From a virus, in the IMG/VR virus record IMGVR_UViG_3300045988_158059, positions 1 through 64,000 of that record: a stretch of DNA of 64,000 nucleotides; one strand, written 5' to 3'. The position numbers were made by a program, and so were the translations under genes. The notes below the pieces were generated by a model. The model saw only the letters and a list, made by a program, of their open reading frames with translations. It searched no databases and was not told the origin of the DNA. Positions 1 through 64,000 of this stretch are shown here, piece by piece. Positions within the stretch are counted from its first letter, which is position 1, and each line of letters starts with the position of its first letter.

Positions 1-1
1 C

Positions 2-361
2 TTATAATCCTCCTAAACAATTAATATATTGTTTAACATTGCCATTATCATATGTCTTTGTAATCAATACGGCAGACACTGTTTGTCCTATTCTTCCATG
101 ATATTTACGATATGTACTTTCATCACTAAGTGAATATTCCACTCCGTTATAGTCTACCGTAATTTCATACTCGGCATAATCTGTCCGAAATTGTGGAACA
201 TGATTAATTATACCTATGAAACGAGTTTCTTTCGGTTTATAGTATTCATTAACAATTTTGACTTTTACACTTTCTTCTTTCTTATCAATACATTTAGCGC
301 AACCAGTCAACATAAATGCACTGATAAGCAGAAGAATTAATATAGTAGTTACCTTTTTCAT
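2..361 (-). CDS. putative lipoprotein
   Basis: Hydrophobic N-terminal signal peptide ending in the lipobox-like LTGC. Stop codon at the window edge (2-4). Confidence 0.45.
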   Translation of the reverse strand: MKKVTTILILLLISAFMLTGCAKCIDKKEESVKVKIVNEYYKPKETRFIGIINHVPQFRTDYAEYEITVDYNGVEYSLSDESTYRKYHGRIGQTVSAVLITKTYDNGNVKQYINCLGGL

Positions 362-415
362 TTTGATTCCTCCTGCAGTTCCTTTCTTGCTTTCATAAGA
401 ATTTATATGTAACTC

Positions 416-700
416 CTACTGTCCTTTATGTCTTGACATATCGACTGTTGTTTTAAAATATTTACCAATTGTTGCAATTGTTGCACAAATAACAGGGATC
501 ATTGGTTTCGTAAATCTAGTTGTATTAAATATGATATTTAATCCATTAACCAATGCGTCCCCTACAAAAAATTTCAGTATACATCCACCTATGTAAGCAA
601 ACATAAATGATAATGCCGGACTAATAACAAGAGTGAAAATCGCAAGGATGATTACTGTAAACGCACCTATTCCTTCTAATGTATTATCTTTTCTGTTCAT
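416..700 (-). CDS. small integral membrane protein
   Basis: 94 aa with two or three hydrophobic helices. No recognisable motif. Confidence 0.4.
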   Translation of the reverse strand: MNRKDNTLEGIGAFTVIILAIFTLVISPALSFMFAYIGGCILKFFVGDALVNGLNIIFNTTRFTKPMIPVICATIATIGKYFKTTVDMSRHKGQ

Positions 701-1109
701 TTAATTCCTCCGAATCTTTTTCATATTCAACTACAATTACATGTAATCCATATCTTCTTGCAGTATCAATCATATTTTTTGTACCTCGCGATTCACCATC
801 CCAAAATGCGATCAACGTACCAGAGCCTGATTCTGATGCAAATTTTGCCATTTCATTATTACGTCTAGGGCCAGCAGACTTTCCATAAACTCCCCATAAC
901 GCTTGAAATCTTATAACGGAGTAACCATTATCAAACGCATAACATTCACCAAGCCTATCTGCACCTTTTGCACCACCACTGATAACTCTAATTTGCTGAG
1001 TGTTATTAACTTGATTCTCTTCGATATAATCTGACACAGTTTTCTTAAGCAAACGATAATCATCAAAATCTCGTGAACCGGCTATAATAATATTCATCGC
1101 CTCGCTCAT
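684..1109 (-). CDS. DUF2493 / SLOG-superfamily Rossmann-fold protein (DprA/LOG-like)
   Basis: IIAGSRDF...ISGGAKGADRLGE matches the GSRDW...HGGA.GAD signature of the phage-associated DUF2493 proteins. Overlaps the upstream ORF by 17 nt. Confidence 0.55.
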   Translation of the reverse strand: MSEAMNIIIAGSRDFDDYRLLKKTVSDYIEENQVNNTQQIRVISGGAKGADRLGECYAFDNGYSVIRFQALWGVYGKSAGPRRNNEMAKFASESGSGTLIAFWDGESRGTKNMIDTARRYGLHVIVVEYEKDSEELNEQKR

Positions 1110-1606
1110 TCATCCAGCCTCCATAATTCCACATCATAATCTTTAAGTTCCTCTTCAATGATTTTATAAACCATTTCCCAGTCTGCTCCCCCTCTTCCAC
1201 AACCAATCTTATACGGAAGTGCTACTGAAGTTCTACAAAGATCTTTTCCTTCTAGTCCATTTTTTTCACGCCATACTCCAAAATGTTGCGAAATATATCT
1301 TAAACCATATCTAAAAGCTTCAAGATCTGTATACTGTTTACCATCATATCCATATTTATTTTGTGCGAATAAAGACAATACAATTTGACCTCTATCTTTC
1401 AATAAATATGCATCACACGTTCCGAGTAGTTCTTCCGACTCGAACTTACAAAACTCACAAAACTTTCTATAGTGTTTATAAATGCCTTCATCATAATCTC
1501 TTAATGCTTTAGCGACTCCAGTGTTCATTTCTCCTTGGCAGTTAACCTGATGAATTATAAAATCTGTCTTTGCATTAACGATATTACCTTCAATAATTTT
1601 AATCAT
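1106..1606 (-). CDS. macro domain protein, TARG1/OARD1-like ADP-ribose (1''-phosphate) hydrolase
   Basis: IIHQVNCQGEMNTGVAKAL and LPYKIGCGRGGADWEMV parallel the CISEDCRMGAGIA and MPRIGCGLDRLQWENV blocks of TARG1/OARD1. The start is placed at the internal MIKIIEG (ATG 1604-1606), preceded by an AGGAAAAG ribosome-binding site; the longest-ORF start would overlap the upstream gene. Confidence 0.75.
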   Translation of the reverse strand: MIKIIEGNIVNAKTDFIIHQVNCQGEMNTGVAKALRDYDEGIYKHYRKFCEFCKFESEELLGTCDAYLLKDRGQIVLSLFAQNKYGYDGKQYTDLEAFRYGLRYISQHFGVWREKNGLEGKDLCRTSVALPYKIGCGRGGADWEMVYKIIEEELKDYDVELWRLDE

Positions 1607-1616
1607 AAATCTTTTC

Positions 1617-2024
1617 CTATAAATCCTGAAATGTAAACTTCTCGCCACAGGAGCAAATCACTTCTCCAATAGTTCCGATTGATGTTGGTGTAAAGCACCA
1701 TGTAAGAGAGCCGCCTATGCAACCATGTCCCATTGCTCTCTGTTCCATAGTTTTCAAACCATGTTTCTCAGCATCATGTTTTAATTCCCACTCTCTGATT
1801 TTCTCTTGTTCTTTTTCTGAAATTGGAAATCCTCTATACAGATCCTCTTTCGCTTTTTTCAGTTCTGCTTCCATTCTCTGCATTTCAGAATCTTTATAAT
1901 GCTCATCTTTGAGCTTCTTGTTTTCTTCTTCTAAGTATTTAATTCGTTTTTCATAAGTATCTGCTTTATCAACAATCCCCTGACAAAGATCTGAAACTGA
2001 ATCCGTAAAATATGTACTACTCAT
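1617..2024 (-). CDS. hypothetical coiled-coil protein with C-terminal Cys/His cluster
   Basis: K/E-rich heptad region, then GHGCIGG...CSCGEKF, possibly Zn-binding. Located between the macro and KptA genes. Confidence 0.4.
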   Translation of the reverse strand: MSSTYFTDSVSDLCQGIVDKADTYEKRIKYLEEENKKLKDEHYKDSEMQRMEAELKKAKEDLYRGFPISEKEQEKIREWELKHDAEKHGLKTMEQRAMGHGCIGGSLTWCFTPTSIGTIGEVICSCGEKFTFQDL

Positions 2025-2026
2025 TT

Positions 2027-2566
2027 TTATACCTCCTTCATTAAATATTTCACTGGAACCCTTTTAGTCAGCCAAACTCCATTTTTAGATAAGTAAAATT
2101 TGTATCCATCTTTGTACATCTGTTCACTATTGATAGAATAAACAACTTCTTTACCATGTCTCTTGCCGACAGCTTTGGCGGTTTCAACATCTTTTGACAA
2201 ATGAACATATAAACGACTTTTAGGAATCAGTCCATTCTGATCAATAGACGCTATATATTTCTCGCCAGTTCCATGATAAAGAATTTTAGGTGGCTCTTTC
2301 TCTTCCAGTTCTACATCTACCGGAATTGAATGTCCCTGATTCGCTCTGATCAATGTCTTGTCATCATTGAAAGAATATCGCTGCTTATTGTCAGTCCGTA
2401 CAATTTCCTCTAAAAATTCTTTGTTGAATCCGGGATTGTTTTTAGCGATACCCTGAATCAGTTCTTCTACATTCGCCCAACCATGTTCATCTATAGTAAT
2501 ACCAATAACTTCAGGCTTATGTCTTAATATAAGACTTATATATCTACTAATACTTTGTAAATTCAT
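2027..2566 (-). CDS. kptA: RNA 2'-phosphotransferase KptA/Tpt1 family (NAD-dependent)
   Basis: [14 protein letters not shown]...GL..D..GW; RANQGHS; LYHGT; YVHLS. These are the hallmark Tpt1/KptA motifs. AGAGGAG ribosome-binding site upstream. Confidence 0.8.
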
Positions 2567-2581
2567 TCTCTTTACTCCTCT

Positions 2582-3055
2582 TTACTCCATAAATGATGAA
2601 ACGTGTACAGTTACAAAATCACTATGTGCACGAATATAATCCAAAGTTTTTACTGTATCCTCTACAATTGCAATCTGAGACGGCTTAAGCCCAAGCTTTT
2701 GTTGCAGCGTCTGAAGCACAGTAAGTTTTTCTGTCTTTTCTAAAGTAAAATAGATATTATCATCCGGAAGGCCGTAATTATCTTTGATAAAAGCTCTTTT
2801 GCCGGGGATCTCACTGAAAGGACTCTTTGAACAAGCATATACTTTGTCAATACCTTTCTTTTGAATGAACTCTTGCATTAATTTAATCGGACGCACATCT
2901 TTATACGGATTCTCACTGGAAGCTACAAGTCTATCCCATTCATCATCAGTCATACTATGACTTAATTCAGAGAACTCATACGGAGCAAGTACTCCATCTA
3001 CATCCATTACTACAATCACATCATCTTTTAATAAATAATCTGTAATTTTACTCAT
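2582..3055 (-). CDS. HAD-superfamily phosphatase (Pnkp-phosphatase-like or nucleotidase-like)
   Basis: N-terminal VVMDVDGVLA carries the HAD motif I DxDG(T/V). Size (157 aa) is comparable to a stand-alone polynucleotide 3'-phosphatase domain. Confidence 0.5.
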   Translation of the reverse strand: MSKITDYLLKDDVIVVMDVDGVLAPYEFSELSHSMTDDEWDRLVASSENPYKDVRPIKLMQEFIQKKGIDKVYACSKSPFSEIPGKRAFIKDNYGLPDDNIYFTLEKTEKLTVLQTLQQKLGLKPSQIAIVEDTVKTLDYIRAHSDFVTVHVSSFME

Positions 3056-4523
3056 CTTTGTTTCCTCCGTTTAATCTTTCTCTAATGTCTTCAAATGTTT
3101 CTTTATTGCAAGCTTTCCCATCTACAAATACGGTACTTAACGCTCCGTCACGAAATACATCATTATACCCGTCTTCACACTGTAATTCTCCATTGTCATC
3201 GTAATATATACAACAACACCCTTTATGAGATTTTTTCAAATGACTCGTATCGGTTTTTGGATCTTTATAGATCATAATTGGCTCGCCATTGACAATTCCA
3301 TAGGTGGCTTTCATAGCAATACCAAACATATCTCTGGTTACAACAACCATATGTCCATCGGGTTCTATAACTGCTGAGAAGCAAAATGCTCCGACTCCGA
3401 ATACGATATTGTTTGCAGCAAATCCTTTTTTCTTCAGTTTTTCCCATACCTGCTTTACATTATTAAGAGTACATCCGTCCCCATAAATAATTCCAATGTG
3501 CGGATCAAGCACTTTATATCCCTTGCTATTTACTGTTCCGCCGAATGTATTCCAAAGCTTTTCAATTGTCTCTACAGCAATTTCTACCATATCTCCGGAA
3601 TCTGGACGAACCAGAAGTTTACCATTATGCTGCATGATTTCTTTTTTACAAGCCGGAAGAATATTATCAATCATATTCCAGTAATCATAAGTGTCAGATA
3701 CCATACTGAAAGATGCATTAGGATATAGTTCCGTAAGTAGTCTTTTTACAAATGTGATTTCATCACCGTCTACTGCATAATTTGAAGCCATAACTGAATG
3801 TTCTGTTGATACAGCACCAATTCCGATTCTTTTAGTCCAACAGCAAGCATCATAATACGTATCTATATAATCAATGGCCGGAATTGTACTTGTCTTATCA
3901 AATGATAATAACCAAGCAGATGAACATCTTACTGCCTCTTCCATACAAGACATTCCTCTCATACCAAAGTCTGAGCAGGCCATTTCAGGTCTTAAAAAGT
4001 CATCACAGGTCATTTTATAGTAGTCGTTTGCAAGTTCTCTATACATATGACCAATTGTTGCATGAGCACATGGTTTCCAGAGTTCAACCTGCAGGATACA
4101 TTCTATCCACTGTACTACCCAAGCAAAATCTGGATGTGTGTTTGTAATTTCGATGCATGGGATGCCCATTGGTACTAATGTTCCCTCCGGAATAGCACGT
4201 ATCTGAATTGGAAGATAACCTAATTTATGAAGTTTCATAATAGGCTCTAGGTCATAACTATTTCCTAACTGTATATCAATACTGTATTTATATGTATGCT
4301 CAACTTCTACTGCTGTTAATTCAAAAAAGTTTTTATTAAAATAATCAATCAGATATTCTTCAATAAATGCCTGTAGACCAAAGAATACCATTTTGTTCTG
4401 ATTCTTAAGCATTGATCGTCGTGGAGTCCAGTAGGAAACAAGTTTTGTTAATCCTTTTGGATAGATTTTATTATGAATTTGTTTATATGTATCTGAAAGT
4501 AAAATTGCTAAAGTATTATTCAT
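3048..4523 (-). CDS. nadV: nicotinamide phosphoribosyltransferase family (NadV/NAMPT-like or Namat-like)
   Basis: N-terminal LLSDTYKQIHNKIYPKGLTKLVSYWTPR parallels the NAMPT block [29 protein letters not shown]. 491 aa, typical for the family. Confidence 0.8.
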   Translation of the reverse strand: MNNTLAILLSDTYKQIHNKIYPKGLTKLVSYWTPRRSMLKNQNKMVFFGLQAFIEEYLIDYFNKNFFELTAVEVEHTYKYSIDIQLGNSYDLEPIMKLHKLGYLPIQIRAIPEGTLVPMGIPCIEITNTHPDFAWVVQWIECILQVELWKPCAHATIGHMYRELANDYYKMTCDDFLRPEMACSDFGMRGMSCMEEAVRCSSAWLLSFDKTSTIPAIDYIDTYYDACCWTKRIGIGAVSTEHSVMASNYAVDGDEITFVKRLLTELYPNASFSMVSDTYDYWNMIDNILPACKKEIMQHNGKLLVRPDSGDMVEIAVETIEKLWNTFGGTVNSKGYKVLDPHIGIIYGDGCTLNNVKQVWEKLKKKGFAANNIVFGVGAFCFSAVIEPDGHMVVVTRDMFGIAMKATYGIVNGEPIMIYKDPKTDTSHLKKSHKGCCCIYYDDNGELQCEDGYNDVFRDGALSTVFVDGKACNKETFEDIRERLNGGNKDE

Positions 4524-4532
4524 AACTCCTCC

Positions 4533-4874
4533 TTAATCATTCGCTTCTTTTACAAGCTCGTCCACATTGTCTTTCAAATATTGACTGACTTTAATATAAC
4601 CATCTGTATTATTCTTCTCTGCAAATCCTCTGAATTTTACTCTGGCAGGATAAGCATTTGAAACTGATCCGTCTTCTTCGATATCTACACAAATCGCCCA
4701 TCCGAATGTATGTAAAATCATATTAATCCACCAGAGAAATCCGTTATTCTTAAATTCTTCCCATGATTTCTTTTCTACCATTTGAATTTTCTTATACTTA
4801 TCACATGTACTATTCGGACTGCAATAACATCTATCATGTTTATGTACACACGTTTCGCAAATCTGTGCTTTCAT
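4533..4874 (-). CDS. hypothetical Cys-rich protein
   Basis: CETCVHKHDRCYCSPNSTCDKY cluster, possibly a Zn-binding module. No family recognised. Confidence 0.35.
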   Translation of the reverse strand: MKAQICETCVHKHDRCYCSPNSTCDKYKKIQMVEKKSWEEFKNNGFLWWINMILHTFGWAICVDIEEDGSVSNAYPARVKFRGFAEKNNTDGYIKVSQYLKDNVDELVKEAND

Positions 4875-4952
4875 ATACTATTTCTCCATTCCTCTTGCAT
4901 TCTTTCATATTTCACATTGATTCTCCGAAAAAAGATTGCTTTTTTGCATGTA

Positions 4953-5255
4953 TTATTCTTCAAATTCTTTCTGTGCCACAACTCTACAACCATAAAGTCC
5001 TAACAAATCATGTAAATCAAACTCTTCAATATCGTTCTCATCAGCAATCTTATCGCTATGCACAAGAATTTCATCATCCATCTCGGCAGCATGAATTGTC
5101 TGTCTAATAATACTTAACATAGTTTCAACTGCATACTCATAACCTTTAAGATTATCTTCATTCATATCACTCGTAATAGTGTCTTTCATTTTATTCATCT
5201 GTTCCTCTAAAAACTTTGGAACATTACAAACTGTAAACATCATTTCTTCATTCAT
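4953..5255 (-). CDS. hypothetical acidic protein
   Basis: ORF with codon usage consistent with its neighbours. No motif. Confidence 0.3.
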   Translation of the reverse strand: MNEEMMFTVCNVPKFLEEQMNKMKDTITSDMNEDNLKGYEYAVETMLSIIRQTIHAAEMDDEILVHSDKIADENDIEEFDLHDLLGLYGCRVVAQKEFEE

Positions 5256-5718
5256 CCTCTACTGGTTCATATTTTTTAAACAATCTACCCATTGTCAAAT
5301 GATTAAATTTACCCAAATCCATTGCACAAGCAACAACATTATGAGGTGTAGAAGCCCCAATAAATTCACATAAATATTCTGTTAATGATGAATATTCAAT
5401 ATCTGTTGATATTTCTTCATCCCCAGGTTTTCTAATCCATCCAATCATTTTCTTATGATTAATTGTTATTTCTCCTTTATCAAGTGAATATAATACACTA
5501 CCATTGCTACTTCTCCACCAAGCATCTTCACCTGCGAATTTAACAAATTCTTCTTCTGACATATCTGAGATCCTATTAAATGTTTCATCATACATTAACC
5601 AAACTTCATATCTATTACTCTTGTATGTGCATATCGCTCCACATTCTTTTTGGTAATCTAATAAATCTAATAATACAAAAAAGAATTGTTCAAGATTATT
5701 TCCTAAAATTTCTTTCAT
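5248..5718 (-). CDS. hypothetical protein
   Basis: 156 aa ORF in the operon. No motif. Confidence 0.35.
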   Translation of the reverse strand: MKEILGNNLEQFFFVLLDLLDYQKECGAICTYKSNRYEVWLMYDETFNRISDMSEEEFVKFAGEDAWWRSSNGSVLYSLDKGEITINHKKMIGWIRKPGDEEISTDIEYSSLTEYLCEFIGASTPHNVVACAMDLGKFNHLTMGRLFKKYEPVEDE

Positions 5719-5766
5719 TTTCTCACCACCCTAAAGGAATAATAATTTGTTTCATAATATTCCTCC

Positions 5767-6570
5767 TTATCTAAACCTCTCAACCAGTTCAATCTTAGGA
5801 CTTTCCAGATTTGTCAAGATCGTATCTGTCGTATAAATCTTCTCAATCAGTCCATTGTTTTTCAGAAGCTCTCCTTCATAAATAGTGTTTTCACAATGAG
5901 TTACATAAAGATAAATCTTACCTACACCGGCCTCTTTCAGCTTTTTAGCACTATAATAAAAAGTACCACCTTTGCTGCAGATATCATCTACAATCAGGAT
6001 GTCTTTACCTGGTAGCTGATCAATTTCACCTGATAAATCTAAGCCTTTAATCTCTCCGGTCTCCCAATCTCTATTCTTAATACCGAAAGCATATGGAAGA
6101 TGTACTGCTGAAGAATATCGCTTCATGGATCCCGCATCCGGATAAAACATCATAAGGTTATTACTCGCAATCTTCTTAACAGCATCCTCAATCATTCGAT
6201 TCGGGGATTCTACATGTACTTTATTAAATAATGCGGCAGATACATCAGAATGCGGATCTAAAACTTCTACTCTTCCAAAATGTAATGAATTAATAGTCTG
6301 AGCAAAATATTTTAAAGTAAATAATTCGTTCTCATGCTTGACTCGATCCATACGTGCATCTGGGATATAAGGCATATATAAATTAGGCACTACTCTATGA
6401 TCCCAACAATATCTAGTAATATATTCAACTGCTGTTAACTCTTCCATTGATTCAAAGAACCATTCAATATTATCTCTGCACCATCCTCCAATAGGAGGAA
6501 TATCCTTAAATAAGAATGTTCCATCCGGATATTTATCAAGTTTGATTTCTACGCCGTTTAATTTAATCAT
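5767..6570 (-). CDS. ribose-phosphate pyrophosphokinase-like (Prs/Adps family, type I PRTase fold)
   Basis: DILIVDDICSKGGT is the PRPP-binding loop. N-terminal domain as in Prs but shortened (267 aa). Confidence 0.7.
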   Translation of the reverse strand: MIKLNGVEIKLDKYPDGTFLFKDIPPIGGWCRDNIEWFFESMEELTAVEYITRYCWDHRVVPNLYMPYIPDARMDRVKHENELFTLKYFAQTINSLHFGRVEVLDPHSDVSAALFNKVHVESPNRMIEDAVKKIASNNLMMFYPDAGSMKRYSSAVHLPYAFGIKNRDWETGEIKGLDLSGEIDQLPGKDILIVDDICSKGGTFYYSAKKLKEAGVGKIYLYVTHCENTIYEGELLKNNGLIEKIYTTDTILTNLESPKIELVERFR

Positions 6571-7668
6571 TTAGTTCACCTCAAAATAAAAATATTTTAC
6601 TTCCCAATCGTCTTTAAATGTATCACGAACAGATAAAGCTATCTTTCCACATTCATTCATATGAGTCATAGCCAATGTCTTCCGACATGGGATTCCAGAG
6701 GTTTTTATGTCTGCTTGACATCTTTCATGTAATTCTTCCACATTTAACTTCCCATATCTTAAAGTATCCTGATGTGGATTTGGAACATTAGTTAAATCTT
6801 TTATGTCAGGATTAATTTCTTCCTTATTACATTCAGTTGGGAACGCACCGGCTCCATGCCGTGTCATATAGGTACGAGTCACATAACAGGCTTCTATATT
6901 GATTTCATCAGTCCAATTTACAGACTTTATAATTCTTGCAGGATTTTTAATACCAGTGTTGGATGGAGTAAGATGCGGATAATATTCAGTATTATTTTGA
7001 TCTAAAAGAAGCCCCTGCCCATTTTCAAATACTATGGTATCGTATCCATTAAGTAATTGATCATTACTTACAAAATGTACATGTGACATCATAAAATCAA
7101 GATCTTTATAGTAATGATCTCGAAGCCCAGGATTTTTTACGGGATGAAATAATTCTTCTTCCTGTTCAGATAATGTAATTCCCATATGTCTAAACATATC
7201 CATATAATATGACCATGACAATGAATATGAATTAATATGTTTTTTATAGCGTTGAATTGTATTATAAATCCCCATTCCACAGCTTCCGTGTTTATTGTTA
7301 CCACGACTTCGTTCAATAATTTGATTTGCCATCATATCAAAAGGATTTGTAATCATACATTTTTCATGAACATACACATGAGGTTCCCATCCTAATTTCT
7401 TTAACTCTTCCCATTCTTCCTTGAATACCAGAGGATTTAAAATAAAATCCTCCGGTAAATATGTATCTGCTCCATTTAATGTTCCAGAGCCGAAATGATG
7501 AAAGACATGCCGGGTTCCATCTGATTTTAATACTGTATGTCCTCTCTGAGCGCCGCCATTTGAACACACAACGATACAGTTATCTGCATTTTTAGTATAA
7601 TAATCTGTTAATTTACCCTTGCCCTCGTCACCAAAGTTTGCTCCGATGACAATTTTTATATCTTTCAT
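6571..7668 (-). CDS. adenylosuccinate synthetase family (PurA-like, possibly PurZ-like)
   Basis: GDEGKGK P-loop, GGAQRGHT (PurA GGHNAGHT), HGSCGMGI (PurA TTGRGIGP), FENGQGLLLD (PurA FEGAQGTLLD), GAGAFPTE. Only 365 aa; the C-terminal ~60 aa of bacterial PurA are absent. Confidence 0.8.
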   Translation of the reverse strand: MKDIKIVIGANFGDEGKGKLTDYYTKNADNCIVVCSNGGAQRGHTVLKSDGTRHVFHHFGSGTLNGADTYLPEDFILNPLVFKEEWEELKKLGWEPHVYVHEKCMITNPFDMMANQIIERSRGNNKHGSCGMGIYNTIQRYKKHINSYSLSWSYYMDMFRHMGITLSEQEEELFHPVKNPGLRDHYYKDLDFMMSHVHFVSNDQLLNGYDTIVFENGQGLLLDQNNTEYYPHLTPSNTGIKNPARIIKSVNWTDEINIEACYVTRTYMTRHGAGAFPTECNKEEINPDIKDLTNVPNPHQDTLRYGKLNVEELHERCQADIKTSGIPCRKTLAMTHMNECGKIALSVRDTFKDDWEVKYFYFEVN

Positions 7669-7680
7669 AAGTTATTCTCC

Positions 7681-8580
7681 TTACCAAACAATAGCTCCTG
7701 ATTCATCTGTCTCTGCAGAAATTACAGTGGATGAGACTACTACAGGTTCATTATTTTCTGCAGCCGCAACTACAATCTTTACAATTTCATCTGCAATATC
7801 ATCAAGACGATTAATGGTCCTAAAATGATTATCATCAAGATACTCTGAAAAAGACTCAACTATTCCTCTCTGGTCATATCCATCACGATGATTTACATTA
7901 ATGTGATAAATATCAAATTTCTCAGATGTTTCCATATATAAATCTTTAGTTTCTACATCGGCCTGAAGCGTATCGCCAGTTGTAATTCCTAATCCAGAGC
8001 GTCGTCCTGATACTGGTAAGTACGGATTAAGACGTTCGTCCCCAATTGTGATAATTACGCCTTTTTTACCCCTATTCCAACAATCAAGTTTTGTATGACG
8101 AGATCCAAAATACCAAGCAGCAGTATATGACTCGAAACAATTACCTCCGCCGCCAAATTCAAAATAGATTTTATCAAGCTGCTCCGCAATTCTAATATCG
8201 GATTCAAATTGTGATGCCTGAATTGGATAATTATCATATGCTAAATCACCAATACCCATAATCATAAATTCTACATCTTTAATCTGACCATATAATTTTG
8301 TCATGATTTCATTAAGTCTTTTTGCAATTTCTACTGCGGTCTGTCCCATAGATCCTGTGACATCCAAAGCTAAAATGACTGGTAAAGTATTCGGATGCTC
8401 TTCATTATCACAACATTCTCTAATAACACCTTTAGGATCGAGTGCTGCATCAATATTTTTTGCTTTAAACATTTCCTGATTAGAATAACTTCCTGTAACT
8501 ACTCCTCGTGAATCAGTGCCATATCCTTTTGATGTTGAATAACTTACAAAACTTCTAGTATCCCAACTTCCGCTTCCCAT
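7681..8580 (-). CDS. von Willebrand factor A (vWA) domain protein
   Basis: ALDVTGSM is the MIDAS DxSGS motif. Confidence 0.65.
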   Translation of the reverse strand: MGSGSWDTRSFVSYSTSKGYGTDSRGVVTGSYSNQEMFKAKNIDAALDPKGVIRECCDNEEHPNTLPVILALDVTGSMGQTAVEIAKRLNEIMTKLYGQIKDVEFMIMGIGDLAYDNYPIQASQFESDIRIAEQLDKIYFEFGGGGNCFESYTAAWYFGSRHTKLDCWNRGKKGVIITIGDERLNPYLPVSGRRSGLGITTGDTLQADVETKDLYMETSEKFDIYHINVNHRDGYDQRGIVESFSEYLDDNHFRTINRLDDIADEIVKIVVAAAENNEPVVVSSTVISAETDESGAIVW

Positions 8581-8582
8581 AA

Positions 8583-9215
8583 TTATTCATCCTCCTCTAA
8601 ATCATCTTCACTATCTTCTGTGTCTGTATCATCCATGCTAAAATCAAACATACCGTCAAATACATCCCCCATACCACCATTCATCATCATAAATGGCATC
8701 ATAGCGTTCATTGGATTACTGTCTGTTCCAGTTCCGGTACCGGCCGCTCCATTCATCATCTGAGACATCATCATGTATTTAAAGATTTTATTTGCACTAT
8801 TCTTATCTTTTCCAAGATTACTTCCGAACATAGATACAATTTTCCCATAGAAATAAGTATTGCCCATAAATACATGGCGCTCCGGCAGAATTGTTTCAAC
8901 TGTAGAATCTTCATAATTGATTACAGTGATCTTTGTTTTATCTGCTTCGATGACGCACTTAGGTTTGCCATTTACAAGGATGATGTCTCCTTTAGCCACC
9001 TTATTTGTTGGAATGACGAAGAAAAAGTTTTCATCTACTCCAGGAAATACAAAATTACCGCAGTTTGTGAGCTTTCCGGATTTAACATTGTAACTCTTAT
9101 ATCCATTGGAAGTTTTTACTGCAATATTACCGCTCATGGATAACTTACACATTCCACTACCAATTTTCCCAAACATTCCATTCATAAAATTATTCATCAT
9201 TTTAATTCCCTCCAT
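8583..9215 (-). CDS. hypothetical Met/Gly-rich protein with acidic tail
   Basis: Met-rich termini and a DDTDTEDSEDDLEEDE C-terminus. No family recognised. Confidence 0.4.
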   Translation of the reverse strand: MEGIKMMNNFMNGMFGKIGSGMCKLSMSGNIAVKTSNGYKSYNVKSGKLTNCGNFVFPGVDENFFFVIPTNKVAKGDIILVNGKPKCVIEADKTKITVINYEDSTVETILPERHVFMGNTYFYGKIVSMFGSNLGKDKNSANKIFKYMMMSQMMNGAAGTGTGTDSNPMNAMMPFMMMNGGMGDVFDGMFDFSMDDTDTEDSEDDLEEDE

Positions 9216-9223
9216 TGTTTAAT

Positions 9224-9778
9224 TTAATTTCTATTGATTACATTAATCTGGCAGCTTTCCATTACATCAAGAGCCGCTTTATGCTTTTCCGGTGTTGATC
9301 CTGCGCAGCATGATGCATCCACTGTGATTTTTGCCTCTGGATAATAAGTTTTAATCAAAAGAGCGTTCGTAATAACACAAATGTCTGTGCATACTCCAAT
9401 AATTTCAATATCTAATAAAGAAGAATCATATGCGATACCAAATGTTTCTTCCCAATCCCAGTCATCAAATCCAAAAGTAGATTTACAACATACCATAAAA
9501 CTATCGAGATTTTTATAATCAAGTTCATCAACAATTTCCCAACCTTTAGTACCATACATACAATGTTCAGGAAGTTTTCTGCCCTCTGAAGTATCTGCGT
9601 AATCTGAATGATGAGTATCCTTTGTAAGAATTACATAGTTCTTATTATTCTTATATTCATCAAATTTCTTTTTCACATTTGGTACAATAGCTTGTGCTTC
9701 CGGTGTTCCAAGAACTCCTGTCACAAAATCATTCTGCACATCAATTACAATCAGAACTTTCTTCTTCTCTTTTTCCAT
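9224..9778 (-). CDS. isochorismatase-family hydrolase (nicotinamidase PncA-like)
   Basis: VLIVIDVQNDF and IIGVCTDICV (catalytic Cys) are the isochorismatase/PncA signatures. Start placed at MEKEKKK (ATG 9776-9778), preceded by a GGGAG ribosome-binding site. Confidence 0.7.
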   Translation of the reverse strand: MEKEKKKVLIVIDVQNDFVTGVLGTPEAQAIVPNVKKKFDEYKNNKNYVILTKDTHHSDYADTSEGRKLPEHCMYGTKGWEIVDELDYKNLDSFMVCCKSTFGFDDWDWEETFGIAYDSSLLDIEIIGVCTDICVITNALLIKTYYPEAKITVDASCCAGSTPEKHKAALDVMESCQINVINRN

Positions 9779-10100
9779 TTTTATTCTCCCATTCTTTAAT
9801 TTGCTGTGCTCCATCTTCAACTTGCTGCTTATCATGTCTTGAATAATTATCTGCTGGACCATAAGCACCTTTATGTCGATATGAAGCATGTCCTTTACGA
9901 GTATTAGTTTTTACTGCAGTACCACCTCGACCAAGCAAACCATTATGACCTTTTGCTAATATACCAGATTTAAATTCAGGTTCATCAATCCATTCTCCAA
10001 GATATCTTCCGGAATATTTTTGGCCCTTAATTAATCTGCGTCTCTTTTTAATACTTTTTAACCTTTGTTCTCTCAAATATCCTCTTTTACGTTCCGGCAT
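9741..10100 (-). CDS. hypothetical basic protein
   Basis: Arg/Lys-rich 119 aa. GGAGG ribosome-binding site 7 nt upstream of the ATG. Confidence 0.4.
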   Translation of the reverse strand: MPERKRGYLREQRLKSIKKRRRLIKGQKYSGRYLGEWIDEPEFKSGILAKGHNGLLGRGGTAVKTNTRKGHASYRHKGAYGPADNYSRHDKQQVEDGAQQIKEWENKNGKREEESSDCN

Positions 10101-10102
10101 TA

Positions 10103-10402
10103 CTATTCCTCCAGTCTATACAAAATAATTGGTCCACCTTCAATATAGAACGTCGCATTGTAATCTATAAATTCTCTAGCCTCATCTTCTGTCATATCCT
10201 CATGGTTAACTAAAGATTCAATCATTTTTTCGTAATCATATATTGCTCTATCATCAGAAGAAATACCAAGAAATGCATCTTCATAAGATGGATTTGTAAA
10301 AAATATCGTCCCCTCGTATCCGGCCTCTAATAACAACCGTTCTGTTTTTGATGCTTGATCTTCATATATATTATCTGATGTAAGTTCTGACATATCTACC
10401 AT
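10103..10402 (-). CDS. hypothetical acidic protein
   Basis: 99 aa ORF translationally coupled to its neighbours. Confidence 0.35.
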   Translation of the reverse strand: MVDMSELTSDNIYEDQASKTERLLLEAGYEGTIFFTNPSYEDAFLGISSDDRAIYDYEKMIESLVNHEDMTEDEAREFIDYNATFYIEGGPIILYRLEE

Positions 10403-11145
10403 TATGCGATCCTCACAATCTGTTCATATATAACTATATCTTTTATTGTTATTGCTTTATTGTCGTGGTAATGCCCACACAACCAACGCTTATAATCAAC
10501 ATTGCGCCTTATTTCTTCCAGATAATTTGTTAACTTATCCGGCTTATATAGTCCATGTGATAATAATGCTGCTGTAGAAGAAGCTGTACAATGTGTTAAG
10601 ATAAAATCTACCTTATTATTATGTTCTGCCAGATTCTTTATACCCTCATCCATCTCTTCTTGATTTGGCATTTCTCGTTCCCACCATGAAATATGATTGA
10701 TTCGGTACATTTTATCTGGATCATCTCTCCATTCCTTTACTCTTGGATCGTCAATCTCTAATACTCCATCTGAAATATCATGACTGGCAGCCCCTCCAAA
10801 GGTAAAGAATTTTAATCCGTCTATATCAAATACCTGTCCTCTCATAAGATGAATTATCGATGGTTTAATAAAATGCACCTTACCACCATGCCATTCTTCT
10901 ACCGGATAAGAATCTAATATATCGTAATTCTCATGATTTCCGTCAATAAAGAGTGTTGTGAAATGCTTCTCTTCAAGCCAATTCAGATACCACCTTTGCT
11001 GCGGTGAATCTCTCCATATCCCAAAATCTCCAAGAATTATCACATAATCGTCCTTCGACATCTCACGCTGTTCGGGGAAAGAATCCATATTAACTCTATG
11101 GATCCAATCCCCATGCGTATCTCCGGTTACCCAGATTATTGGCAT
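10402..11145 (-). CDS. calcineurin-like metallophosphoesterase
   Basis: VTGDTHGD, ILGDFG and IDGNHEN are metallophosphatase motifs I-III. The track start is TTG; the ATG at MPIIW is preferred here. Confidence 0.75.
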   Translation of the reverse strand: MPIIWVTGDTHGDWIHRVNMDSFPEQREMSKDDYVIILGDFGIWRDSPQQRWYLNWLEEKHFTTLFIDGNHENYDILDSYPVEEWHGGKVHFIKPSIIHLMRGQVFDIDGLKFFTFGGAASHDISDGVLEIDDPRVKEWRDDPDKMYRINHISWWEREMPNQEEMDEGIKNLAEHNNKVDFILTHCTASSTAALLSHGLYKPDKLTNYLEEIRRNVDYKRWLCGHYHDNKAITIKDIVIYEQIVRIA

Positions 11146-11294
11146 AACCCCCAAATGAAGTAGTTAACGCTTAACATAAGTAATGATATTGCAGAAGGCC
11201 AATAACCATCCGGAACAACATTATTCATAACAACGCTCATGCATATCACACTGATAATGAAAAACACAATATTTTTTAATATCGTTTTAATCAT
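11136..11294 (-). CDS. small hydrophobic protein (micro-ORF, 52 aa)
   Basis: Hand-translated MIKTILKNIVFFIISVICMS... Its ATG overlaps the upstream stop (TAATG), with GGAG upstream. Absent from the track because it is under 60 aa. Confidence 0.35.
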   Translation of the reverse strand: MIKTILKNIVFFIISVICMSVVMNNVVPDGYWPSAISLLMLSVNYFIWGLCQ

Positions 11295-11770
11295 TATTTC
11301 GTTAACTCCTTATACTGATCAAGCAAGGCCGCCAGTTCTGGATTCTCAGTCGCATACATTTCATATTTCTTTGTTACATCCATCTGTTTGATAACGGCAT
11401 CCATATCTTTTTTAAGCTTCTCAGCTTTCTTTCTATTTTCAACACGCTGGTCATATGCAGATGTATCAACTCTACAGATAATTTCAGCAGTAATATTTTT
11501 ATTATATTTTACTTCTGCTTCCGGTACTGTTAAAATTTCTTTAATTGTCAGAACATCTTTGTTACAACCACTTACTAAAACCTGGTCTCCGGCTTTATAT
11601 GTATTGCCATCGTCAAAGACTGCATAATAATAGTCTTTCTTACAACAACAAGTTACTTCTTCAATTACTGCTACTGCATAATATCCTGTTAATTTTGCCA
11701 TTTGTCCATTCTCCTCTTCTAATTTAATTATATTTAACAAATAACCTTCATACGTTTTAAACTTAACCAT
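11294..11770 (-). CDS. hypothetical protein
   Basis: 158 aa ORF. No motif. Confidence 0.4.
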   Translation of the reverse strand: MVKFKTYEGYLLNIIKLEEENGQMAKLTGYYAVAVIEEVTCCCKKDYYYAVFDDGNTYKAGDQVLVSGCNKDVLTIKEILTVPEAEVKYNKNITAEIICRVDTSAYDQRVENRKKAEKLKKDMDAVIKQMDVTKKYEMYATENPELAALLDQYKELTK

Positions 11771-11776
11771 ATCTGC

Positions 11777-11950
11777 TTACTTCCCAAATACTGATTTAAG
11801 TAATAAGAATACAAGCCAAATTCCTGTAGCAATCAACCAGCTGAAAGCGACCCCGAAACATAATGTGATCAATTTTATAATTACACATGTTACGATCCAA
11901 CTTAAAGCTAATGCCAATAATGACACAATAATAAGTAAAATTCCCGTCAT
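11777..11950 (-). CDS. small membrane protein (57 aa) coupled to the SPFH gene
   Basis: Hand-translated MTGILLIIVSLLALALSWIV...: two TM helices. ATG 1 nt after the SPFH stop (GGAGAATAAtATG). Confidence 0.45.
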   Translation of the reverse strand: MTGILLIIVSLLALALSWIVTCVIIKLITLCFGVAFSWLIATGIWLVFLLLKSVFGK

Positions 11951-11951
11951 A

Positions 11952-12914
11952 TTATTCTCCTTTTACAGTTGCCGTTCCTGATGTTAAGTCTCCTGCGTCA
12001 ACAATTGTTGCTGCATTTCCACCTTGCACCTTCGGCACATCACCATTCCATTTATCAATTTTCTGTTTCTCAATAAGCTCTGGAGTAAGAGACTCAGCAA
12101 TTTTCTTATTTGCTTCTGCTTCAGCATCCGCTTTAATTCTTGTTGCTTCCGCTTTACCTTCAGCAGTGATCTTCGCCTGTTCAGCCTCAATAGCGGCCTT
12201 TTCTTTATCCTGTTCTGCTGCAATAAGAGCAACTTCTTTATCTTTATCTGCCTGTACCTTTGCAGTCTTAGCTTCAATATTTGCAAGTTCCAGTTCCTGC
12301 TGTGCATTTACTTTCTTCTGAATAGCTGCCTGAGTTTCATCATCGGTTGAAATCGAAGTAAAGTTTACAGTATCAATGATAATTCCATATGGCTCAAATT
12401 TCTTTTTTAAGTATTTGTCAAGTGCTTCATTCAGTTCCTGGCGTTTATCACCAAATACATCTGTTACCGGATACTTAGCAGTTACTTCCTGTGTCCACGC
12501 TTTCATCTTTGGTTTAATGAAAGTATTTTTTACACTTTCACCGGACTGACCTTTAAATCTTGTAAATACATCAGCAACTTGATCCTGATCGAACTTATAA
12601 GAGAATTCCAAATCAACAAGAAGCTGTTTTCCATCAGCAGTAGGTGTTTTAAAACTCTCATCTTTTGGTGAATCACCTTTATCTTCTGAAGTCAGATAAG
12701 ACTGTTCAATACCAATTGAATACAGTGATGTTTTTACTGTAGGTGAAATCAAATGCCATCCCTGTGGAAGAGTATCATTTGAAATTCCGCCGTTCATCTT
12801 GTATTCTACAGCTACATAACCAGCAGGAACTCTTACCGTACACTTTGCTACACAAATTAATCCTGCTACAATTATTACTGCTAATCCAACCCCACCTAAA
12901 AATCCTTTTCTCAT
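11952..12914 (-). CDS. SPFH/band-7 (stomatin/prohibitin/HflKC-like) membrane protein
   Basis: N-terminal TM anchor, SPFH-like core, then a long A/E/K-rich coiled coil. Confidence 0.6.
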   Translation of the reverse strand: MRKGFLGGVGLAVIIVAGLICVAKCTVRVPAGYVAVEYKMNGGISNDTLPQGWHLISPTVKTSLYSIGIEQSYLTSEDKGDSPKDESFKTPTADGKQLLVDLEFSYKFDQDQVADVFTRFKGQSGESVKNTFIKPKMKAWTQEVTAKYPVTDVFGDKRQELNEALDKYLKKKFEPYGIIIDTVNFTSISTDDETQAAIQKKVNAQQELELANIEAKTAKVQADKDKEVALIAAEQDKEKAAIEAEQAKITAEGKAEATRIKADAEAEANKKIAESLTPELIEKQKIDKWNGDVPKVQGGNAATIVDAGDLTSGTATVKGE

Positions 12915-13081
12915 TACTCATTCTCCTTATCTTTTTCTTTATTTTCTTCTCTATTTATTTCATCTGCTGCATCTTTCCAGATCCTATGTAAGAATCTACC
13001 AAATGGATAAAACAATGCAGATAATAGAAACCATAAAATTACTGCTCCAACTAATACTAAAAATATAAATACCGGATTCAT
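12914..13081 (-). CDS. small membrane protein (55 aa), NfeD-like partner of the SPFH gene
   Basis: Hand-translated MNPVFIFLVLVGAVILWFLLSALFYPFGRFL... AAGGAGAA ribosome-binding site. Its stop overlaps the SPFH ATG (TAATG). Confidence 0.45.
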   Translation of the reverse strand: MNPVFIFLVLVGAVILWFLLSALFYPFGRFLHRIWKDAADEINREENKEKDKENE

Positions 13082-13095
13082 ATAATTCTCCTTAC

Positions 13096-13125
13096 TACGG
13101 TATGCGTGTTCTTACGCATACCGTA
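13096..13125. other. perfect 12-bp hairpin (tacggtatgcgt / acgcataccgta, 6-nt loop)
   Basis: Seen directly in the sequence, between the coiled-coil gene stop and the micro-ORF. Possible RNA processing or stability element, or attenuator. Confidence 0.35.
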
Positions 13126-13136
13126 TAATTAAATTA

Positions 13137-14117
13137 TCATTTATTATTCTGCTGAGTCTGACCGTTCAGAATTTTAACTCCACCGGTAGATTCTACAGTC
13201 TTAGCAGCAAGTTCTCTCATCTGAGCATATGCATCGTCAAGTTTCTGCTGTAATTCAACTTTTTCTGCTCTCGCATTAGCCAGATCCTCTGCAAGTCTTT
13301 CATTTTTATCTTCCAGAAGCTGTTTCTGATATTCAGCATCTTTCTTAAGTGCTCTGACCTCAAACGCATTTGATTTATCAGCATCGGCTTTACCTTTTTT
13401 AATACCTTCCTCTGTTGCTGCTGCAATCAATGTCGGAATCTCTTCTACTTTTGCTTCTAATTCCTTTACATGATCAGATTTTGCATTCAGTTCTGTTTCT
13501 TTCTCAAGAGCCGCTGTTTCTCTAAGTTCCAAAATCTTTTCTCTAGCAGCTTTCTCATCTTCCCACTTATCATTTTCAGCTTTACGACTACGTTTCAGAT
13601 TATAGGTATATTCATCTTCCTCACGGCTACGAGTTAATTTAATTTCATTTTCTCTTGCTTTAGCTTCTGCATTGATAGAATCAATAATTTCCTGTTTCTG
13701 CTGCTTCAGTGCCTCAATTTCAGCTTTCAGTGTATCTTTTTTCTCACCCAATTCAGCTTCAATCTCTGCTTCTTTCGCTGCCTGAGTCTCTTTTAACTCT
13801 TCATTTTTCTCTTTATAAGCATTGATCATAGCTGCCATAGCATTTGCTTTTGTCTCAATGCCATATAATTCATCTAACTCAAGCTGTTTAATTTCAATAG
13901 CTTCTGTAAGATCATTGTATTTCTTGATAATCTCTGGATTAAAGATATCCTCTTTTGCTGTTGCATCTGCAGATTCGATAACTTCTACCTTTTTAGCCTT
14001 CGCTGCTTCTTTTGCAGGATCATCAATCATTCGGTCTCTTGTATCAAGTTTCTCCACTGCTGCCTTATACGCTTCCATAATTTCTGCCTTTGTTGATTTC
14101 ATTGTAATTTCTGCCAT
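13137..14117 (-). CDS. hypothetical K/E/A-rich coiled-coil protein
   Basis: 326 aa, almost entirely heptad-like charged repeats. Confidence 0.45.
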   Translation of the reverse strand: MAEITMKSTKAEIMEAYKAAVEKLDTRDRMIDDPAKEAAKAKKVEVIESADATAKEDIFNPEIIKKYNDLTEAIEIKQLELDELYGIETKANAMAAMINAYKEKNEELKETQAAKEAEIEAELGEKKDTLKAEIEALKQQKQEIIDSINAEAKARENEIKLTRSREEDEYTYNLKRSRKAENDKWEDEKAAREKILELRETAALEKETELNAKSDHVKELEAKVEEIPTLIAAATEEGIKKGKADADKSNAFEVRALKKDAEYQKQLLEDKNERLAEDLANARAEKVELQQKLDDAYAQMRELAAKTVESTGGVKILNGQTQQNNK

Positions 14118-14142
14118 GTTTTTAGTTCTCCTTTTTCTCCGT

Positions 14143-14155
14143 ATTTTGTTTAATT
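14143..14155 (-). promoter_or_regulatory. conserved intergenic motif, GTTTAATTAAATT class (representative instance)
   Basis: One of about 25 near-identical AT-rich palindromic motifs, each 15-25 nt upstream of a minus-strand start codon. See the findings for the full list. Confidence 0.5.
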
Positions 14156-14185
14156 AAATTTTTATATCAAAGCTTTAATAGCTTA

Positions 14186-14713
14186 TCAATCATTATTAAT
14201 GCCATCTTTATACAGAACGATCTTTTTCTCTTCGAGTGATCTCTGCACATCAATTACTCTTTGATTAGTTGATCCAGCCCAATGATAATTTACATCTGCC
14301 AAATCTTTCTGAAACATACCGTCTACAATTACATTTGTATTTAACAAAATATCTGTTAAAATAGGAAATGCTTCTTCTATAATTTCATTCCAAGTGTATC
14401 CAGTATAAATCCAAATAGATTTAGAATTACCATATCTTGATTTAATTTTACTTATTAAATTACAAACTTCAACTCTGTTGTTTTCATTTAACGGATCTCC
14501 TCCAGAAAAAGTAATTCCAGAAATATAATCATTATCAAGCTGTTCAAAAATCTCTTCTATTGCTGTATTATCAAATGGAATTCCAGATTTGGTGTCCCAT
14601 GTTTCCGGGTTTTGACAGCCATTGCAATAATGATCACAACCGGAAACAAAAAGCGTGACTCTTAATCCTGGTCCATTGTTCATGTCATCATGTTTAATAT
14701 CGTGATAATTCAT
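14186..14713 (-). CDS. nrdG: anaerobic ribonucleotide reductase activating protein (radical SAM)
   Basis: VSGCDHYCNGCQNPETW carries the CxxxCxxC radical-SAM cluster. Immediately downstream of nrdD. Confidence 0.85.
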   Translation of the reverse strand: MNYHDIKHDDMNNGPGLRVTLFVSGCDHYCNGCQNPETWDTKSGIPFDNTAIEEIFEQLDNDYISGITFSGGDPLNENNRVEVCNLISKIKSRYGNSKSIWIYTGYTWNEIIEEAFPILTDILLNTNVIVDGMFQKDLADVNYHWAGSTNQRVIDVQRSLEEKKIVLYKDGINND

Positions 14714-16890
14714 TACATTGATTTCCTCTCTGCGATTTCAACCATCTTCGCTTTATTTAATCGTGTATCTCCATGGACTCTACTATAAGACAAATATCCA
14801 TTCATACGGTCAATCTTTGTCAGATTCTTGGAACCACAGACCGGACACACGTCCATTTCAAGTTCCTCATGCCCACAGTCATCACAATAGGCAAGTGAAA
14901 GATTTACACCTTCATAATATCCCAGAGACATGGCTCTTCTAACTAATGTAACTACGGCCTCACGATTATAATTGATTGGATACCGAACATATTGAATTTT
15001 GCCTCCATTAAACAGATCCCAGAATCTATTTTCTAAATCCTGCTTCTGAATCGGTGTAATATCTTCCCACACTCCACAGTGGAAACTGTTGCTCACATAT
15101 TCTCTGTCAGAAACCCCTTTCACAATGCCATACATTTTACGGAATTGTTCTACCTGAAGCCCGCAAAGGCTCTCGGCTGGAGTTCCATAAATCGCATATA
15201 ATAATCCATCCTCATGTTTAAATTGAGTAATCTTTTTATTAATGTATTTCATTACATCTACAGCAAACTTACCATCCTCAACTAATGACTTCTTATTATA
15301 AAGTTCCTGCAATTCATTCAAAGCAGTAATTCCAAATGATAAAGTCATAGGTTTAAGAATTGAACGTATTTTTTCATCTGGTTTTAAATAACCATTAAGG
15401 AAACCACCTTCACAGTATGCCAATGGATTCGTACTAGCTTTCATTTCACCAATATAGTCATATGTTCTCTTATGAATGCTACGTATCATCTCAAGATAAT
15501 AATCCAATACTTCATAGAAATCTCTACTTTCACGCTGCGCTTTTGCCAAAATCATTGGAAGATGAAGGCTTACAACACCAAGATTGAAACGTCCTTCAAA
15601 AATTGCTTTATCGTTCTCATCCTCCGGTTCTATTCCACCTTTTTCATACCAAGGGCTTAAGAATGCACGACATCCCATTGGACTAACAACCGTACCATAT
15701 TTTTTGTACATACTTGGTACATATCCTTCACCTGTTAAAGATAACCAGTCTGGATACATTGTCTTCATACTACATTCAATACCTGCATTAAATACATCTT
15801 CATTAACCTTTCCTGGTCCATGTAACTTCTCATCATATAAAAATACCAATTTGGGGAATAACACAGGTTTCTTATTACCGGCTTTACCTTGGCCTTCTTT
15901 ATGAACATTTAAGAATGTAATAGAAGCCATTTTACCAAATTTTGTGGTTGAGAGACCGAATGTCATTGTTACAAATGGATAATCACCTCTTGATGATCCT
16001 ACAGTATTTAACTTATATTCAATTCCCTGCCAGCCCTGTTCAAAATCACGTTTTACTTTATTTGTTGCATATTCACAAGCTTTTTCTTCAATCAAATGTT
16101 CTGATGTTGAAAAAGCATCAACATAAACACCATCAATATCGGAATCAAAAACTTCAAAAAATTCTTTATAATATTTCTGATAACTTTTTTCTGCATATGG
16201 TTCCAAAATCTTGTCTACTTCCGGTACTGTGAATCCGCCATACTGCTGTGCAGCAGTGCTCAGGATAATATCACCCATAACATCAAACGCAGTATCCAGT
16301 GTCTTAGGCTCATTGTACCATACATTTCCCATCTCAAATCCGCCGCTGAGTACAGATGCCACATCAAAGAGACAGCAGTTCATGGTATCCAGACGTGCAG
16401 ACTGGTCATGAATATAAATATAACCATCTTTACATGCCTGAAGTTCATTACGATTCATAAAAAATTTACGATAAAGCTCTTTGTTCAGTTCATTAAAGAT
16501 CAGGCTTCGCTTTGTAGCTACAAGCGCACTGTCTGTATTGGCATTACTCTTATCACCAATATAACGGATTGCCTGACTCTTGGTGAAAACGTCATCCATC
16601 ATATGAACAAATTCTTTCTTATAATTACGATAATCTTTATAAGACTTTGCAATCTTTGGATTAAATTCATCCAATGCGGATTCTACTGCATTATGTAATT
16701 CTTCTACTGTACATGTGGTATTTTCATCTATGTCATCAGCAATAAGCTCGTCCCAAACAAGATCTATGATTCTTTTATAATCATCATTTGTTAACTCGAC
16801 CATTACTCGTGATGCTGACTTATTTACGGCATCAACAATTTTCTGATCGTTAAAAGGTTCAACTGTTAAATCCTTTTTAACTACATTCAT
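14713..16890 (-). CDS. nrdD: anaerobic ribonucleoside-triphosphate reductase (class III)
   Basis: 725 aa; C-terminal Zn ribbon CDDCGHE...CPVCG and the glycyl-radical-like RMNGYLSY. ATG verified at 16888-16890. Confidence 0.9.
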   Translation of the reverse strand: MNVVKKDLTVEPFNDQKIVDAVNKSASRVMVELTNDDYKRIIDLVWDELIADDIDENTTCTVEELHNAVESALDEFNPKIAKSYKDYRNYKKEFVHMMDDVFTKSQAIRYIGDKSNANTDSALVATKRSLIFNELNKELYRKFFMNRNELQACKDGYIYIHDQSARLDTMNCCLFDVASVLSGGFEMGNVWYNEPKTLDTAFDVMGDIILSTAAQQYGGFTVPEVDKILEPYAEKSYQKYYKEFFEVFDSDIDGVYVDAFSTSEHLIEEKACEYATNKVKRDFEQGWQGIEYKLNTVGSSRGDYPFVTMTFGLSTTKFGKMASITFLNVHKEGQGKAGNKKPVLFPKLVFLYDEKLHGPGKVNEDVFNAGIECSMKTMYPDWLSLTGEGYVPSMYKKYGTVVSPMGCRAFLSPWYEKGGIEPEDENDKAIFEGRFNLGVVSLHLPMILAKAQRESRDFYEVLDYYLEMIRSIHKRTYDYIGEMKASTNPLAYCEGGFLNGYLKPDEKIRSILKPMTLSFGITALNELQELYNKKSLVEDGKFAVDVMKYINKKITQFKHEDGLLYAIYGTPAESLCGLQVEQFRKMYGIVKGVSDREYVSNSFHCGVWEDITPIQKQDLENRFWDLFNGGKIQYVRYPINYNREAVVTLVRRAMSLGYYEGVNLSLAYCDDCGHEELEMDVCPVCGSKNLTKIDRMNGYLSYSRVHGDTRLNKAKMVEIAERKSM

Positions 16891-17471
16891 AACGATTTCT
16901 CCTTTTCCATTTCACTCTTAAGTAAGTCACATAATGCTTCTGCAGCTTTCGAAAAGCTCATATCATTCACAAACAAGTGGTCATACCCTTCAGCTTCTTC
17001 ATATTTAGTGAATTGTTCATCTTCACTGTTATATCTGGAGTAAAATTCTTCTTCTGATCCATCTCTTTTAAGGAACCTGTCTTTTGCTAATTCAAATGGT
17101 GAAGAAAAATAAATCTCGATAAATTTAAATTCATCTTTGCAATGTTCTTTCAAATACTTTGCTCCGTTCGGATCAATTACATAAATATCTGAATTCACAA
17201 TTTCATTATATGTAGTGCCATATTTAATTCCGTTGATTTCAGTATACGCTACAAAGCCTTCTTTAAATTTAATTTCATCGAATTCACTCTCAGATACAAA
17301 GTAATGATCTTCATATCCTGTTATTTCATCTTTGCGCGGCAGTCTTGTTGTAATGCTTTTTACCTGTCGAAGTCCTAATGTCTCGCATATATATCTTGCA
17401 AGTGATGATTTACCAGAAGCGGTTCTTCCAATAAATAAAAATACTAACTTCTTATGCATTATTTGTTTCAT
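16887..17471 (-). CDS. gmk: guanylate kinase-like nucleoside monophosphate kinase
   Basis: GRTASGKSS P-loop plus TTRLPRKDEITGYEDHYFVSESEFDE...YGT, the guanylate-kinase signature. Start uncertain (MKQIMHKK versus MHKK). Confidence 0.7.
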   Translation of the reverse strand: MKQIMHKKLVFLFIGRTASGKSSLARYICETLGLRQVKSITTRLPRKDEITGYEDHYFVSESEFDEIKFKEGFVAYTEINGIKYGTTYNEIVNSDIYVIDPNGAKYLKEHCKDEFKFIEIYFSSPFELAKDRFLKRDGSEEEFYSRYNSEDEQFTKYEEAEGYDHLFVNDMSFSKAAEALCDLLKSEMEKEKSL

Positions 17472-17682
17472 TCCTTTCCGGTATATATAAGATGTGATGA
17501 TTTTCATCATTACACATAATCTTAAAAAGTCTTGTGCTTACATTGCCATCTGAATCAAGAAATCTTTTGCAAGTATCTTTCTTGCAGCACTCATTACCAT
17601 CTTTCTGGCAAAAATAATAACTATCTTTTTCATTATCGCATCCAACTACAATATTAGTTCCGTTTGCAAAATATACATTCAT
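17452..17682 (-). CDS. hypothetical small Cys-rich protein
   Basis: 76 aa; CQKDGNECCKKDTC. Confidence 0.3.
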   Translation of the reverse strand: MNVYFANGTNIVVGCDNEKDSYYFCQKDGNECCKKDTCKRFLDSDGNVSTRLFKIMCNDENHHILYIPERNETNNA

Positions 17683-18431
17683 ACATTATTGCTCGCAATC
17701 TTTAAAAGTAATTCTCTATTAATTCCCGGATACCAAGACTCAATCTGATTAATTAAATCTTCAATCATGATCTGAAGCTCCGGAGCAGCTGTTCCATGAG
17801 CGCCACCATCTTTTGATCCTCTCTCAACATAAATATGCGCTAATTCAGTAATATTTATTTTGAAAGTAAAATTCATGGGAATTGCCAGTGGATATAAACC
17901 ACGTTTTACATCTTTATTATTTTCTAATCCTTTTTTGATGAAACCATTATTTGACCTTACATAAGTATCACCATAATAACTAATCTCACCAGGAACTTTC
18001 ATACCAAGATATTTCAATACTTCATCCCATGTGATAATTTTATCTTCGTACCATTCAGAAACTTCTCCTTCATGGTAATCTGCAAGCCTTGTACTGCTAC
18101 GAATAATTCTGTTATCCATTCTCTTTGCGTGGGAGTCAAGATCGTCGGTTGCTCCTCTATGAAGACCTTCTACAACAACTGAAATATCTTCAAATCGCAG
18201 CATTGTGATATGCTTTTGTCCCCATTTAAGAAGTTTTGCTACTTCTTTGTCGAACTTGATTTTTAATTCATCATCCTCTGGCAAATCTAATGGCCTCCCA
18301 TAACGATCTGTGCAATGATCTACCATTTCTTTGAGCTGCTGCTCTATCTCTCCATTCCATGTTCTTTTGCTCATGTACATTGTTCTGATTGCATCTCTAA
18401 TTGAGTGCATTTCTGTAAGGGTTACTTTCAT
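17679..18431 (-). CDS. ThyX-like (flavin-dependent thymidylate synthase-like) protein, divergent
   Basis: EDISVVVEGLHRGAT...SHAKRMDNRIIRSSTR and LYPLAIPMNFTFKIN...GAHGTAAPELQIM loosely parallel the ThyX blocks [24 protein letters not shown]...S and LPLNLYTRFFWTVN...HAQWEIQ. The canonical RHR-x7-S motif is not intact. Confidence 0.35.
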   Translation of the reverse strand: MKVTLTEMHSIRDAIRTMYMSKRTWNGEIEQQLKEMVDHCTDRYGRPLDLPEDDELKIKFDKEVAKLLKWGQKHITMLRFEDISVVVEGLHRGATDDLDSHAKRMDNRIIRSSTRLADYHEGEVSEWYEDKIITWDEVLKYLGMKVPGEISYYGDTYVRSNNGFIKKGLENNKDVKRGLYPLAIPMNFTFKINITELAHIYVERGSKDGGAHGTAAPELQIMIEDLINQIESWYPGINRELLLKIASNNV

Positions 18432-18522
18432 GTCTACATATCTCCTTGAGTTAATTTAATTTGTTTTCCCTGTGTCATTATAATAGCACCGTAGGCTTCT
18501 GATGTCAATACTAAAAGTTAAT

Positions 18523-19296
18523 TTAATTTGTTTTATTTTTTAAAAGTTCATTTACGAATGTTTTCATAGGTTCTCTCATATTAACATTTTCATGTAGCCA
18601 CTCCAGATACTCAGGATCTGTCTTTGCAACATCTGTCAGTAATTCATCCTTATGCTTTTTGTATGGACATTTGTATGTCTCAATATCCGGTAAATCATAT
18701 GCATCAGTATCATCTTTAAAAGAAATATCAATGTCTTTTCTGGAAGCCAAATAATCTGCTACATGTACAATTTTCCCTAACTGTGATTTTGGCTTTGGTA
18801 ATACAATACTTTCTCTATCACTTGTGTTCCATTGTCCCATATGAGACGAAACAGCATCAGCAATAATCTCAAGTTCATCATCTTCGAGATATAATCCTTT
18901 ATAATTACGAATATATTCTGCTGCCAACAACGGATGATTAAATACAGTAAACACCTTTTTTCCATCCTTTGCCTTTTCTTCATATATTTCTGCAGTACCA
19001 GACTTTTGAATATCATGTGCCAAACAAGCAACACGTCCAAGATCTATCCATCTCTCATCAAACTGATTCTGGTACTGTTCTAATCCGATGATATAATTGT
19101 AAATCCTTAATACTGCTTTTGTATGACGCATTAAACCGCCATCACCCAGCGCGTATGCCGGGTGATATTTACCTGTAGAACTTGCCGCAACTTTGAAAAA
19201 ATAGTCTGGGGCATCGTCCAAAACAACTTTTGCAAAATCACGAATATCATCTGAAGTAATTGTTTTTAATTCGTTTTTAAATAATTCTGACTTCAT
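18523..19296 (-). CDS. HD-domain phosphohydrolase
   Basis: KYHPAYALGDGGLMRHT ... RVACLAHDIQK is the H...HD metal-binding motif. Confidence 0.65.
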   Translation of the reverse strand: MKSELFKNELKTITSDDIRDFAKVVLDDAPDYFFKVAASSTGKYHPAYALGDGGLMRHTKAVLRIYNYIIGLEQYQNQFDERWIDLGRVACLAHDIQKSGTAEIYEEKAKDGKKVFTVFNHPLLAAEYIRNYKGLYLEDDELEIIADAVSSHMGQWNTSDRESIVLPKPKSQLGKIVHVADYLASRKDIDISFKDDTDAYDLPDIETYKCPYKKHKDELLTDVAKTDPEYLEWLHENVNMREPMKTFVNELLKNKTN

Positions 19297-21596
19297 TTGC
19301 TCTCCTTTTTGTTTAATTTAATTTTTAACTTCTTTAATATATCTAATAAAAAAGTGTTCCTCTTAAAATTCTCTTTCTTTTTAATGGATCTGTTTACAGT
19401 GTCTTTATCTCCAATATGAAAGCATTTTTCTTTTGTACGTGTTAATGCCACATATAATAAATTAGAATTCATCATATAAGCATGACAAGATGGTGTAAGT
19501 GTAATCGTCACCTTAGCACTTCCTCCTTGGCTTTTATGAATAGAAATTGCATATCCAAGCAGCAACATTGACATTTCTGATTTTTCATATTTTACTCTGA
19601 CACCATCAAAATCAATAATAGCGCCTGTCTTATGTTCATTTGTATATGGAACAATTTCGTCATAAATATCAATAATCTTTCCTAACATACCATTAGGAAT
19701 AAATGTTTTATCTATAGAAGGTTCATCATTTTGAGAAGCATTTTCTATTTCCATATCCCCCATATCTACTTCTGCTTCATAATTATTTTTGATCTGAATT
19801 ACTATATCACCCACGTAATATGTCGTATCTCCAGATTTGATACATTTTTCTGATCCATAGTTTGGATTAGCAATTTTCTGGACTGCATTATTAATTGCAA
19901 TAGTACCACAATCACCTTTATTGAAAGCAGATAGAACAAGAATATCTTCAGGAACATATTGAGAAAGAAGCTTCTGATATAATCCAATTGCACATTTTAC
20001 TGCTTGTTCATTATTAGCATTAATAAAAGTATAATCCTTGCCAAATTTTACCATACCATTACTCAAATCATATAAATATGGTTTCATATTTCTAACATCA
20101 GTAGCAACTTTCATTAACCCACCCTCAGCATACCTGAAAATTTGATTCAAAGTCACTGTAGGTATAACAAATGAATTGATCACATCATAAAGTAGATTTC
20201 CCGGTCCAACAGATGGAAGCTGCGCTGAATCACCTACAACAATAAGTTTCGTTCTGCTAAAATCAATTGCGTCACACAAATGTAAGAACAGAAATATATC
20301 TGTCATAGAGAATTCATCTACAAGAACAACATCAAATGGGAGTTTGCATTCACTATCATATCCCCACCTATTCTTCGGCATATAACCTAAGCCACGATGA
20401 ATTGTAGCCGCTGGCTTACCGGTATAATCACTCAACACTTTTGCAGCGCGTCCTGTTGGAGCCATTAAAGTATATGAAATATTGTTATCCTCCAACATTT
20501 TAATGATCATTGCGGAAGTGGCACTTTTACCTGATCCTGCAAAACCATTCAGTATCATAATATTATTGTTACATATACATTCCAATGCACTGGTTTGTTC
20601 GTCAGTTAAATGATACTCTCCCGACGTCTGATAACTCTTCCAGTCAAAATCCCATATTTTAGGTTTTAAGTTTGCTACAAATAATATAGCAGCTATAGCA
20701 GTTTCAGTATCATGTGTGGCTTTTAAAGATACTTCAAAAGTATCTTTGTTATAATAAATATCTGGATCCTTTAAACATTCAACATAATGTGATGAACAAG
20801 CAGGAACAAGTCTTACAACCTGTTTTCTGAGATCGCGGAGATCCATTTTAGTATTTCCCTCTTTTTGATTCTCTTCCAAATAATATTCCATACATGCTGC
20901 ACATCTTTGCGCAGATGATTTTAATTCAAACGGAAAATTGATCTTGCCAAGTCTCTGCAATTCTAAAAGAATACTATCTGCCTTAATAAAACCTACACCA
21001 GATATTTTTGTCAAAGATTTATATGGTTGTTTTCTCAATTCTTGTTTCATTTTAGGGATTGATTTAAATTCATCATATAATTTCTTTAACATTGACATTG
21101 TGAGAATTCCACCAAATTCAATTACTAAATCATAGATACAATAATTCTCAACTATTTTTGTTTTAATAGTTTCAAATGTTTTTTCTCCGATACCTTTTAA
21201 TTTATCAAGATCAACAGTATCAGCTTCTCCTCTTAACACAATATCAATAATATCTGGATAATGCTGCCAAAGTACTCCTGCCTGGTTCTCAGTTAAAATT
21301 TCTCTTAAGAACATATAAACTTCTTCTTCAGTTTTAGGCTTATCCATTCTCACATTTACAATATCATACCCAAAACCATATTTATCGAGCTGTTCCACAG
21401 CCGTAATTTCATACGACTGTGAAACTACTAAATTATGTACATTTCCATAAATAGTAACATTATCATATTTATTATGCTTAATATTAGGGAACTCTTTTTT
21501 ATCTACGTCTGTAGCATAAATTTTATAATCCTCTGAATTATACATGCACTTTACGATTTTACAATTAAATTTCACTTCTTTTTTACTCATATTCAC
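19293..21596 (-). CDS. RecD/Dda-like SF1 DNA helicase
   Basis: Walker A NGFAGSGKSAT, Walker B VVLVDEFSM, and SF1 motifs including GDSAQLPSVG. Confidence 0.8.
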   Translation of the reverse strand: MNMSKKEVKFNCKIVKCMYNSEDYKIYATDVDKKEFPNIKHNKYDNVTIYGNVHNLVVSQSYEITAVEQLDKYGFGYDIVNVRMDKPKTEEEVYMFLREILTENQAGVLWQHYPDIIDIVLRGEADTVDLDKLKGIGEKTFETIKTKIVENYCIYDLVIEFGGILTMSMLKKLYDEFKSIPKMKQELRKQPYKSLTKISGVGFIKADSILLELQRLGKINFPFELKSSAQRCAACMEYYLEENQKEGNTKMDLRDLRKQVVRLVPACSSHYVECLKDPDIYYNKDTFEVSLKATHDTETAIAAILFVANLKPKIWDFDWKSYQTSGEYHLTDEQTSALECICNNNIMILNGFAGSGKSATSAMIIKMLEDNNISYTLMAPTGRAAKVLSDYTGKPAATIHRGLGYMPKNRWGYDSECKLPFDVVLVDEFSMTDIFLFLHLCDAIDFSRTKLIVVGDSAQLPSVGPGNLLYDVINSFVIPTVTLNQIFRYAEGGLMKVATDVRNMKPYLYDLSNGMVKFGKDYTFINANNEQAVKCAIGLYQKLLSQYVPEDILVLSAFNKGDCGTIAINNAVQKIANPNYGSEKCIKSGDTTYYVGDIVIQIKNNYEAEVDMGDMEIENASQNDEPSIDKTFIPNGMLGKIIDIYDEIVPYTNEHKTGAIIDFDGVRVKYEKSEMSMLLLGYAISIHKSQGGSAKVTITLTPSCHAYMMNSNLLYVALTRTKEKCFHIGDKDTVNRSIKKKENFKRNTFLLDILKKLKIKLNKKESK

Positions 21597-21598
21597 AC

Positions 21599-24500
21599 CT
21601 ATTTAATTACTTCATATTCATCAAGTATATTTTCAAGTTCATCTGTTTCCTGCCATGTTCCATTCACACATTTTTTCTTCTTTTTCTTTGTAAAGTGTGG
21701 AACTTTCAAAATAGAAAATTCACCAAATGGATTATCCTGATATACTTTTATACTGGTTACTCTTGCTTTTACATCCTCTCCGGTTTTAATATTATGTAAT
21801 ACACAATATGGTTTTCTGACTTCCTTGAAAGTTTTATAATCTGTCACGACGTAAAAACATTGATTTACTTTTGGATTTACATATACAACATACTGAAGAT
21901 ATTCCTTTTCGAATTTTACCTGATCAATGACAGACATTGCTTTATTTTCTAAACGACTAGATAACTCAGCTATAAGCCCTGTATTATCCAAATCCCTATA
22001 TTGAGAAGCAGTCTCTTTCCCGGCATATTTCTTCATCAGATACTCTGTCAAGCCAAGACTTTCCATCTTTTTTTTACTGATAATCTTACATAAAGCAAAT
22101 TTGTCGTAGATCTCGGATACTTGCATCAAATACTGATTTTTTCCAAACTCCTCGAAATAATTTAATCCAATAAGAATCGTTAACTGTCTGGAATTCACAG
22201 ATGTTTTTGTATTTACATCTGCCAGAACTTCTGTAAAATTGTTATATCGATTCGTTGCTAATTCAAGAAGATCATCTGCTATTTGAGCATTACAGAATTT
22301 AATTGATGCAATACCCTTATATAATGCATGATTCGCTTTATCTACGGTATATTCAGCTCCGGATTTTCTGAATTTGATATTCTTAATCTCAATATTCTTT
22401 ATCTTCGCCAATTCAGTCCCCATCAGAATATCGTCTGTATTGTTTGCACAGTTTAGATATGCAGCGATAAATTCTTCTGGATAATAATACCGGCAGAATG
22501 CACACATATAACCAATCATAGAATATCCTGTTGAATGGTTATACCCAAATTGATAATTTGCACTATCCTCAATAATCTGTAAGAACGCCCTTGCTTCCTT
22601 CTCTGCTATTTCTCTTGGCTGAGAAGACATTTTACAATACCCATTCAAAATATCAGGCAAAGCTTTCTGCAGTCGATCCATCTGTTTACGTCCGATTGCT
22701 CGTCGAACGTTATCAGCAGCAGACCCACTTAACCCGCATATATTTTGAAGAAACTTAATGGTGTCCTCCTGAAAAATAAGAAATCCTCTATTATCTTTCA
22801 GCAATTCATCAATAAGTGGTGATGGATTTTTATTTGTCTCACCTGCTAGCAGCCTATCTCGATATGAAGCCCCGGATGGTCTTAGTGACGCATTTATCAT
22901 TGATAAATCGTTGATACATTGTGGGCCATAATTCTTAAGCATTTCGTATGCATATGGCGATTCGAACTGAAATACGCCAGCAGGACAAAGAACAATATCA
23001 TTCCATACCTTCTTATCATTCCAGTTAATCTGATGTGATTTTGGATATGGAAGTCCGGCATATTCATAGCACTTTCGAATAATTTCCAGATTCTTTAGGC
23101 CAAGTAAATCGTATTTAACAAGACCGGCTCCATCATGAATTTCTTCCATATTGATGCACATAATACGTTTTCCGTCATTCCAGAACGTTCCATAATTATC
23201 TGGAAGTGTTACTGGAGAAACTACAATACCGGCTGGATGAATTGACTGAGAAACCGGAGTGCCATTAATTCCATCAAAATAATAGAACAATTTCCTGTAC
23301 TGATTATCTTTCAGATCATTCATTTGCTTTATAGCCTTGTCACGCTCAGTTATTTTATTTTCATAATCACGACGTAGGCCATAATATTCTGATTCTTTAT
23401 CTGCCTGTTTAATTTCATCGAAATGAATCATATCTTCGATTTCTTTAATTCTTTTTCCGGTTGATTCAATTGTATCTTTATAGGCACTATACATTTCCTT
23501 AATATGTGCAACCTCATCAAGCGGGATATCTAAAGCTCGCCCGATCTCATCAATAGTGCCTTTATCAGATACGGTTCCGATAGCAAGAATATACGCTGTC
23601 TTATCATATCCAAATGACTCAATGATGTGATTGTAAACTAATTCTCGCTGATCTGGTGAAATATCAAGATCGATATCTCCAACCTCTTCACGATCTTCAT
23701 TTGCAAATCGTGAGAAAATTGTATTCCATATAACTGGATCAACATCAATGATATCTGTTATGTATGCAACAGTAGAACCACCTACAGATCCTCTACATGG
23801 CCCAACTGGTATACCATTTTCCCAACACCAACATACCAGTTCGGACATAAAGAGCATAAATCCAATCATATTAATCTTTTTAAATACACGCATTTCCTCT
23901 TTGATACGCTTCACGTATTCTGGAATTTTTTCCTTTTTGATAATTCCTGCATCAATTTTCTCATGCAATTTATCAAAAATTCTTTTCTTTAATACTTCCT
24001 CTTCATTATCGTATAATTTTGGATATTTTACAGAAGTATCAAGTTTGAAATCAGTAACAGAATCGGCCATCACATTTGTATTTTCTATTGCTTGCAGAAT
24101 CACATCAAATGGAATATCGCAATTCTGAACACGAAACATTTCAACCAACTCTTCGTAAGTCTTTAATGTCAGATCAAATTTATCTTCATCAGCATATTCG
24201 ATACGTTTTGCTTTCTGTAAAATGCTTCTGCATTCAGCTTTATAATAATCAATGCTATGTGTATCTGTTCCGGCGATCAAAGGTTTCCCTGTCTGTTTTG
24301 ATGCAGCATATAAAAATTCGTTATATCGTTTCTGCTCTGGAAAATCGTGCGGCTGGATCTCATAATAGTCATATGTCTCCAACAGCTTATGAAAAATTTC
24401 CCTCGCTGTAACATTCATAAGCTGAACTTCTTCAAGCTGATTGTTATAATACTGTTTCAGTTCATCAATTTGAGCTTCGATATAATGCGGATACAAATCT

Positions 24501-25078
24501 TCAGGGATGCATCCATTTTCATCAAACTGTTTGAACCATTTTATCATGGCTTTTTGATCATTCTTCTGTTTTTCAAGTTCAGCTACTTTATTTGCCAGTT
24601 CCTGCTTTAATGCTGCAGACTTTTCTGCCATTTGTTTCTGGATATCCTTTGGGTATTTATTCAAAGGTGATGCCAAACAAGCAGAAATCTTGATTACATT
24701 ATCTGAAATATTAAAGAACTCTTCAAATGTAATACGTGGTTTATAATATCTATGATCCGGTTGTGTAGATTTATCAATCAAAAGATTGATTTCTTTTACA
24801 CCTTCATAGTTCTTAGCCAAAAGAATTGTATGATAATTGTCCCTTACCTTCTCTTCTAGTGAAGCTGTTAAATAACACTCAACTCCGTGTATGTATTTTA
24901 ATCCTTTTGAATTGATATACATCTTTTTTTCAACCCAATTATAGGCATTCCCATGCTCCGTCAGAGCTAAGGCTTTATACCCTAGCTCCGCTACACGGTC
25001 TGCATATTCTTTATAACCAGTACAACTATCAAGAAGAGAACGGTTTGTATGGCAATGGTAAATAGTATATCGTTCCAT
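21599..25078 (-). CDS. dnaE: DNA polymerase III alpha subunit-like replicase (DnaE family, PHP domain)
   Basis: N-terminal PHP block YHCHTNRSLLDS...LALTEHGN, then the palm/fingers block GYSMIGYMCAFCRYYYPEEFIAAYLN (DnaE AFGYNKSHAAAYAL...YPAEF). 1159 aa. Confidence 0.8.
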   Translation of the reverse strand: MERYTIYHCHTNRSLLDSCTGYKEYADRVAELGYKALALTEHGNAYNWVEKKMYINSKGLKYIHGVECYLTASLEEKVRDNYHTILLAKNYEGVKEINLLIDKSTQPDHRYYKPRITFEEFFNISDNVIKISACLASPLNKYPKDIQKQMAEKSAALKQELANKVAELEKQKNDQKAMIKWFKQFDENGCIPEDLYPHYIEAQIDELKQYYNNQLEEVQLMNVTAREIFHKLLETYDYYEIQPHDFPEQKRYNEFLYAASKQTGKPLIAGTDTHSIDYYKAECRSILQKAKRIEYADEDKFDLTLKTYEELVEMFRVQNCDIPFDVILQAIENTNVMADSVTDFKLDTSVKYPKLYDNEEEVLKKRIFDKLHEKIDAGIIKKEKIPEYVKRIKEEMRVFKKINMIGFMLFMSELVCWCWENGIPVGPCRGSVGGSTVAYITDIIDVDPVIWNTIFSRFANEDREEVGDIDLDISPDQRELVYNHIIESFGYDKTAYILAIGTVSDKGTIDEIGRALDIPLDEVAHIKEMYSAYKDTIESTGKRIKEIEDMIHFDEIKQADKESEYYGLRRDYENKITERDKAIKQMNDLKDNQYRKLFYYFDGINGTPVSQSIHPAGIVVSPVTLPDNYGTFWNDGKRIMCINMEEIHDGAGLVKYDLLGLKNLEIIRKCYEYAGLPYPKSHQINWNDKKVWNDIVLCPAGVFQFESPYAYEMLKNYGPQCINDLSMINASLRPSGASYRDRLLAGETNKNPSPLIDELLKDNRGFLIFQEDTIKFLQNICGLSGSAADNVRRAIGRKQMDRLQKALPDILNGYCKMSSQPREIAEKEARAFLQIIEDSANYQFGYNHSTGYSMIGYMCAFCRYYYPEEFIAAYLNCANNTDDILMGTELAKIKNIEIKNIKFRKSGAEYTVDKANHALYKGIASIKFCNAQIADDLLELATNRYNNFTEVLADVNTKTSVNSRQLTILIGLNYFEEFGKNQYLMQVSEIYDKFALCKIISKKKMESLGLTEYLMKKYAGKETASQYRDLDNTGLIAELSSRLENKAMSVIDQVKFEKEYLQYVVYVNPKVNQCFYVVTDYKTFKEVRKPYCVLHNIKTGEDVKARVTSIKVYQDNPFGEFSILKVPHFTKKKKKKCVNGTWQETDELENILDEYEVIK

Positions 25079-25087
25079 TCTCTCTCC

Positions 25088-26269
25088 TTATAAATCGTTA
25101 AGCCAATCTAAATTGTCAATGTCGTATTCCTCATCCTGATTCTTTTTCGTACCTAGAATATCTTCATTTTTCTTTGCATCCTGGGCATCAAGATAAGCTT
25201 TCAACGGTTTATAAAGTTTAGTGGAATAACCGCACAAATTCGTAAGATAATAACTTTGCTTTTTTAGACTCTCTTCATCTTCCCACCAAAGTTTATCTGC
25301 TTCATCATATTTTCCTGCTGCCTTTAGTTCCGCATATGTAGCTTCTTTATCACGAATCATTTTCATAGTATTGATAATAAAATTTTCCCAATACTGAATC
25401 AGCTCCGGGGTTAAGTCAACATATACATAACAATCATGCAATTCATATTTCTCCTGTACTTCCGGTGGAAGACAGGTAATATCATTTGTTTGAGCTAATT
25501 TATCCAGATACTCCAGCATGTTTTCTTCATATCCAAATTCTTTTAACCACATCTTTGCATTTGCCTGTAGCTTCTCCCCAAGCTCAAAGCGTTCGATTTC
25601 TCTTACTTTCTTTACACCTTTTTTAGATTGAACAGTTACACACTGATATTTAAGAAAATTCCATGCAATTTTGATCTTTTCAAACGGAATTCCCATCTGA
25701 TGTAAAGCCAGAGAGTACATTACCAACTGCCCACATTCATTTTTCGCTTTATCTCCCTTATATATGCTGCTTGTCTTCCAATCTAATATAGTATAATTAC
25801 CATTTTCATCTGTCACCAGAGCGTCAATATACCCCTGGTAATATTCATCGCCAACCTTTACGGTTACAAACTTTTCAATATCAATATGATCAGTAATCTT
25901 CTCGTGTGTCTCAAAGAAATTTTTCAAATCATAATAATACTTAGTTGCAATACTATTGTTTCTGGCACCATCTCCACGAACAAATTTTAGATCAGCAATA
26001 TCAAATGCCATCATCCATCCTTCGTCAAACTCTTCAGCCATTTTTTCATAAGCTAATTCTTCAGTATAAAATCGCTCTATAATATCATGACTAATACCGC
26101 CAGTTACTTTATAAATAGAATCATCACGATCCTCTTTTTTATGTAATACATACTTCAAAAAATACTCATAGAGACCATTGTGTACGCAGTTTACACGGCT
26201 CCATGAATTGAGTCTATCGACTCCAAGTGCCTCGCACATCTTCTGCAGTTCTTCATAGCTTAATCTCAA
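25088..26269 (-). CDS. PD-(D/E)xK nuclease (Cas4/RecB-like exonuclease)
   Basis: GYIDALVTDENGNYTILDWKTS is the D...(E/D)xK core. Adjacent to the replicase. Confidence 0.6.
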   Translation of the reverse strand: MRLSYEELQKMCEALGVDRLNSWSRVNCVHNGLYEYFLKYVLHKKEDRDDSIYKVTGGISHDIIERFYTEELAYEKMAEEFDEGWMMAFDIADLKFVRGDGARNNSIATKYYYDLKNFFETHEKITDHIDIEKFVTVKVGDEYYQGYIDALVTDENGNYTILDWKTSSIYKGDKAKNECGQLVMYSLALHQMGIPFEKIKIAWNFLKYQCVTVQSKKGVKKVREIERFELGEKLQANAKMWLKEFGYEENMLEYLDKLAQTNDITCLPPEVQEKYELHDCYVYVDLTPELIQYWENFIINTMKMIRDKEATYAELKAAGKYDEADKLWWEDEESLKKQSYYLTNLCGYSTKLYKPLKAYLDAQDAKKNEDILGTKKNQDEEYDIDNLDWLNDL

Positions 26270-27349
26270 CTATTTTTTCAAACTCTTTAAATATTCTCTG
26301 TGTTTACTTTCATCATAAGGAATTCTCCATTTAAACAGAAAATTGTATATTTTATTTGGCGCATCTGCAGGTGAGTCCTTTGGGCCAAGCAGTTTCCATT
26401 TATCACGAATGTAGCTGACTTTACGTAATCCGTAAAACTTCTCACACATATTCCAGACCTCTTCTATTGGAACATCATTATCCATCGCGATAATAACTTC
26501 TTCTACTCCGGTACCAAGTATAATTCGCACCTGCTCATCTGAAAGTACATGGCCTTCAATTGCACCGCCGGTTGGATCCATTCTGCTATCTCTTTTAAGA
26601 ACAGATTTCTCGGCCTCGAATATAACAATATATCCTGCTTTCTGAATATCTTTATAATTTTCCCACAATCCATATATATTAATTTCTTTTCGCATCCCAG
26701 GTGTTATAAAGTACTTTGATATTCCAAATTCAGAACAATTTTCGATGGAACTTCTGGCATTATATCCCATCAGAGTTCCATCTAGCCAATATCTAATTGG
26801 AAATATTGTTCTCCTCCATCTATACGAATATCCAAGTCCAAATTTTTTAATTGTTCGTTTTACAATCCCTTCGCGAAATAAATCAATATGAATATATGGA
26901 ACAAAATCATTTAAAATATCTTCACTCATAGGATCAAAGTCATTTACGATACATTTCCTACGCTTAACCACAAATCTTGAGAACACGAACCAGGAATCAT
27001 CCGGCTTTTTCTTCTCCTCTTTTCCTTTGTATAAATTTTTCAATCCTAAAAGTTTATGAAGATATTTCATTGCATTTGCAAAATCAATATTTTTATTATA
27101 CTGAACTAAAGAAATTAAATCCTCACCATCGTCATATTCAACTCCTCTGGTATAATTTCGATAATTCAGATATTTATTATTTCTTATATTGATGGCGGCT
27201 GGATTGTTACAGTCACCACCCACCGCATTAGAGCAGCTATAATAATCCTTGTTATCATGATATACTATATTGCTACACCCAATGCTTTCTAAAACATAAG
27301 GTATTTTTCCATTTTTTTGAATGTATTCCTTAATCTCTAATGCAGTCAT
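26270..27349 (-). CDS. DNA primase (Zn-binding N-terminus and Toprim domain)
   Basis: Cys/His cluster YHDNKDYYSCSN..GGDC, then Toprim-like IVIFEAEKS ... IIAMDNDV. Confidence 0.6.
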   Translation of the reverse strand: MTALEIKEYIQKNGKIPYVLESIGCSNIVYHDNKDYYSCSNAVGGDCNNPAAINIRNNKYLNYRNYTRGVEYDDGEDLISLVQYNKNIDFANAMKYLHKLLGLKNLYKGKEEKKKPDDSWFVFSRFVVKRRKCIVNDFDPMSEDILNDFVPYIHIDLFREGIVKRTIKKFGLGYSYRWRRTIFPIRYWLDGTLMGYNARSSIENCSEFGISKYFITPGMRKEINIYGLWENYKDIQKAGYIVIFEAEKSVLKRDSRMDPTGGAIEGHVLSDEQVRIILGTGVEEVIIAMDNDVPIEEVWNMCEKFYGLRKVSYIRDKWKLLGPKDSPADAPNKIYNFLFKWRIPYDESKHREYLKSLKK

Positions 27350-27362
27350 ATTTACTCTCCGC

Positions 27363-28886
27363 TTAAAAATCTTGTGCTATATTACAAATAGCAACATCTT
27401 TGTGCATATTTGTACTCAGATCATACTCTGAGATTATCTGAAATTGGTCTGTAGCCCCAAATCTATTTTTAGTAATAAATGTAATCATATAATGTTTATC
27501 CGGATCCAGATGATACGGAATCTTTGAGGAATTATTTTTCCCCGCCAACTTATAAGCTTTAATCTCATGTGAACCACCAGGAAACTCATCTTCAAATGGT
27601 TTACGCATCATTAAATTCACACTAAATACATCCAATATATTCTTTGCTTGTCCAATTTCATTATTTGTAAGATACCTCATCTTTACTGAAGCTTTCCCTA
27701 ACTGATATGTAACAAATAATGCTACATTTTTAGCAGCTGGTTTCACAACATCGTAAAGATCAACCATATCTCGTTCCATAGATTTCCATGTTTCTGTGTC
27801 TCTTGAATCAGATGATTCTTTTAATGTATCCAGAACAAACAGCCTTACTCCCATGCTAGAGTATTTTTTTATTACTTTGATTGCTGCTTTGACAGTATAT
27901 TTTTCAAAGGGAACGATTGTAATATTTCTGCGTTCTTTTAACTCTTCAAGATATTTTGCTGCCTTACGAAGCTTATCTAAAACATCTTTACTAAAATGGC
28001 CATCACGTAAAATATATTTATGTAGTCCAGCACTATATAAATTATTTGCAACCCAGACAAGTAACTCTTTCTTTACTTTATCCTGATCTTCTTCATTAAT
28101 CATAATGACCATTTTTTCATTATGTTCTAATACTGAAGGCATTAAGTAGTTGATTGCTGTTGTTGATTTTCCAACACCTGAATTGGCACCTAGACCATAA
28201 ATGTTTCCATTAAAATTAATGCCGCCAATTTCTCTATTCAAAATATCACAATGTTTAAGTGGCATTCCTACCTGACTTCCAGCATTTAATTTATCAATCA
28301 AATCAAATAATCCGTCGCAGGCATTATAAGTTTTAACTTCAGATTCCACATTAATAAATGTGTGATTTAAAAGTGCCTCAAGTTCGTTATATATATCTTC
28401 AGCTTTAGCATCGACATATTTACTTAACTTTTCTTTTACAGGAAAGCCCATTCGGGCTAATTTCATTACAGCGTTCCACTTTTTTACTTCATTCACATAA
28501 GAATCAAAATTAGCCTCTTCGATATATGTAAATGAACTTTCAATCTTCCCATATCCACCGTATTCATCGTATTTCTTACTTAATTTTGAATGTTTCGATA
28601 GATACATATTGATTGTAATTTCATCTAATGTATTTTTTTGTTCTACATTGATGATATCGTTCGCAATTGAAAAATATACTCTCCAAGCATTATTTGTTAT
28701 ATCTTCCAGTTTCAAAGAAGTGTCTCTGACTAAATCCGGGTTCTTGTAAATAGAAGACACTGCATTTGCTTCTGCAATTAACTTATATTCATTTACCTTT
28801 TTAATAGTCTCAATACATTCCTTTTCAAAAGGAGACATTGTTTTCGCACTACTGCGATCCTTCGTCTTAGTAGTGATAGATGTCAA
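27363..28886 (-). CDS. DnaB-family replicative helicase
   Basis: GLGANSGVGKSTTAINY Walker A within a RecA-like C-terminal domain. N-terminal helical domain. Confidence 0.7.
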   Translation of the reverse strand: MTSITTKTKDRSSAKTMSPFEKECIETIKKVNEYKLIAEANAVSSIYKNPDLVRDTSLKLEDITNNAWRVYFSIANDIINVEQKNTLDEITINMYLSKHSKLSKKYDEYGGYGKIESSFTYIEEANFDSYVNEVKKWNAVMKLARMGFPVKEKLSKYVDAKAEDIYNELEALLNHTFINVESEVKTYNACDGLFDLIDKLNAGSQVGMPLKHCDILNREIGGINFNGNIYGLGANSGVGKSTTAINYLMPSVLEHNEKMVIMINEEDQDKVKKELLVWVANNLYSAGLHKYILRDGHFSKDVLDKLRKAAKYLEELKERRNITIVPFEKYTVKAAIKVIKKYSSMGVRLFVLDTLKESSDSRDTETWKSMERDMVDLYDVVKPAAKNVALFVTYQLGKASVKMRYLTNNEIGQAKNILDVFSVNLMMRKPFEDEFPGGSHEIKAYKLAGKNNSSKIPYHLDPDKHYMITFITKNRFGATDQFQIISEYDLSTNMHKDVAICNIAQDF

Positions 28887-29381
28887 TTACCAAATCCCCT
28901 CGAATGTAGAATTTATGACCTCTTCCGTCTGACGTTGATATTTAGCGGCTTCACTATTTTGCGCTCCTATATCAATCTTTTCAGACTTCTCTTCGCTTTT
29001 CTTTGCATTTTTCATTCTGGTGTACATATCATTAATTCGGTTGCTTACAATAGCACAAATGTAAGCCACTTTCTGATCTTCGCTGTTAAATGTTTTTCCT
29101 TTTATTGCTTTTAAAATGACATATTTGTTCGCTTTAAAAGTATTAAAAATAACATCAATAGGATATTCTCCATACATTTCATGAGAATTATTCGCCATAC
29201 TTTGTCCTTTTCTTAGCCCCTGCAATCTTAGACATGCGTTCTTATGCAAACGCTGCGTCCCAGAATACCCCATCAATTCTCTTTCAACCCAATCACACAT
29301 TTGTAAGAAGTCTTCATTTTTCCAACCAGTTGTGTCCTTTTTATTTTCCTTACTCAATGTTATTCTCCTTAGAAATCCCAA
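28887..29381 (-). CDS. hypothetical protein
   Basis: 164 aa ORF between the helicase and the ATPase. Confidence 0.35.
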   Translation of the reverse strand: MGFLRRITLSKENKKDTTGWKNEDFLQMCDWVERELMGYSGTQRLHKNACLRLQGLRKGQSMANNSHEMYGEYPIDVIFNTFKANKYVILKAIKGKTFNSEDQKVAYICAIVSNRINDMYTRMKNAKKSEEKSEKIDIGAQNSEAAKYQRQTEEVINSTFEGIW

Positions 29382-29408
29382 GGCAGAAGCCCTGGGATCA
29401 ATATTTAT

Positions 29409-30557
29409 TTACGCAACAGTAAGTTCAAGAATCTTTTTTGCGTCATCAATATTTGTTACTTTCATCGGATTGTCATAACCCATTTCTTTAGCTGCAGCTA
29501 CAAGTGGTTTTAATTTTGCAGTTTTACCTTTATTAGCAATACAGAACGCCTTAATCTTTTCTGTGATTTCACTAAGTTCTTTCTGTATTTTAGCTTCTGC
29601 CTCAGCTTCCGCAATCTTTTCAGCTCTTTTTTCTGCAGCTGAATCCTGTTCTTTCTTTAATTCATCAACAGATTTACTCCCTTTAGATGCTTCGGCTTTG
29701 ATAGCATCTGTAAGAGCCTTGATTAATGCATCTGAACTAAATTCAATTTCCGGAACAATGTCAGCAAATCTTGATTTGGAATCAATAGAATAAGAATCAT
29801 CACGGAATGTAATTTTACGGCTTTCGCTTGTAATTACACCTTTCATAATATCTACATCTTTTTTACCTTCCTTTTTAGTCTTGCCAGTCTTTTCCTGTAC
29901 GATTTCTCTATCAATAGAAGCAACACCAAGAAAATGTAATTTTGTTTTGATTGCATTAAAATCTCTCATTGACATATTAGTTGTTAGAGAAGTATATGTC
30001 TGTCCTGTTGTTACATCATCTTGTGTACGCTGCTTAACGTGTCCAATAATAATGAAATGAACACCAACCGATTTCAGTTCCCATAACTTATTCAGAACAA
30101 TTTCTGTTGCCTTATCCTCTCCGGCCATATAACCACCAAAAGCTGCTTTGATAGATTTTACCGGTTTCTCAGGATTCTCCGCATTATGCATACGAATAAC
30201 TTCTGGCTTTGCAATTTCTACAAGCTGATCATATGTATCAATAACAACTGTTTTCAAATCAGGATATTCTGTGGATTTATTCTCAACGACATCATCCACA
30301 AAATCTTCAAATCCAATACTGTTTGTTTCTTCATCATAATCCATTGACCATTCCGGACAATTCAAATAGTTGATTCCATTAATACCGTCAGCGCCATCTT
30401 CTTTACCACACTCAAGAAAACGATATCCATCTTCACCTACAAGTTTCTCGCACATCTCTTTAATAATTGTTGTTTTTCCGATACCACTTTCCCCAATAAG
30501 TCCAATATTATATGATAAAGGATCAATTTTAATTGTATTCTTTTTTCCGTATCCCAT
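29409..30557 (-). CDS. RecA-like / Sak4-like (AAA_24) ATPase
   Basis: GLIGESGIGKTT Walker A, VVIDTYDQL Walker B-like. C-terminal A/E/K-rich tail. Confidence 0.5.
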   Translation of the reverse strand: MGYGKKNTIKIDPLSYNIGLIGESGIGKTTIIKEMCEKLVGEDGYRFLECGKEDGADGINGINYLNCPEWSMDYDEETNSIGFEDFVDDVVENKSTEYPDLKTVVIDTYDQLVEIAKPEVIRMHNAENPEKPVKSIKAAFGGYMAGEDKATEIVLNKLWELKSVGVHFIIIGHVKQRTQDDVTTGQTYTSLTTNMSMRDFNAIKTKLHFLGVASIDREIVQEKTGKTKKEGKKDVDIMKGVITSESRKITFRDDSYSIDSKSRFADIVPEIEFSSDALIKALTDAIKAEASKGSKSVDELKKEQDSAAEKRAEKIAEAEAEAKIQKELSEITEKIKAFCIANKGKTAKLKPLVAAAKEMGYDNPMKVTNIDDAKKILELTVA

Positions 30558-30602
30558 AGTATTTGTTTCCTTTCTGTACTTTGTATAATTTAATTATTAT
30601 AG

Positions 30603-31820
30603 TTAATCGTCAAGCAGCGAATCTAACATTGAATCATAATCAATTTCTTCATCCTGATCCGTTGTATCAGTTTCTGAATCTCCTTCTACTTCATCCACTT
30701 CTTCGTCATCATCTGCTTCAATCAGATAATCTAATACAAGATCATCTTCTGAATACATAGAATCAAATTTCTGAATCTGTGGAATCTTAGATCCGTCTTC
30801 TCCAACTAACTTAATAACTGGTCTAGTAAGTAACATCCTGCGTTCTTTACTAGCATTTTCTGTACAAAGTGCTAATGCTTCTTCCAAACTGTAAGCTCCC
30901 ATTTCTACCAGTTCTTTAATATCGTCTGGTAAATCGTCTTCAGTTGTCTGGATCACTGCACCGCCTTCAACAAATACTCCTTGACAAGTAATCAATGTCA
31001 CGTTTTTCTTAACTTTGAAAAGTTTTCCTGCGCGCTCAATAGATTTTTCATCTTCCGGATCATAAACATATTCAAATGTCTTTCTCAAAGGTACAAACTT
31101 TCCGCCTTTTACAGCGCCACCTTCAGTCAAGTCATTACCATTATATTCTTTGAATTTCTCCAGAATGTATGCCGTTATCGGGAACGCACATTTATCTTTA
31201 TCTGCTTTTCCGATTGAATACTTGTCAAGAAGCATCGACTGAGTAAATGCTGCTTCATAAGTATTCAATTCTTTCTCCCTTGGAAGATAAATACTGTTAA
31301 TTTCTTTTCTTACTTGTACATGTTTGTCATATACAGTATATTTTAACTGCCCTCTTACCTTAATCTCCATGCCATCCTGCAATGCTTCAGACAGATATTT
31401 AATTGCATCATATGCATGTAAGAATTTATTGATAACAACTTCACCTTTTGTATCCTTCTCAATACCAATTTTGATAAAGCAAAGTTCTCCGATATCTTTT
31501 AGAATATCCTCGTCAAATCGATCATCAAAATCAATCTGATATCTGTTATCAAAATCATCTCCGCCATTCTCATCTTTGCCATGAACATAAATTACATTGT
31601 TTCTACCAGCTCCATAACCACCCATTAATTCGCAGCCAACTTTTCCGTATTTATCACCGCAGTCAACATTCAGGTTAATAGAATTGTAAATCCAGTCGCT
31701 TTTCTTAGAATGTTCATCAATTTTGAATGTATAATCTTTAATACATGCCTTTCCAATCAATTCAAATGTCTGAACCCAGCCTTTTTTATCTAACGGTTTT
31801 TTTTCTTTCTGTTTTGCCAT
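30603..31820 (-). CDS. hypothetical protein, possible ssDNA-binding protein with acidic C-terminal tail
   Basis: 405 aa ending DDDEEVDEVEGDSETDTTDQDEEIDYDSMLDSLLDD (an SSB-like acidic tail). Located in the replication module. Confidence 0.3.
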   Translation of the reverse strand: MAKQKEKKPLDKKGWVQTFELIGKACIKDYTFKIDEHSKKSDWIYNSINLNVDCGDKYGKVGCELMGGYGAGRNNVIYVHGKDENGGDDFDNRYQIDFDDRFDEDILKDIGELCFIKIGIEKDTKGEVVINKFLHAYDAIKYLSEALQDGMEIKVRGQLKYTVYDKHVQVRKEINSIYLPREKELNTYEAAFTQSMLLDKYSIGKADKDKCAFPITAYILEKFKEYNGNDLTEGGAVKGGKFVPLRKTFEYVYDPEDEKSIERAGKLFKVKKNVTLITCQGVFVEGGAVIQTTEDDLPDDIKELVEMGAYSLEEALALCTENASKERRMLLTRPVIKLVGEDGSKIPQIQKFDSMYSEDDLVLDYLIEADDDEEVDEVEGDSETDTTDQDEEIDYDSMLDSLLDD

Positions 31821-31839
31821 TATTTATTATTCTCCTATT

Positions 31840-32055
31840 CTATACCATGTCATAATCATAATATTTTCTATCATTGTTTAATTTCATCGAGTCATCTTCA
31901 AAATATCGAATCACATTTAATCGCCCACAATGTTTGCATTTCACAAGCTTGGTTGAATATCCATATCCATTCTCATCAAAGATGGCGTCTGTTTGTTTGT
32001 ATGCAAATCTTTTTTTACAAGAAGTACATAATCTACTAAATGCTGTTGCCACCAT
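31840..32055 (-). CDS. small Zn-ribbon protein
   Basis: CTSCKKRF ... CKHCGR. Confidence 0.4.
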   Translation of the reverse strand: MVATAFSRLCTSCKKRFAYKQTDAIFDENGYGYSTKLVKCKHCGRLNVIRYFEDDSMKLNNDRKYYDYDMV

Positions 32056-32073
32056 TCGTGTCCTCCTTTCGCC

Positions 32074-32994
32074 TTACTTTGCTCCAGTCGGACCGAGAAT
32101 AATCTCTCGTGCGTAATTCATCGAAATAACGGAACAGAATTTTCCAAAATATTGTCCTGCTGCTCGAACTACTTCCGGTTCTTCTTTTACACAATCTGTA
32201 TAAATTCTGTTTGGAAGATTCCTTGCAACAGTTTTCATATCCTGTTCACACCACTCTGTTGGGATGATTCCTTCATCACGCATTTTATATAACTCTTTTT
32301 CAACTCTACGCCGCGTCACGACAGATTTTACAAGTTCCTGTGCTTCTGTTCGTTCTTGCAACTTTTGCGGATCCTGAATCTTTTTAACATGATTCATTTT
32401 TGCAACTTCATGAAATTTATCTCCAACGATTTTCACTACAAATGGTAATCTGCTATTCGGATCGTTTAATCTTGTTTGGTTCTTTATAACAATACCTTCT
32501 TGAATTTCTCCATATCCCGGATGATCCATAAAACTTTGTACATGTTCCCAACTGACAAACGGTCCAACATAAAATGTATTGATATATGTAAGTCCATGCG
32601 TTTCTGCAAATGCCTTTACTTCTGACTGAGGAAGATATTTTTCTTCCCTTACATCATAAATATCAAATACGTACCATTTCTTAGTATTTTCTGGATAATA
32701 AATAATCGCATTTCTTGCTCCAGACCATTCTCCAAATATTACATAGTCCGGAACGTCTTTATAATCTTCAGGATTTAACTCCTGCACATAATTATAAAAA
32801 CCATTTAATGTATTGTTCTGATTCAACGTATGTCTTCTGGAAAAAGCTACCATTTTGCCAGTCTCTGCATCATATCTAGCTGCTGCATTAGATCCATCAA
32901 ATTTTTCCTGGATAACAATTAAGTCACCCGGTACAAATCCATCTGCATATCCTTCTTTCAGACGTTGAATATCCATAAATTTCTTCTGCTCCAT
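32074..32994 (-). CDS. ATP-dependent RNA ligase (covalent nucleotidyltransferase, KxDG)
   Basis: VIQEKFDGSNAAARYD is the KxDG(S/T) motif I of RNA/DNA ligases. Size and layout fit the Rnl-type ligases. Confidence 0.6.
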   Translation of the reverse strand: MEQKKFMDIQRLKEGYADGFVPGDLIVIQEKFDGSNAAARYDAETGKMVAFSRRHTLNQNNTLNGFYNYVQELNPEDYKDVPDYVIFGEWSGARNAIIYYPENTKKWYVFDIYDVREEKYLPQSEVKAFAETHGLTYINTFYVGPFVSWEHVQSFMDHPGYGEIQEGIVIKNQTRLNDPNSRLPFVVKIVGDKFHEVAKMNHVKKIQDPQKLQERTEAQELVKSVVTRRRVEKELYKMRDEGIIPTEWCEQDMKTVARNLPNRIYTDCVKEEPEVVRAAGQYFGKFCSVISMNYAREIILGPTGAK

Positions 32995-33132
32995 TATTTC
33001 ACCTCGCTTTCCGAAGTGGAATAACTTTGCAGTTTATTGTCACACTGACATCTATGCACTGATCTTTTAAGATAGTGCTTCAAATATTATTTCCTATTCC
33101 TCATTTATACGTGCCTGTATAATTAAATTTTA

Positions 33133-33501
33133 TTACTTTACAATTTTTACTTTGCAGCCAAACTTTTCTTCAACTTCAGCCATAGTTACTTCCTTAATTA
33201 ACTCTTCATAGATGCATTCAAATCCATGACATTCTGCTGCATTATATTCTGTAATTGCTTTATCACCAAGATAATGTTTGTCTTTCGTTCTCCATACCTT
33301 AATAATACGATTACCTAAATCATATTTAAATGTAAGATCTTCGTTAATCATAGAAAAAGATCTAAATCTGTTAATAACCTGTCCTTTATTATTACTGTAC
33401 CATTTGATTTGATCATCTCCATTAGTTCCGATTAGCACAATACCGTAGCTTCCCTTTGTAGAAAGAACGATATCACCCGTACATAAATCATATTTTGTCA
33501 T
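33133..33501 (-). CDS. hypothetical protein
   Basis: 122 aa ORF. Confidence 0.4.
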   Translation of the reverse strand: MTKYDLCTGDIVLSTKGSYGIVLIGTNGDDQIKWYSNNKGQVINRFRSFSMINEDLTFKYDLGNRIIKVWRTKDKHYLGDKAITEYNAAECHGFECIYEELIKEVTMAEVEEKFGCKVKIVK

Positions 33502-33578
33502 GTTTACTGCCTCCTTAAATATACATTTCAGTAGTTACTATTTTCTTCTGTAATGATCCGCGCGACATCATTACAAAT

Positions 33579-33648
33579 ATGACACAATTGGATTCGAACC
33601 AATATTTCAGCTTAAAAAGCCACGTTCTTTCCGTTAGACTATATGTCA
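33579..33648 (-). tRNA. tRNA-Lys(UUU) candidate (weak stems)
   Basis: Reverse complement reads TGACATATAGTCTAACGGAAAGAACGTGGCTTTTTAAGCTGAAATATTGGTTCGAATCCAATTGTGTCA. Acceptor TGACATA/TGTGTCA, perfect T-arm ATTGG-TTCGAAT-CCAAT, anticodon loop TTTTTAA. The D stem and anticodon stem are poor. Confidence 0.45.
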
Positions 33649-33717
33649 TCTTTTTTTTACATGCATGACCTGTCGTACTGCAGTCACAACAGGATTATGT
33701 GTACTTATTCTTTCTCC

Positions 33718-34044
33718 TTATCCATTATAATTTTCTCCATAGATTGCGATTTCTGGTTTGCCATTTTCATCTAATACGTAATATGGTGTAATGCCACCAA
33801 TGCCACCATAACGGTCTGAACCTTGTACTACATATACAATTTTAGTGGTTTTATAATATACAAAATATTGACTATATCGACTAAACCCATTACTTGATAC
33901 GATTTGTATTTCCTTAATTTCAATAAATTGACCGAATGATTGAACTTTTTCTCCATTGTCATTTATCTCTTTGTCACCACATCCAGTAAACGAAAATGCC
34001 AATCCCGATACAAGCAATCCAATTAATAGTTTCTTAATTTTCAT
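33718..34044 (-). CDS. putative lipoprotein
   Basis: Signal peptide with FTGCGDK lipobox. Confidence 0.5.
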   Translation of the reverse strand: MKIKKLLIGLLVSGLAFSFTGCGDKEINDNGEKVQSFGQFIEIKEIQIVSSNGFSRYSQYFVYYKTTKIVYVVQGSDRYGGIGGITPYYVLDENGKPEIAIYGENYNG

Positions 34045-34084
34045 TCTGTCACCTCTCGAATCTCACATTCCATCGAATCACTTA

Positions 34085-34282
34085 TTATCCTATTAAAAAC
34101 ATCCCAGTAATAAATAATGAGAGTAATATAAACATAAGAATAAAATCACCGATAGCCAAAACAAGTCTCTTTCTATCATCAAGAATATCGAGTCTTGAAA
34201 AAGACATACCAATTGTAAAAATTAATGATAATAGTATTCCTATCAATAATGATCCTATATAAGATTTCATATCTAACCTCAC
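34085..34282 (-). CDS. small two-TM membrane protein
   Basis: 65 aa, two hydrophobic helices. Confidence 0.4.
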   Translation of the reverse strand: MRLDMKSYIGSLLIGILLSLIFTIGMSFSRLDILDDRKRLVLAIGDFILMFILLSLFITGMFLIG

Positions 34283-35058
34283 ATTTCAACAATTCTGTAT
34301 AATTGTCTATTCAGGTAATGTCCAAGTAAATAATCATTATCAAGTCCAGTTCCGTGATAAAATTCTTCCGCAATTCCACCACCTATAGCACATAACGTAT
34401 CCATGTCACACTTTAACGAAAATACATTTCGCAAGAAACTTTCATAATCATCACTTTCCAGAAAACATCTTATTGCAACAGGTACACTTCCTTGACAAAT
34501 TTCATTCCACTGATATGTCTTTCTATAGTCTTCAATTTTATATTCAACACTATATTTGTAATCATCTTTTGGATAGTATTTCTTCACATATTCATAGATT
34601 TCTGCTTTTGTAACACCTGTTCTTGCCATATAAATACACATTGCCGTTGCAACCGCCCCTTTAATTCCTTCTGGATGATTATGTGTACACTCAGCAGACT
34701 TTGTAGCCCATTCGATAACTTCTTTTTCTGTATTAAAATGTTCTCCAATATAAGAACATCTCATTGCAGATCCATTACCGCAACTTCCATATGCAGTTTC
34801 ATCATCGTATCTTAACCACGTTTCAAAATTATTTCCATATCCTGCATTTGGATATTTTCTTCCCCATTCTCTATATGAATCTGAGAAAGATTTATTATTA
34901 ATAATTGCTAATTTAGCAGCAAGTGTCATTACAGTATCATCTGTAAAATAACATCTATCAGTAAATAACTTACAATTCTTCCAATCTAAATCAATTGGTC
35001 TACCAAATTCATATTGTGAACCTGCAATATCACCTAAGATTGCACCAACGATAGCCAT
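34279..35058 (-). CDS. ADP-ribosylglycohydrolase (ARH/DraG family)
   Basis: GAILGDIAGSQYEF, FTDDTVMT, GNGSAMR and THNHPEG match the ARH motifs (GDALG, TDDT, GNG(A/S)(L/A)MR, THxHP). Confidence 0.8.
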   Translation of the reverse strand: MAIVGAILGDIAGSQYEFGRPIDLDWKNCKLFTDRCYFTDDTVMTLAAKLAIINNKSFSDSYREWGRKYPNAGYGNNFETWLRYDDETAYGSCGNGSAMRCSYIGEHFNTEKEVIEWATKSAECTHNHPEGIKGAVATAMCIYMARTGVTKAEIYEYVKKYYPKDDYKYSVEYKIEDYRKTYQWNEICQGSVPVAIRCFLESDDYESFLRNVFSLKCDMDTLCAIGGGIAEEFYHGTGLDNDYLLGHYLNRQLYRIVEM

Positions 35059-35152
35059 AATTTAATCTCCTTTATTTTAAATTATTATTTTTACGGGATT
35101 ATTTATAAGAATTTTATATCTCTCCTTTCATTTTTCTTTTAATGGAAACTCT

Positions 35153-35226
35153 GGGACTCGAACCCAGGACCGACCGGTTATGAGCCGGTTGCTCTAACCA
35201 ACTGAGCTAAGTTTCCATGTAGTGGG
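35153..35226 (-). tRNA. tRNA-Met(CAU) (elongator Met, or Ile2 if lysidine-modified)
   Basis: Reverse complement GGAAACTTAGCTCAGTTGGTTAGAGCAACCGGCTCATAACCGGTCGGTCCTGGGTTCGAGTCCCAGAGTTTCCA. All four arms canonical; anticodon CAT. Confidence 0.85.
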
Positions 35227-35358
35227 CGTTATAATTACACCCACAATATAGAAATGTAACAATATCTGTAAAAAAACTTGCTTATGCAATCGTGTCAGTT
35301 ACACGAACAATCGTCATCACTCTCAAAAGCCCTCCCACATTATTTCTACCTCACTGAC

Positions 35359-35616
35359 TCAATTACTTTTTTGCTTCATAACTAATCTACACATCTGCTT
35401 AACCAGATCATCCTCCAACTTCCCACTTACAACCTCATTAGCACAAAGCACATCTATATAAATGTTTCCTTTCGACGTATCCAAACCATACAACCAATAC
35501 ATCTGCAGCTTCCTCATCACTGGGTTCCAGTATTCCACCAACTTTTCAATCTTCTTTAATGTCCTATAGACGCTATATAATATAAAGGTCAACCTCCCGG
35601 ACTTATTTCTCCTCAT
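35359..35616 (-). CDS. hypothetical protein
   Basis: 85 aa ORF between two tRNAs. Confidence 0.3.
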   Translation of the reverse strand: MRRNKSGRLTFILYSVYRTLKKIEKLVEYWNPVMRKLQMYWLYGLDTSKGNIYIDVLCANEVVSGKLEDDLVKQMCRLVMKQKSN

Positions 35617-35658
35617 TACTATTTAGGCCATCAAGTAAATCCGTAAGAATAGTCCGAA

Positions 35659-35738
35659 TACGGATAGTGGGATTCGAACCCACACGATTTCTCCGAAGGG
35701 TTTGAGCCTTCTACGTCTGCCAGTTCCGTCATATCCGC
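35659..35738 (-). tRNA. tRNA-Leu(CAA), type II (long variable arm)
   Basis: Reverse complement GCGGATATGACGGAACTGGCAGACGTAGAAGGCTCAAACCCTTCGGAGAAATCGTGTGGGTTCGAATCCCACTATCCGTA. 3-bp D stem, anticodon stem GAAGG/CCTTC with loop CTCAAAC, ~13 nt variable arm, T-arm GTGGG-TTCGAAT-CCCAC. Confidence 0.75.
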
Positions 35739-35905
35739 TTATTGTATAAGGTTACTACCGGCTTACCCTTATACAGTTTATTTATACTCGTAAGACCTGC
35801 TTCAAACGAGTTATAAGAGGTAAAAAGTAAAATGAAAGCCACATGCTTATAACCGAACTTCCACATATCTAAAGTTTTTATTCATCGGAATGTTTAATTA
35901 AATTT

Positions 35906-37024
35906 TTATACAGAAAGATTATAATGAAGTCCCTTTTCTTCTTTTCTTGCAAAAACGATACGATCAATTTTAATATTTTCGTATTTTTTCTTTTCTTCTT
36001 TTGTAAGATCCGCATAGTCTTCATCCGGAATAATTTCAACATCTTTTCCATCAACAAAATCAATGTGTCTGTCAAAATCATATCTTACATCAACACCAGA
36101 AAATTTTGTATAGAACCATTTTCCATCTATTGTAAAATATAAACTATGATTAGAAGTCTTATCAAACAAGTCAAGAGTTTTTTCTTCTGTATCTTTTTTA
36201 CCATCTTTAGTATACAAAGTAGCTATATAAACAGTATTATTTATATGAAGGATATTCATATCTTTAATTGCCTCTTGAAATTGTAATCCTGTATTAAGCT
36301 CAAATGCGATAGCTCTTAAACAATCATAATTTAAGCTGACTCTTTTAGAAAATGCAATTACCTTACTAATTTCTCCATAATACTCTTTATGTAACTTGTC
36401 TCTCATATATTCTGTGATTTCAGAATCTGTCGGATAATCAAATCTAAAATGATAATGAAATCTTCCAGGTCTATTTACCAAATAATCACTCAGAGTATTA
36501 AGATTATTACAAGTAATAACATATAACTTTTTCCCTTGAGCTAATCCATCAAATAATGTAAGCAGCTCTGTTTGTGGATTAGCCATACCATCAGCAGCTT
36601 TAATATTACCAAATGTTTTATCAAACTCATCAAACATTACTAATACTTCCTGTTCAATTTCTTCAATAAAATTAGCAATTCCAGGGATATATGTATCAAC
36701 AATAATTACTGGTAATCCTTTTTTTACAGCTTCTACAGCAAGAATCTTAGAAAATAAAGATTTGCCAATTCCTTTGGCTCCAGATAAGATCACGCCAAGA
36801 TTTTTATTGAAATTTGGAAAAGCATTTAATACTTTATTTACTTTTTCCATGTGCACACCGTATATTTTATCTTCATTGATCTCAATATCAGCATGTTTCT
36901 CTAAATAAAATCCTGTCATCTGTGAACATCTGATAGAATAAATTTGTGCCGGAAGTTGATTATGTGTTACAAGATCATCTCCGTAGATTCTAAAAGTGGA
37001 ACCTGTACTAATAATTTTACTCAT
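35906..37024 (-). CDS. AAA+ ATPase
   Basis: ILSGAKGIGKS Walker A, VLVMFDEFDK Walker B, VNRPGRF sensor 2 / Arg finger. Confidence 0.65.
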   Translation of the reverse strand: MSKIISTGSTFRIYGDDLVTHNQLPAQIYSIRCSQMTGFYLEKHADIEINEDKIYGVHMEKVNKVLNAFPNFNKNLGVILSGAKGIGKSLFSKILAVEAVKKGLPVIIVDTYIPGIANFIEEIEQEVLVMFDEFDKTFGNIKAADGMANPQTELLTLFDGLAQGKKLYVITCNNLNTLSDYLVNRPGRFHYHFRFDYPTDSEITEYMRDKLHKEYYGEISKVIAFSKRVSLNYDCLRAIAFELNTGLQFQEAIKDMNILHINNTVYIATLYTKDGKKDTEEKTLDLFDKTSNHSLYFTIDGKWFYTKFSGVDVRYDFDRHIDFVDGKDVEIIPDEDYADLTKEEKKKYENIKIDRIVFARKEEKGLHYNLSV

Positions 37025-37103
37025 TTTTATCTCCTTTTTGTATAATTAAATTATATTTCTCTGCAATTCGGCTGGAGTATATTTGTATAAAATACTTGCC
37101 AAA

Positions 37104-37188
37104 CGGCGGTAGTGGGATTCGAACCCACACGAGCTACTGCTCAATAGAGTCAAAGTCTATTATGTCTAGCCAATTTCATCATACCGCT
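37104..37188 (-). tRNA. atypical tRNA with long variable arm and apparent UUG anticodon
   Basis: Reverse complement AGCGGTATGATGAAATTGGCTAGACATAATAGACTTTGACTCTATTGAGCAGTAGCTCGTGTGGGTTCGAATCCCACTACCGCCG. A1:C72 mismatch, 3-bp D stem, anticodon stem ATAGA/TCTAT with loop CTTTGAC, ~15 nt variable stem-loop GAGC-AGTA-GCTC, perfect T-arm. Confidence 0.55.
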
Positions 37189-37285
37189 ACATTCATTGTT
37201 TGTATAATTAAATTTCTTTCTTCTTTTTATTTAGCACAGGGAGCTTTCACTCCTCTGTGCTGTTGTCATCCTTGACTATGTATTT

Positions 37286-37314
37286 AGTATAGCATATCAA
37301 GTTTCGTTTGTCAA
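37286..37314 (-). promoter_or_regulatory. sigma70-type promoter (TTGACA-17 nt-TATACT) upstream of the atypical tRNA
   Basis: Minus strand reads TTGACAaacgaaacttgatatgcTATACT, a consensus -35, a 17-nt spacer and a near-consensus -10. About 95 nt upstream of the tRNA 5' end, followed by an imperfect hairpin. Confidence 0.5.
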
Positions 37315-37322
37315 TACATAAA

Positions 37323-37337
37323 GTTAATTTAATTTGT
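37323..37337 (-). promoter_or_regulatory. conserved intergenic motif, AGTTAATTTAATTTG class (representative instance)
   Basis: The same 19-nt variant AGTTAATTTAATTTGTTTT recurs at 18452, 18513, 37322 and 47408. Confidence 0.5.
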
Positions 37338-37850
37338 TTTGTTGATTTTGCTTATATAATATGAATTTGCACGTTTCTCAATCAATTTCGCAATTAATCT
37401 TCGCTCTGCCAGTTCCCTACCAAACTTATAATCAAATTGATCTCCTGCTTCAATATTACAAGAAGCCATAGCTTTTACACCGTCGAATTCTACCTGCACT
37501 CTCTTACCATTAGTTCTAACATTATATACTAATAGTTTTTCTCTACGAGAAAATGGATCCATAAAAAAAGTGTAACCTTCTTTCCAGTCTCCCCATTTGT
37601 ACTTAGGTTTTATTTCTTTATCTAATTTATTAACATGTTCTTGTGTAACAAGAACCGGCACATTGTTTGTAATGTTATTCTCTTTGCATAATGACTTATA
37701 TTTTTCTGCTCCAAGATTAACATCAATTGATTTATATGTACCATCTTTAAGTTTTAAAACTATTAATAATGTCCCATCTGGACAAAAAATCCCAATATTA
37801 ATACTGTCTACTTCATATTTATATTTTTCTCCAAATAATGTAAATCCCAT
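37329..37850 (-). CDS. hypothetical protein
   Basis: 173 aa ORF. Confidence 0.4.
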   Translation of the reverse strand: MGFTLFGEKYKYEVDSINIGIFCPDGTLLIVLKLKDGTYKSIDVNLGAEKYKSLCKENNITNNVPVLVTQEHVNKLDKEIKPKYKWGDWKEGYTFFMDPFSRREKLLVYNVRTNGKRVQVEFDGVKAMASCNIEAGDQFDYKFGRELAERRLIAKLIEKRANSYYISKINKTN

Positions 37851-37964
37851 AATTTTTCTCCTTTATTTCTTTAATTTAATTTTTGTAACCAGAATACCTG
37901 CCAGAAAAGCAATAACAAGGCATACAACAAATGTTTCTATATTTAAAGCAACCATAATTACTCC

Positions 37965-39311
37965 TTACTCAATGATCTTAAATGATACATCAGTACGTCT
38001 ATTCATTGCGCGATGTTCATCAGTGTCATTATCAACAACAGGATTGCTGGATCCATTTCCAACTACTACAATACGTCCGTTAGAAATTCCATTCATAACA
38101 AAATAGTTTTTAACAGCTTCTGCTCTTTGTAAAGACAACTTCTGATTATACTCGTCTTCAGGATCTGATTCCGGATTAGGGTCTGTATTTCCTGCAATTT
38201 CAATGATTGCACCGTCAAGTACCTTTGCAATGTCAATAAACTTATTAAGTTCTTTAGATGCTGCAGCAGAATCAGAGAATTTTGCCGTATTCTGAATAAA
38301 TGTAACAGATGCTTTACCCTGTAATAAAGCTTCAGTATCCTGAATTTCCTTTTTATTATCCTCTGTAACCTTTACAGTATTTGTATTAGACACTTTCGTT
38401 GCACTAAATTTATCTGAAATAGCATTAATATATGTATCATCAAAAATACTATTAACAAGATCAGCATTTACAGACTCACCAATTGATGTCCATACGTTAC
38501 ACATATCTGAATAAATTGTCTTTGCAGTTCCATTTAACAGATCTAAATTATCTTTCCATGTTGTCAGTTTTGCAGACTCTGTATTTGCTACAATATCTTC
38601 ATCTGATGCAGTATTGAACATAGGCATTACTTCACGGATTGCATTAAATTCTGTATTATACATATCTGCAGCTTCCAGAGATCCCTGGATAAATTTCTCC
38701 ACTACATCTGCATGTGCTTCTGCAAATTTCTTATCAAACAGAATTCCATCCATAACAAGATTTGAAGAACTTGCAGTGCTAAATAATACATGTGCGTCTG
38801 TCATATTCTTTGCCTGAGTCAGGTATGGTTCCCAGGTTGCTGCAACATCAATCTGACCGGCAAAAAATGCTTTTGCTGCATCATCTGGTGTTGAGAACAA
38901 TACAAGATTATCAATAATCTTTGCTTTGGCTTTATTAGAAAGATCAGAATTATTTACAAACCATACTACAAGTGTTTGAGCTTCAGAGAATTCTGGTACA
39001 CCAATTTTAGCATTTACAAGATCATTTACATTCTGAATAGAAGACTTCGCAATAATACCGTCACCACCATTTGAGTAATTTGTAATATACGGCATCACCA
39101 CTTCTTTTCCGGCATCAGTGAATTTCTTAGATAAGAATGCAGTTCTGTTGATTGTATAACCTGCAGCGTTCAGATCTCCTTTAATCAGAGCATTACTTGA
39201 TTGTGTTGCGTCGTTAATAACATTAATATTTACTTTTACGCCAAGTTTATCATAGATGGAACCTGACTGAGTTGTTAAGCCGCCATTAGCGTCAATAATG
39301 GATTTCCACAT
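37965..39311 (-). CDS. ABC-transporter substrate-binding domain (SsuA/NMT1-like) fused to a C-terminal OmpA-like domain; 3' portion of a split gene
   Basis: GVKVNINVINDATQSSNALIKGDLNAAG and IDVAATWEPY resemble the SsuA/TauA/NMT1 family. The C-terminus LSLQRAEAVKNYF...NRRTDVSF is OmpA/MotB-like. No signal peptide, and the first beta-strand of the binding fold is missing. Confidence 0.55.
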   Translation of the reverse strand: MWKSIIDANGGLTTQSGSIYDKLGVKVNINVINDATQSSNALIKGDLNAAGYTINRTAFLSKKFTDAGKEVVMPYITNYSNGGDGIIAKSSIQNVNDLVNAKIGVPEFSEAQTLVVWFVNNSDLSNKAKAKIIDNLVLFSTPDDAAKAFFAGQIDVAATWEPYLTQAKNMTDAHVLFSTASSSNLVMDGILFDKKFAEAHADVVEKFIQGSLEAADMYNTEFNAIREVMPMFNTASDEDIVANTESAKLTTWKDNLDLLNGTAKTIYSDMCNVWTSIGESVNADLVNSIFDDTYINAISDKFSATKVSNTNTVKVTEDNKKEIQDTEALLQGKASVTFIQNTAKFSDSAAASKELNKFIDIAKVLDGAIIEIAGNTDPNPESDPEDEYNQKLSLQRAEAVKNYFVMNGISNGRIVVVGNGSSNPVVDNDTDEHRAMNRRTDVSFKIIE

Positions 39312-39313
39312 TA

Positions 39314-40162
39314 CTATTGATTCAGTTCGTTACGCTGAACTGTTGATTTCCGTATAGGATATTTTATATTTGGATTATGCCAACTGCCACCATTATTAAT
39401 TCTATAAATCTGAGTAACAGCTCGACCATATAATTTAGCAATATACTTCATAGGAATGCTAGGATCTTCTAACAATTTAATAATTTCTTCTAATTCATCA
39501 TGAGTTAATCCTAATTCTCTGATAGGATATTCATCGTTTTCATCATAATATGTAACACCTTTATTAATGTTTAAAATTACATATCTTTCTACTTTAAACA
39601 TTCTAGCAATATAGTCTATACTATAAAAGCCATCTCGTAACATTTTTTTGATTAATTTAATTTTTTCATGATTTATAGATGGACATATTAAAGGTTCTCT
39701 GATAGGATAAGTGATATCATTTTTTCTCCAAGCTATTCCGGTATTAACATTTCGAATAGTTTTTATTGATACATTATACTTTTCGGCAAGCTTATCAAAT
39801 TCAACGTTCGTTTCTTTTAAATCTTTCATCAATAAATCAACCTGCTGTTGTGTTAACTTACTTTGCGGATTATTTTCTCCAGAACTATCTTGCCCACCAT
39901 TTTGAATATTATATCCGAACTCTTTCTCATTACTGCGATATAATTTAATATATTCCTTTTCTTTTGTATTATAATCTTCTCCGAAATATAATGTTTCTAC
40001 CGAAAAATTTTCCCATCCATATTTATGTATTGCATTATAGATAGGATGATTCATGCGTTTATCATGCCGATGCTCTTTAATACGTCTTTCTAAATTATTA
40101 GTTTGTCCTATATAAATCTTATGATTTATGTTATTCTCTATTTTGTATACATATTTCTCCAA
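39314..40162 (-). CDS. GIY-YIG homing endonuclease
   Basis: KYVYKIENNINHKIYIGQTNNLERRIKEH is the GIY-(10)-YIG...R...E/H motif, followed by C-terminal DNA-binding repeats. TTG start with an AGGAGAA ribosome-binding site. Confidence 0.85.
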   Translation of the reverse strand: MEKYVYKIENNINHKIYIGQTNNLERRIKEHRHDKRMNHPIYNAIHKYGWENFSVETLYFGEDYNTKEKEYIKLYRSNEKEFGYNIQNGGQDSSGENNPQSKLTQQQVDLLMKDLKETNVEFDKLAEKYNVSIKTIRNVNTGIAWRKNDITYPIREPLICPSINHEKIKLIKKMLRDGFYSIDYIARMFKVERYVILNINKGVTYYDENDEYPIRELGLTHDELEEIIKLLEDPSIPMKYIAKLYGRAVTQIYRINNGGSWHNPNIKYPIRKSTVQRNELNQ

Positions 40163-40543
40163 TTCTTTATATTCTCCTTACACGTTACAACACTATATTT
40201 TTCAATATAGATTAGAGTACATCACCATCTTTTATAAGATGCGCCTCCACTGGCTTTAACGAATTTAAAAGCTCTTACTCGTTGAACCTTATCCTGTTCG
40301 GATTTTGGAAGCTGATTCCCCATTCTTACAGCACTTAGCACCTTCTCATATTTCAATGAAAAAGCTTTTATTTCAGCTTATGCCATCTTACTAATTTTTT
40401 CTGCTTTCGCCACATTCACACTTATGCGTATTTCATCATTATGTTGTAGTTTAGTAAGCTTTAGGGTGGCTACGTGTATAGCCTTAATTCCAGCAATTCA
40501 AAGGCGTTCGATCACATTGTCACCAATGTAAAAGGGCTAGAAA

Positions 40544-40831
40544 TTAACCAATCCATTCATCTAATGACACATTAATAACATTATCATCAGCAGTTTTCGC
40601 TTCATCTTTCTTTACAGTGTTTTTCTTGTCATCATCCTCATTATTTGAAGTAGATTCTGTTTTAGCGACTGTTTCTGATGTAGTAGTACCGGATACTGAT
40701 TTATCTTTCTTCGTCTGAATCATTCCAGTCTGTGTTCCTGCAAAGATACCTCCTCCAAGCAGTGCTACAATCAGAACCATAATCAGAATTTTTGCTGCTT
40801 TAGTTAATCTAAATCTTTTTGCTTTCTTCAT
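40544..40831 (-). CDS. signal-anchor plus Ser/Thr/Asp-rich linker; likely 5' exon or N-terminal fragment of the split substrate-binding-protein gene
   Basis: Basic N-terminus, TM helix, low-complexity linker, ending VINVSLDEWIG. That ending resembles the missing first beta-strand (RLGYFPNIT in SsuA-type proteins). Confidence 0.45.
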   Translation of the reverse strand: MKKAKRFRLTKAAKILIMVLIVALLGGGIFAGTQTGMIQTKKDKSVSGTTTSETVAKTESTSNNEDDDKKNTVKKDEAKTADDNVINVSLDEWIG

Positions 40832-40842
40832 TTTACTACTCC

Positions 40843-41580
40843 TTATTTATTATATTTCTTTTTCAAGCTGTTCAGATAATCATTGCTGTTATTCTTTTTT
40901 GCTTCCGCTTCAGCCTTTTCAAGTTTGGTAGACATCTTATTATTGTGTACTACTTTAGATCCTTCCACAATAGCATCCAGATCTCTGTTTTTATCTCGAA
41001 CAGAATCAAGCAATTTATCTGTTGCCGTGACATTTTTCAGTTCATCCATATCATCATAGACTTCCTGAAGCTGCTTCTTTACCTTCATATTCTCCACAAC
41101 TTCTTTACTTTCACGCTTTAGACTTCTAAGATTCTTTTCACACCTTTCCTGTGTCTCTTTTGCAGCGGCCGTAGCTTCTTTATAGGCATTTACCAAACCG
41201 GTAACTCTGCGAATATCTGAAAGAATCTCTTCTCTTTCCTCTGCCTTTAACTGTGCAAGCTCGATCTGATTAGTTTTAACCAGAGATTCACACTCTGCTT
41301 CAACATTAACAAGTCGCTTTCTTTTTCTATCAAGATCTTTCTGCGCATTGCTCAGTTTTCCAGCAGCAATCTTATATGCATTATCCGCTTTATTATAAGA
41401 TTCCTGAGCCTGGTCAATTTTTTCTTCGTAGATAGCCTCTGCTCCTTCTGGTGTGGTTGCCATATCTTTGATAAATAATCTAGTAAATCCAGACAGTAAT
41501 TTTCTTGCTTCCGGAAACAGAATCAGTATCAATACAATAACAACCACTACAACAATAAAAATCAGTTTACCAAGTTCCAT
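40843..41580 (-). CDS. membrane-anchored coiled-coil protein (PspA/IM30-like?)
   Basis: N-terminal poly-Val/Ile TM helix, then ~200 aa of charged coiled coil. Confidence 0.35.
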   Translation of the reverse strand: MELGKLIFIVVVVVIVLILILFPEARKLLSGFTRLFIKDMATTPEGAEAIYEEKIDQAQESYNKADNAYKIAAGKLSNAQKDLDRKRKRLVNVEAECESLVKTNQIELAQLKAEEREEILSDIRRVTGLVNAYKEATAAAKETQERCEKNLRSLKRESKEVVENMKVKKQLQEVYDDMDELKNVTATDKLLDSVRDKNRDLDAIVEGSKVVHNNKMSTKLEKAEAEAKKNNSNDYLNSLKKKYNK

Positions 41581-42113
41581 TATGCATTTCCTCCAACAGT
41601 AAAGTTAATTAAATTTTTAATTCTGTCAATTTCAGCAGTAATAGTTTCATCAGATGTTTTTGTTTCAGCTCTTTGATCAGCAATTTCCTTTTCCAGACGC
41701 TCGATTTCCATTTTGTGTTCTTCAATAGCATTTTCTTTTTCAGTAACAACAGCTTCAGAATCACAAATAATCTTTGAGAGAATGTCGCTTAAAACATCAA
41801 CTCTTTTTTCTCCGTCTGCCTCAACATCAGTCACTGTCAAGCCAAATACACCAAGTGTTGCCAACACTGAATTTCTTTTTGTTTCTGTCGTCATTTCCTT
41901 TGGAAATGATTTTATTAACTCCTCCACTTTAAAAATTGACTGTGTTTTATCTGCCAGATTATTCTGGCTGTAAATATCATCAATCAAAGTGTCAGTGTTA
42001 ACTGAATCAAGCTCTGCGTTGGTCTCGGTTGTATCAAAATCAGTATCTATGTCTGGAATATCAGGCGTCTCATCCGGTACTTCTTCCACAAATAAGTTTT
42101 TTAAAATTCCCAT
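41580..42113 (-). CDS. hypothetical acidic protein
   Basis: 177 aa; D/E/T-rich N-terminus. Confidence 0.35.
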   Translation of the reverse strand: MGILKNLFVEEVPDETPDIPDIDTDFDTTETNAELDSVNTDTLIDDIYSQNNLADKTQSIFKVEELIKSFPKEMTTETKRNSVLATLGVFGLTVTDVEADGEKRVDVLSDILSKIICDSEAVVTEKENAIEEHKMEIERLEKEIADQRAETKTSDETITAEIDRIKNLINFTVGGNA

Positions 42114-42125
42114 AGTATTTCCTTC

Positions 42126-42737
42126 CTAAAATTTCAATATTTCATCACACATTATCTTTGCTTCTGATTCACTGTGTGTGACCATGATCACAGTATTATC
42201 AAGTAACATATGCAAATCCATAATTAACAATTGCATATTACTTCGTGTCTCAGCATCCAGCGCTGACAACGGTTCATCCATTAAAAGAATCTTTGGTTTT
42301 GCAAATAACGTCCTTGCTAACGCAAGTCGCTGTTTCATGCCTCCAGATAACTGCTTAGGATATTTATTTTCGTTTCCATTCAAACCAACTAAATAAAGCA
42401 TCTTCTTAGCTGCTTCTATATCTTCTGGTTCTATATGGCCTTTAACTTTTTTAGCAATTAGTATATTGTCAAGACAATTTAACCAATCAAAAGAAGTATA
42501 GTTCTGATGCATCATATATACTTCATTTTTACTTGCTTTTGTAACCGGATTATTATCTATTATAATTTCTCCAGATAACGGTTTGATTAATCCTGCAACA
42601 GTCCTTAACAAAGTTGTCTTGCCGCATCCAGATTCTCCAAGGATCCCGTAGATCTTATTATCAAAATTATAATTAAACCCAGATAAAAGTGGTTTATCTC
42701 TGCTGTATCCTGTGTATAAATCATGAATTTCAATCAT
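42126..42737 (-). CDS. ABC transporter ATP-binding protein
   Basis: GESGCGKTT Walker A, LSGGMKQRLALAR signature, LLMDEPLSALD Walker B, H-loop. Confidence 0.85.
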   Translation of the reverse strand: MIEIHDLYTGYSRDKPLLSGFNYNFDNKIYGILGESGCGKTTLLRTVAGLIKPLSGEIIIDNNPVTKASKNEVYMMHQNYTSFDWLNCLDNILIAKKVKGHIEPEDIEAAKKMLYLVGLNGNENKYPKQLSGGMKQRLALARTLFAKPKILLMDEPLSALDAETRSNMQLLIMDLHMLLDNTVIMVTHSESEAKIMCDEILKF

Positions 42738-43476
42738 TTATATACCTCCACTTAAAAATTTTCCTTACTAACCATTTAGATACATAATCAAATATAACAC
42801 TGATGATCATAATCACAATGATTGCCATAAATACTAAATCTGTTCTTCCTCTGGAAGATGATTGCTGGATTATATATCCAAGTCCATATTGAGCATTTAT
42901 TGTTTCAGCTACTGCAATATATGTAAATCCAATTCCATACATCATAATGTAGCTATTCAATACTCCTGGCAATGATGCCGGAATCTGGATTCTCCATATC
43001 GTTTGTAATTTGCTCATTCCAATTGTAAGTCCAGTATCTATTAGATCGTTGTTTACTTCCTCCAGGCATAATACAACTGACGGCATCATATATACGAATG
43101 TTGCGATAAACAAAAATACAATTTTCATCATTTCATCTATCCCAAACCACATAATAAGCAATGGATAAAATGCAGTCACCGGAATATATCGCATAACACT
43201 GATTATCGGATTAAGAATATCCTTAGCAATTCTGGAATTATAAACCAGAATCGCTATAGGAAATGCTATTGCTCCAGATATAAATGTAGCAGCAGTTATT
43301 CTTAGAAACGAATATTCAATTGCCTTAATCAACTGTCCGGTATGTATCATGCCTATCAGATCATCAAATACCGTAACTGGCTCCGGAACGAACAAGGGAT
43401 TTACGTGTTTTGCTGTGATATTCCAAATAAGGAGTATCGAAGCAAGTAAAAGAATTCTTTTTGTAAATGTTTTCAT
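42730..43476 (-). CDS. ABC transporter permease (SsuC/TauC-type inner-membrane component)
   Basis: Six hydrophobic segments and an EAA-like loop. Overlaps the ATPase gene by 8 nt. Confidence 0.7.
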   Translation of the reverse strand: MKTFTKRILLLASILLIWNITAKHVNPLFVPEPVTVFDDLIGMIHTGQLIKAIEYSFLRITAATFISGAIAFPIAILVYNSRIAKDILNPIISVMRYIPVTAFYPLLIMWFGIDEMMKIVFLFIATFVYMMPSVVLCLEEVNNDLIDTGLTIGMSKLQTIWRIQIPASLPGVLNSYIMMYGIGFTYIAVAETINAQYGLGYIIQQSSSRGRTDLVFMAIIVIMIISVIFDYVSKWLVRKIFKWRYIND

Positions 43477-43486
43477 TTTATTTCCC

Positions 43487-43660
43487 TTAAAGAATATGGC
43501 GTAAAATATTATACAAAGCTTCTAATTTTCCGGTTTCCTCGTATATAGCTTCTACAATTACAGCTAATACCGCAGCACATATAAAACACAAAATTAGTAG
43601 TAAAATCAATATCACAATCACCATAAACAGAAATGCCGCAATATCTCCGAGTATTCCCAT
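43487..43660 (-). CDS. small membrane protein (57 aa) upstream of the ABC permease
   Basis: Hand-translated MGILGDIAAFLFMVIVILILLLILCFICAAVLAVIV... GAGGAG ribosome-binding site. Confidence 0.4.
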   Translation of the reverse strand: MGILGDIAAFLFMVIVILILLLILCFICAAVLAVIVEAIYEETGKLEALYNILRHIL

Positions 43661-43663
43661 ATA

Positions 43664-44065
43664 TTACTCCTCTAACATGGCTGTCAGTTCTTCGAGACTC
43701 TTGCCTTCCAGAGCTTCGTTCTGCTTTCTCTCAATGATTCTCATAATCTTCTGATTACGCTCTTTCTTATCTTTCGCAGCAAGTCTCTCTGCAGCTTCTG
43801 CCTGTTTTACCTGTACGATGAATTTTACAATCTGAATTTTATTTTCCAGCGCCTGGTCTGCTTCAGATTTAACCTGTAACAGACTTTCTTCATCACTCTG
43901 TTTTTTCTCTTTATTCAGCAGTTTAAATACTGAATCCAGATCCTGTAATTTCAGATCCCATAAATCCTCTACTGAAATCATTCCTTTGAACGGGAATCTG
44001 TATTTATATCTTGTTGCCGCCTCAAAAATATTTGTAAGTTCCATGTTTTTATTCCTCCAATACAT
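43664..44065 (-). CDS. hypothetical protein
   Basis: 133 aa ORF. Confidence 0.4.
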   Translation of the reverse strand: MYWRNKNMELTNIFEAATRYKYRFPFKGMISVEDLWDLKLQDLDSVFKLLNKEKKQSDEESLLQVKSEADQALENKIQIVKFIVQVKQAEAAERLAAKDKKERNQKIMRIIERKQNEALEGKSLEELTAMLEE

Positions 44066-44071
44066 ATAATT

Positions 44072-44566
44072 TTATTTAACAAACATCCAGTCTTCTGCGA
44101 GCATATCCGACTGGGTAGCAAGCCATCCCATCTGTACGCCAGATGTTCCAACAAAAGCGATGGCTTTATTTCCGATTGCGTCATGCTCACAATTTACAAT
44201 CTCATTATCGGCAGTCTTATAAGAAATCCCAGTGGCAAGCTGAATGTACTGTTTCTTTCCATTCCAGCCTTTACGTGCCACTTTAAATCCTCTTTTCAGG
44301 TACTTAATCGCTTCTCCGAATGAGAATGTTGCTTCTCCACCAAGTATTGGGCAGTTCCGACTATCCGCATAAACCCACTCATCGGAAAGAATATTCTGAA
44401 GCGTATACTCCACATTCTGTGTTTCTCTTATATCCAGACAGCCGCCATCTTTTGTGTACATAAGGATTGTCTGGGATTCTTCATCCCACCACCAATAACC
44501 CGCCCATGACGGAAGTTTTACTGGAATTCCAGATTTCATTTCTTCAAATGCTTCTTTAAATTTCAT
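44072..44566 (-). CDS. tandem DUF2829 protein (Tad2-like)
   Basis: Two repeats. The second, FSFGEAIKYLKRGFKVARKGWNGKKQYIQL...WLATQSDMLAEDWMFV, matches the DUF2829 pattern as I recall it (..GEAL.ALK.GKKV.RKGWNG...SQ.D.LAEDWE.V). The first, MKFKEAFEEMKSG...LQNILSDEWVYA, is more diverged. Confidence 0.65.
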   Translation of the reverse strand: MKFKEAFEEMKSGIPVKLPSWAGYWWWDEESQTILMYTKDGGCLDIRETQNVEYTLQNILSDEWVYADSRNCPILGGEATFSFGEAIKYLKRGFKVARKGWNGKKQYIQLATGISYKTADNEIVNCEHDAIGNKAIAFVGTSGVQMGWLATQSDMLAEDWMFVK

Positions 44567-44583
44567 AACTTTCTCCCTTCTTT

Positions 44584-44596
44584 GTTTAATTAAATT
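44584..44596 (-). promoter_or_regulatory. conserved intergenic motif, GTTTAATTAAATT class (representative instance)
   Basis: Minus strand reads AATTTAATTAAACAAagaagggagaaagttATG: motif, then ribosome-binding site, then ATG of the Tad2-like gene. Confidence 0.5.
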
Positions 44597-44599
44597 GTA

Positions 44600-46666
44600 T
44601 TAGAATTTGATTTTTAATACTCGCTCTGTAGCACCCTTTACCTTAATAATCAAATCATTTCTCTTTGTAAGGGAGAATCCTACTCCAGAAAGCTGATCAT
44701 CAATATCTTTTACATGTGCCTTCGCTCCAAGCGCTTCAAATACTCTTCGATGCTGCTCAAGTTCCGGTTTCAAGAATTCATTATAATATCCATTCGGCTC
44801 TTCTGGATTGATGCAGTCCTTCAGCATAAAGAATAAGTGCTGATGACCAATTCCCTTCTGTTCATCCCAGTAATTTGGTGAGTAGCATACAACAGATACC
44901 GGTGTAAACTGCAGAGTTTTAATTCCCCATACATCTTTACTGATCATAGAACAATTTCCTGGAAGTTTGTCCACAATTTTGAAATTACCTGCCTGATCAA
45001 GAATTACTTCTGCAACATCTACATCGCCACGTACTGGAGTATTATATTCATAAGAATGAATTTCTCCATTTACTTCGATTTCGGCTTTAAATCCCTGAGA
45101 TCCTCTGTATGCGAACTGATTTACAAAAAACTTATATGTACCAGGAATCATGCGTTCTTTAGATGGAAATGTAATATTTTCAACGGCAACTCCATTACTA
45201 TTCCAGCACTGATCAACTGGCTGAGTAATATCAATATCCAATTCTCCACCGGATCGTGCTTTTTTGTGACCAAAATAAATATGCTCTCCACGTTTTGGTT
45301 CAATACAATGTGCGTCAAGGTCAGAATTATCTTTTCCATCTTTGTCATTCCATTGAATAGAAAATCTTACAATGCCTGTGACTGAACCACCAGCAGCTTT
45401 TACATTTTCTTTGATATCTGAATCTGTAATATTACCGGTATACGCCCAAGACATTCCATTGTTCCATTTGAACATTGTTTTCGCATCAGCAACTTCTGGA
45501 GCAATCAAAGATACCATATTTTGAATATGTTTATTCTCCAGGTATACTTCCAGTTCCTTTGCCACTGGCAAAACATTCTTAATAAAATCTTCTGCACTTA
45601 TTTCCTCTACCTTAGAGAATCGTTTTGGATCAATTGCAACATCCTGTTCCATTTCATCAAACAAATCCATAGCGCCGGTAATTCTCTTTGCTGCGTCTTT
45701 ATTAGAGAAAAGTATATTGTTCACTGTGATATCATCCAAGGTAGCAAATCTTCTCTGTAATGAATCCATATAACCAAGTTCTGTAATAGTCTTCTTTGCA
45801 TTTTCAAGCATCTTCTTTGTAAAAATTGCCTTTGGACGTTTATAATTTACAGGGGCTACAATCTGCTCATATTTTCTAACGGCAAGGTCAAGATCCATTC
45901 CTTCGGAAATATTCACCAGCAATGTTCCTATGCTATGGTTACGAATCTTACCGATAACGGCACCTGCAGAAATTGACTTTTCCCAGATCCAAAGTTCTTT
46001 CTGTTTATCCGTAAGCTTTCCATATTCTTTCTGATAATTCTTAAATTCAGTAAGTTGCTTTTTCCATTCGGCACCTTTATATAAAGAATTTTGAGCAATC
46101 AGTTCAAGTACAGTATCTACAGCTTCTTTACTAATTTCATCAAGAGAACGTTTAAATACATTACGGACATCTCTGAATTGACTTAAATCACCTTCAAGTG
46201 TATGTCCATAACATTCCTTAAAGATACAAATTTCTGGCAGATCTACGAAGAAATGCTCGTATTTATTAATTTTTCCTGTCGGGAGCATTTCTCTATTTTC
46301 ATGAGTACCAATTCGTTTCTCTTTTTTGAGGAATACCCCTGATACCGCTTTCTGTTTTACATAGGCATCAAGCGCAGCTGCGACTACATTATATTTATCA
46401 TCTGATACTGGATTAATTCCCCAAATGGTATGTAACTCACCATTTTTAATAGATACAACGTTACCAACGTCTCTGATAAAATGTCTACAGCAACTGCAGT
46501 CATATTCTCTTCTTTCTCTGTAAATTTCATTTGTACCTGCCGGAAACGAATCCAGATATAAATTATAAAGCTCCTCGGTGTCCACATTTACTGTGAATAA
46601 TCTTGAAGAATCTTTAGACATCTGCTGTAAATTTTTCTGGATTGCCTTTACAAAATCTCTAAACAT
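44600..46666 (-). CDS. hypothetical large protein (688 aa)
   Basis: Long ORF with no recognisable catalytic motif. Confidence 0.45.
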   Translation of the reverse strand: MFRDFVKAIQKNLQQMSKDSSRLFTVNVDTEELYNLYLDSFPAGTNEIYRERREYDCSCCRHFIRDVGNVVSIKNGELHTIWGINPVSDDKYNVVAAALDAYVKQKAVSGVFLKKEKRIGTHENREMLPTGKINKYEHFFVDLPEICIFKECYGHTLEGDLSQFRDVRNVFKRSLDEISKEAVDTVLELIAQNSLYKGAEWKKQLTEFKNYQKEYGKLTDKQKELWIWEKSISAGAVIGKIRNHSIGTLLVNISEGMDLDLAVRKYEQIVAPVNYKRPKAIFTKKMLENAKKTITELGYMDSLQRRFATLDDITVNNILFSNKDAAKRITGAMDLFDEMEQDVAIDPKRFSKVEEISAEDFIKNVLPVAKELEVYLENKHIQNMVSLIAPEVADAKTMFKWNNGMSWAYTGNITDSDIKENVKAAGGSVTGIVRFSIQWNDKDGKDNSDLDAHCIEPKRGEHIYFGHKKARSGGELDIDITQPVDQCWNSNGVAVENITFPSKERMIPGTYKFFVNQFAYRGSQGFKAEIEVNGEIHSYEYNTPVRGDVDVAEVILDQAGNFKIVDKLPGNCSMISKDVWGIKTLQFTPVSVVCYSPNYWDEQKGIGHQHLFFMLKDCINPEEPNGYYNEFLKPELEQHRRVFEALGAKAHVKDIDDQLSGVGFSLTKRNDLIIKVKGATERVLKIKF

Positions 46667-46689
46667 ATTTTTATCTCCTTATTGTTTAA

Positions 46690-47322
46690 TTAAATTTTTA
46701 TTTTCACTGATTTTTCTTTTCTTATTCGAGACTGATTCTTTTTGAACAATTCATCAAATACTCTTGGAGTATACTTTTTATCTGGCACAATTTTTTCTAT
46801 TCTTTTAGTAGCACTTCCAGATAAAACGCTCGCACATGATTGAATTTTCATTGTATTTATAATTTGCATCTTATTCTTAGCTTCTCTTCGTCTATCACAA
46901 ATCTCTTGCAGCTTTTTGCATAATTTATATCCTTCTGCCGCAGAAAACTTATGAAATTCAATATAATGCAAAATGTCTGAAATTTGTAAATCAGTATATG
47001 AAATAATAGAATTAAGTTCTTTTGAATAATCAGTAATTTCATTCATCTTACTTGAAAATTCATTTATACTACCGATAATTTCACCAACTATATCATCTGT
47101 CGTAATTGCTTCAACTCCATTATAATCGGTTTCACAAATTTCATATGGTCCAAATTTTTTTAATACGTCTGGAATATTATTTGCTTGAATTGCCTTAATC
47201 TTTTTCTTTTCAATTTCAGGAACCAAGAGTGCATCAGCAAGATCAGATACTAATTTGATTCTTCCTGTTGGATCTCTTGCGATGTACTCTCCATTTTTCC
47301 CTTTTAAATAGTAACATATCAT
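46690..47322 (-). CDS. hypothetical protein
   Basis: 210 aa ORF. Confidence 0.4.
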   Translation of the reverse strand: MICYYLKGKNGEYIARDPTGRIKLVSDLADALLVPEIEKKKIKAIQANNIPDVLKKFGPYEICETDYNGVEAITTDDIVGEIIGSINEFSSKMNEITDYSKELNSIISYTDLQISDILHYIEFHKFSAAEGYKLCKKLQEICDRRREAKNKMQIINTMKIQSCASVLSGSATKRIEKIVPDKKYTPRVFDELFKKNQSRIRKEKSVKIKI

Positions 47323-47408
47323 TGTTCATGCCTTTCTGATTGAGTTAATCTAATTCGTTTTGATAGATCAACTATATCACTGTTATTTGCATTTGTCAAT
47401 AGTAAAAG

Positions 47409-49409
47409 TTAATTTAATTTGTTTTTGTATTCTTCTTCACTGATAATAGGAATGTTCAACTCAGAAGCTTTCTTATTTTTACTAGATCCACTGTTTTTAT
47501 CATTGGTAATTAGATAATCAGTTGCCTTTGTAACTCCGGACACAACTTTCCCTCCTTTTGATTCTATATCCGCCACAAGTTCATCCCGGTTAGCAAAAAT
47601 ATGTAACTTCCCAGTGATACAGAATTTCTTTCCGGACAATGAATCGCTTTCAGAAGATATTTTATCATTATTAAGTTTCGAAAATATGAACTGTTCTGCC
47701 AAAGCAATAACGTAATCATAATTTTCCTTAAAATATCTATGGATAGAAATATTTCGCTCCGTCCCTAATCCTTCAATACAGGTAAAATTAAAATCAGAAG
47801 CAGCATCTTTAATAAATGTTTCAAATGGATAGAGCATTCCTAATTCCCTGGTTCTTATTTCTTCATATCTAGCAATATCCTTTGCAGCTCTACCACCAAT
47901 TAACGGAATATTTAATCCTACAATAAATTTTTCTATGGTAGTATTCCTGCTAAACTCAATAGAATCTAAAATATTCGCAATTTTCTTTGCTCCCATTCTA
48001 GGTAATCTGGACAATTCTGTAGAATGATCCTTCAAATAATACAGATCAATTGGTGATGTCACAAGCCCAGTATCAATCAATAGCTGCAATGTAGCCTCAG
48101 ATAATCCATTAATATCATGGGCCTTTTTTCCTACAAAAGCATTTAATTCACCCAGAAGCTTGCCTTTGCATCCAGCATTCATGCACATCAATACTTCAGA
48201 ATCGTTCTCTTTTACGACAGACACTGGTTCTCCACAGATTGGACATATTTTAGGAATTATAAACTTTTCACCGGTATTATAACCTCTTGTTATGTTTTGA
48301 GAAATCTGCGGAATGATCTGGTTTGCCTTATACACAGATACGGTATCATCTTTATGAAGATAAAATCCTTTGAATATACTCACATTGTGTAGGCTCGCTC
48401 TACTTACAGATGTTCCGTCAATATCAACCGGTTCAAAGACTGCTGTAGGCGTTAATTGTCCAGATTTACCCATAGTCCATTCAATATCAGTCAAAACTGT
48501 CTCAAATTCATCATCATAGAACTTGTATGCCAGAGAATGACGTGGATACTTATCTGTGACTCCAAGTGATAATCCATAAGCGATATCATTATATGCAGCA
48601 ACAAGCCCATCAATTGGATAAGATAAGTATGCTGCCTTTTCCTTTAACAGATTAATAAGCTCTTCAAGATTCTGATTTTCTTTATATACACGAATATAGG
48701 GTACAATATCAAATCCAAGTTCTCTTGCTTTTTCAAATCTTGCTGACATTAAAGGTAGCTCGTCCATACCGGCAGGTACCTTCCATACTATAAAACGAAC
48801 ATGACGTTTGGCTGCTACCTTACTATCTAGCTGTCTGACTGATCCTGAAGCAAGATTTCGCGGGTTCTTATATCTATCTTCTTCATGTTTAATTAAATTA
48901 TTAATTTTCTCAAAATCTGTATATGTAATAATAGCTTCTCCTTCGATTTCAACGTGGCCTTTCTGATTAATATGCATAGGAATATTTTCGAACGCCTTTG
49001 CATTGTGAGTAATAATTTCTCCTGTAACGCCGTTTCCGCGAGTTTCAGCCTGGATCAGCTCGCAATCTTCATACGTCAAAAGAATTGTCAATCCATCCAT
49101 CTTACACATTAGCAAAGCATCTTTATCACCAATAAATTTTCGAAGTATATTCACATCTTTAGTTTTATCAAGAGACATCATTAAATGTGAATGCTCAGTT
49201 TTCTCTAATTTACTTTTTACTTCATATCCGACGCTATGGACTGGAGAATTACTTAAAATAACTCCTGTTTCTTTTTCCATTTTTTCCAACTGATCACACA
49301 GATCATCATACTGATGATCCGTAACAATACTCTCTGCATTATTATAATAAGCATCTCGGTACTGATTAAGTTTTTCAACCAATGCTTTCATTTCTTCAAT
49401 CTTGTTCAT
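47409..49409 (-). CDS. ligA: NAD+-dependent DNA ligase
   Basis: KMDGLTI is the KxDG adenylation motif. Also a CPICGEP...C..AGCKG Zn finger, an HhH region and a C-terminal BRCT-like KKFCITGKL. Confidence 0.85.
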   Translation of the reverse strand: MNKIEEMKALVEKLNQYRDAYYNNAESIVTDHQYDDLCDQLEKMEKETGVILSNSPVHSVGYEVKSKLEKTEHSHLMMSLDKTKDVNILRKFIGDKDALLMCKMDGLTILLTYEDCELIQAETRGNGVTGEIITHNAKAFENIPMHINQKGHVEIEGEAIITYTDFEKINNLIKHEEDRYKNPRNLASGSVRQLDSKVAAKRHVRFIVWKVPAGMDELPLMSARFEKARELGFDIVPYIRVYKENQNLEELINLLKEKAAYLSYPIDGLVAAYNDIAYGLSLGVTDKYPRHSLAYKFYDDEFETVLTDIEWTMGKSGQLTPTAVFEPVDIDGTSVSRASLHNVSIFKGFYLHKDDTVSVYKANQIIPQISQNITRGYNTGEKFIIPKICPICGEPVSVVKENDSEVLMCMNAGCKGKLLGELNAFVGKKAHDINGLSEATLQLLIDTGLVTSPIDLYYLKDHSTELSRLPRMGAKKIANILDSIEFSRNTTIEKFIVGLNIPLIGGRAAKDIARYEEIRTRELGMLYPFETFIKDAASDFNFTCIEGLGTERNISIHRYFKENYDYVIALAEQFIFSKLNNDKISSESDSLSGKKFCITGKLHIFANRDELVADIESKGGKVVSGVTKATDYLITNDKNSGSSKNKKASELNIPIISEEEYKNKLN

Positions 49410-49433
49410 TTTTTCCTCCTGTATTATGTATAA

Positions 49434-49769
49434 TTAAATCGTCAAAATATCAAAATGTACTGACCAATGATCACACATCATATCAATTGTTGCATCCGCG
49501 ATATCGTTAACGCACTCGTCATCACATTTGACTGAATCAAACTGAGAAATATCAATATAATGCTCTGCTGTTCCCTCTTCAAAAGTGATAATATTATCAT
49601 TTACTGTAATATTAACTGGATTCAACTGCATATGAGATATTATTGCAGATTCTTTTTCTCCTACAGAGAAATGTACCGCAACAGTTTTATTGTCATATGC
49701 TGCTTTTTCAAACATAATATCGATTTTCTGAGCTACTTTACTTGCATTCTTTACAAATTCTCTAACCAT
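49434..49769 (-). CDS. hypothetical protein
   Basis: 111 aa ORF. Confidence 0.4.
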   Translation of the reverse strand: MVREFVKNASKVAQKIDIMFEKAAYDNKTVAVHFSVGEKESAIISHMQLNPVNITVNDNIITFEEGTAEHYIDISQFDSVKCDDECVNDIADATIDMMCDHWSVHFDILTI

Positions 49770-49842
49770 TTTTTTGTTCCTCGTAATAAATTTGATTTTA
49801 ATGAAAGTTAATTTAACTTGTTACTTTATTTAAACATGGCGA

Positions 49843-50754
49843 CTATATTAAATAGTCACCATATTTTTTAAGAAAATACGCAGGTCTTTTAATTTTTATT
49901 CCATACTGGTGTTCAATCATAGACCGAGTTTCAATATCATATAAAATCTTGTTTTTATTTAAATTATATTTTCGGATTAATTCATTTGCCATATTGATTT
50001 GGCCGGAGATATTGATTTTTTCAGCAGTCATATATGATACATCTATGGACTTCAACGCTGCTGCTAATGAATTATACATTTGTCTCCCAAGACAATGCGG
50101 ATCATCTTTTACAATATGAGATCTTTTTATAATGGTTCCATCGTCCATAAGTTTGGATTTAGTTCCATATGGATATGTTAATTCCATTGTCATATTGCTC
50201 TTTTGTGCAGTTAAAATTAATGCTTCACTTACATTTACAACTCTTCCGGAATACAATTTCATTGTATGATTTTCTACGTCAATATCATCAAGTTTTGCTC
50301 TAATCGTGTCTTCAAAATCTTTAGACTTGCCATATTCAAAAATGCTCAGAATCATGAATCGATCTCTAGGATTCTTTAATGCTTCGATCCATGTTAAAAT
50401 CGTATCTCTTGATACAATCTGATGATTTAACAATGTCTTATTTAATAGTGCTGCCAGCATATCAGGTGTGATAGTTGCATAGATATTTTGTCCATTTAAC
50501 ACTAAATTCTCATTAACACACCAGTCCGTATATTGTGTAAGAGTATTATTTACTACAATAATGGACTCTAATGTTGTAAATTTGAACAACTTATACATTT
50601 CTGTAATCTCATTTAAATTAAAGTCACATAAATCCTTTTGATACATATGTTCAAACGGCGCAACTCTCTTAAATCTAGGTACAAGAGGAGTAACGCTTGC
50701 AACAGTTTTTAACTTAAATTCGTAAAACCTTTGTTTTCTATCTTCGTTATACAT
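49843..50754 (-). CDS. tyrosine-recombinase-like protein (degenerate?)
   Basis: PRDRFMILSIFEYGKSKDFEDTIRAKLDDID resembles recombinase box I (RDRALLELLY.TGLR.SEL..L...DID). HCLGRQMYNSLAAALKS resembles box II (HxLRHTFAT). The terminal catalytic Tyr context is unclear. Confidence 0.35.
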   Translation of the reverse strand: MYNEDRKQRFYEFKLKTVASVTPLVPRFKRVAPFEHMYQKDLCDFNLNEITEMYKLFKFTTLESIIVVNNTLTQYTDWCVNENLVLNGQNIYATITPDMLAALLNKTLLNHQIVSRDTILTWIEALKNPRDRFMILSIFEYGKSKDFEDTIRAKLDDIDVENHTMKLYSGRVVNVSEALILTAQKSNMTMELTYPYGTKSKLMDDGTIIKRSHIVKDDPHCLGRQMYNSLAAALKSIDVSYMTAEKINISGQINMANELIRKYNLNKNKILYDIETRSMIEHQYGIKIKRPAYFLKKYGDYLI

Positions 50755-52035
50755 TTATATTCTCTCCTCTAAAAAAGGAATTAATCTTTTCCTTATCTTA
50801 TTAAAGTTTCTCGAAAAATCATATATTATTTTTTCCTCACGTTCCGCATCATAAATAAGAAAACGCTTATAGTTCTCTATCATTGATATTTTATTTTTTC
50901 CATCATAATAATGAAATAAAATCGTAAGAATTATAATTTCTTTCTTTGAATATTCTTTTTCAAGATACTTATCATCTTCTTCTGTAAGCATATTCAGATC
51001 TTCGATAAATTCCTTTGATACTCTAATGATTTCTTTTCGTTGCTCAGGAGAATCACTTTGCCTTTTACTGAAATATAATCTCTTAATACATTCTGCCAGA
51101 GTTGTTGAATCAATAAGCCCGCCTATTTTTATTTCCCCTTGCAAATTACACATACTGCTTTCATTAATACGCTGGACCACTTTATTCTGAGCTGCATATG
51201 AGTTATATGTGTCGCTTAACTGTTTGCTCATTTTAGTTTTCTGGTCATACTGATATATCATACGGCGAGATTTATCAATGTCAAAGTTTGTAATTCTCAG
51301 CTCCATTGGATAGTTAAAATTTGGATTTTTACTTCTGGCCTGGAACATTGATACATATCTATGATATCCATCGTTTATATCAAACGCCTCTAAAGAATGA
51401 ATAATAAGCTGACGTGATTGCTCATCATAATGAAAATCTGCGTATACATCATCTTTCGGGATATTCAAAGTGATTGTATCCGGAACATAAATATGTTCAA
51501 GCATATCTGCCGTAATTTCTTTTACTGCACTCTTATTCAATGTAATACGATATAGCTCATTATTATCTCGTGTTACTTTAGTCATAGCACGTTGTGTGAC
51601 AGGATTATAGTTAATTAATCCTGATTCTTGCAGAGCGCAAAATGTATCTACATTTAAAGATCCTATCCATTGATCATCGCTTACCTGAATCATATTGAAC
51701 ACCAACGGGAATTCAATTTTATTTGGTTCTTCGTATTGCATCCCACTATATTTACTTATTTCTCTGTCTGTAAAAAAGTCAGATAACTTTTTGCGATAAT
51801 CTTTCTTAGTGGCATTTAATATACTATCTGCAATTACAAAAAGTGTATAATCATTTGCTTCTTCAATACTCTTTCTACTAGATAAAAAATCTGAAAAAAT
51901 GCCTTTGGGATAATTATATTTCTCATATGCATAATTGTAAATTTCTAGCTCGTCACTCTTATTAATTAAGATATTAAAAAACTTTTTGGATAAATAATCT
52001 TCTAAAATACTTCTATCGACATTCATTTTTCTCAC
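50755..52035 (-). CDS. hypothetical protein with DndB/DGQHR-like motifs
   Basis: NPVTQRA and DGYHRY resemble the QR and DGQHR motifs of DndB/DpdB-like proteins. Weak. Confidence 0.3.
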   Translation of the reverse strand: MRKMNVDRSILEDYLSKKFFNILINKSDELEIYNYAYEKYNYPKGIFSDFLSSRKSIEEANDYTLFVIADSILNATKKDYRKKLSDFFTDREISKYSGMQYEEPNKIEFPLVFNMIQVSDDQWIGSLNVDTFCALQESGLINYNPVTQRAMTKVTRDNNELYRITLNKSAVKEITADMLEHIYVPDTITLNIPKDDVYADFHYDEQSRQLIIHSLEAFDINDGYHRYVSMFQARSKNPNFNYPMELRITNFDIDKSRRMIYQYDQKTKMSKQLSDTYNSYAAQNKVVQRINESSMCNLQGEIKIGGLIDSTTLAECIKRLYFSKRQSDSPEQRKEIIRVSKEFIEDLNMLTEEDDKYLEKEYSKKEIIILTILFHYYDGKNKISMIENYKRFLIYDAEREEKIIYDFSRNFNKIRKRLIPFLEERI

Positions 52036-52073
52036 CTCTTTCCTCAGATTATATCACGCAAAGTTAATTTTGT

Positions 52074-53102
52074 CTATATTTTTGATGATAAATTTTTCGA
52101 CATGAACTCCGTTGCTTCCTTTCTTGAGTTATTTTCTTCAACTGTATAAATACTGGTTGTCTGTATATCTGCATGCCCTACGGCATTTTTCGTAGCAACG
52201 ATATCTTTTGTTTCCTTATAATATAATGAAGCAAAAGCAGCTCTTAACTTATGCGGAGACACATGTTTACCAATTCCTTTCTCGGCATATTTGACTACCA
52301 TACAATAGATTGTTTGTGGATCCATACGTTTTCCATTTTTTGATATAAAAAGAGCATCCTCTTTAATCCCCATATTATATAGTATTTTATCTCGATCAAG
52401 GATCCAATCTCTTAATACACGTATGGAATCATCATTTAATTGATATACCTGTTCTTTATCTCGCTTGTCGATAATAGTCAAATTGTGAGTCTCAAAATTT
52501 AAATCACTTAAGTTAATTTCGCTTAATGCAGTTTTTCTCATGCCGGTAACCATAAATAAATATAATATAGCATAATCTCTTGAATGCCATTCTTTTGGCA
52601 TGTAAGAATATTTTACGGCGCCCAATATTCCATTTAAATCATCCATTGATAAAAACACTCTTTTAATCGAGTCTTTTCTAATAGGCCGATTTACATTGTC
52701 CATCGGATTCCTTTCAATATCTCCTCTCCGATACAAAAAATCAAAAAACCTATTTAATGTGCAACATACCAATTTAGTATATGCCACAGACGACTTTTTA
52801 ATTTCACCATTACCATCTTTTACGTATTTAATATGCTCCAGATACCTTGCGATATCATCTGCGTCAATTTCGCTTATATCTTCTACATCTATATAATCTA
52901 AGAAATGATGAAGTTTTCTAACGTAATTTAAACAAGTATTCGGGCTGCGAACAGCCTGAATACTCATATAAAAATCACTCACGCATTGTGGCATATCATT
53001 AAGAATTTTCTTAACATTCTTATTTAATTTTAATTCATGCTCCAACCTTCCATTCATAACTTCATTCTCCTCTCTAACATAATTCCAGCTTGTTGATACC
53101 AT
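52074..53102 (-). CDS. tyrosine recombinase / integrase (XerD family)
   Basis: C-terminal HKLRAAFASLYY....VGHADIQTTSIYTV matches box II with the catalytic Tyr. N-terminal SAM-like core-binding domain. Confidence 0.85.
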   Translation of the reverse strand: MVSTSWNYVREENEVMNGRLEHELKLNKNVKKILNDMPQCVSDFYMSIQAVRSPNTCLNYVRKLHHFLDYIDVEDISEIDADDIARYLEHIKYVKDGNGEIKKSSVAYTKLVCCTLNRFFDFLYRRGDIERNPMDNVNRPIRKDSIKRVFLSMDDLNGILGAVKYSYMPKEWHSRDYAILYLFMVTGMRKTALSEINLSDLNFETHNLTIIDKRDKEQVYQLNDDSIRVLRDWILDRDKILYNMGIKEDALFISKNGKRMDPQTIYCMVVKYAEKGIGKHVSPHKLRAAFASLYYKETKDIVATKNAVGHADIQTTSIYTVEENNSRKEATEFMSKNLSSKI

Positions 53103-53887
53103 GGCAGTATCACACTACAATATTCTTTGACTTTCCATGAATACCATTCTCCAATCCCCATAAACAAAAGTAATCCAATTGCTGAAATAAGTCCTTTGTT
53201 CACCACAATACATAATAATAAACATGGCACTACCCATAACCAATTCGTAGAAAAGTTGCACCATCTTACTAGCCATTTTTCGCTCATACGATCAAAACTC
53301 GTAATTTCATCTGGAGTCAAAGAAGTCTGTGGTGGGTTTGCTTTTGCTCTCCTTTTAACAAGTTCTGCTCCTCCGACATTTTTTTCTCCTGGTTTTATAT
53401 ACTTATTATATTCTTCTGTTATTTTTGATGCTGCTCTTTCTTGTGGTGTCTTTCTTACTTCCGGTATACTCCAAAAAATCATTTCTATTACTTCGATTGG
53501 ATATTCAGGATATAATATGGCTAAAGAAAATCCATTGTCCATTAAATAATATAGAAAACTTACCATTTTTTCTGATTCTGTAAAATCATCCATTTTATAT
53601 CTTGGATCATATGGTGCTACAGCTGAAGAATTGTAAATACGTTCCCTATTTTTAAATTCTTCATATCTTTTTTCAATGTCATTAACACAACGCATATAAA
53701 ATTCTCCAGTAGTAAGCCTTTCTACCTCCACTTTTTCAAATTTTATATTATTTCCATAGACAATGTATTCCTCATCTCTTTCTTCGGGTGTTAAATCATC
53801 ATAAAATTTCTTTGCTTTCTCAATGAGTTGCTTAGGAGTTAGAGCATATCCCTTATATGCTCTGGCTTCTTCTTTTGTTAATCTCAT
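53054..53887 (-). CDS. hypothetical protein with C-terminal TM segment
   Basis: 277 aa ORF; hydrophobic C-terminus. Confidence 0.4.
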   Translation of the reverse strand: MRLTKEEARAYKGYALTPKQLIEKAKKFYDDLTPEERDEEYIVYGNNIKFEKVEVERLTTGEFYMRCVNDIEKRYEEFKNRERIYNSSAVAPYDPRYKMDDFTESEKMVSFLYYLMDNGFSLAILYPEYPIEVIEMIFWSIPEVRKTPQERAASKITEEYNKYIKPGEKNVGGAELVKRRAKANPPQTSLTPDEITSFDRMSEKWLVRWCNFSTNWLWVVPCLLLCIVVNKGLISAIGLLLFMGIGEWYSWKVKEYCSVILPWYQQAGIMLERRMKL

Positions 53888-54375
53888 TTTAAAATCACCT
53901 TACCCCTTTCTAAACAAGTATATCTAATATAATAAGTTTTACCATTTTTAGTAACTATTCCCCAATTACGAATTGGAACCCCCGTGTCTATCATCTTCTT
54001 CAATTTCTCAATTCGCCTTCTGTCAAAACACCATTCAATCATGTAAGAATTAAAGTTCTCAATAAATTCTTCTTTATCAAAAACAAGAACTCCATTTTTT
54101 AAATATGATATGGTCTCTTCTTTTGAGTTACCGTCCTCCATAATTATTTTAAAGTCAGTTAATGGTTTTTCCTCTATTATTTCACCTTCTAATGTTTTAT
54201 AAGACTGCTTATATGTATATTCTGTAAATTTTTGTATTTTATTACAAATCGGACAATACAAATCTTTAATATGCCCCTTTTCTCTCTGTTGTCCAATTTT
54301 TCTTGGGATAGGAAACTCAAGTCCACATTCTGGGCATATAAAATTTGATATAGTGCTTCGTTTCTTTTTAGACAT
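53884..54375 (-). CDS. hypothetical Zn-ribbon protein
   Basis: CPECG ... CPICN. ATG-over-stop overlap with the upstream gene. Confidence 0.4.
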   Translation of the reverse strand: MSKKKRSTISNFICPECGLEFPIPRKIGQQREKGHIKDLYCPICNKIQKFTEYTYKQSYKTLEGEIIEEKPLTDFKIIMEDGNSKEETISYLKNGVLVFDKEEFIENFNSYMIEWCFDRRRIEKLKKMIDTGVPIRNWGIVTKNGKTYYIRYTCLERGKVILK

Positions 54376-54390
54376 TTTAATACTTCCTCC

Positions 54391-54963
54391 TTATGCTGCA
54401 AATCCAAATTCTGATAAATTAATTGTTTCTTTTCGAGGTAAATAATCTGATCCACATGAATCACATATTTTTTTGACTTCCTGATCACTTAATATCTTGA
54501 TTACTTTCATTTCTCCGGCAATGATCCATTCTCCAGTCATTACAGGAGATGTTTTATACCGGTAAAATCCATGTTTTGGAATATAATCTAAGTCAGCTTT
54601 TATATAATTAAATTTTCCAGATTCAGAAATCCCATTTGATTCTGCTTCTTCACAGTAATCATGATCAATACAATATTCAACCATAGCCCATACAGTATCC
54701 GGCCGCATATAAGTAATCTTGCCATTTACCTTTTGCCCTATATGTGAGACATACGGAGCTGCATCATTAATATGAAAGCCAGGACGATATCTCAATGGCC
54801 CAAGTTTGCTTTTTACCTTTCCATTTTCTAATCTTTCTCCTGGTTCTGCACTAATCCATTCTCCAATTGGAATATTCGTATTTGCATTTACATACAGAGG
54901 AAATAGTTTCCCCGGATATTTTTTAGATACCCTAAAAAGCTTATAACCAATTACTGTTTTCAT
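54391..54963 (-). CDS. hypothetical protein
   Basis: 190 aa ORF. Confidence 0.4.
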   Translation of the reverse strand: MKTVIGYKLFRVSKKYPGKLFPLYVNANTNIPIGEWISAEPGERLENGKVKSKLGPLRYRPGFHINDAAPYVSHIGQKVNGKITYMRPDTVWAMVEYCIDHDYCEEAESNGISESGKFNYIKADLDYIPKHGFYRYKTSPVMTGEWIIAGEMKVIKILSDQEVKKICDSCGSDYLPRKETINLSEFGFAA

Positions 54964-55019
54964 TATACCACTCCTCTTTTACGTTTTCAATATTTTATTA
55001 ATCATGTATAATTAAATTT

Positions 55020-55682
55020 TTATTTCAGTTTTTCATTGATATATTTTGTTTTACTTCTTACATAACATTTATGGCATGTAAGGCAGCTCTTTGCCCCGCA
55101 ATTAATATTTACATCGCGCGCGTTGATATAATTTTTATCATATACTGTAAAGATCTTATCAATAAAATCATATCCAGGATCTGCTTGATCATTAATGCAA
55201 GGGCTACTATATATAATCTGTAAGTTACTTGGCTTTTTTTCGCTGGCTTCTAACGCTTCTTCAATAATCCAAGGATTTTTTGTCCATAAAGCAAAGTGCA
55301 CATGTTTATTCTTTTTACAGATATGAAAATAATTAATCACTTGTGTAACATTAATTAAATCACCAAAACTCTCGAATCTAAAAAAGGAAGCATTGATTAT
55401 TGGAATCTCTGCTTCCTTTAATATCCTACCAGTTAAAATTTTTGTATTTCGCTCTAAACATGCATTCAAATTTTTATACATTTTCATTTGTCTTTGTGCA
55501 TAACAATGTGAACACACCAGTTCAGAATTGCTTGATCGATTCTTGCAATATTCATTACACAAGCAGCTAGTTGATAAACTCTGCATTCCTTCCATTTTCC
55601 CTGAATGATTTACAGTATAATGAACTCCAGTTACCTTTTCAGCCTCTACTACTGTTAAAAATTTTTCTCTTACTGTTTTCAT
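55020..55682 (-). CDS. hypothetical Cys-rich protein
   Basis: Multiple CxxC-like pairs (CLCNEYC, CSHC, CLTCHKC). Confidence 0.4.
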   Translation of the reverse strand: MKTVREKFLTVVEAEKVTGVHYTVNHSGKMEGMQSLSTSCLCNEYCKNRSSNSELVCSHCYAQRQMKMYKNLNACLERNTKILTGRILKEAEIPIINASFFRFESFGDLINVTQVINYFHICKKNKHVHFALWTKNPWIIEEALEASEKKPSNLQIIYSSPCINDQADPGYDFIDKIFTVYDKNYINARDVNINCGAKSCLTCHKCYVRSKTKYINEKLK

Positions 55683-55788
55683 TTTATCAGCTCCTATAGT
55701 ATTATATTGTTATTGTATTATATTTTTGCAATATAAAAGAGGCAGCTCTTAGCCACCTCTTTTATCGTTCTTTTATAACCCCAAAATC

Positions 55789-56052
55789 TTATCTCCGTGT
55801 AATTTCTCTGCTACATTTCATCAAATACTGATCAAATTCCATACCAGTAAATTCAAAGAACATTTCTTTTACCGCTTGTTTGTCACTACTTTTATGATAA
55901 ATATTGAATATGTCTTGAGCCATACCAGATATTTCAAAATCCTGCTCGTCCATTATATCTTTTAAAATAGTGTCAGCATCAACAATTTGACCATCCGGAG
56001 TGTTTGTATTCAATTCTTCTACATATTTAAGCAATTGTTCCATAACATACAC
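55789..56052 (-). CDS. hypothetical small protein
   Basis: 87 aa ORF in the small-gene cluster. Confidence 0.35.
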   Translation of the reverse strand: MYVMEQLLKYVEELNTNTPDGQIVDADTILKDIMDEQDFEISGMAQDIFNIYHKSSDKQAVKEMFFEFTGMEFDQYLMKCSREITRR

Positions 56053-56063
56053 CTCATTCTTTC

Positions 56064-56297
56064 TTAATCCGAAACAATCTCGATATCATAATAAAAATCT
56101 TCCCACTGCCATCCGTATTCATCACAAATAGCATCCATAAGGTCTACTGGTGATTCAAACTCCACATTGTTTGTTTTCTGATAATTTTTAATTACTTCTG
56201 TAACATGTTCTTTACTATCGTCAGATATAATAATCATGTTCCATGATTCAAATTCCTCATTAAATTTCCATTTAATACTTAAAGAATACTTGTTCAT
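56064..56297 (-). CDS. hypothetical small acidic protein
   Basis: 77 aa ORF. Confidence 0.35.
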   Translation of the reverse strand: MNKYSLSIKWKFNEEFESWNMIIISDDSKEHVTEVIKNYQKTNNVEFESPVDLMDAICDEYGWQWEDFYYDIEIVSD

Positions 56298-56326
56298 ACT
56301 TTTACCTCCTTAAAAGCAATTCAATC

Positions 56327-56554
56327 TCATAACACTACCCATAGATTTCTACCATAATATTCTTTTCTTATATGATGAATATCATTGTCAATTTTCGATA
56401 ACTCAATCTTTTCAAAAGTTACATTTTTACAGCCATCCATAGTTCTGTTTCCAAATCTATTTTTAGTACATTCAATTCCATTTGATGATTCCTCAACCAT
56501 AACAGAAGTCACTTTTCGTAAATGTTTGATTTTTTGTGTTTCTTCATACGTCAT
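56327..56554 (-). CDS. hypothetical small protein
   Basis: 75 aa ORF. Confidence 0.35.
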   Translation of the reverse strand: MTYEETQKIKHLRKVTSVMVEESSNGIECTKNRFGNRTMDGCKNVTFEKIELSKIDNDIHHIRKEYYGRNLWVVL

Positions 56555-56588
56555 ATTATTTACATCCTTTACAATGAAAGCAATTTTT

Positions 56589-56939
56589 TTATCGTGTCAT
56601 AAATACTACATTTCCGACTAATTTTTCATTTTCCATTTCTTTTATATAATTTTCAATGACGGTAATCTTAACCAAATCATCTAAATTTGTATAAATCACA
56701 ATCATTGGAATAGGTAATCCTTCGTTATCTCTTACTTTTTCTTCTAAATTTTCCATCACAAACTTACAGAAACTTATAGGATCGCACTCTGTATCATACG
56801 TCATATAAGTATCCAGATAACTTGGACAGAAGTCACCATAAGAATAAATAGTAGATTTGTTATATTTTTGAATTGCATAAGCAATTTCAGATTTCTGTTT
56901 TTCTCCTGTTACTCTAATCATCTTTTCACATCCAATCAA
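56589..56939 (-). CDS. hypothetical protein
   Basis: 116 aa ORF. Confidence 0.35.
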   Translation of the reverse strand: MIGCEKMIRVTGEKQKSEIAYAIQKYNKSTIYSYGDFCPSYLDTYMTYDTECDPISFCKFVMENLEEKVRDNEGLPIPMIVIYTNLDDLVKITVIENYIKEMENEKLVGNVVFMTR

Positions 56940-57270
56940 AAATTTATAATTTACCGTTCATAAAATTCATCATAATAAATGAAAAATTTTCTTCATATTT
57001 CTTTTTGCTCACAATACATAAAGTCATCTAATGAATCAATATGTTGTTTATTCATCTATTCCAAACGCATTGTATAAATCCGACTTTAATTCTTCTATAA
57101 CTTTTGCTTTTTCATCATATTCCTGCTTGTCAAATAATGTATATTTTTTCAGAAACACAATTTCGTCAATTATTTCTTTGATTTCGTTACGATCATACAT
57201 AAAATTTCTCCTCACAACAAATCATTGACAGTTATTCCAAATTCACACACCTTGCTTTAATTTTTCCATA

Positions 57271-57477
57271 TTAATCTCCCACACCTTCTAATTTTGCTCC
57301 GCAATTAGGACAATACTTTTCAACATCTTTAATTAAAACCTGCTCTTTACAACCTGAACATTCCATAAAACTATAAATATCATCATTAACAAACATCCAT
57401 CTTCCACCATGATTTTCTATAATCATTCTATACCCTGTGTCTTTTACTTTTGCCATTTGTAACACCATCTTTCTCAC
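57271..57477 (-). CDS. small Zn-ribbon protein
   Basis: CSGCKEQ ... CPNCGAKL. Confidence 0.4.
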   Translation of the reverse strand: MRKMVLQMAKVKDTGYRMIIENHGGRWMFVNDDIYSFMECSGCKEQVLIKDVEKYCPNCGAKLEGVGD

Positions 57478-57494
57478 AAAATGAAAGTCGAAAT

Positions 57495-57716
57495 TTATTT
57501 ATTTTCTTCGTACCACAAATCAGAAATTGCATGAGTTAATTCTATTTGCAACATCCATGTCGTATTTGCTCCAAAATCACAGCTGTAAATTTCTCTGATT
57601 CCACCCAAATCTGTCTCAGGATCAAAAAATCCAGTTTCTTCTACTTTAAGAAATTCACCATACAATTTTACTAATTCTTCTTTTGATTTTGTTTTAAAAA
57701 TATTAACGTGTCCCAT
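57495..57716 (-). CDS. hypothetical small protein
   Basis: 73 aa ORF. Confidence 0.35.
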   Translation of the reverse strand: MGHVNIFKTKSKEELVKLYGEFLKVEETGFFDPETDLGGIREIYSCDFGANTTWMLQIELTHAISDLWYEENK

Positions 57717-57792
57717 ATATCATACCTCCATTTTAATAAATTCAGTCTTTCAATTCCATTATATATACTCCAAAACATCCAGTTTTCCACAT

Positions 57793-57993
57793 CTAATCAT
57801 CCTCCTCGTTATAATCCCATCCGAATATTTCCGCAACTTCTTCTCTTATATCTTCATCAGCCCTCATAGCACTGCAGCAATTACAAACTCGAATTGTTTT
57901 CTGTACTCTTTTCCCTAATATCTTGCCATAATAAGTATATTTTGAATTAGGTGACTTAATTTCACTTGCTCCGCATAACCAACAATGTGTCAT
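57793..57993 (-). CDS. small Zn-binding protein
   Basis: CWLCG ... CNCC. Confidence 0.35.
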   Translation of the reverse strand: MTHCWLCGASEIKSPNSKYTYYGKILGKRVQKTIRVCNCCSAMRADEDIREEVAEIFGWDYNEEDD

Positions 57994-57997
57994 ATTA

Positions 57998-58462
57998 TCA
58001 CTCCATTTTTGATACTGAATTACAAATTTTCTGATTAAGTTTCTGATATATTTTCACTGATTCATCCAATGCTTTAATTATAGATGTTTCACATGTTAAT
58101 TTTTCTGCTTTGTAAGCATTATCAATTAAGCAAATCAATCCATTTGATAAAATACTTATTTCTTCTTGTGTGAGTTCCAATTTAATTTTTTTCGCCTCTG
58201 TTCTTTTTACATAAAACTTATGATCAAATCCCCATTGTGAATATAATACTTTTAATGTCTGATCATAAGTTCCACCAATAACACATCCATCTTCGTAACA
58301 AAATCCTTTACTATCATCAAAATAAATATATTCATCTTCTTCTAATCCATCAGAAAATAATTTATCTGTATTTCCTAATTGGACAGAATTAAGACCTACT
58401 TGTAAAGTAACTTCTCTATATTCATTTGTTGGATAAAATTCCATATATTTCACCTTTCTCAA
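57998..58462 (-). CDS. hypothetical protein
   Basis: 154 aa ORF. Confidence 0.4.
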   Translation of the reverse strand: MRKVKYMEFYPTNEYREVTLQVGLNSVQLGNTDKLFSDGLEEDEYIYFDDSKGFCYEDGCVIGGTYDQTLKVLYSQWGFDHKFYVKRTEAKKIKLELTQEEISILSNGLICLIDNAYKAEKLTCETSIIKALDESVKIYQKLNQKICNSVSKME

Positions 58463-58480
58463 TCTGAAATCATCATTTCA

Positions 58481-58693
58481 TCAAAGTCCTAAAATCATCA
58501 ATGTGAATGCTATTATCAGCATTATAAATGATAAGCAGAATAGACATCCTCTAGTCATACGCTGTTTTCTTTCATCTTTTGGTAAACAAAGCCCTATATA
58601 AAAAATTACAAAACTGATTATCGCACTTGAAATACTTCTCATAATTTCCTCCAATTCTTCTTTTATATTATAATTTGTTAATTTCTTCTGCAA
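58481..58693 (-). CDS. small two-TM membrane protein
   Basis: 70 aa, two hydrophobic helices. Confidence 0.35.
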   Translation of the reverse strand: MQKKLTNYNIKEELEEIMRSISSAIISFVIFYIGLCLPKDERKQRMTRGCLFCLSFIMLIIAFTLMILGL

Positions 58694-58886
58694 TTTTCTT
58701 CAATACATTACCGCCTTCTATTTTCTCAATGCTATCTCCATTTTCCCAGATTGTTAAAATTGGGTAATCATTATATTGTGGATCAAAATAAGTTTTGTCA
58801 CACATTTTCTTTCTTATCATGTTAATATCTTCTGATATGCAAGCAACGCGCCCTGTGTTGTATTCTTCTAATACATATATTTTCAT
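58668..58886 (-). CDS. hypothetical small protein
   Basis: 72 aa ORF. Confidence 0.35.
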   Translation of the reverse strand: MKIYVLEEYNTGRVACISEDINMIRKKMCDKTYFDPQYNDYPILTIWENGDSIEKIEGGNVLKKIAEEINKL

Positions 58887-58900
58887 TTAATTTCCACCTC

Positions 58901-59125
58901 TCAATCACACAGATGATTAATTCTCTCGTTATAACATTCATCTTTGATATGTAATGCATAATATAAACAGGTCTGAATATTTCCTATTTCTTCCATTGTC
59001 AAATCATATTTTTTCGCATATTGTTTTTCTTTAGTAAAAATTCCACCACATAAAAATTCTTCATCATTTAATATTGCTTTAATAACAGGCATTAATGTAT
59101 TCGTCTTCATAATATTTTTCCTCAC
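58901..59125 (-). CDS. hypothetical small protein
   Basis: 74 aa ORF. Confidence 0.35.
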   Translation of the reverse strand: MRKNIMKTNTLMPVIKAILNDEEFLCGGIFTKEKQYAKKYDLTMEEIGNIQTCLYYALHIKDECYNERINHLCD

Positions 59126-59151
59126 TTTCTGTCAGTAAATCATCGTTTCAT

Positions 59152-59394
59152 TTACTTTAATATAATTAACTCTGCTTCTTCGACATATTTCTTTGCAGCA
59201 TTATATCCATTTCTATTAAGTTCACCTTCAATACTAAACCAAAGTGAATCTAAAAAATTTGGAATAGATGCAAAATCTTTGTTTGGATATTTTTCTCTAT
59301 ATCGTTTATACGCCGTTTTATATAATTCATCTACTAAATCACGCTTCATTATATTTCCTCCATTTTCAACCTGAAACTTTTGTTTCAAATACAA
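59152..59394 (-). CDS. hypothetical small protein
   Basis: 80 aa ORF. Confidence 0.35.
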   Translation of the reverse strand: MYLKQKFQVENGGNIMKRDLVDELYKTAYKRYREKYPNKDFASIPNFLDSLWFSIEGELNRNGYNAAKKYVEEAELIILK

Positions 59395-59585
59395 TTCTTT
59401 AGCATTTCTATCGCTTCATTTAACGCTGCCTGTTTTTCATTCAATTCTTTTTGTAACCTCTTTATCGTCTCATCTCTGTCCTTCACCATAAGCTTTAACT
59501 GTTCTTTTGTAGCATTATGTATATTCAAATACTCTCCATTTTCATACTGTTTATTTGTCATAATTTTCTACCCCATATTCCCCCG

Positions 59586-60164
59586 TCAATAAATCAACTT
59601 TGTTCCACATTCCGGACAATGTTTAGGCCGTAACTCTTCTTTCTCATCATTTCTAACTAATGAATAACCGCATTCCGGACATAAAATTTCATCATCAGCA
59701 TCATCTCCCTGGCGTTTTACCTCGATTCCATCTTCATATTTTTGTTGCATTTCTGCCAAAGTAAGAGCCACTGTCTGAAATAAAATTGCCGACTCATGAA
59801 TTTTCTTTTCTAATTTCAATAAATTTTTATATGATTCATAACAATCTTTGATTAAATTATTTTCGTTTCTTGCAAATCGCGGAACAAATGTTCCAAAATC
59901 ATTTTTACTGGCAAAATGTTTTGAAGAAATTGCATCACGATCAATATTTTTATAGATTCCAACGTAATCATGAATAAAATCATTATTAGTAGAATCTAAC
60001 CAAGCCTTTAAATCAATATCAAATACCTGCACTGCATAATTAATATCCATAGAATGACTGAGCCGGGAACTATACATAATTCCCAGCTCCGCTGCTCTAT
60101 CAATTATTTGATTAATCAAAACTACTCTTGTTTTTGCTTCTTTTGTATCTTTTACGTTTTCCAT
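59586..60164 (-). CDS. hypothetical protein with C-terminal double CxxC Zn ribbon
   Basis: CPECGYSL...HCPECGTKL. The start may lie downstream of the track start. Confidence 0.4.
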   Translation of the reverse strand: MENVKDTKEAKTRVVLINQIIDRAAELGIMYSSRLSHSMDINYAVQVFDIDLKAWLDSTNNDFIHDYVGIYKNIDRDAISSKHFASKNDFGTFVPRFARNENNLIKDCYESYKNLLKLEKKIHESAILFQTVALTLAEMQQKYEDGIEVKRQGDDADDEILCPECGYSLVRNDEKEELRPKHCPECGTKLIY

Positions 60165-60420
60165 TCCACTTACCTGCCTTTCGCTTATAATATCTGCTAT
60201 TACAGCAGACCCACATTTTTACTCCGAATACACCAGCAGATACTTGAGCATACTTAAAACTTCTGGATATAAATGAATGCTCATAATCATAAAACGGTGC
60301 TTTTCGAATTTCATCTACGTATCGCTGTTTCATATATTCTGTTGCATCACTAATATTTAAACACTCAATCACCTCTGCCCTCTTATTACTATGTATAATA
60401 ATTACATTTACCTTTTTCAT
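60112..60420 (-). CDS. hypothetical protein (3' part possibly overextended)
   Basis: GGGAGG ribosome-binding site about 10 nt upstream of the ATG at 60420. Overlaps the neighbour at its basic, low-complexity 3' end. Confidence 0.3.
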   Translation of the reverse strand: MKKVNVIIIHSNKRAEVIECLNISDATEYMKQRYVDEIRKAPFYDYEHSFISRSFKYAQVSAGVFGVKMWVCCNSRYYKRKAGKWNGKRKRYKRSKNKSSFD

Positions 60421-60528
60421 GTTATATCAGCCTCCCAGTTATATACGAACGTTCGTTCTGTTTTTTGATATTATTGTTATACCATACTGAGAGGCTGAGG
60501 TCAATATTTAATCGAACATATTTTCGAT

Positions 60529-61728
60529 TTATGCAGATTTTTTAGGATACAGCTCTTTCATCCTCTTGCTGAAATCAAAATCATTTACTTCAATAACGCG
60601 TTTCATGTAAGCAAATAATCTGTAGTATACACCCCTATAGCAATCTACTGCACTTTCTACATCTACAAGAGAATCCTTCAAAGACATCATATTGCCTTTA
60701 ACACCAGGAACTCTGCATCCATGAAACTTAATTAAATTCATAAGTGTATAATAAGAACCTTCTCCCTTGAATGCGTCTTTCCATTCTTTACATTTAGGAG
60801 TTTCATTAGGCAGTCTATACATATTGGTACAGAACTTTCTTAATACTCTATATAAATCTTTATATGAAAATGTCATTGAGTGGTGGTTTCTGATGTTAAT
60901 AACTACTCGTTTTACATCTGCAAAGTTGCTTTTCTGTGGATAATATACATATTTGTTAAGATCTTCAACAAATATATTTCTACCAAAAACCTTCTTATAA
61001 GGAACACCTTTACATTTATGCATCGGAAGTTTATTAACATAAATCTCAAGTTTATTTATATAATCCTCGCAAGTAGCAGAAACAACATCCGGAATAAAGA
61101 ATCTTGATCTTTCAGCAAAAGCTTTCGGATCTCTATCCTGTAATTCGGCTAATACTCGGATTTCTTCTAACATCATTTCAAACTGATACTGATATCCATA
61201 ATGATCATTTAAATATGCGTCATATCCAGATTTACCTGTATAATAACTCTTGTAATTCAGCATTCTGAACATCTGTGCCATAACCCATCTTCGATGTAGA
61301 CGAGTATTTCTTACATATCCATCTTCATAAATCTGAGATAAGAAAGACTCCTCTTCTGAATTCCTTTTCTTCTCTGGACTTACAATGACAGGACTTCCGT
61401 CTTCGCTGATTGTTACATTAATTGTGCTGCCAGGTTTTAAACCTTCCGGTAATGTTACGCTGAAATATTTTCCTGTTTCAATGTTTGCTGCCTTTAATGC
61501 TTCCATTCTGTTCTCTCTTGATTTTTTCATAGTTTTATTCTCCTTTGTATTTGTTTTATTTTCTGTGATTTCTCTCCAACCAAGTACATCAAAATATGAA
61601 TAATTACGCCATTCATAAGTGTCATTTTTACCTTTGATCATCATATCTTTTCTTGTAGTTCCGTCTTTTAAAAGAATTTCTACTTCCTTATATAATTCAG
61701 GGATACTTTCACCATAAATCCAATTCAT
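60529..61728 (-). CDS. hypothetical protein (399 aa)
   Basis: Long ORF with no motif. Confidence 0.45.
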   Translation of the reverse strand: MNWIYGESIPELYKEVEILLKDGTTRKDMMIKGKNDTYEWRNYSYFDVLGWREITENKTNTKENKTMKKSRENRMEALKAANIETGKYFSVTLPEGLKPGSTINVTISEDGSPVIVSPEKKRNSEEESFLSQIYEDGYVRNTRLHRRWVMAQMFRMLNYKSYYTGKSGYDAYLNDHYGYQYQFEMMLEEIRVLAELQDRDPKAFAERSRFFIPDVVSATCEDYINKLEIYVNKLPMHKCKGVPYKKVFGRNIFVEDLNKYVYYPQKSNFADVKRVVINIRNHHSMTFSYKDLYRVLRKFCTNMYRLPNETPKCKEWKDAFKGEGSYYTLMNLIKFHGCRVPGVKGNMMSLKDSLVDVESAVDCYRGVYYRLFAYMKRVIEVNDFDFSKRMKELYPKKSA

Positions 61729-61749
61729 AATCTACATTCTCCTTTTAAT

Positions 61750-62049
61750 TTAATTTTCAAATTCTATTTGCTGTAATTCTTCCATCGTAGAAGCGGATCC
61801 GACAATAGTACAATAAATTACATTAGATACTTTTGTATTTAATTCTTTTGTAAGAGACTTAAAAAGTTCACTTAACTCTTCTGCTCCGGCTCTGGTACCA
61901 ATATGATTTTCAATATCCAGTTGAACTTCATCTTCTCTTCCGTCCAATGTCAAGAATCCTACATTAATAACTGAACAAAAAGATAATGTATCTACTTCCG
62001 ACACAAGCTTCCCCTGTTTAATTAACTGTTTTATTGTCAATGTGATCAC
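61750..62049 (-). CDS. hypothetical protein
   Basis: 99 aa ORF. Confidence 0.35.
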   Translation of the reverse strand: MITLTIKQLIKQGKLVSEVDTLSFCSVINVGFLTLDGREDEVQLDIENHIGTRAGAEELSELFKSLTKELNTKVSNVIYCTIVGSASTMEELQQIEFEN

Positions 62050-62056
62050 CTCGTTA

Positions 62057-62449
62057 TTATAATTCTAACCCAATCATCTCTTTTGCAATTTCTTTAACCG
62101 CTTTTCTCGCCGTCCAATCAGTATACTCTGCAGCACAGGCCACGCAGTGGTCATACATGAACTCCACCAAGTCACCCACATCCTTGATTTTAGCCTTGAT
62201 TTCGGCAATCTTTTTTTCTTCTTCTTTTTTTAATTCTTTTTGAAGTTCTTCACGCGAAGCATACAAATCTTTCAGCAGGCAGCCGCTGTTTCCACCATCG
62301 TCCCACTCAATATCTGCATATGGATATTTTTTCGGGTATCGTACAGAAACTTCTGTTTCGCCAAGTGCCGTAATTTTTGCACTGTGGATACACTGTCCCC
62401 AAGGTTCCAAGAACCAGACTTTCTGACCAATTTTTGGATTATTAATCAT
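62057..62449 (-). CDS. hypothetical protein
   Basis: 130 aa ORF. Confidence 0.4.
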   Translation of the reverse strand: MINNPKIGQKVWFLEPWGQCIHSAKITALGETEVSVRYPKKYPYADIEWDDGGNSGCLLKDLYASREELQKELKKEEEKKIAEIKAKIKDVGDLVEFMYDHCVACAAEYTDWTARKAVKEIAKEMIGLEL

Positions 62450-62462
62450 TATTTATCACCTC

Positions 62463-62954
62463 CTAACATTCAATCCACTTCTTCAGTATAATTAAATCTT
62501 TATCTTTTCCCTGATAAAACCAATGGCTGCCCATCTGCTCTTCATCCCAAGTCAAATATCCTGCCAGAGAAGCACAAAGAATGAATGCTTCAAGCGCAGC
62601 TCTTGCATAATTTCGATCTTCGCCAGTAACCAACTGTCCGTCTGTCATTTCATCTGGCTTTAATGCACGAAAATATTCTCTTTGTCTGTACTTCTCACTT
62701 CTTTCACTTGGAATTGAATATTTATATTTGTGATACAGATTTTCAATAATCTCAAAACATATTTCATTGCATTCCTTTCTTGACGTATCAAAGTTAATTC
62801 CGTCAATAACAATTAAATCGTGACGGATATCATACATAGAAGATTCTATATATTTTTTACCTTCACAAATTAATGTTTTATTCTTTAAATCCGCTTTCCA
62901 TCTTTTGGTTTCGCTAATTTTAAGATCAGATAAAAAATCTCCGTAAATACTCAT
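62463..62954 (-). CDS. hypothetical protein
   Basis: 163 aa ORF. Confidence 0.4.
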   Translation of the reverse strand: MSIYGDFLSDLKISETKRWKADLKNKTLICEGKKYIESSMYDIRHDLIVIDGINFDTSRKECNEICFEIIENLYHKYKYSIPSERSEKYRQREYFRALKPDEMTDGQLVTGEDRNYARAALEAFILCASLAGYLTWDEEQMGSHWFYQGKDKDLIILKKWIEC

Positions 62955-62980
62955 TTTATCTACTTCCTTTCATTTTATTG

Positions 62981-63620
62981 TATATTAACTCTGTATTTCT
63001 GAGACATTCCTTTAATAGTTTCATATATGAAGGTTATCCGGAGGATATCTAGCTCCGTTAGGGGCTTGATTTCCTCCGGATAACCTTCTTATTAAATTTT
63101 AAATACCTTGTTAATATTCACTGCCTTGTGGTTTTATATCAATTCAACATTTCTGAGGTATCACTATAATCATTTCATATCTCCAGAGCAAGCCGTGAGG
63201 CAATTTATTGCCTCAGGTGGTTGTTTCTGAAATTAAATTAAATGTCTTATTGATACTCGTTACCTTACGATTTTTTTTATATTAACTCAACATTTTTAAG
63301 ACATTTCTATAATTGTTTCATATAATGCAGGTTACTGGAGATGTAATCTTCAGGAAGTGCTGGGGATACCCAGAGGTTCCTGAAGAAGACATCTATCTTA
63401 GCCTGCATTATTAAATCTTAAATATCTTATTTGCATTCCGTTATACTCCGGACTGAATATACTCAATTAATCTGGCACATTTCTTTAACAGAGTCATATT
63501 GAGCTGCGATTCTCCTGGTGGAGGATCTTAAAGCCGGTTCGGTAGACCGGATTTCAGATCCGTAACCAGGAATAATGGCAGCACCATTAAATCGTATTAA
63601 CCTTGTATATTCCGAGTGTG
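62981..63620. ncRNA. structured non-coding region with four repeated hairpin modules (candidate small-RNA cluster or cis-regulatory/origin-like region)
   Basis: Module A is a perfect 17-bp stem, 63029-63045/63072-63088. Module B has a 9-bp stem, 63196-63215, within an outer ctgagg/cctcag pair. Module C is a nested stem, 63327-63407. Module D is a multi-branched stem, 63514-63570. Each module is preceded by an aacatttct-like box. No ORF of 60 aa or more. Confidence 0.4.
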
Positions 63621-63640
63621 CTCTCGTTTAATTAAATTAC

Positions 63641-63901
63641 TTATTCAATTACTTTCCAACTTCGTAGAAGTGACTCTAATGAATCTGAAATAGAATCATA
63701 ATCAGTGCCATAAATATTAGCATTAGTGTTACCATCTAATTCCATTTCATAGCTTTTTTTAGGAGGCTCCAAAGTCACACCCTTTTTATCTAAAAAATCT
63801 TCAAAGATATCAATAATACCTCCAATAAGTTCTGTTTTGTCATTCTGGCCAGTCATGTTTTTTGTATCTCGTATTACGAGTTCTGTTTCAATTGGCATCA
63901 C
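63641..63901 (-). CDS. hypothetical small acidic protein
   Basis: 86 aa ORF preceded by the conserved intergenic motif. Confidence 0.35.
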   Translation of the reverse strand: MMPIETELVIRDTKNMTGQNDKTELIGGIIDIFEDFLDKKGVTLEPPKKSYEMELDGNTNANIYGTDYDSISDSLESLLRSWKVIE

Positions 63902-64000
63902 AGCATCGTCTGATAATGTTGCAAATTTGCATGTATTAAGATTGTATGCATTATTATCCTCACCAGAAGTATCTAACTTTAAATAAATATCTCCTGAATA

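Follow-up and report, generated by a model that had tools for sequence, protein, structure and literature searches.

Organization of the gene module

The window, by which we mean the whole 64,000-nucleotide stretch of viral DNA under study, belongs to a huge phage whose host is most likely among the Clostridia. On its minus strand lies a conserved five-gene membrane module, in the order permease, ABC ATPase, acidic coiled-coil protein, PspA-like protein and binding protein; the ABC importer genes are real, selected parts of this larger unit. Neighboring genes are separated by at most 12 nt or overlap, and the module is therefore probably one operon whose five genes are co-transcribed. A scan for promoters and terminators gave a signal no higher than background. 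The GC content is unremarkable and the same as in the rest of the window. Against the close relative L003, dN/dS is 0.03–0.20 across the five core genes, indicating purifying selection, and pN is far below pS against more distant relatives. The dN/dS values given below all refer to L003, and locus counts refer to 71 informative IMG/VR loci.

The permease (42730..43476, minus strand, 248 aa) is a TauC/SsuC-like membrane domain of the type I importer class (BPD_transp_1, PF00528, 3.7e-23). It matches the NCBIfam models for TauC (2.4e-32) and SsuC (4.7e-23), reaching neither curated cut-off, and has an EAA-like loop, DTGLTIGMSKLQTIWRIQIP, at residue 147. Its gene (dN/dS 0.15; 69/71 loci) overlaps by 8 nt that of the ABC ATPase (42126..42737, minus strand, 203 aa; ABC_tran, PF00005, 2e-29), which is a minimal nucleotide-binding domain lacking a C-terminal regulatory domain. 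The ATPase motifs are complete (Walker A at 34, Q-loop at 78, LSGG at 130, Walker B at 150, the SALD D-loop at 158 and H-loop at 188), and the gene is present in 70 loci with a dN/dS of 0.20. Together with the binding protein described below, these genes constitute a complete type I importer-like set of the NitT/TauT (Tau/Ssu/NMT1) kind, as originally predicted; all three are intact, encoded on the minus strand and under purifying selection.

Two further conserved, non-transporter genes are sited between the ATPase and binding-protein genes. One encodes an acidic cytoplasmic protein (41580..42113, minus strand, 177 aa), delineated from a family alignment, with 42 D+E against 18 K+R residues. 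It has an N-terminal MG(F/I)LKxxxVEE motif, a core reading SIFKVEELIxSxPKEMxTxTKRxSV and a C-terminal coiled coil. No family match was found in Pfam, PHROG, NCBIfam or PDB. With a dN/dS of 0.06 and occurrence in 65/71 loci, this protein is a conserved partner within the module.

The other gene, whose start overlaps the stop of the acidic gene (ATGA), encodes a membrane-anchored PspA/IM30/Vipp1-like protein of the ESCRT-III superfamily (40843..41580, minus strand, 245 aa), assigned from PF04012, an AF2 model and Foldseek. The window protein matches PF04012 at 1.6e-4 over 205 of 220 profile positions, under the gathering score; eight of ten family members match this profile, the best at 7.8e-11. 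The AF2 model (pLDDT 76.8, above 90 over about residues 50–160) contains a transmembrane helix at residues 3–21, in place of the usual N-terminal amphipathic helix, and a long helical hairpin (44–102/106–230). Its top Foldseek matches in the PDB are Vipp1 (6zvr/8qbs) and PspA (4whe; rmsd 1.8 Å over 114 columns), with E values of only 0.04–0.08, and a sequence search of the PDB with the family profile found neither PspA nor Vipp1. The gene is found in all 71 loci and has a dN/dS of 0.03.

The binding-protein gene and its group I intron

A mobile group I intron divides the binding-protein gene into two exons. Exon 1 (40547..40831, minus strand, within ORF 40544-40831) encodes a signal-anchor transmembrane helix (hydrophobic segment at residues 7–38), a low-complexity linker of ~60 aa and a first beta-strand (..NVINVSLDEWIG), the strand end reading ..SLDEWIG. 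Exon 2 (37965..39308, minus strand; the ORF at 37965-39311 is this exon plus three intron bases) encodes an NMT1/SsuA/TauA-type solute-binding domain (NMT1, PF09084, 2.7e-5, which passes Pfam's cut-off), a linker of ~40 aa and an OmpA-like peptidoglycan-binding domain (about 37998-38300; PF00691, 2.2e-17). The spliced product of 542 aa aligns in one piece with gp249 of Bacillus phage G (residues 5–538, 48% identity) and with more than 50 uninterrupted homologues of 527–548 aa at 87–95% identity; the match of exon 2 to PHROG 25518 starts no earlier than position 78 of that profile. The predicted fusion of a binding protein to an OmpA-like domain was thus correct for that domain, but the ORF annotated as the binding protein is only exon 2, and the N-terminus lies in a separate ORF. 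Splicing is required to connect the membrane anchor with the remainder of the protein. Tethering to the wall is plausible because the C-terminal OmpA-like domain carries the canonical GNTD...LSxxRA motif (GNTD..LSLQRA, residue 468 in the numbering of the spliced product).

The intron (39309..40546, minus strand, 1,238 nt) is delimited by intron-less alleles, covariation and Rfam. Comparison with the intron-less L003 allele shows an exact insertion, with an exon end of ..GGU and an intron end of ..AAUG, at a conserved homing site, GATGAATGGATTGGT^TGGAAATCC. The catalytic core occupies about 40193-40546, all helices being on the minus strand: P1 (40549-45 with 40539-35, with a U.G wobble at the splice site), P2 (40531-24/40519-12), P3 (40506-499/40249-42), P4 (40494-90/about 40315-11), a P5 extension (40483-40330), P6 (40303-291), P7 (40280-76/40219-15), P8 (40241-26) and P9 (40210-193, with a GAAA loop); up to six base pairs of P10 are formed with exon 2. 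An alignment of three intron lineages gave 83 pairs, 97.6% paired, of which 34 show compensatory changes; none of 500 shuffles scored as high, and slid controls gave 0–2. The window intron scores 19 bits (E 0.013) against Rfam RF00028, and homologous introns at the same site reach 41.9 bits (E 1.8e-9) and 47.4 bits (E 4.1e-11), the gathering score being 50. The assignment to group I is based on the intron-less alleles, the covarying pairs in three diverged lineages and these near-threshold scores.

Located 3′ of the core is a gene for a GIY-YIG homing endonuclease (39314..40162, minus strand, 282 aa, TTG start; PF01541, 4.1e-8, and PF02796, 3.4e-11) with C-terminal HTH DNA-binding modules. Its start position is kept in diverged introns as ATG, TTG or GTG, and orthologues in other intron lineages share 54–57% identity. 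The intron and endonuclease occur in 11 of the 71 related loci and are missing from near-identical phages. Among phages, group I introns that carry endonucleases of the GIY-YIG type include those of T4 td (I-TevI) and nrdD (sunY; I-TevII). The window intron resembles these in its U.G at the 5′ splice site, terminal G, P1–P10 guide, P3–P9 core, GNRA loops of P2 and P9, and an ORF outside the core. Like them, it occurs in some close relatives and not in others, and its insertion site falls within a run of highly conserved codons. It differs in the low RF00028 score of the window copy and in its host gene, which encodes an extracytoplasmic solute-binding protein rather than a nucleotide-metabolism, replication or structural protein.

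Relationship to known transporters and candidate ligands

The module resembles TauABC/SsuABC in its permease fold and EAA loop, its nucleotide-binding motifs and its binding-domain family. In the PDB, the binding domain is matched best by TauA and SsuA, both by sequence profile (6ssy, 2.1e-9, and 2x26, 2.3e-8; OmpA-like domains are matched down to 5e-21) and by fold, with TauA, SsuA, Thi5 and PqqT as top Foldseek matches. However, scores fall far under the model cut-offs (65 against 163 bits for SsuA_fam, TIGR01728, matched by exon 2 at 5e-18; 112 against 342 bits for TauC), the phage binding protein adds a transmembrane anchor, a long linker and an OmpA-like domain, and the phage ATPase lacks any C-terminal extension.

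It had been proposed that the cargo could be a thiamin pyrimidine, nicotinamide, a sulfonate or another vitamin- or NAD-related compound. None of these finds support: every NCBIfam substrate-specific equivalog model scores far under its cut-off, and the PDB relatives of the binding protein share 13–16% identity. The AF2 model of the binding protein (pLDDT 59.9) is too poor for pocket analysis. The cleft motifs ANGG, ND, SxGxDxI, T207, DG and EP are invariant in four phage lineages, which argues for a real, conserved ligand, and dN/dS in the exons is 0.06.

Distribution of the module

The gene order is shared by about 70 of the 71 loci; one scaffold (L002) has no ATPase, and in one variant (L008) three genes are deleted. 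The module also occurs on MAG and isolate contigs of Lachnospiraceae/Clostridia and is syntenic in phage G (gp243-gp250), where four of the five core proteins are 41–50% identical and the acidic protein 30%. Phage G differs in that it lacks the intron, carries an additional 137-aa gene and has two paralogous copies of the binding protein. Its GenBank record (JN638751) uses the labels "ABC-like transporter permease," "ABC transporter" and "OmpA/MotB domain" for this region, and gp247 (PspA-like) and gp246 (acidic) are unannotated. In Lak-B4 and the 735-kb phage LR756501, the order is acidic-like protein, transmembrane coiled-coil protein, SBP-OmpA, permease and ATPase. These coiled-coil proteins give weak local profile matches to that of the window (E 4e-5 to 5e-3, in tiny databases; hhalign probability 7–44%), and the acidic family profile matches positionally equivalent ORFs in both phages and in L115 (9e-4 to 5e-3). 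A second architecture (L018-L029) has a differing transmembrane helical protein without detectable similarity to that of the window. The module thus recurs, in synteny, in the largest known phages. The suggested comparison of related phages, in which the gene order is kept in about 70 of the 71 IMG/VR loci and in phage G, runs counter to the view that the importer is a peculiarity of this genome.

Bacterial operons combining PspA/Snf7, an ABC ATPase, a permease and a PBP-OmpA protein have been described, computationally only (Ravi et al. 2024, mSystems, PMC11237479); an example is OGG56892.1 from Candidatus Handelsmanbacteria (section 18, Text S2.2, Table S3). The phage module is a compact version of these operons, the ATPase, permease, SBP-OmpA fusion and a membrane-anchored ESCRT-III-superfamily protein being grouped in a single cluster in both. 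The GC-rich contig L116 carries a cluster of the published type (AAA+AAA, PspA, acidic partner, SBP-OmpA, permease, ATPase and a transmembrane helical protein), which includes a protein distantly related to the binding protein of the window. Its PspA and the adjoining ORF are matched by the window's PspA-like and acidic family profiles at about 5e-12 (4.6e-12 and 6.4e-12, respectively), and the acidic partner corresponds to the unnamed "X" of the bacterial scheme (PMC11237479). In contrast to the bacterial operons, which contain a soluble PspA, a TM-Snf7 and a double AAA+ ATPase, the phage module has a single transmembrane-anchored PspA-like protein and no double ATPase, differs in gene order and resides in phage genomes. 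The PspA-like protein likewise shares with PspA, Vipp1 (IM30) and LiaH the long alpha-helical hairpin and, in most family members, a full-length PF04012 match, PspA and Vipp1 being its top structural matches. It differs from them in that a transmembrane helix replaces the amphipathic membrane-sensing helix, no PspBC, PspF or LiaI-type partner is present in the module, and the gene is embedded within a transporter operon.

Possible function

From its gene content, the module would most likely serve in PspA-coupled uptake and envelope maintenance. The full reading, to which we tentatively give not quite half of our confidence, is that this envelope module would capture a solute, shape the membrane and keep the host membrane sealed and energized. 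The spliced binding protein would lie on the outer side of the cytoplasmic membrane, attached both to it and to the peptidoglycan, and capture a small solute like those that TauA/SsuA/NrtA-type proteins bind, passing it to a permease dimer powered by an ATPase dimer. The PspA-like protein, held permanently at the cytoplasmic face by its transmembrane helix, could polymerize with its acidic partner and stabilize or reshape the membrane at the transporter site. The net effect may be a host membrane kept sealed, energized and provisioned through the long infection cycle of so large a phage. We infer the physical or functional coupling of transporter and PspA from gene linkage.

The original prediction treated the locus as a stand-alone importer, and an auxiliary metabolic importer of a nutrient or vitamin precursor, with the PspA-like and acidic genes as mere unrelated neighbors, would account for the importer-type permease fold, the intact ATPase motifs, the SsuA/TauA/NMT1-family binding domain and the placement of the ATPase family by PHROGs under "moron, auxiliary metabolic gene." We judge it quite improbable. 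A membrane-anchored PspA/IM30 homologue and its acidic partner are always linked to the importer: the PspA-like gene is placed between those for the ATPase and the binding protein, with junctions that overlap or measure 11–12 nt, occurs in every locus and in phage G, and is again accompanied by the acidic partner in a distant, GC-rich operon. In addition, no substrate-specific model reaches its cut-off, and the binding protein is doubly tethered, to membrane and wall, an arrangement not known from ordinary nutrient importers.

The same constant linkage would suit a sensor or regulator, in which the binding protein and ABC core sense a solute or the envelope state and ATP hydrolysis controls assembly of the PspA-like polymer, possibly in order to counter premature holin damage or abortive-infection effectors that attack the membrane, or to time lysis. 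We regard this as a possibility on the unlikely side. The bare nucleotide-binding domain of the ATPase, the short conserved N-terminal motif and coiled coil of the acidic partner, which suit protein-protein contacts, and neighboring anti-defense genes, including one for a Tad2-like protein 6 nt upstream of a 133-aa gene adjoining the module, are in its favor, as is the established role of PspA in membrane protection (PMC11237479; PMC8281802). However, PADLOC yields only generic domain matches, and the module lacks a regulator or effector domain. Moreover, BPD_transp_1 transporters are known as true importers, and no signaling precedent is known in this subfamily. Repurposing for signal export, also raised originally, is unsupported because the BPD_transp_1 fold belongs to importers.

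If the ORFs are taken at face value, a stop codon and 1.2 kb of foreign DNA interrupt the binding-protein gene, as might be expected of a disrupted pseudogene in recently captured, decaying host DNA, the outcome that would have undercut the original prediction. Such decay is extremely improbable given the exact group I boundaries, conserved core and 34 covarying pairs, the sister introns reaching 47.4 bits, the strong purifying selection on the exons and throughout the module, a GC content equal to that of the rest of the window, and synteny with phages as distant as phage G.

Two single-pass membrane micro-ORFs flank the five-gene core on the minus strand. That of 57 aa (43487..43660), recognized as an ORF with a hydrophobic segment 10 nt upstream of the permease gene, exists as predicted, but it is confined to the closest relatives (15/71 loci) and is a lineage-specific element outside the conserved core. 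It has no match in Pfam or PHROG, and its dN/dS of 0.30 has few changes behind it. The 30-aa ORF (37863..37955) begins 9 nt downstream of the binding-protein gene and is kept in nearer relatives, being gene-called in L003-L008 (identity 100% in L003 and 50% in L006) and detected by tblastn in 21/71 loci.

Gene content and conservation of the module

All genes within and around positions 37965-43660 lie on the minus strand. In order of transcription, the interval begins with a hydrophobic micro-ORF of 57 aa (43487-43660), followed by a permease gene (248 aa, 42730-43476; BPD_transp_1, 3.7e-23), an ABC ATPase gene (203 aa, 42126-42737; ABC_tran, 2e-29), a gene for an acidic protein that matches no family (177 aa, 41580-42113), and a gene for a PspA-like protein with an N-terminal TM helix and a full-length, sub-threshold match to PspA_IM30 (245 aa, 40843-41580). 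Next is a 95-aa ORF (40544-40831) that encodes a signal-anchor helix and a low-complexity linker and whose C-terminal end is ..NVINVSLDEWIG. A stretch of about 380 nt free of ORFs separates it from the gene for a 282-aa GIY-YIG/HTH endonuclease (39314-40162), which is followed by a 448-aa ORF (37965-39311; NMT1, 2.7e-5; OmpA, 2.2e-17) and, as the last gene listed, a membrane micro-ORF of 30 aa (37863-37955). Consecutive genes of the interval are spaced by -8 to +12 nt, and its GC content (0.33-0.35) is like that of the remainder of the window. A scan for promoters and terminators of the module gave nothing above background.

The original prediction read this interval as a four-gene importer of the Ssu/Tau/NMT1 type, with the 448-aa ORF as its binding protein. 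The transporter parts are real, as their ABC and permease motifs and Pfam matches indicate, and the observation is confirmed in part. The interpretation is likewise supported in part. The module includes two additional genes, those for the acidic and PspA-like proteins, and the binding-protein gene is split.

The five module genes are under purifying selection. Relative to the near relative L003, in which the binding-protein gene is uninterrupted, dN/dS is 0.15 for the permease, 0.20 for the ATPase, 0.06 for the acidic protein, 0.03 for the PspA-like protein, and 0.06 for the binding protein.

A group I intron in the binding-protein gene

The 95-aa and 448-aa ORFs join at ..DEWIG|WKSII.. to give a single protein of 542 aa; at the DNA level the exon junction reads ..GATTGGT|TGGAAATCC... 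The joined product aligns in one piece with gp249 of Bacillus phage G (residues 5-538, 48% identity) and has more than 50 uninterrupted metagenomic homologues of 527-548 aa, at 87-95% identity and 100% length coverage. Alignment with the intron-less DNA of L003, in which exon 2 is 96% identical, places the insertion at exactly 39309-40546 (1,238 nt), between exon 1 (40547-40831) and exon 2 (37965-39308). The last bases of the 5′ exon are ..GGU and those of the insert ..AAUG, which gives the intron a terminal G. A guide, UUUCUAGCC, lies within the first 12 bases of the insert and pairs with the last three bases of exon 1 and the first six of exon 2; the pairing with exon 1 is P1, whose splice-site pair is the canonical U.G wobble, and that with exon 2 is P10.

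In IMG/VR contigs, two sister introns occupy the same codon of the binding-protein gene, at gene identities of 80% and 69%. Identity to the window copy is about 76% for their cores and 57% and 54% for their endonucleases. In the alignment of these three lineages, the structure comprises 83 base pairs, 97.6% of them paired, and 34 pairs are changed on both sides. None of 500 shuffled alignments scored as high, and sliding the partners by 1-3 columns left only 0-2 such pairs. In P7 the covariation takes the form of a G-C to C-G swap (GAGUA/UACUC in the window, GACUA/UAGUC in the consensus). Near-identical copies of the intron (in loci L009 and L011) yielded no covariation. A hand assignment of P3 (AAAGCU/AGCUUU) and of P4-P6 was superseded by the Rfam alignments of the sister introns together with RNAalifold.

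The sister introns match the Rfam group I model RF00028 over its full length with 41.9 bits (E = 1.8e-9) and 47.4 bits (E = 4.1e-11), against a gathering threshold of 50 bits. The window copy also covers the full model when its 421-nt core is searched alone, at 19 bits and E = 0.013, below gathering; no intron match was obtained at the gathering threshold in the whole window, or at E<=10 in 39100-40900. The endonuclease contains a GIY-YIG catalytic domain (PF01541, 33.8 bits against a cut-off of 22.6). Its ORF is located on the 3′ side of P9 and stops 5 nt short of the 3′ splice site, and its start position is kept across the intron lineages as TTG, ATG, or GTG. Intron and endonuclease are found together in 11 of 71 related loci and are missing from L003-L005, loci at 96% nucleotide identity.

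We conclude with high confidence that 39309-40546 is a mobile group I intron, putatively self-splicing. It is well supported and occupies an unusual host gene, that of an extracytoplasmic binding protein. If splicing failed, any translation of exon 2 would give a product lacking the membrane anchor and export signal. An annotation of this family by ORFs only truncates the protein and loses its membrane anchor.

Synonymous divergence from L003 is uneven along 37329-43476. It is low for the permease and ATPase (dS 0.04-0.06), higher for the acidic, PspA-like, and binding proteins (0.17-0.23), and lowest for the gene that follows (0.02). The pattern suggests a mosaic produced by recombination, with which homing of the intron may be connected.

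Transporter components and substrate

The permease (PF00528, 82.7 bits; cut-off 26.4) has an EAA-like motif at residue 147, and in the ATPase (PF00005, 103.4 bits) the Walker A, Q-loop, LSGG, Walker B, D-loop, and H-loop elements could all be located. The binding protein matches PF09084 at 24.6 bits (cut-off 20.5), and a profile of its family matches TauA (6ssy, 2.1e-9) and SsuA (2.3e-8) among PDB sequences. TauA and SsuA are also its best Foldseek matches, the query being a low-confidence AF2 model (pLDDT 59.9) that was built from a shallow alignment and is too poor for a comparison of ligand pockets. Solved structures are 13-16% identical to the binding protein. The permease, ATPase, and binding protein fall in the NitT/TauT (TauABC/SsuABC) family of type I ABC importers.

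These features assign no cargo. The original prediction had offered a thiamin pyrimidine, a nicotinamide-type compound, or a sulfonate, and the results neither favor nor contradict the vitamin, NAD, and sulfonate options. All substrate-specific NCBIfam models score far below their cut-offs. The binding protein reaches 65.3 of the 163.5 bits set for SsuA_fam and 33.4 of 304 for the taurine SBP, the permease 112.4 of 342 for TauC and 81.9 of 347 for SsuC, and the ATPase 149 of 357 for the TauB type. The motifs lining the cleft of the binding protein are invariant in four phage lineages, which suggests a conserved, putative ligand.

The C-terminal part of the binding protein is an OmpA-like domain (PF00691, 63.6 bits against a cut-off of 27.2) with the motif GNTD...LSLQRA at residue 468. 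The residues of the (N)TD...LSxxRA motif that contact peptidoglycan are known from OmpA and Pal structures. Its Arg is invariant across the family, and its Asp is variable in some relatives. PADLOC returned only generic MotB-domain and ABC-ATPase matches on the module, which is therefore not a known defence system.

The PspA-like protein and its acidic partner

The PspA-like protein matches PF04012 at 21.8 bits, below the gathering threshold of 33.9, over positions 13-217 of the 220 in the profile. Eight of ten diverse members of its family are also matched over nearly the whole profile (best E 7.8e-11). A family profile run against PDB sequences gave coiled-coil noise only and no PspA or Vipp1 chain. 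The AF2 model (pLDDT 76.8) consists of a TM helix followed by a long hairpin (44-102/106-230), with pLDDT >90 over about residues 50-160. In a Foldseek search of the PDB with this model, Vipp1 and PspA rank first (4whe, rmsd 1.8 A over 114 columns), but at weak E values of 0.04-0.08. On the basis of the Pfam matches, the modelled hairpin, and the ranking of Vipp1 and PspA, we name it a putative membrane-anchored PspA/IM30-like protein of the ESCRT-III superfamily. Residues 1-32 form a predicted hydrophobic TM segment in place of the amphipathic helix alpha0, which serves reversible binding to membranes. This is a variant feature shared with the TM-Snf7 proteins of Ravi et al. 2024 (PMC11237479).

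The family of the 177-aa acidic protein is absent from Pfam, PHROGs, NCBIfam, and the PDB, and hhalign shows no relation between it and the PspA-like family. Its family alignment reveals a core motif that is conserved, followed by a coiled coil at the C-terminus. Both genes belong to the module.

Relationship to bacterial PspA-associated operons

A bacterial counterpart exists in the operons that Ravi et al. identified computationally, and for which they proposed that solute transport is linked to membrane remodelling (PMC11237479). In their scheme, an ABC ATPase, a permease, and a PBP-OmpA fusion are clustered with a gene of the PspA/TM-Snf7 type, and this combination is found in the window. 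L116 is a GC-rich contig with a distant relative of the window's binding protein, at 27% identity. Its gene order is AAA+AAA, PspA, a 209-aa acidic protein, SBP-OmpA, permease, ATPase, and a TM-helical protein, and the window family profiles match it, the PspA-like profile hitting PspA (4.6e-12) and the acidic profile the 209-aa protein (6.4e-12). These matches identify the window cluster as a compact, phage-borne variant of the same operon type. Differences are also apparent. The bacterial operons contain a double AAA+ ATPase with one inactive and one active domain, whereas the window module contains none; it also has a single PspA-like protein, which is TM-anchored.

A single-domain AAA/nSTAND3-like ATPase of 372 aa (35906-37024, minus strand; PF00004 3e-9, PHROG 2376) is encoded beyond the downstream p173 gene, at a distance of about 0.8 kb and on the far side of a tRNA gene, and was considered as a Vps4-like partner. 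Only the closest relatives (13 of 71 loci) have it close to the module, and L006 and L007 lack it there. Since it is not conserved beside the module, it was rejected as the Vps4-like partner of the bacterial operons.

No description of the module in phages was found in the literature searched, and the GenBank notes for phage G name only the transporter and OmpA parts. What is new here is a compact, phage-borne form of a kind of operon so far described by bioinformatics only, with an unusual intron added. Phage G, grown on B. megaterium, carries the syntenic genes gp243-gp250 and would offer these operons a culturable experimental system.

In L115 (599-1783), a distant, GC-rich contig that bears the module, an ammonium transporter and a nucleoside deoxyribosyltransferase/NUDIX protein are encoded near the SBP-OmpA, permease, and ATPase genes.

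Distribution and variants

Among the 71 IMG/VR loci with enough upstream DNA, the PspA-like gene is present in all 71, the ATPase gene in 70, the permease gene in 69, and a detectable acidic gene in 65, and in nearly all the order is permease, ATPase, acidic, PspA-like, binding protein. The genes gp243 to gp250 of phage G follow the order of the window and include two binding-protein paralogues. Close relatives of the window lie on contigs of 255-774 kb. A megablast of the region against GenBank phages gave no match. In a collection of species-representative genomes, a scan whose patterns reach close relatives, and so not true bacterial homologues, placed such relatives only on contigs of Lachnospiraceae/Clostridia MAGs and of two isolate assemblies, which suggests the host range. 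Module-bearing contigs in the assemblies of these cultured Lachnospiraceae isolates, L012 (Acetatifactor muris DSM 23669) and L015 (Lacrimispora amygdalina), hint that the phages may exist in a carrier state or have a host that can be cultured.

An exhaustive search with the binding protein returned 833 cluster representatives (E<=1e-10), among them more than 100 proteins, almost all metagenomic, that are about 500-560 aa long and match both domains at 25-50% identity. In a second architecture, the order is binding protein, permease, ATPase, an unrelated 2-TM helical protein, and a second binding protein; hhalign and a profile search detected no similarity for its 234-aa TM protein. SBP-OmpA, permease, and ATPase are also encoded by Lak megaphages of Prevotella and by LR756501, a phage of 735 kb, where they follow two other proteins, one of the acidic type and one with a TM segment and a coiled coil. 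These two are the top local profile matches (4e-5 to 5e-3). The TM coiled-coil proteins have no match to PF04012 and reach hhalign probabilities of 7% and 44%, so that homology to the window proteins is suggestive only.

Departures from the usual gene content occur. In L008 (6886-9584), the ATPase and acidic genes are lost and the PspA-like gene is missing its N-terminal half, and a human faecal scaffold (MT835556; L002, 1469-5528) carries permease, acidic, PspA-like, and binding-protein genes in a cluster without an ATPase. Two binding-protein/OmpA paralogues are common to many relatives and phage G (for example L018 4064-9356 and L001 7998-11203). The two paralogues of L018 differ at the N-terminus, with a lipoprotein signal (..SMCAGC..) in one and a TM anchor in the other, and in this locus acidic C-terminal tails are found on both the ATPase and the TM-helical protein.

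Possible roles of the module

We tentatively favor, at somewhat less than an even chance, a coupled module in which a transporter is combined with membrane stabilization or remodelling by the PspA-like and acidic proteins. Once spliced, the binding protein would be tethered to both membrane and wall and would pass a small solute to the core formed by permease and ATPase. The PspA-like protein, anchored by its TM helix, would act with the acidic protein to stabilize or remodel the membrane from inside; together they could serve the long infection of a huge phage. The homology to the bacterial operon type and the near-invariant linkage of the genes are consistent with such coupling. The same linkage would suit a sensor or regulator in which ATP hydrolysis controls PspA assembly, for example against membrane-attacking abortive infection or for the timing of lysis. 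We regard this alternative as unlikely, if still credible. A plain nutrient importer with unrelated neighbouring genes agrees with the family assignment of the transporter parts; against it stand the presence of the PspA-like gene in every locus counted and the low scores of the substrate models, and we consider it distinctly improbable. A decaying host capture, for which the split binding-protein gene might be mistaken, has next to no probability, given intact genes under purifying selection.

If linkage reflects function, the largest phages bring a protein of the ESCRT-III superfamily that protects or remodels membranes, along with a dedicated transporter, into their hosts, which would be a new layer of host takeover. 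A bolder proposal, quite unlikely to hold in our estimation, is that huge phages of Firmicutes and Bacteroidetes possess their own ESCRT-III-type machine for active remodelling or repair of the host membrane during infection, in which a TM-anchored PspA and an acidic partner work together with an ABC motor and a receptor tethered to the wall. Such a machine could neutralize membrane-puncturing abortive-infection effectors, build or maintain an infection-specific membrane structure, or gate lysis. If true, it would be a virus-encoded counterpart of the use of ESCRT by eukaryotic and archaeal viruses.

Neighbouring genes

Two genes upstream of the module is a gene for a 164-aa protein (44072-44566, minus strand) resembling the Thoeris anti-defence protein Tad2 (PF11195, 8.3e-24), which is 99% identical in L003. 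An ADP-ribosylglycohydrolase family protein (34279-35058, minus strand; PF03747, 2.1e-28) probably belongs to the NAD theme raised in the original prediction. The minus-strand region 33578-37189, immediately downstream of the module, contains four tRNA genes (Lys-UUU, Met-CAU, Leu-CAA, and Gln-UUG) scattered among protein genes. A 688-aa protein encoded upstream of the module (44600-46666, minus strand) had no Pfam match in the scan, and its orthologue is annotated as DUF8224. In L006 and L007 the DUF8224 orthologue is instead directly downstream of the module, so that its position is variable yet nearby.

Follow-up and report, generated by a model that had tools for sequence, protein, structure and literature searches.

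Reverse transcriptases (RTs) of the UG27 group belong to class 2 of the UG/Abi enzymes and are mainly found in human-gut phages of Bacteroidetes and Firmicutes, where they are accompanied by two associated gene clusters of unknown function and by a putative structured non-coding RNA (ncRNA) encoded in the intergenic region next to them (Mestre et al. 2022, PMC9226505). A preprint of 24 September 2026 (bioRxiv 10.64898/2026.09.22.753630) gave the first description of the system formed by such an RNA array and its RT. There, the RNA units are reported to be ~150 nt long (149 and 167 nt; ~135 nt without the pseudoknot) and to have a basal hairpin and a pseudoknot; their variable central stem is flanked by the motifs AUCNNNNNNNUANAG and UUYA, which lie in an asymmetric internal loop. 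An RT-dependent single-stranded DNA of 50-100 nt, made from the central hairpin, starts at AUC and ends after UUYA, and its synthesis needs the RT and both accessory proteins. Arrays of close relatives differ by one or two units (loss or gain), and no complementarity of the products to phage or host genomes was seen. Here, we describe a gene-free, hairpin-rich region in a viral genome, which is very probably the ncRNA array of a phage-borne UG27 RT system. The array is not a new kind of system but belongs to this known, very recently described kind.

Results

A gene-free region with four stable hairpins

We analyzed 64,000 nt of DNA (positions 1 to 64,000 of IMG/VR record IMGVR_UViG_3300045988_158059), referred to as the window. 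Its minus strand holds all open reading frames (ORFs) of at least 150 aa but one (53 listed), and the GC skew is negative throughout; the 64 kb appear to be transcribed in one direction. The window contains strong AGGAGG ribosome-binding sites and encodes a DnaE-type DNA polymerase III α subunit (21599-25078), whose closest relatives in the phage collection come from large Clostridioides and Bacillus phages (35-45% identity). Both observations fit a Bacillota host. A nicotinamide/nicotinate phosphoribosyltransferase-family protein (3048-4523) and an NAD-dependent DNA ligase (47409-49409) are encoded as well, and four tRNA genes (Lys-UUU, Met-CAU, Leu-CAA and Gln-UUG) are found among small genes on the minus strand at 33578-37189.

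The region under study (62955-63640) is located between two minus-strand genes, one at 62463-62954 and one ending at 63641. The original prediction considered it to be a long non-coding tail lacking any ORF of at least 60 aa. This description was borne out: the internal ORFs comprise only 40, 33 and 33 aa, and with 686 nt, the region exceeds all other stretches of the window that lack a minus-strand ORF of at least 60 aa, the next one being 381 nt long. Several hairpins proposed for the region could be located, namely a perfect 17-bp stem formed by GAAGGTTATCCGGAGGA (63029-63045) and TCCTCCGGATAACCTTC (63072-63088), a ctgagg/cctcag hairpin (63196-63215) and, where bulged or nested stems had been suggested, also a long hairpin (63322-63411). 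At 63513-63571, the structure built from ggatct and ccgg elements is indeed a hairpin, but rather than being multi-branched, it folds as one long bulged hairpin. RNA structure prediction, recommended at the time as a check, found the four central hairpins to be far more stable than shuffled sequence. The z-scores range from -4.4 to -9.1 in RNA folding and from -4.3 to -9.5 in DNA folding, with 0 of 200 shuffles being as good in either case.

Each hairpin module was also said to be preceded by an aacatttct box. We found the four copies of this box (at 62998, 63152, 63295 and 63471), and a degenerate box pattern yielded three copies versus 0.03 expected by chance. The box precedes the module on the plus strand only, however; on the RNA-making minus strand it comes after the hairpin. 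An Rfam 15 scan of the region (E up to 10) returned no family match near its gathering score, the best matches reaching no more than 26 bits versus gathering scores of 36-195 and belonging to eukaryotic snoRNA and miRNA models. A blastn search against 50,697 phage records gave no match, and a sigma-70 promoter and terminator scan of the region revealed no enrichment over shuffles. Outside the array, the window matched the central hairpins only by chance, over 11-12 nt, in agreement with the preprint (bioRxiv 10.64898/2026.09.22.753630).

Four units share one fold

All six paralogous units yielded one common fold. Read on the minus strand, its 5' end is formed by a small hairpin with a 6-nt loop (P0), followed by the 7-bp helix P1, a 3x3 internal loop (AAG opposite UGA or AGA) and the 6-bp helix P2. 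The 5' strand of P2 is followed by a few bases, by AUU(U/C)AAU and by a unit-specific central hairpin of ~50-90 nt. On the 3' side of this hairpin we find AUAUGAAAC-NN-UUA(A/U)AG, that is AUG-N7-UANAG, and then an 11-nt stretch, positions 4-8 of which pair with the P0 loop to form a pseudoknot. At its 3' end, the unit is closed by the second strands of P2 and P1. The central hairpin is thereby surrounded by an asymmetric internal loop, with ~12-15 nt on its 5' side and ~28-30 nt on its 3' side.

A covariance model (R1) was built from 31 natural units of ten arrays (set A1). With filters off, R1 matched the 64-kb window exactly four times (E 1e-13 to 1.5e-20), in each case on the minus strand, and gave nothing further at E<0.3. 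The features of the array are as follows:

62981..63627, minus strand: array of four units, very probably UG27-type ncRNAs, in the same direction as the genes (covariance model R1)

63454..63627, minus strand: unit 1, 174 nt, fold z-score -6.5
63614-63625, minus strand: unit 1, 5' hairpin, with loop GCACA at 63617-63621
63605-63611 with 63456-63462, minus strand: unit 1, P1
63596-63601 with 63466-63471, minus strand: unit 1, P2
63588-63591, minus strand: unit 1, UUUA
63495-63591, minus strand: unit 1, central hairpin and predicted template, 97 nt
63495-63497, minus strand: unit 1, AUG
63483-63487, minus strand: unit 1, UAAAG
63475-63479, minus strand: unit 1, pseudoknot 3' strand UGUGC

63278..63452, minus strand: unit 2 (chimera), 175 nt
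63429-63435 with 63280-63286, minus strand: unit 2, P1 with two non-pairs (pseudoknot with one non-pair)
63412-63415, minus strand: unit 2, UUUA
63319-63415, minus strand: unit 2, predicted template, 97 nt
63319-63321, minus strand: unit 2, AUG
63307-63311, minus strand: unit 2, UAUAG

63135..63271, minus strand: unit 3 (shortest), 137 nt, fold z-score -4.4
63258-63269, minus strand: unit 3, 5' hairpin, with loop AGGUA
63249-63255 with 63137-63143, minus strand: unit 3, P1
63240-63245 with 63147-63152, minus strand: unit 3, P2
63234-63237, minus strand: unit 3, UUUA
63176-63237, minus strand: unit 3, predicted template, 62 nt
63176-63178, minus strand: unit 3, AUG
63164-63168, minus strand: unit 3, UAUAG
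63156-63160, minus strand: unit 3, pseudoknot strand UACCU

62981..63132, minus strand: unit 4 (contains the perfect 17-bp stem), 152 nt, fold z-score -9.1
63119-63130, minus strand: unit 4, 5' hairpin, with loop AGGCA
63110-63116 with 62983-62989, minus strand: unit 4, P1
63101-63106 with 62993-62998, minus strand: unit 4, P2
63093-63096, minus strand: unit 4, UUUA
63022-63096, minus strand: unit 4, predicted template, 75 nt
63022-63024, minus strand: unit 4, AUG
63010-63014, minus strand: unit 4, UAAAG
63002-63006, minus strand: unit 4, pseudoknot strand UGUCU, with one G·U

Covariation and coding strand of the RNA

We assessed the common fold by covariation. For A1 (31 units from 10 arrays), we scored P0, P1, P2 and the pseudoknot together with a candidate UUYA:UGAA helix: 96.3% of the cells are paired and 20 of the 25 pairs change on both sides, values reached by 0 of 500 shuffles. 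When the 3' partners were slid by 1-3 columns as a control, pairing was 30-51%. Set A3 contains 20 units from bacterial genomes and other assemblies, none of which had been used for the model; here pairing reaches 96.4% of the cells, with covariation in all 21 pairs. The pseudoknot is beyond what R1 can encode, and it is formed in 100% of A1 with four of five pairs covarying, and in 97% of A3 with five of five covarying. The hairpin modules are conserved in relatives, with covariation, as the original prediction required. The unit 1 ortholog in distant phages retains the GCCGG..CGGUAG..CCGG apex.

The sequence motifs around the central hairpin are similarly well preserved. UANAG is present in 49 of 49 units with the N7 spacing likewise kept, and UU(C/U)A in 48 of 49 (UUCA in 27 and UUUA in 21, the latter including all four units of the window). 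The triplet of the 3' motif AUCNNNNNNNUANAG is AUG in 45 of the 49 units, among them all four of the window, and the published AUC-N7-UANAG occurs only in two Bacteroidota units (L132) found by R1. We read the AUG triplet as a clade variant of the published AUC. Two further helices were considered. The candidate UUYA:UGAA helix was retained as a possible one, as its C-G to U·G changes are one-sided. We discarded a pairing of the -10-like TTTAAT with the ATTAAA tail, since the ATTGAAT of distant relatives is not matched by a compensating change.

The scaffold helices contain 55 G·U cells when read on the minus strand and 3 A·C cells, which would correspond to G·U on the plus strand (35 versus 3 if the candidate UUYA:UGAA helix is omitted). 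This 55 to 3 distribution of wobble pairs assigns the array RNA to the minus (gene) strand. Minimum-energy folds of whole units proved uninformative or misleading for choosing the strand, with 108 versus 107 G·U pairs and a summed energy slightly better on the plus strand; it is the scaffold helices alone that give a clear answer. The central hairpins harbor wobble-type mismatches in both senses, a hint that they may be selected to fold both as RNA and as complementary DNA. A requirement for the central hairpin to fold as cDNA, too, may thus explain why whole-unit folds have no minus-strand preference. The box, originally interpreted as a processing or transcription signal ahead of each RNA, is actually the reverse complement of the 3' part of the unit, where the AUG-N7-UANAG motif, the pseudoknot strand and the 3' sides of P2 and P1 are found.

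Putative accessory genes and reverse transcriptase

We inspected the genes next to the array, for which the following features are relevant:

62463..62954, minus strand: 163-aa gene, putative sORF (small UG27 accessory), directly downstream of the array
60529..61728, minus strand: 399-aa gene, putative bORF (large UG27 accessory), by homology and synteny
62057-62449 and 61750-62049: two small inserted ORFs between sORF and bORF in the window

Synteny and homology to genes flanking UG27 RTs suggest that the 163-aa gene represents sORF and the 399-aa gene bORF. The 163-aa gene has no Pfam or PHROG match, and its homologues (33-55% identical) always adjoin an array and an RT. No Pfam match was obtained for the 399-aa gene. 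In BLASTP, it matches the gene that follows the sORF homologue in L087 (51% identity, 2e-132), L124 (47%), L128 (41%) and L127 (31%, 2e-36), and tblastn located a homologue in L129-L132, too. Both genes are represented by homologues near the RT in each of the related loci.

RT genes are present in 17 fetched loci from the window's own phage group and its relatives. The RTs of three relatives match the PADLOC RT_UG27 model over their full length (E 2e-209, 9e-213 and 3e-112). UG27 scores of the RTs amount to 374-705 bits, compared with 47-54 bits (1e-11 to 1e-13) for retron models, for which the NCBIfam cut-off is 235, and models for group II introns and DRTs likewise fall far short of the UG27 scores, staying below their NCBIfam cut-offs. 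In contigs 98-100% identical to the end of the window, the RT is located ~3.8 kb beyond it. Two of these, L074 and L098, are 99.9% and 100% identical, respectively, to window positions 63303-64000, with the RT 3.8 kb past the window end on the same strand. Judging from these near-identical contigs, this phage probably carries a UG27 RT gene outside the window. The ~3.8-4.2 kb between RT and array in the window's clade (L001:91-2981, L074 and L098) are filled by small genes, which include a P22_AR_N antirepressor-like gene.

The usual order in distant loci is RT, array, small gene and large gene, sometimes followed by more units. In L128, the RT is found 1 kb upstream of the array, and in L127, which has the most distant relative of the 163-aa gene, a 431-aa RT is followed without gaps by a 145-aa homologue of the 163-aa gene and by a 368-aa gene. 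The RT of L127 is thereby directly next to the small accessory gene, with every unit found in this locus being downstream of the large gene (L127:4554-5375). Extra units downstream of the large accessory gene are also seen in other distant relatives (L124:4771-4927, L128:4714-5007, L129:7773-7931 and L131:7460-7809). The window has no units downstream of the 399-aa gene, where there are only 108 nt. The layout in the window's clade is more dispersed than in L129, L131 and L132, with extra genes inserted between the parts.

Gain, loss and recombination of units

Among IMG/VR contigs of up to 250 kb, 36 close relatives of the 163-aa gene were identified. In the window and in those relatives in which both flanks are present, the intergenic region measures 537, ~686, ~880 or ~1019 nt, equivalent to 3, 4, 5 or 6 modules. 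Distant phages and prophages, in which the homologue of the 163-aa gene is 33-55% identical, contain arrays of 2-7 modules in the same place. Among the hosts are Ruminococcus sp. AM36-2AA, a Lachnospiraceae MAG, a Faecalimonas MAG and a Sangeribacter MAG, the latter belonging to the Bacteroidota. Degenerate box matches in viral contigs were kept only if accompanied by a complementary P1 and a neighboring sORF homologue; most single matches of this kind are due to chance.

In the window and in L034, two of six ancestral units have been deleted by recombination between two boxes, which were fused at a 21-nt stretch identical in both. Unit 2 of the window is a chimera, whose 5' half and central hairpin derive from unit 2 of the six-unit relatives and whose 3' half derives from unit 4 of these relatives. 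With its weakened P1 and pseudoknot, the chimeric unit may be non-functional. The perfect 17-bp stem of unit 4 is specific to this strain: all 32 compared relatives (L001-L036 range) have an imperfect stem with GAAGGUGAUGAACU(A/G)GGAGGA opposite UCCUCCGGAUAACCUUC. The 5' arm of the relatives (GAAGGUGAUGAACURGGAGGA) gives rise to an asymmetric internal loop, and that of the window matches the 3' arm by exact complementarity, as if a quasi-palindrome correction had re-templated one arm on the other. The array evolves by unit gain, loss and recombination.

The apical loops of the central hairpins contain UA(U/C/A)C in 38 of 51 predicted cases and form a UAUC tetraloop in 15 (as on the minus strand at window position 63365-63368), counts that overstate independence, because many of the units are orthologues. 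This apex is absent from the main text of the preprint (bioRxiv 10.64898/2026.09.22.753630).

Alternative interpretations of the region

As an alternative, the original prediction named protein-binding iterons of a replication origin or packaging site. With the repeats in this role, the hairpins would act as DNA cruciforms. An AT-rich, non-coding sequence with repeated boxes and large inverted repeats, representing the longest gene-free stretch of the window and folding about equally well on both strands when whole units are considered, would be compatible with such a function. However, the flanks vary and yet stay complementary (TATTAAC/GTTAATA, TATCAAT/ATTGATA, TGCAAAT/GTTTGCA, AATATAC/GTATATT), which argues for a helix rather than for one sequence-specific binding site. 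The repeats maintain RNA-type pairing, including a covarying pseudoknot that would be meaningless in duplex DNA, and their wobble pairs are one-sided (55 to 3). In addition, the array travels with an RT and two accessory genes across very different phages and prophages. We thus consider an origin or packaging site to be extremely improbable. The ends of a MITE or transposon are out as well, as the terminal repeats covary between copies. TTTTATATTAAC presumably resembles clostridial CRISPR repeats; this likeness was dropped, since only two of six unit types carry TTTTATATTAAC and P1 varies freely.

If read on the plus strand, the region could be taken for four independent small RNA genes, each with the box as a TATAAT-type promoter and the hairpin as a terminator. 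The CTATAAT or CTTTAAT found in the box ~7 nt before the hairpin corresponds, however, to the conserved RNA motif AUUAWAG read in reverse complement, and helices P1 and P2 and the pseudoknot straddle the putative start site. As they covary across this site, they must lie within a single transcript, and the G·U asymmetry favors the minus strand for it. One sigma-70-like site was called (63298-63326) and AT-rich, T-containing tails do follow the hairpins, but promoter-like sites number 6 as compared with a shuffled mean of 7.9, and there is no conserved -35 element, whose position would fall into P1/P2 and is variable between units. Plus-strand genes are therefore very unlikely. From the tandem small RNAs originally envisaged, the tandem array of structured ncRNAs has stood, while the plus strand and the notion of free-standing small RNAs have not. 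A retron-like element, in which each unit would be an msr-msd RNA giving rise to branched multicopy DNA, could account for P1 as closing inverted repeats, for a long variable hairpin copied into DNA and for an RT nearby, and the UG27 RT contains a retron-type conserved domain (cd01646) according to bioRxiv 10.64898/2026.09.22.753630. The RT matches UG27 at ~1e-210, though, in contrast to 1e-11 to 1e-13 for the retron models (47-54 bits versus a cut-off of 235). There are several units per RT instead of one, the RT is not adjacent to the array, two accessory proteins of unknown fold are required, and the conserved motifs are unlike those of retrons. We accordingly consider a retron-like element to be very unlikely.

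Discussion

We return to the UG27 system as the explanation that we strongly favor. Transcription of the array on the minus strand, either jointly with the neighboring genes or in parallel to them, would yield four structured units in series. The RT and the small and large accessory proteins would then initiate DNA synthesis at AU(G/C) within the 3' motif, and the RT would copy the central hairpin and stop after UUYA, releasing one short single-stranded DNA hairpin per unit. The predicted products of ~97, 97, 62 and 75 nt would have the plus-strand sequence of positions 63495-63591, 63319-63415, 63176-63237 and 63022-63096, respectively, and the same boundaries predict templates of 54-127 nt across all units. 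By homology to the UG27 systems that have been tested, the units probably serve as RT templates rather than as free-standing small RNAs, with the three proteins probably acting together to make a short DNA hairpin from each central hairpin.

UG27 systems occur commonly in phages of the human gut and produce a set of short DNA hairpins. One tentative and, in our view, rather unlikely idea is that the cDNA hairpins represent folded DNA ligands with a common, protein-recognized apex (for example, decoys for host or phage factors) and not guides acting by complementarity. It is based on scaffold helices that are RNA-only, with one-sided G·U pairs, and on central hairpins that fold at least as well in the cDNA sense. 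The apical UA(U/C/A)C, present in about three quarters of the predicted loops, reads G(A/G/U)UA in the cDNA. If such ligands existed, the chimeric unit and the palindrome-corrected hairpin would be informative alleles.

The locus provides a clean example from a Bacillota phage and supports the published architecture, including the pseudoknot, by independent covariation. It adds a clade-specific start triplet, AUG, and a dispersed layout with the RT ~4 kb from the array. Its natural alleles (the two-unit deletion, the chimera and the perfected palindrome) could reveal which RNA elements are needed for cDNA synthesis, with the chimeric unit 2 being a natural test of the need for P1 and the pseudoknot. 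For annotation, hairpin tails of this type should be read on the gene strand, and a nearby RT should be looked for.

We compared the array to the described systems. As in UG27 arrays, tandem and sequence-diverse units adopt one fold, with lengths of 174, 175, 137 and 152 nt here versus ~135-167 nt published. The units have the basal hairpin, the pseudoknot and the asymmetric loop around a variable central hairpin, with UUYA and N7-UANAG. The predicted templates (54-127 nt) compare with the reported cDNAs of 50-100 nt. The arrays again occur in phages of gut Bacillota and Bacteroidota, differ in unit number among close relatives, and are accompanied by an RT and by small and large proteins without known domains. 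Different from the published systems are the start triplet, which is AUG and not AUC in this Bacillota clade while all other structural features fit, and the position of the RT ~3.8-4.2 kb from the array, with two small ORFs separating sORF and bORF. One recombinant, chimeric unit and one central hairpin turned into a perfect palindrome are further peculiarities of this locus. In retrons, too, a structured ncRNA is closed by terminal inverted repeats, and an RT turns its hairpin-forming portion into short single-stranded DNA. The UG27 array differs from retrons by an RT from another clade (UG27, class 2 UG/Abi), by several templates, by other motifs and by two dedicated accessory proteins; a branch linkage is a feature of retrons. 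DRT2 (UG2) and DRT9 (UG28) likewise combine a class 2 UG/Abi RT with a neighboring structured ncRNA as template (PMC9226505; bioRxiv 10.64898/2026.09.22.753630). They use one ncRNA per RT to make long concatemeric or homopolymeric cDNA in bacterial defense, whereas UG27 systems are phage-borne, are not enriched in defense islands and generate short hairpin cDNAs from many templates.
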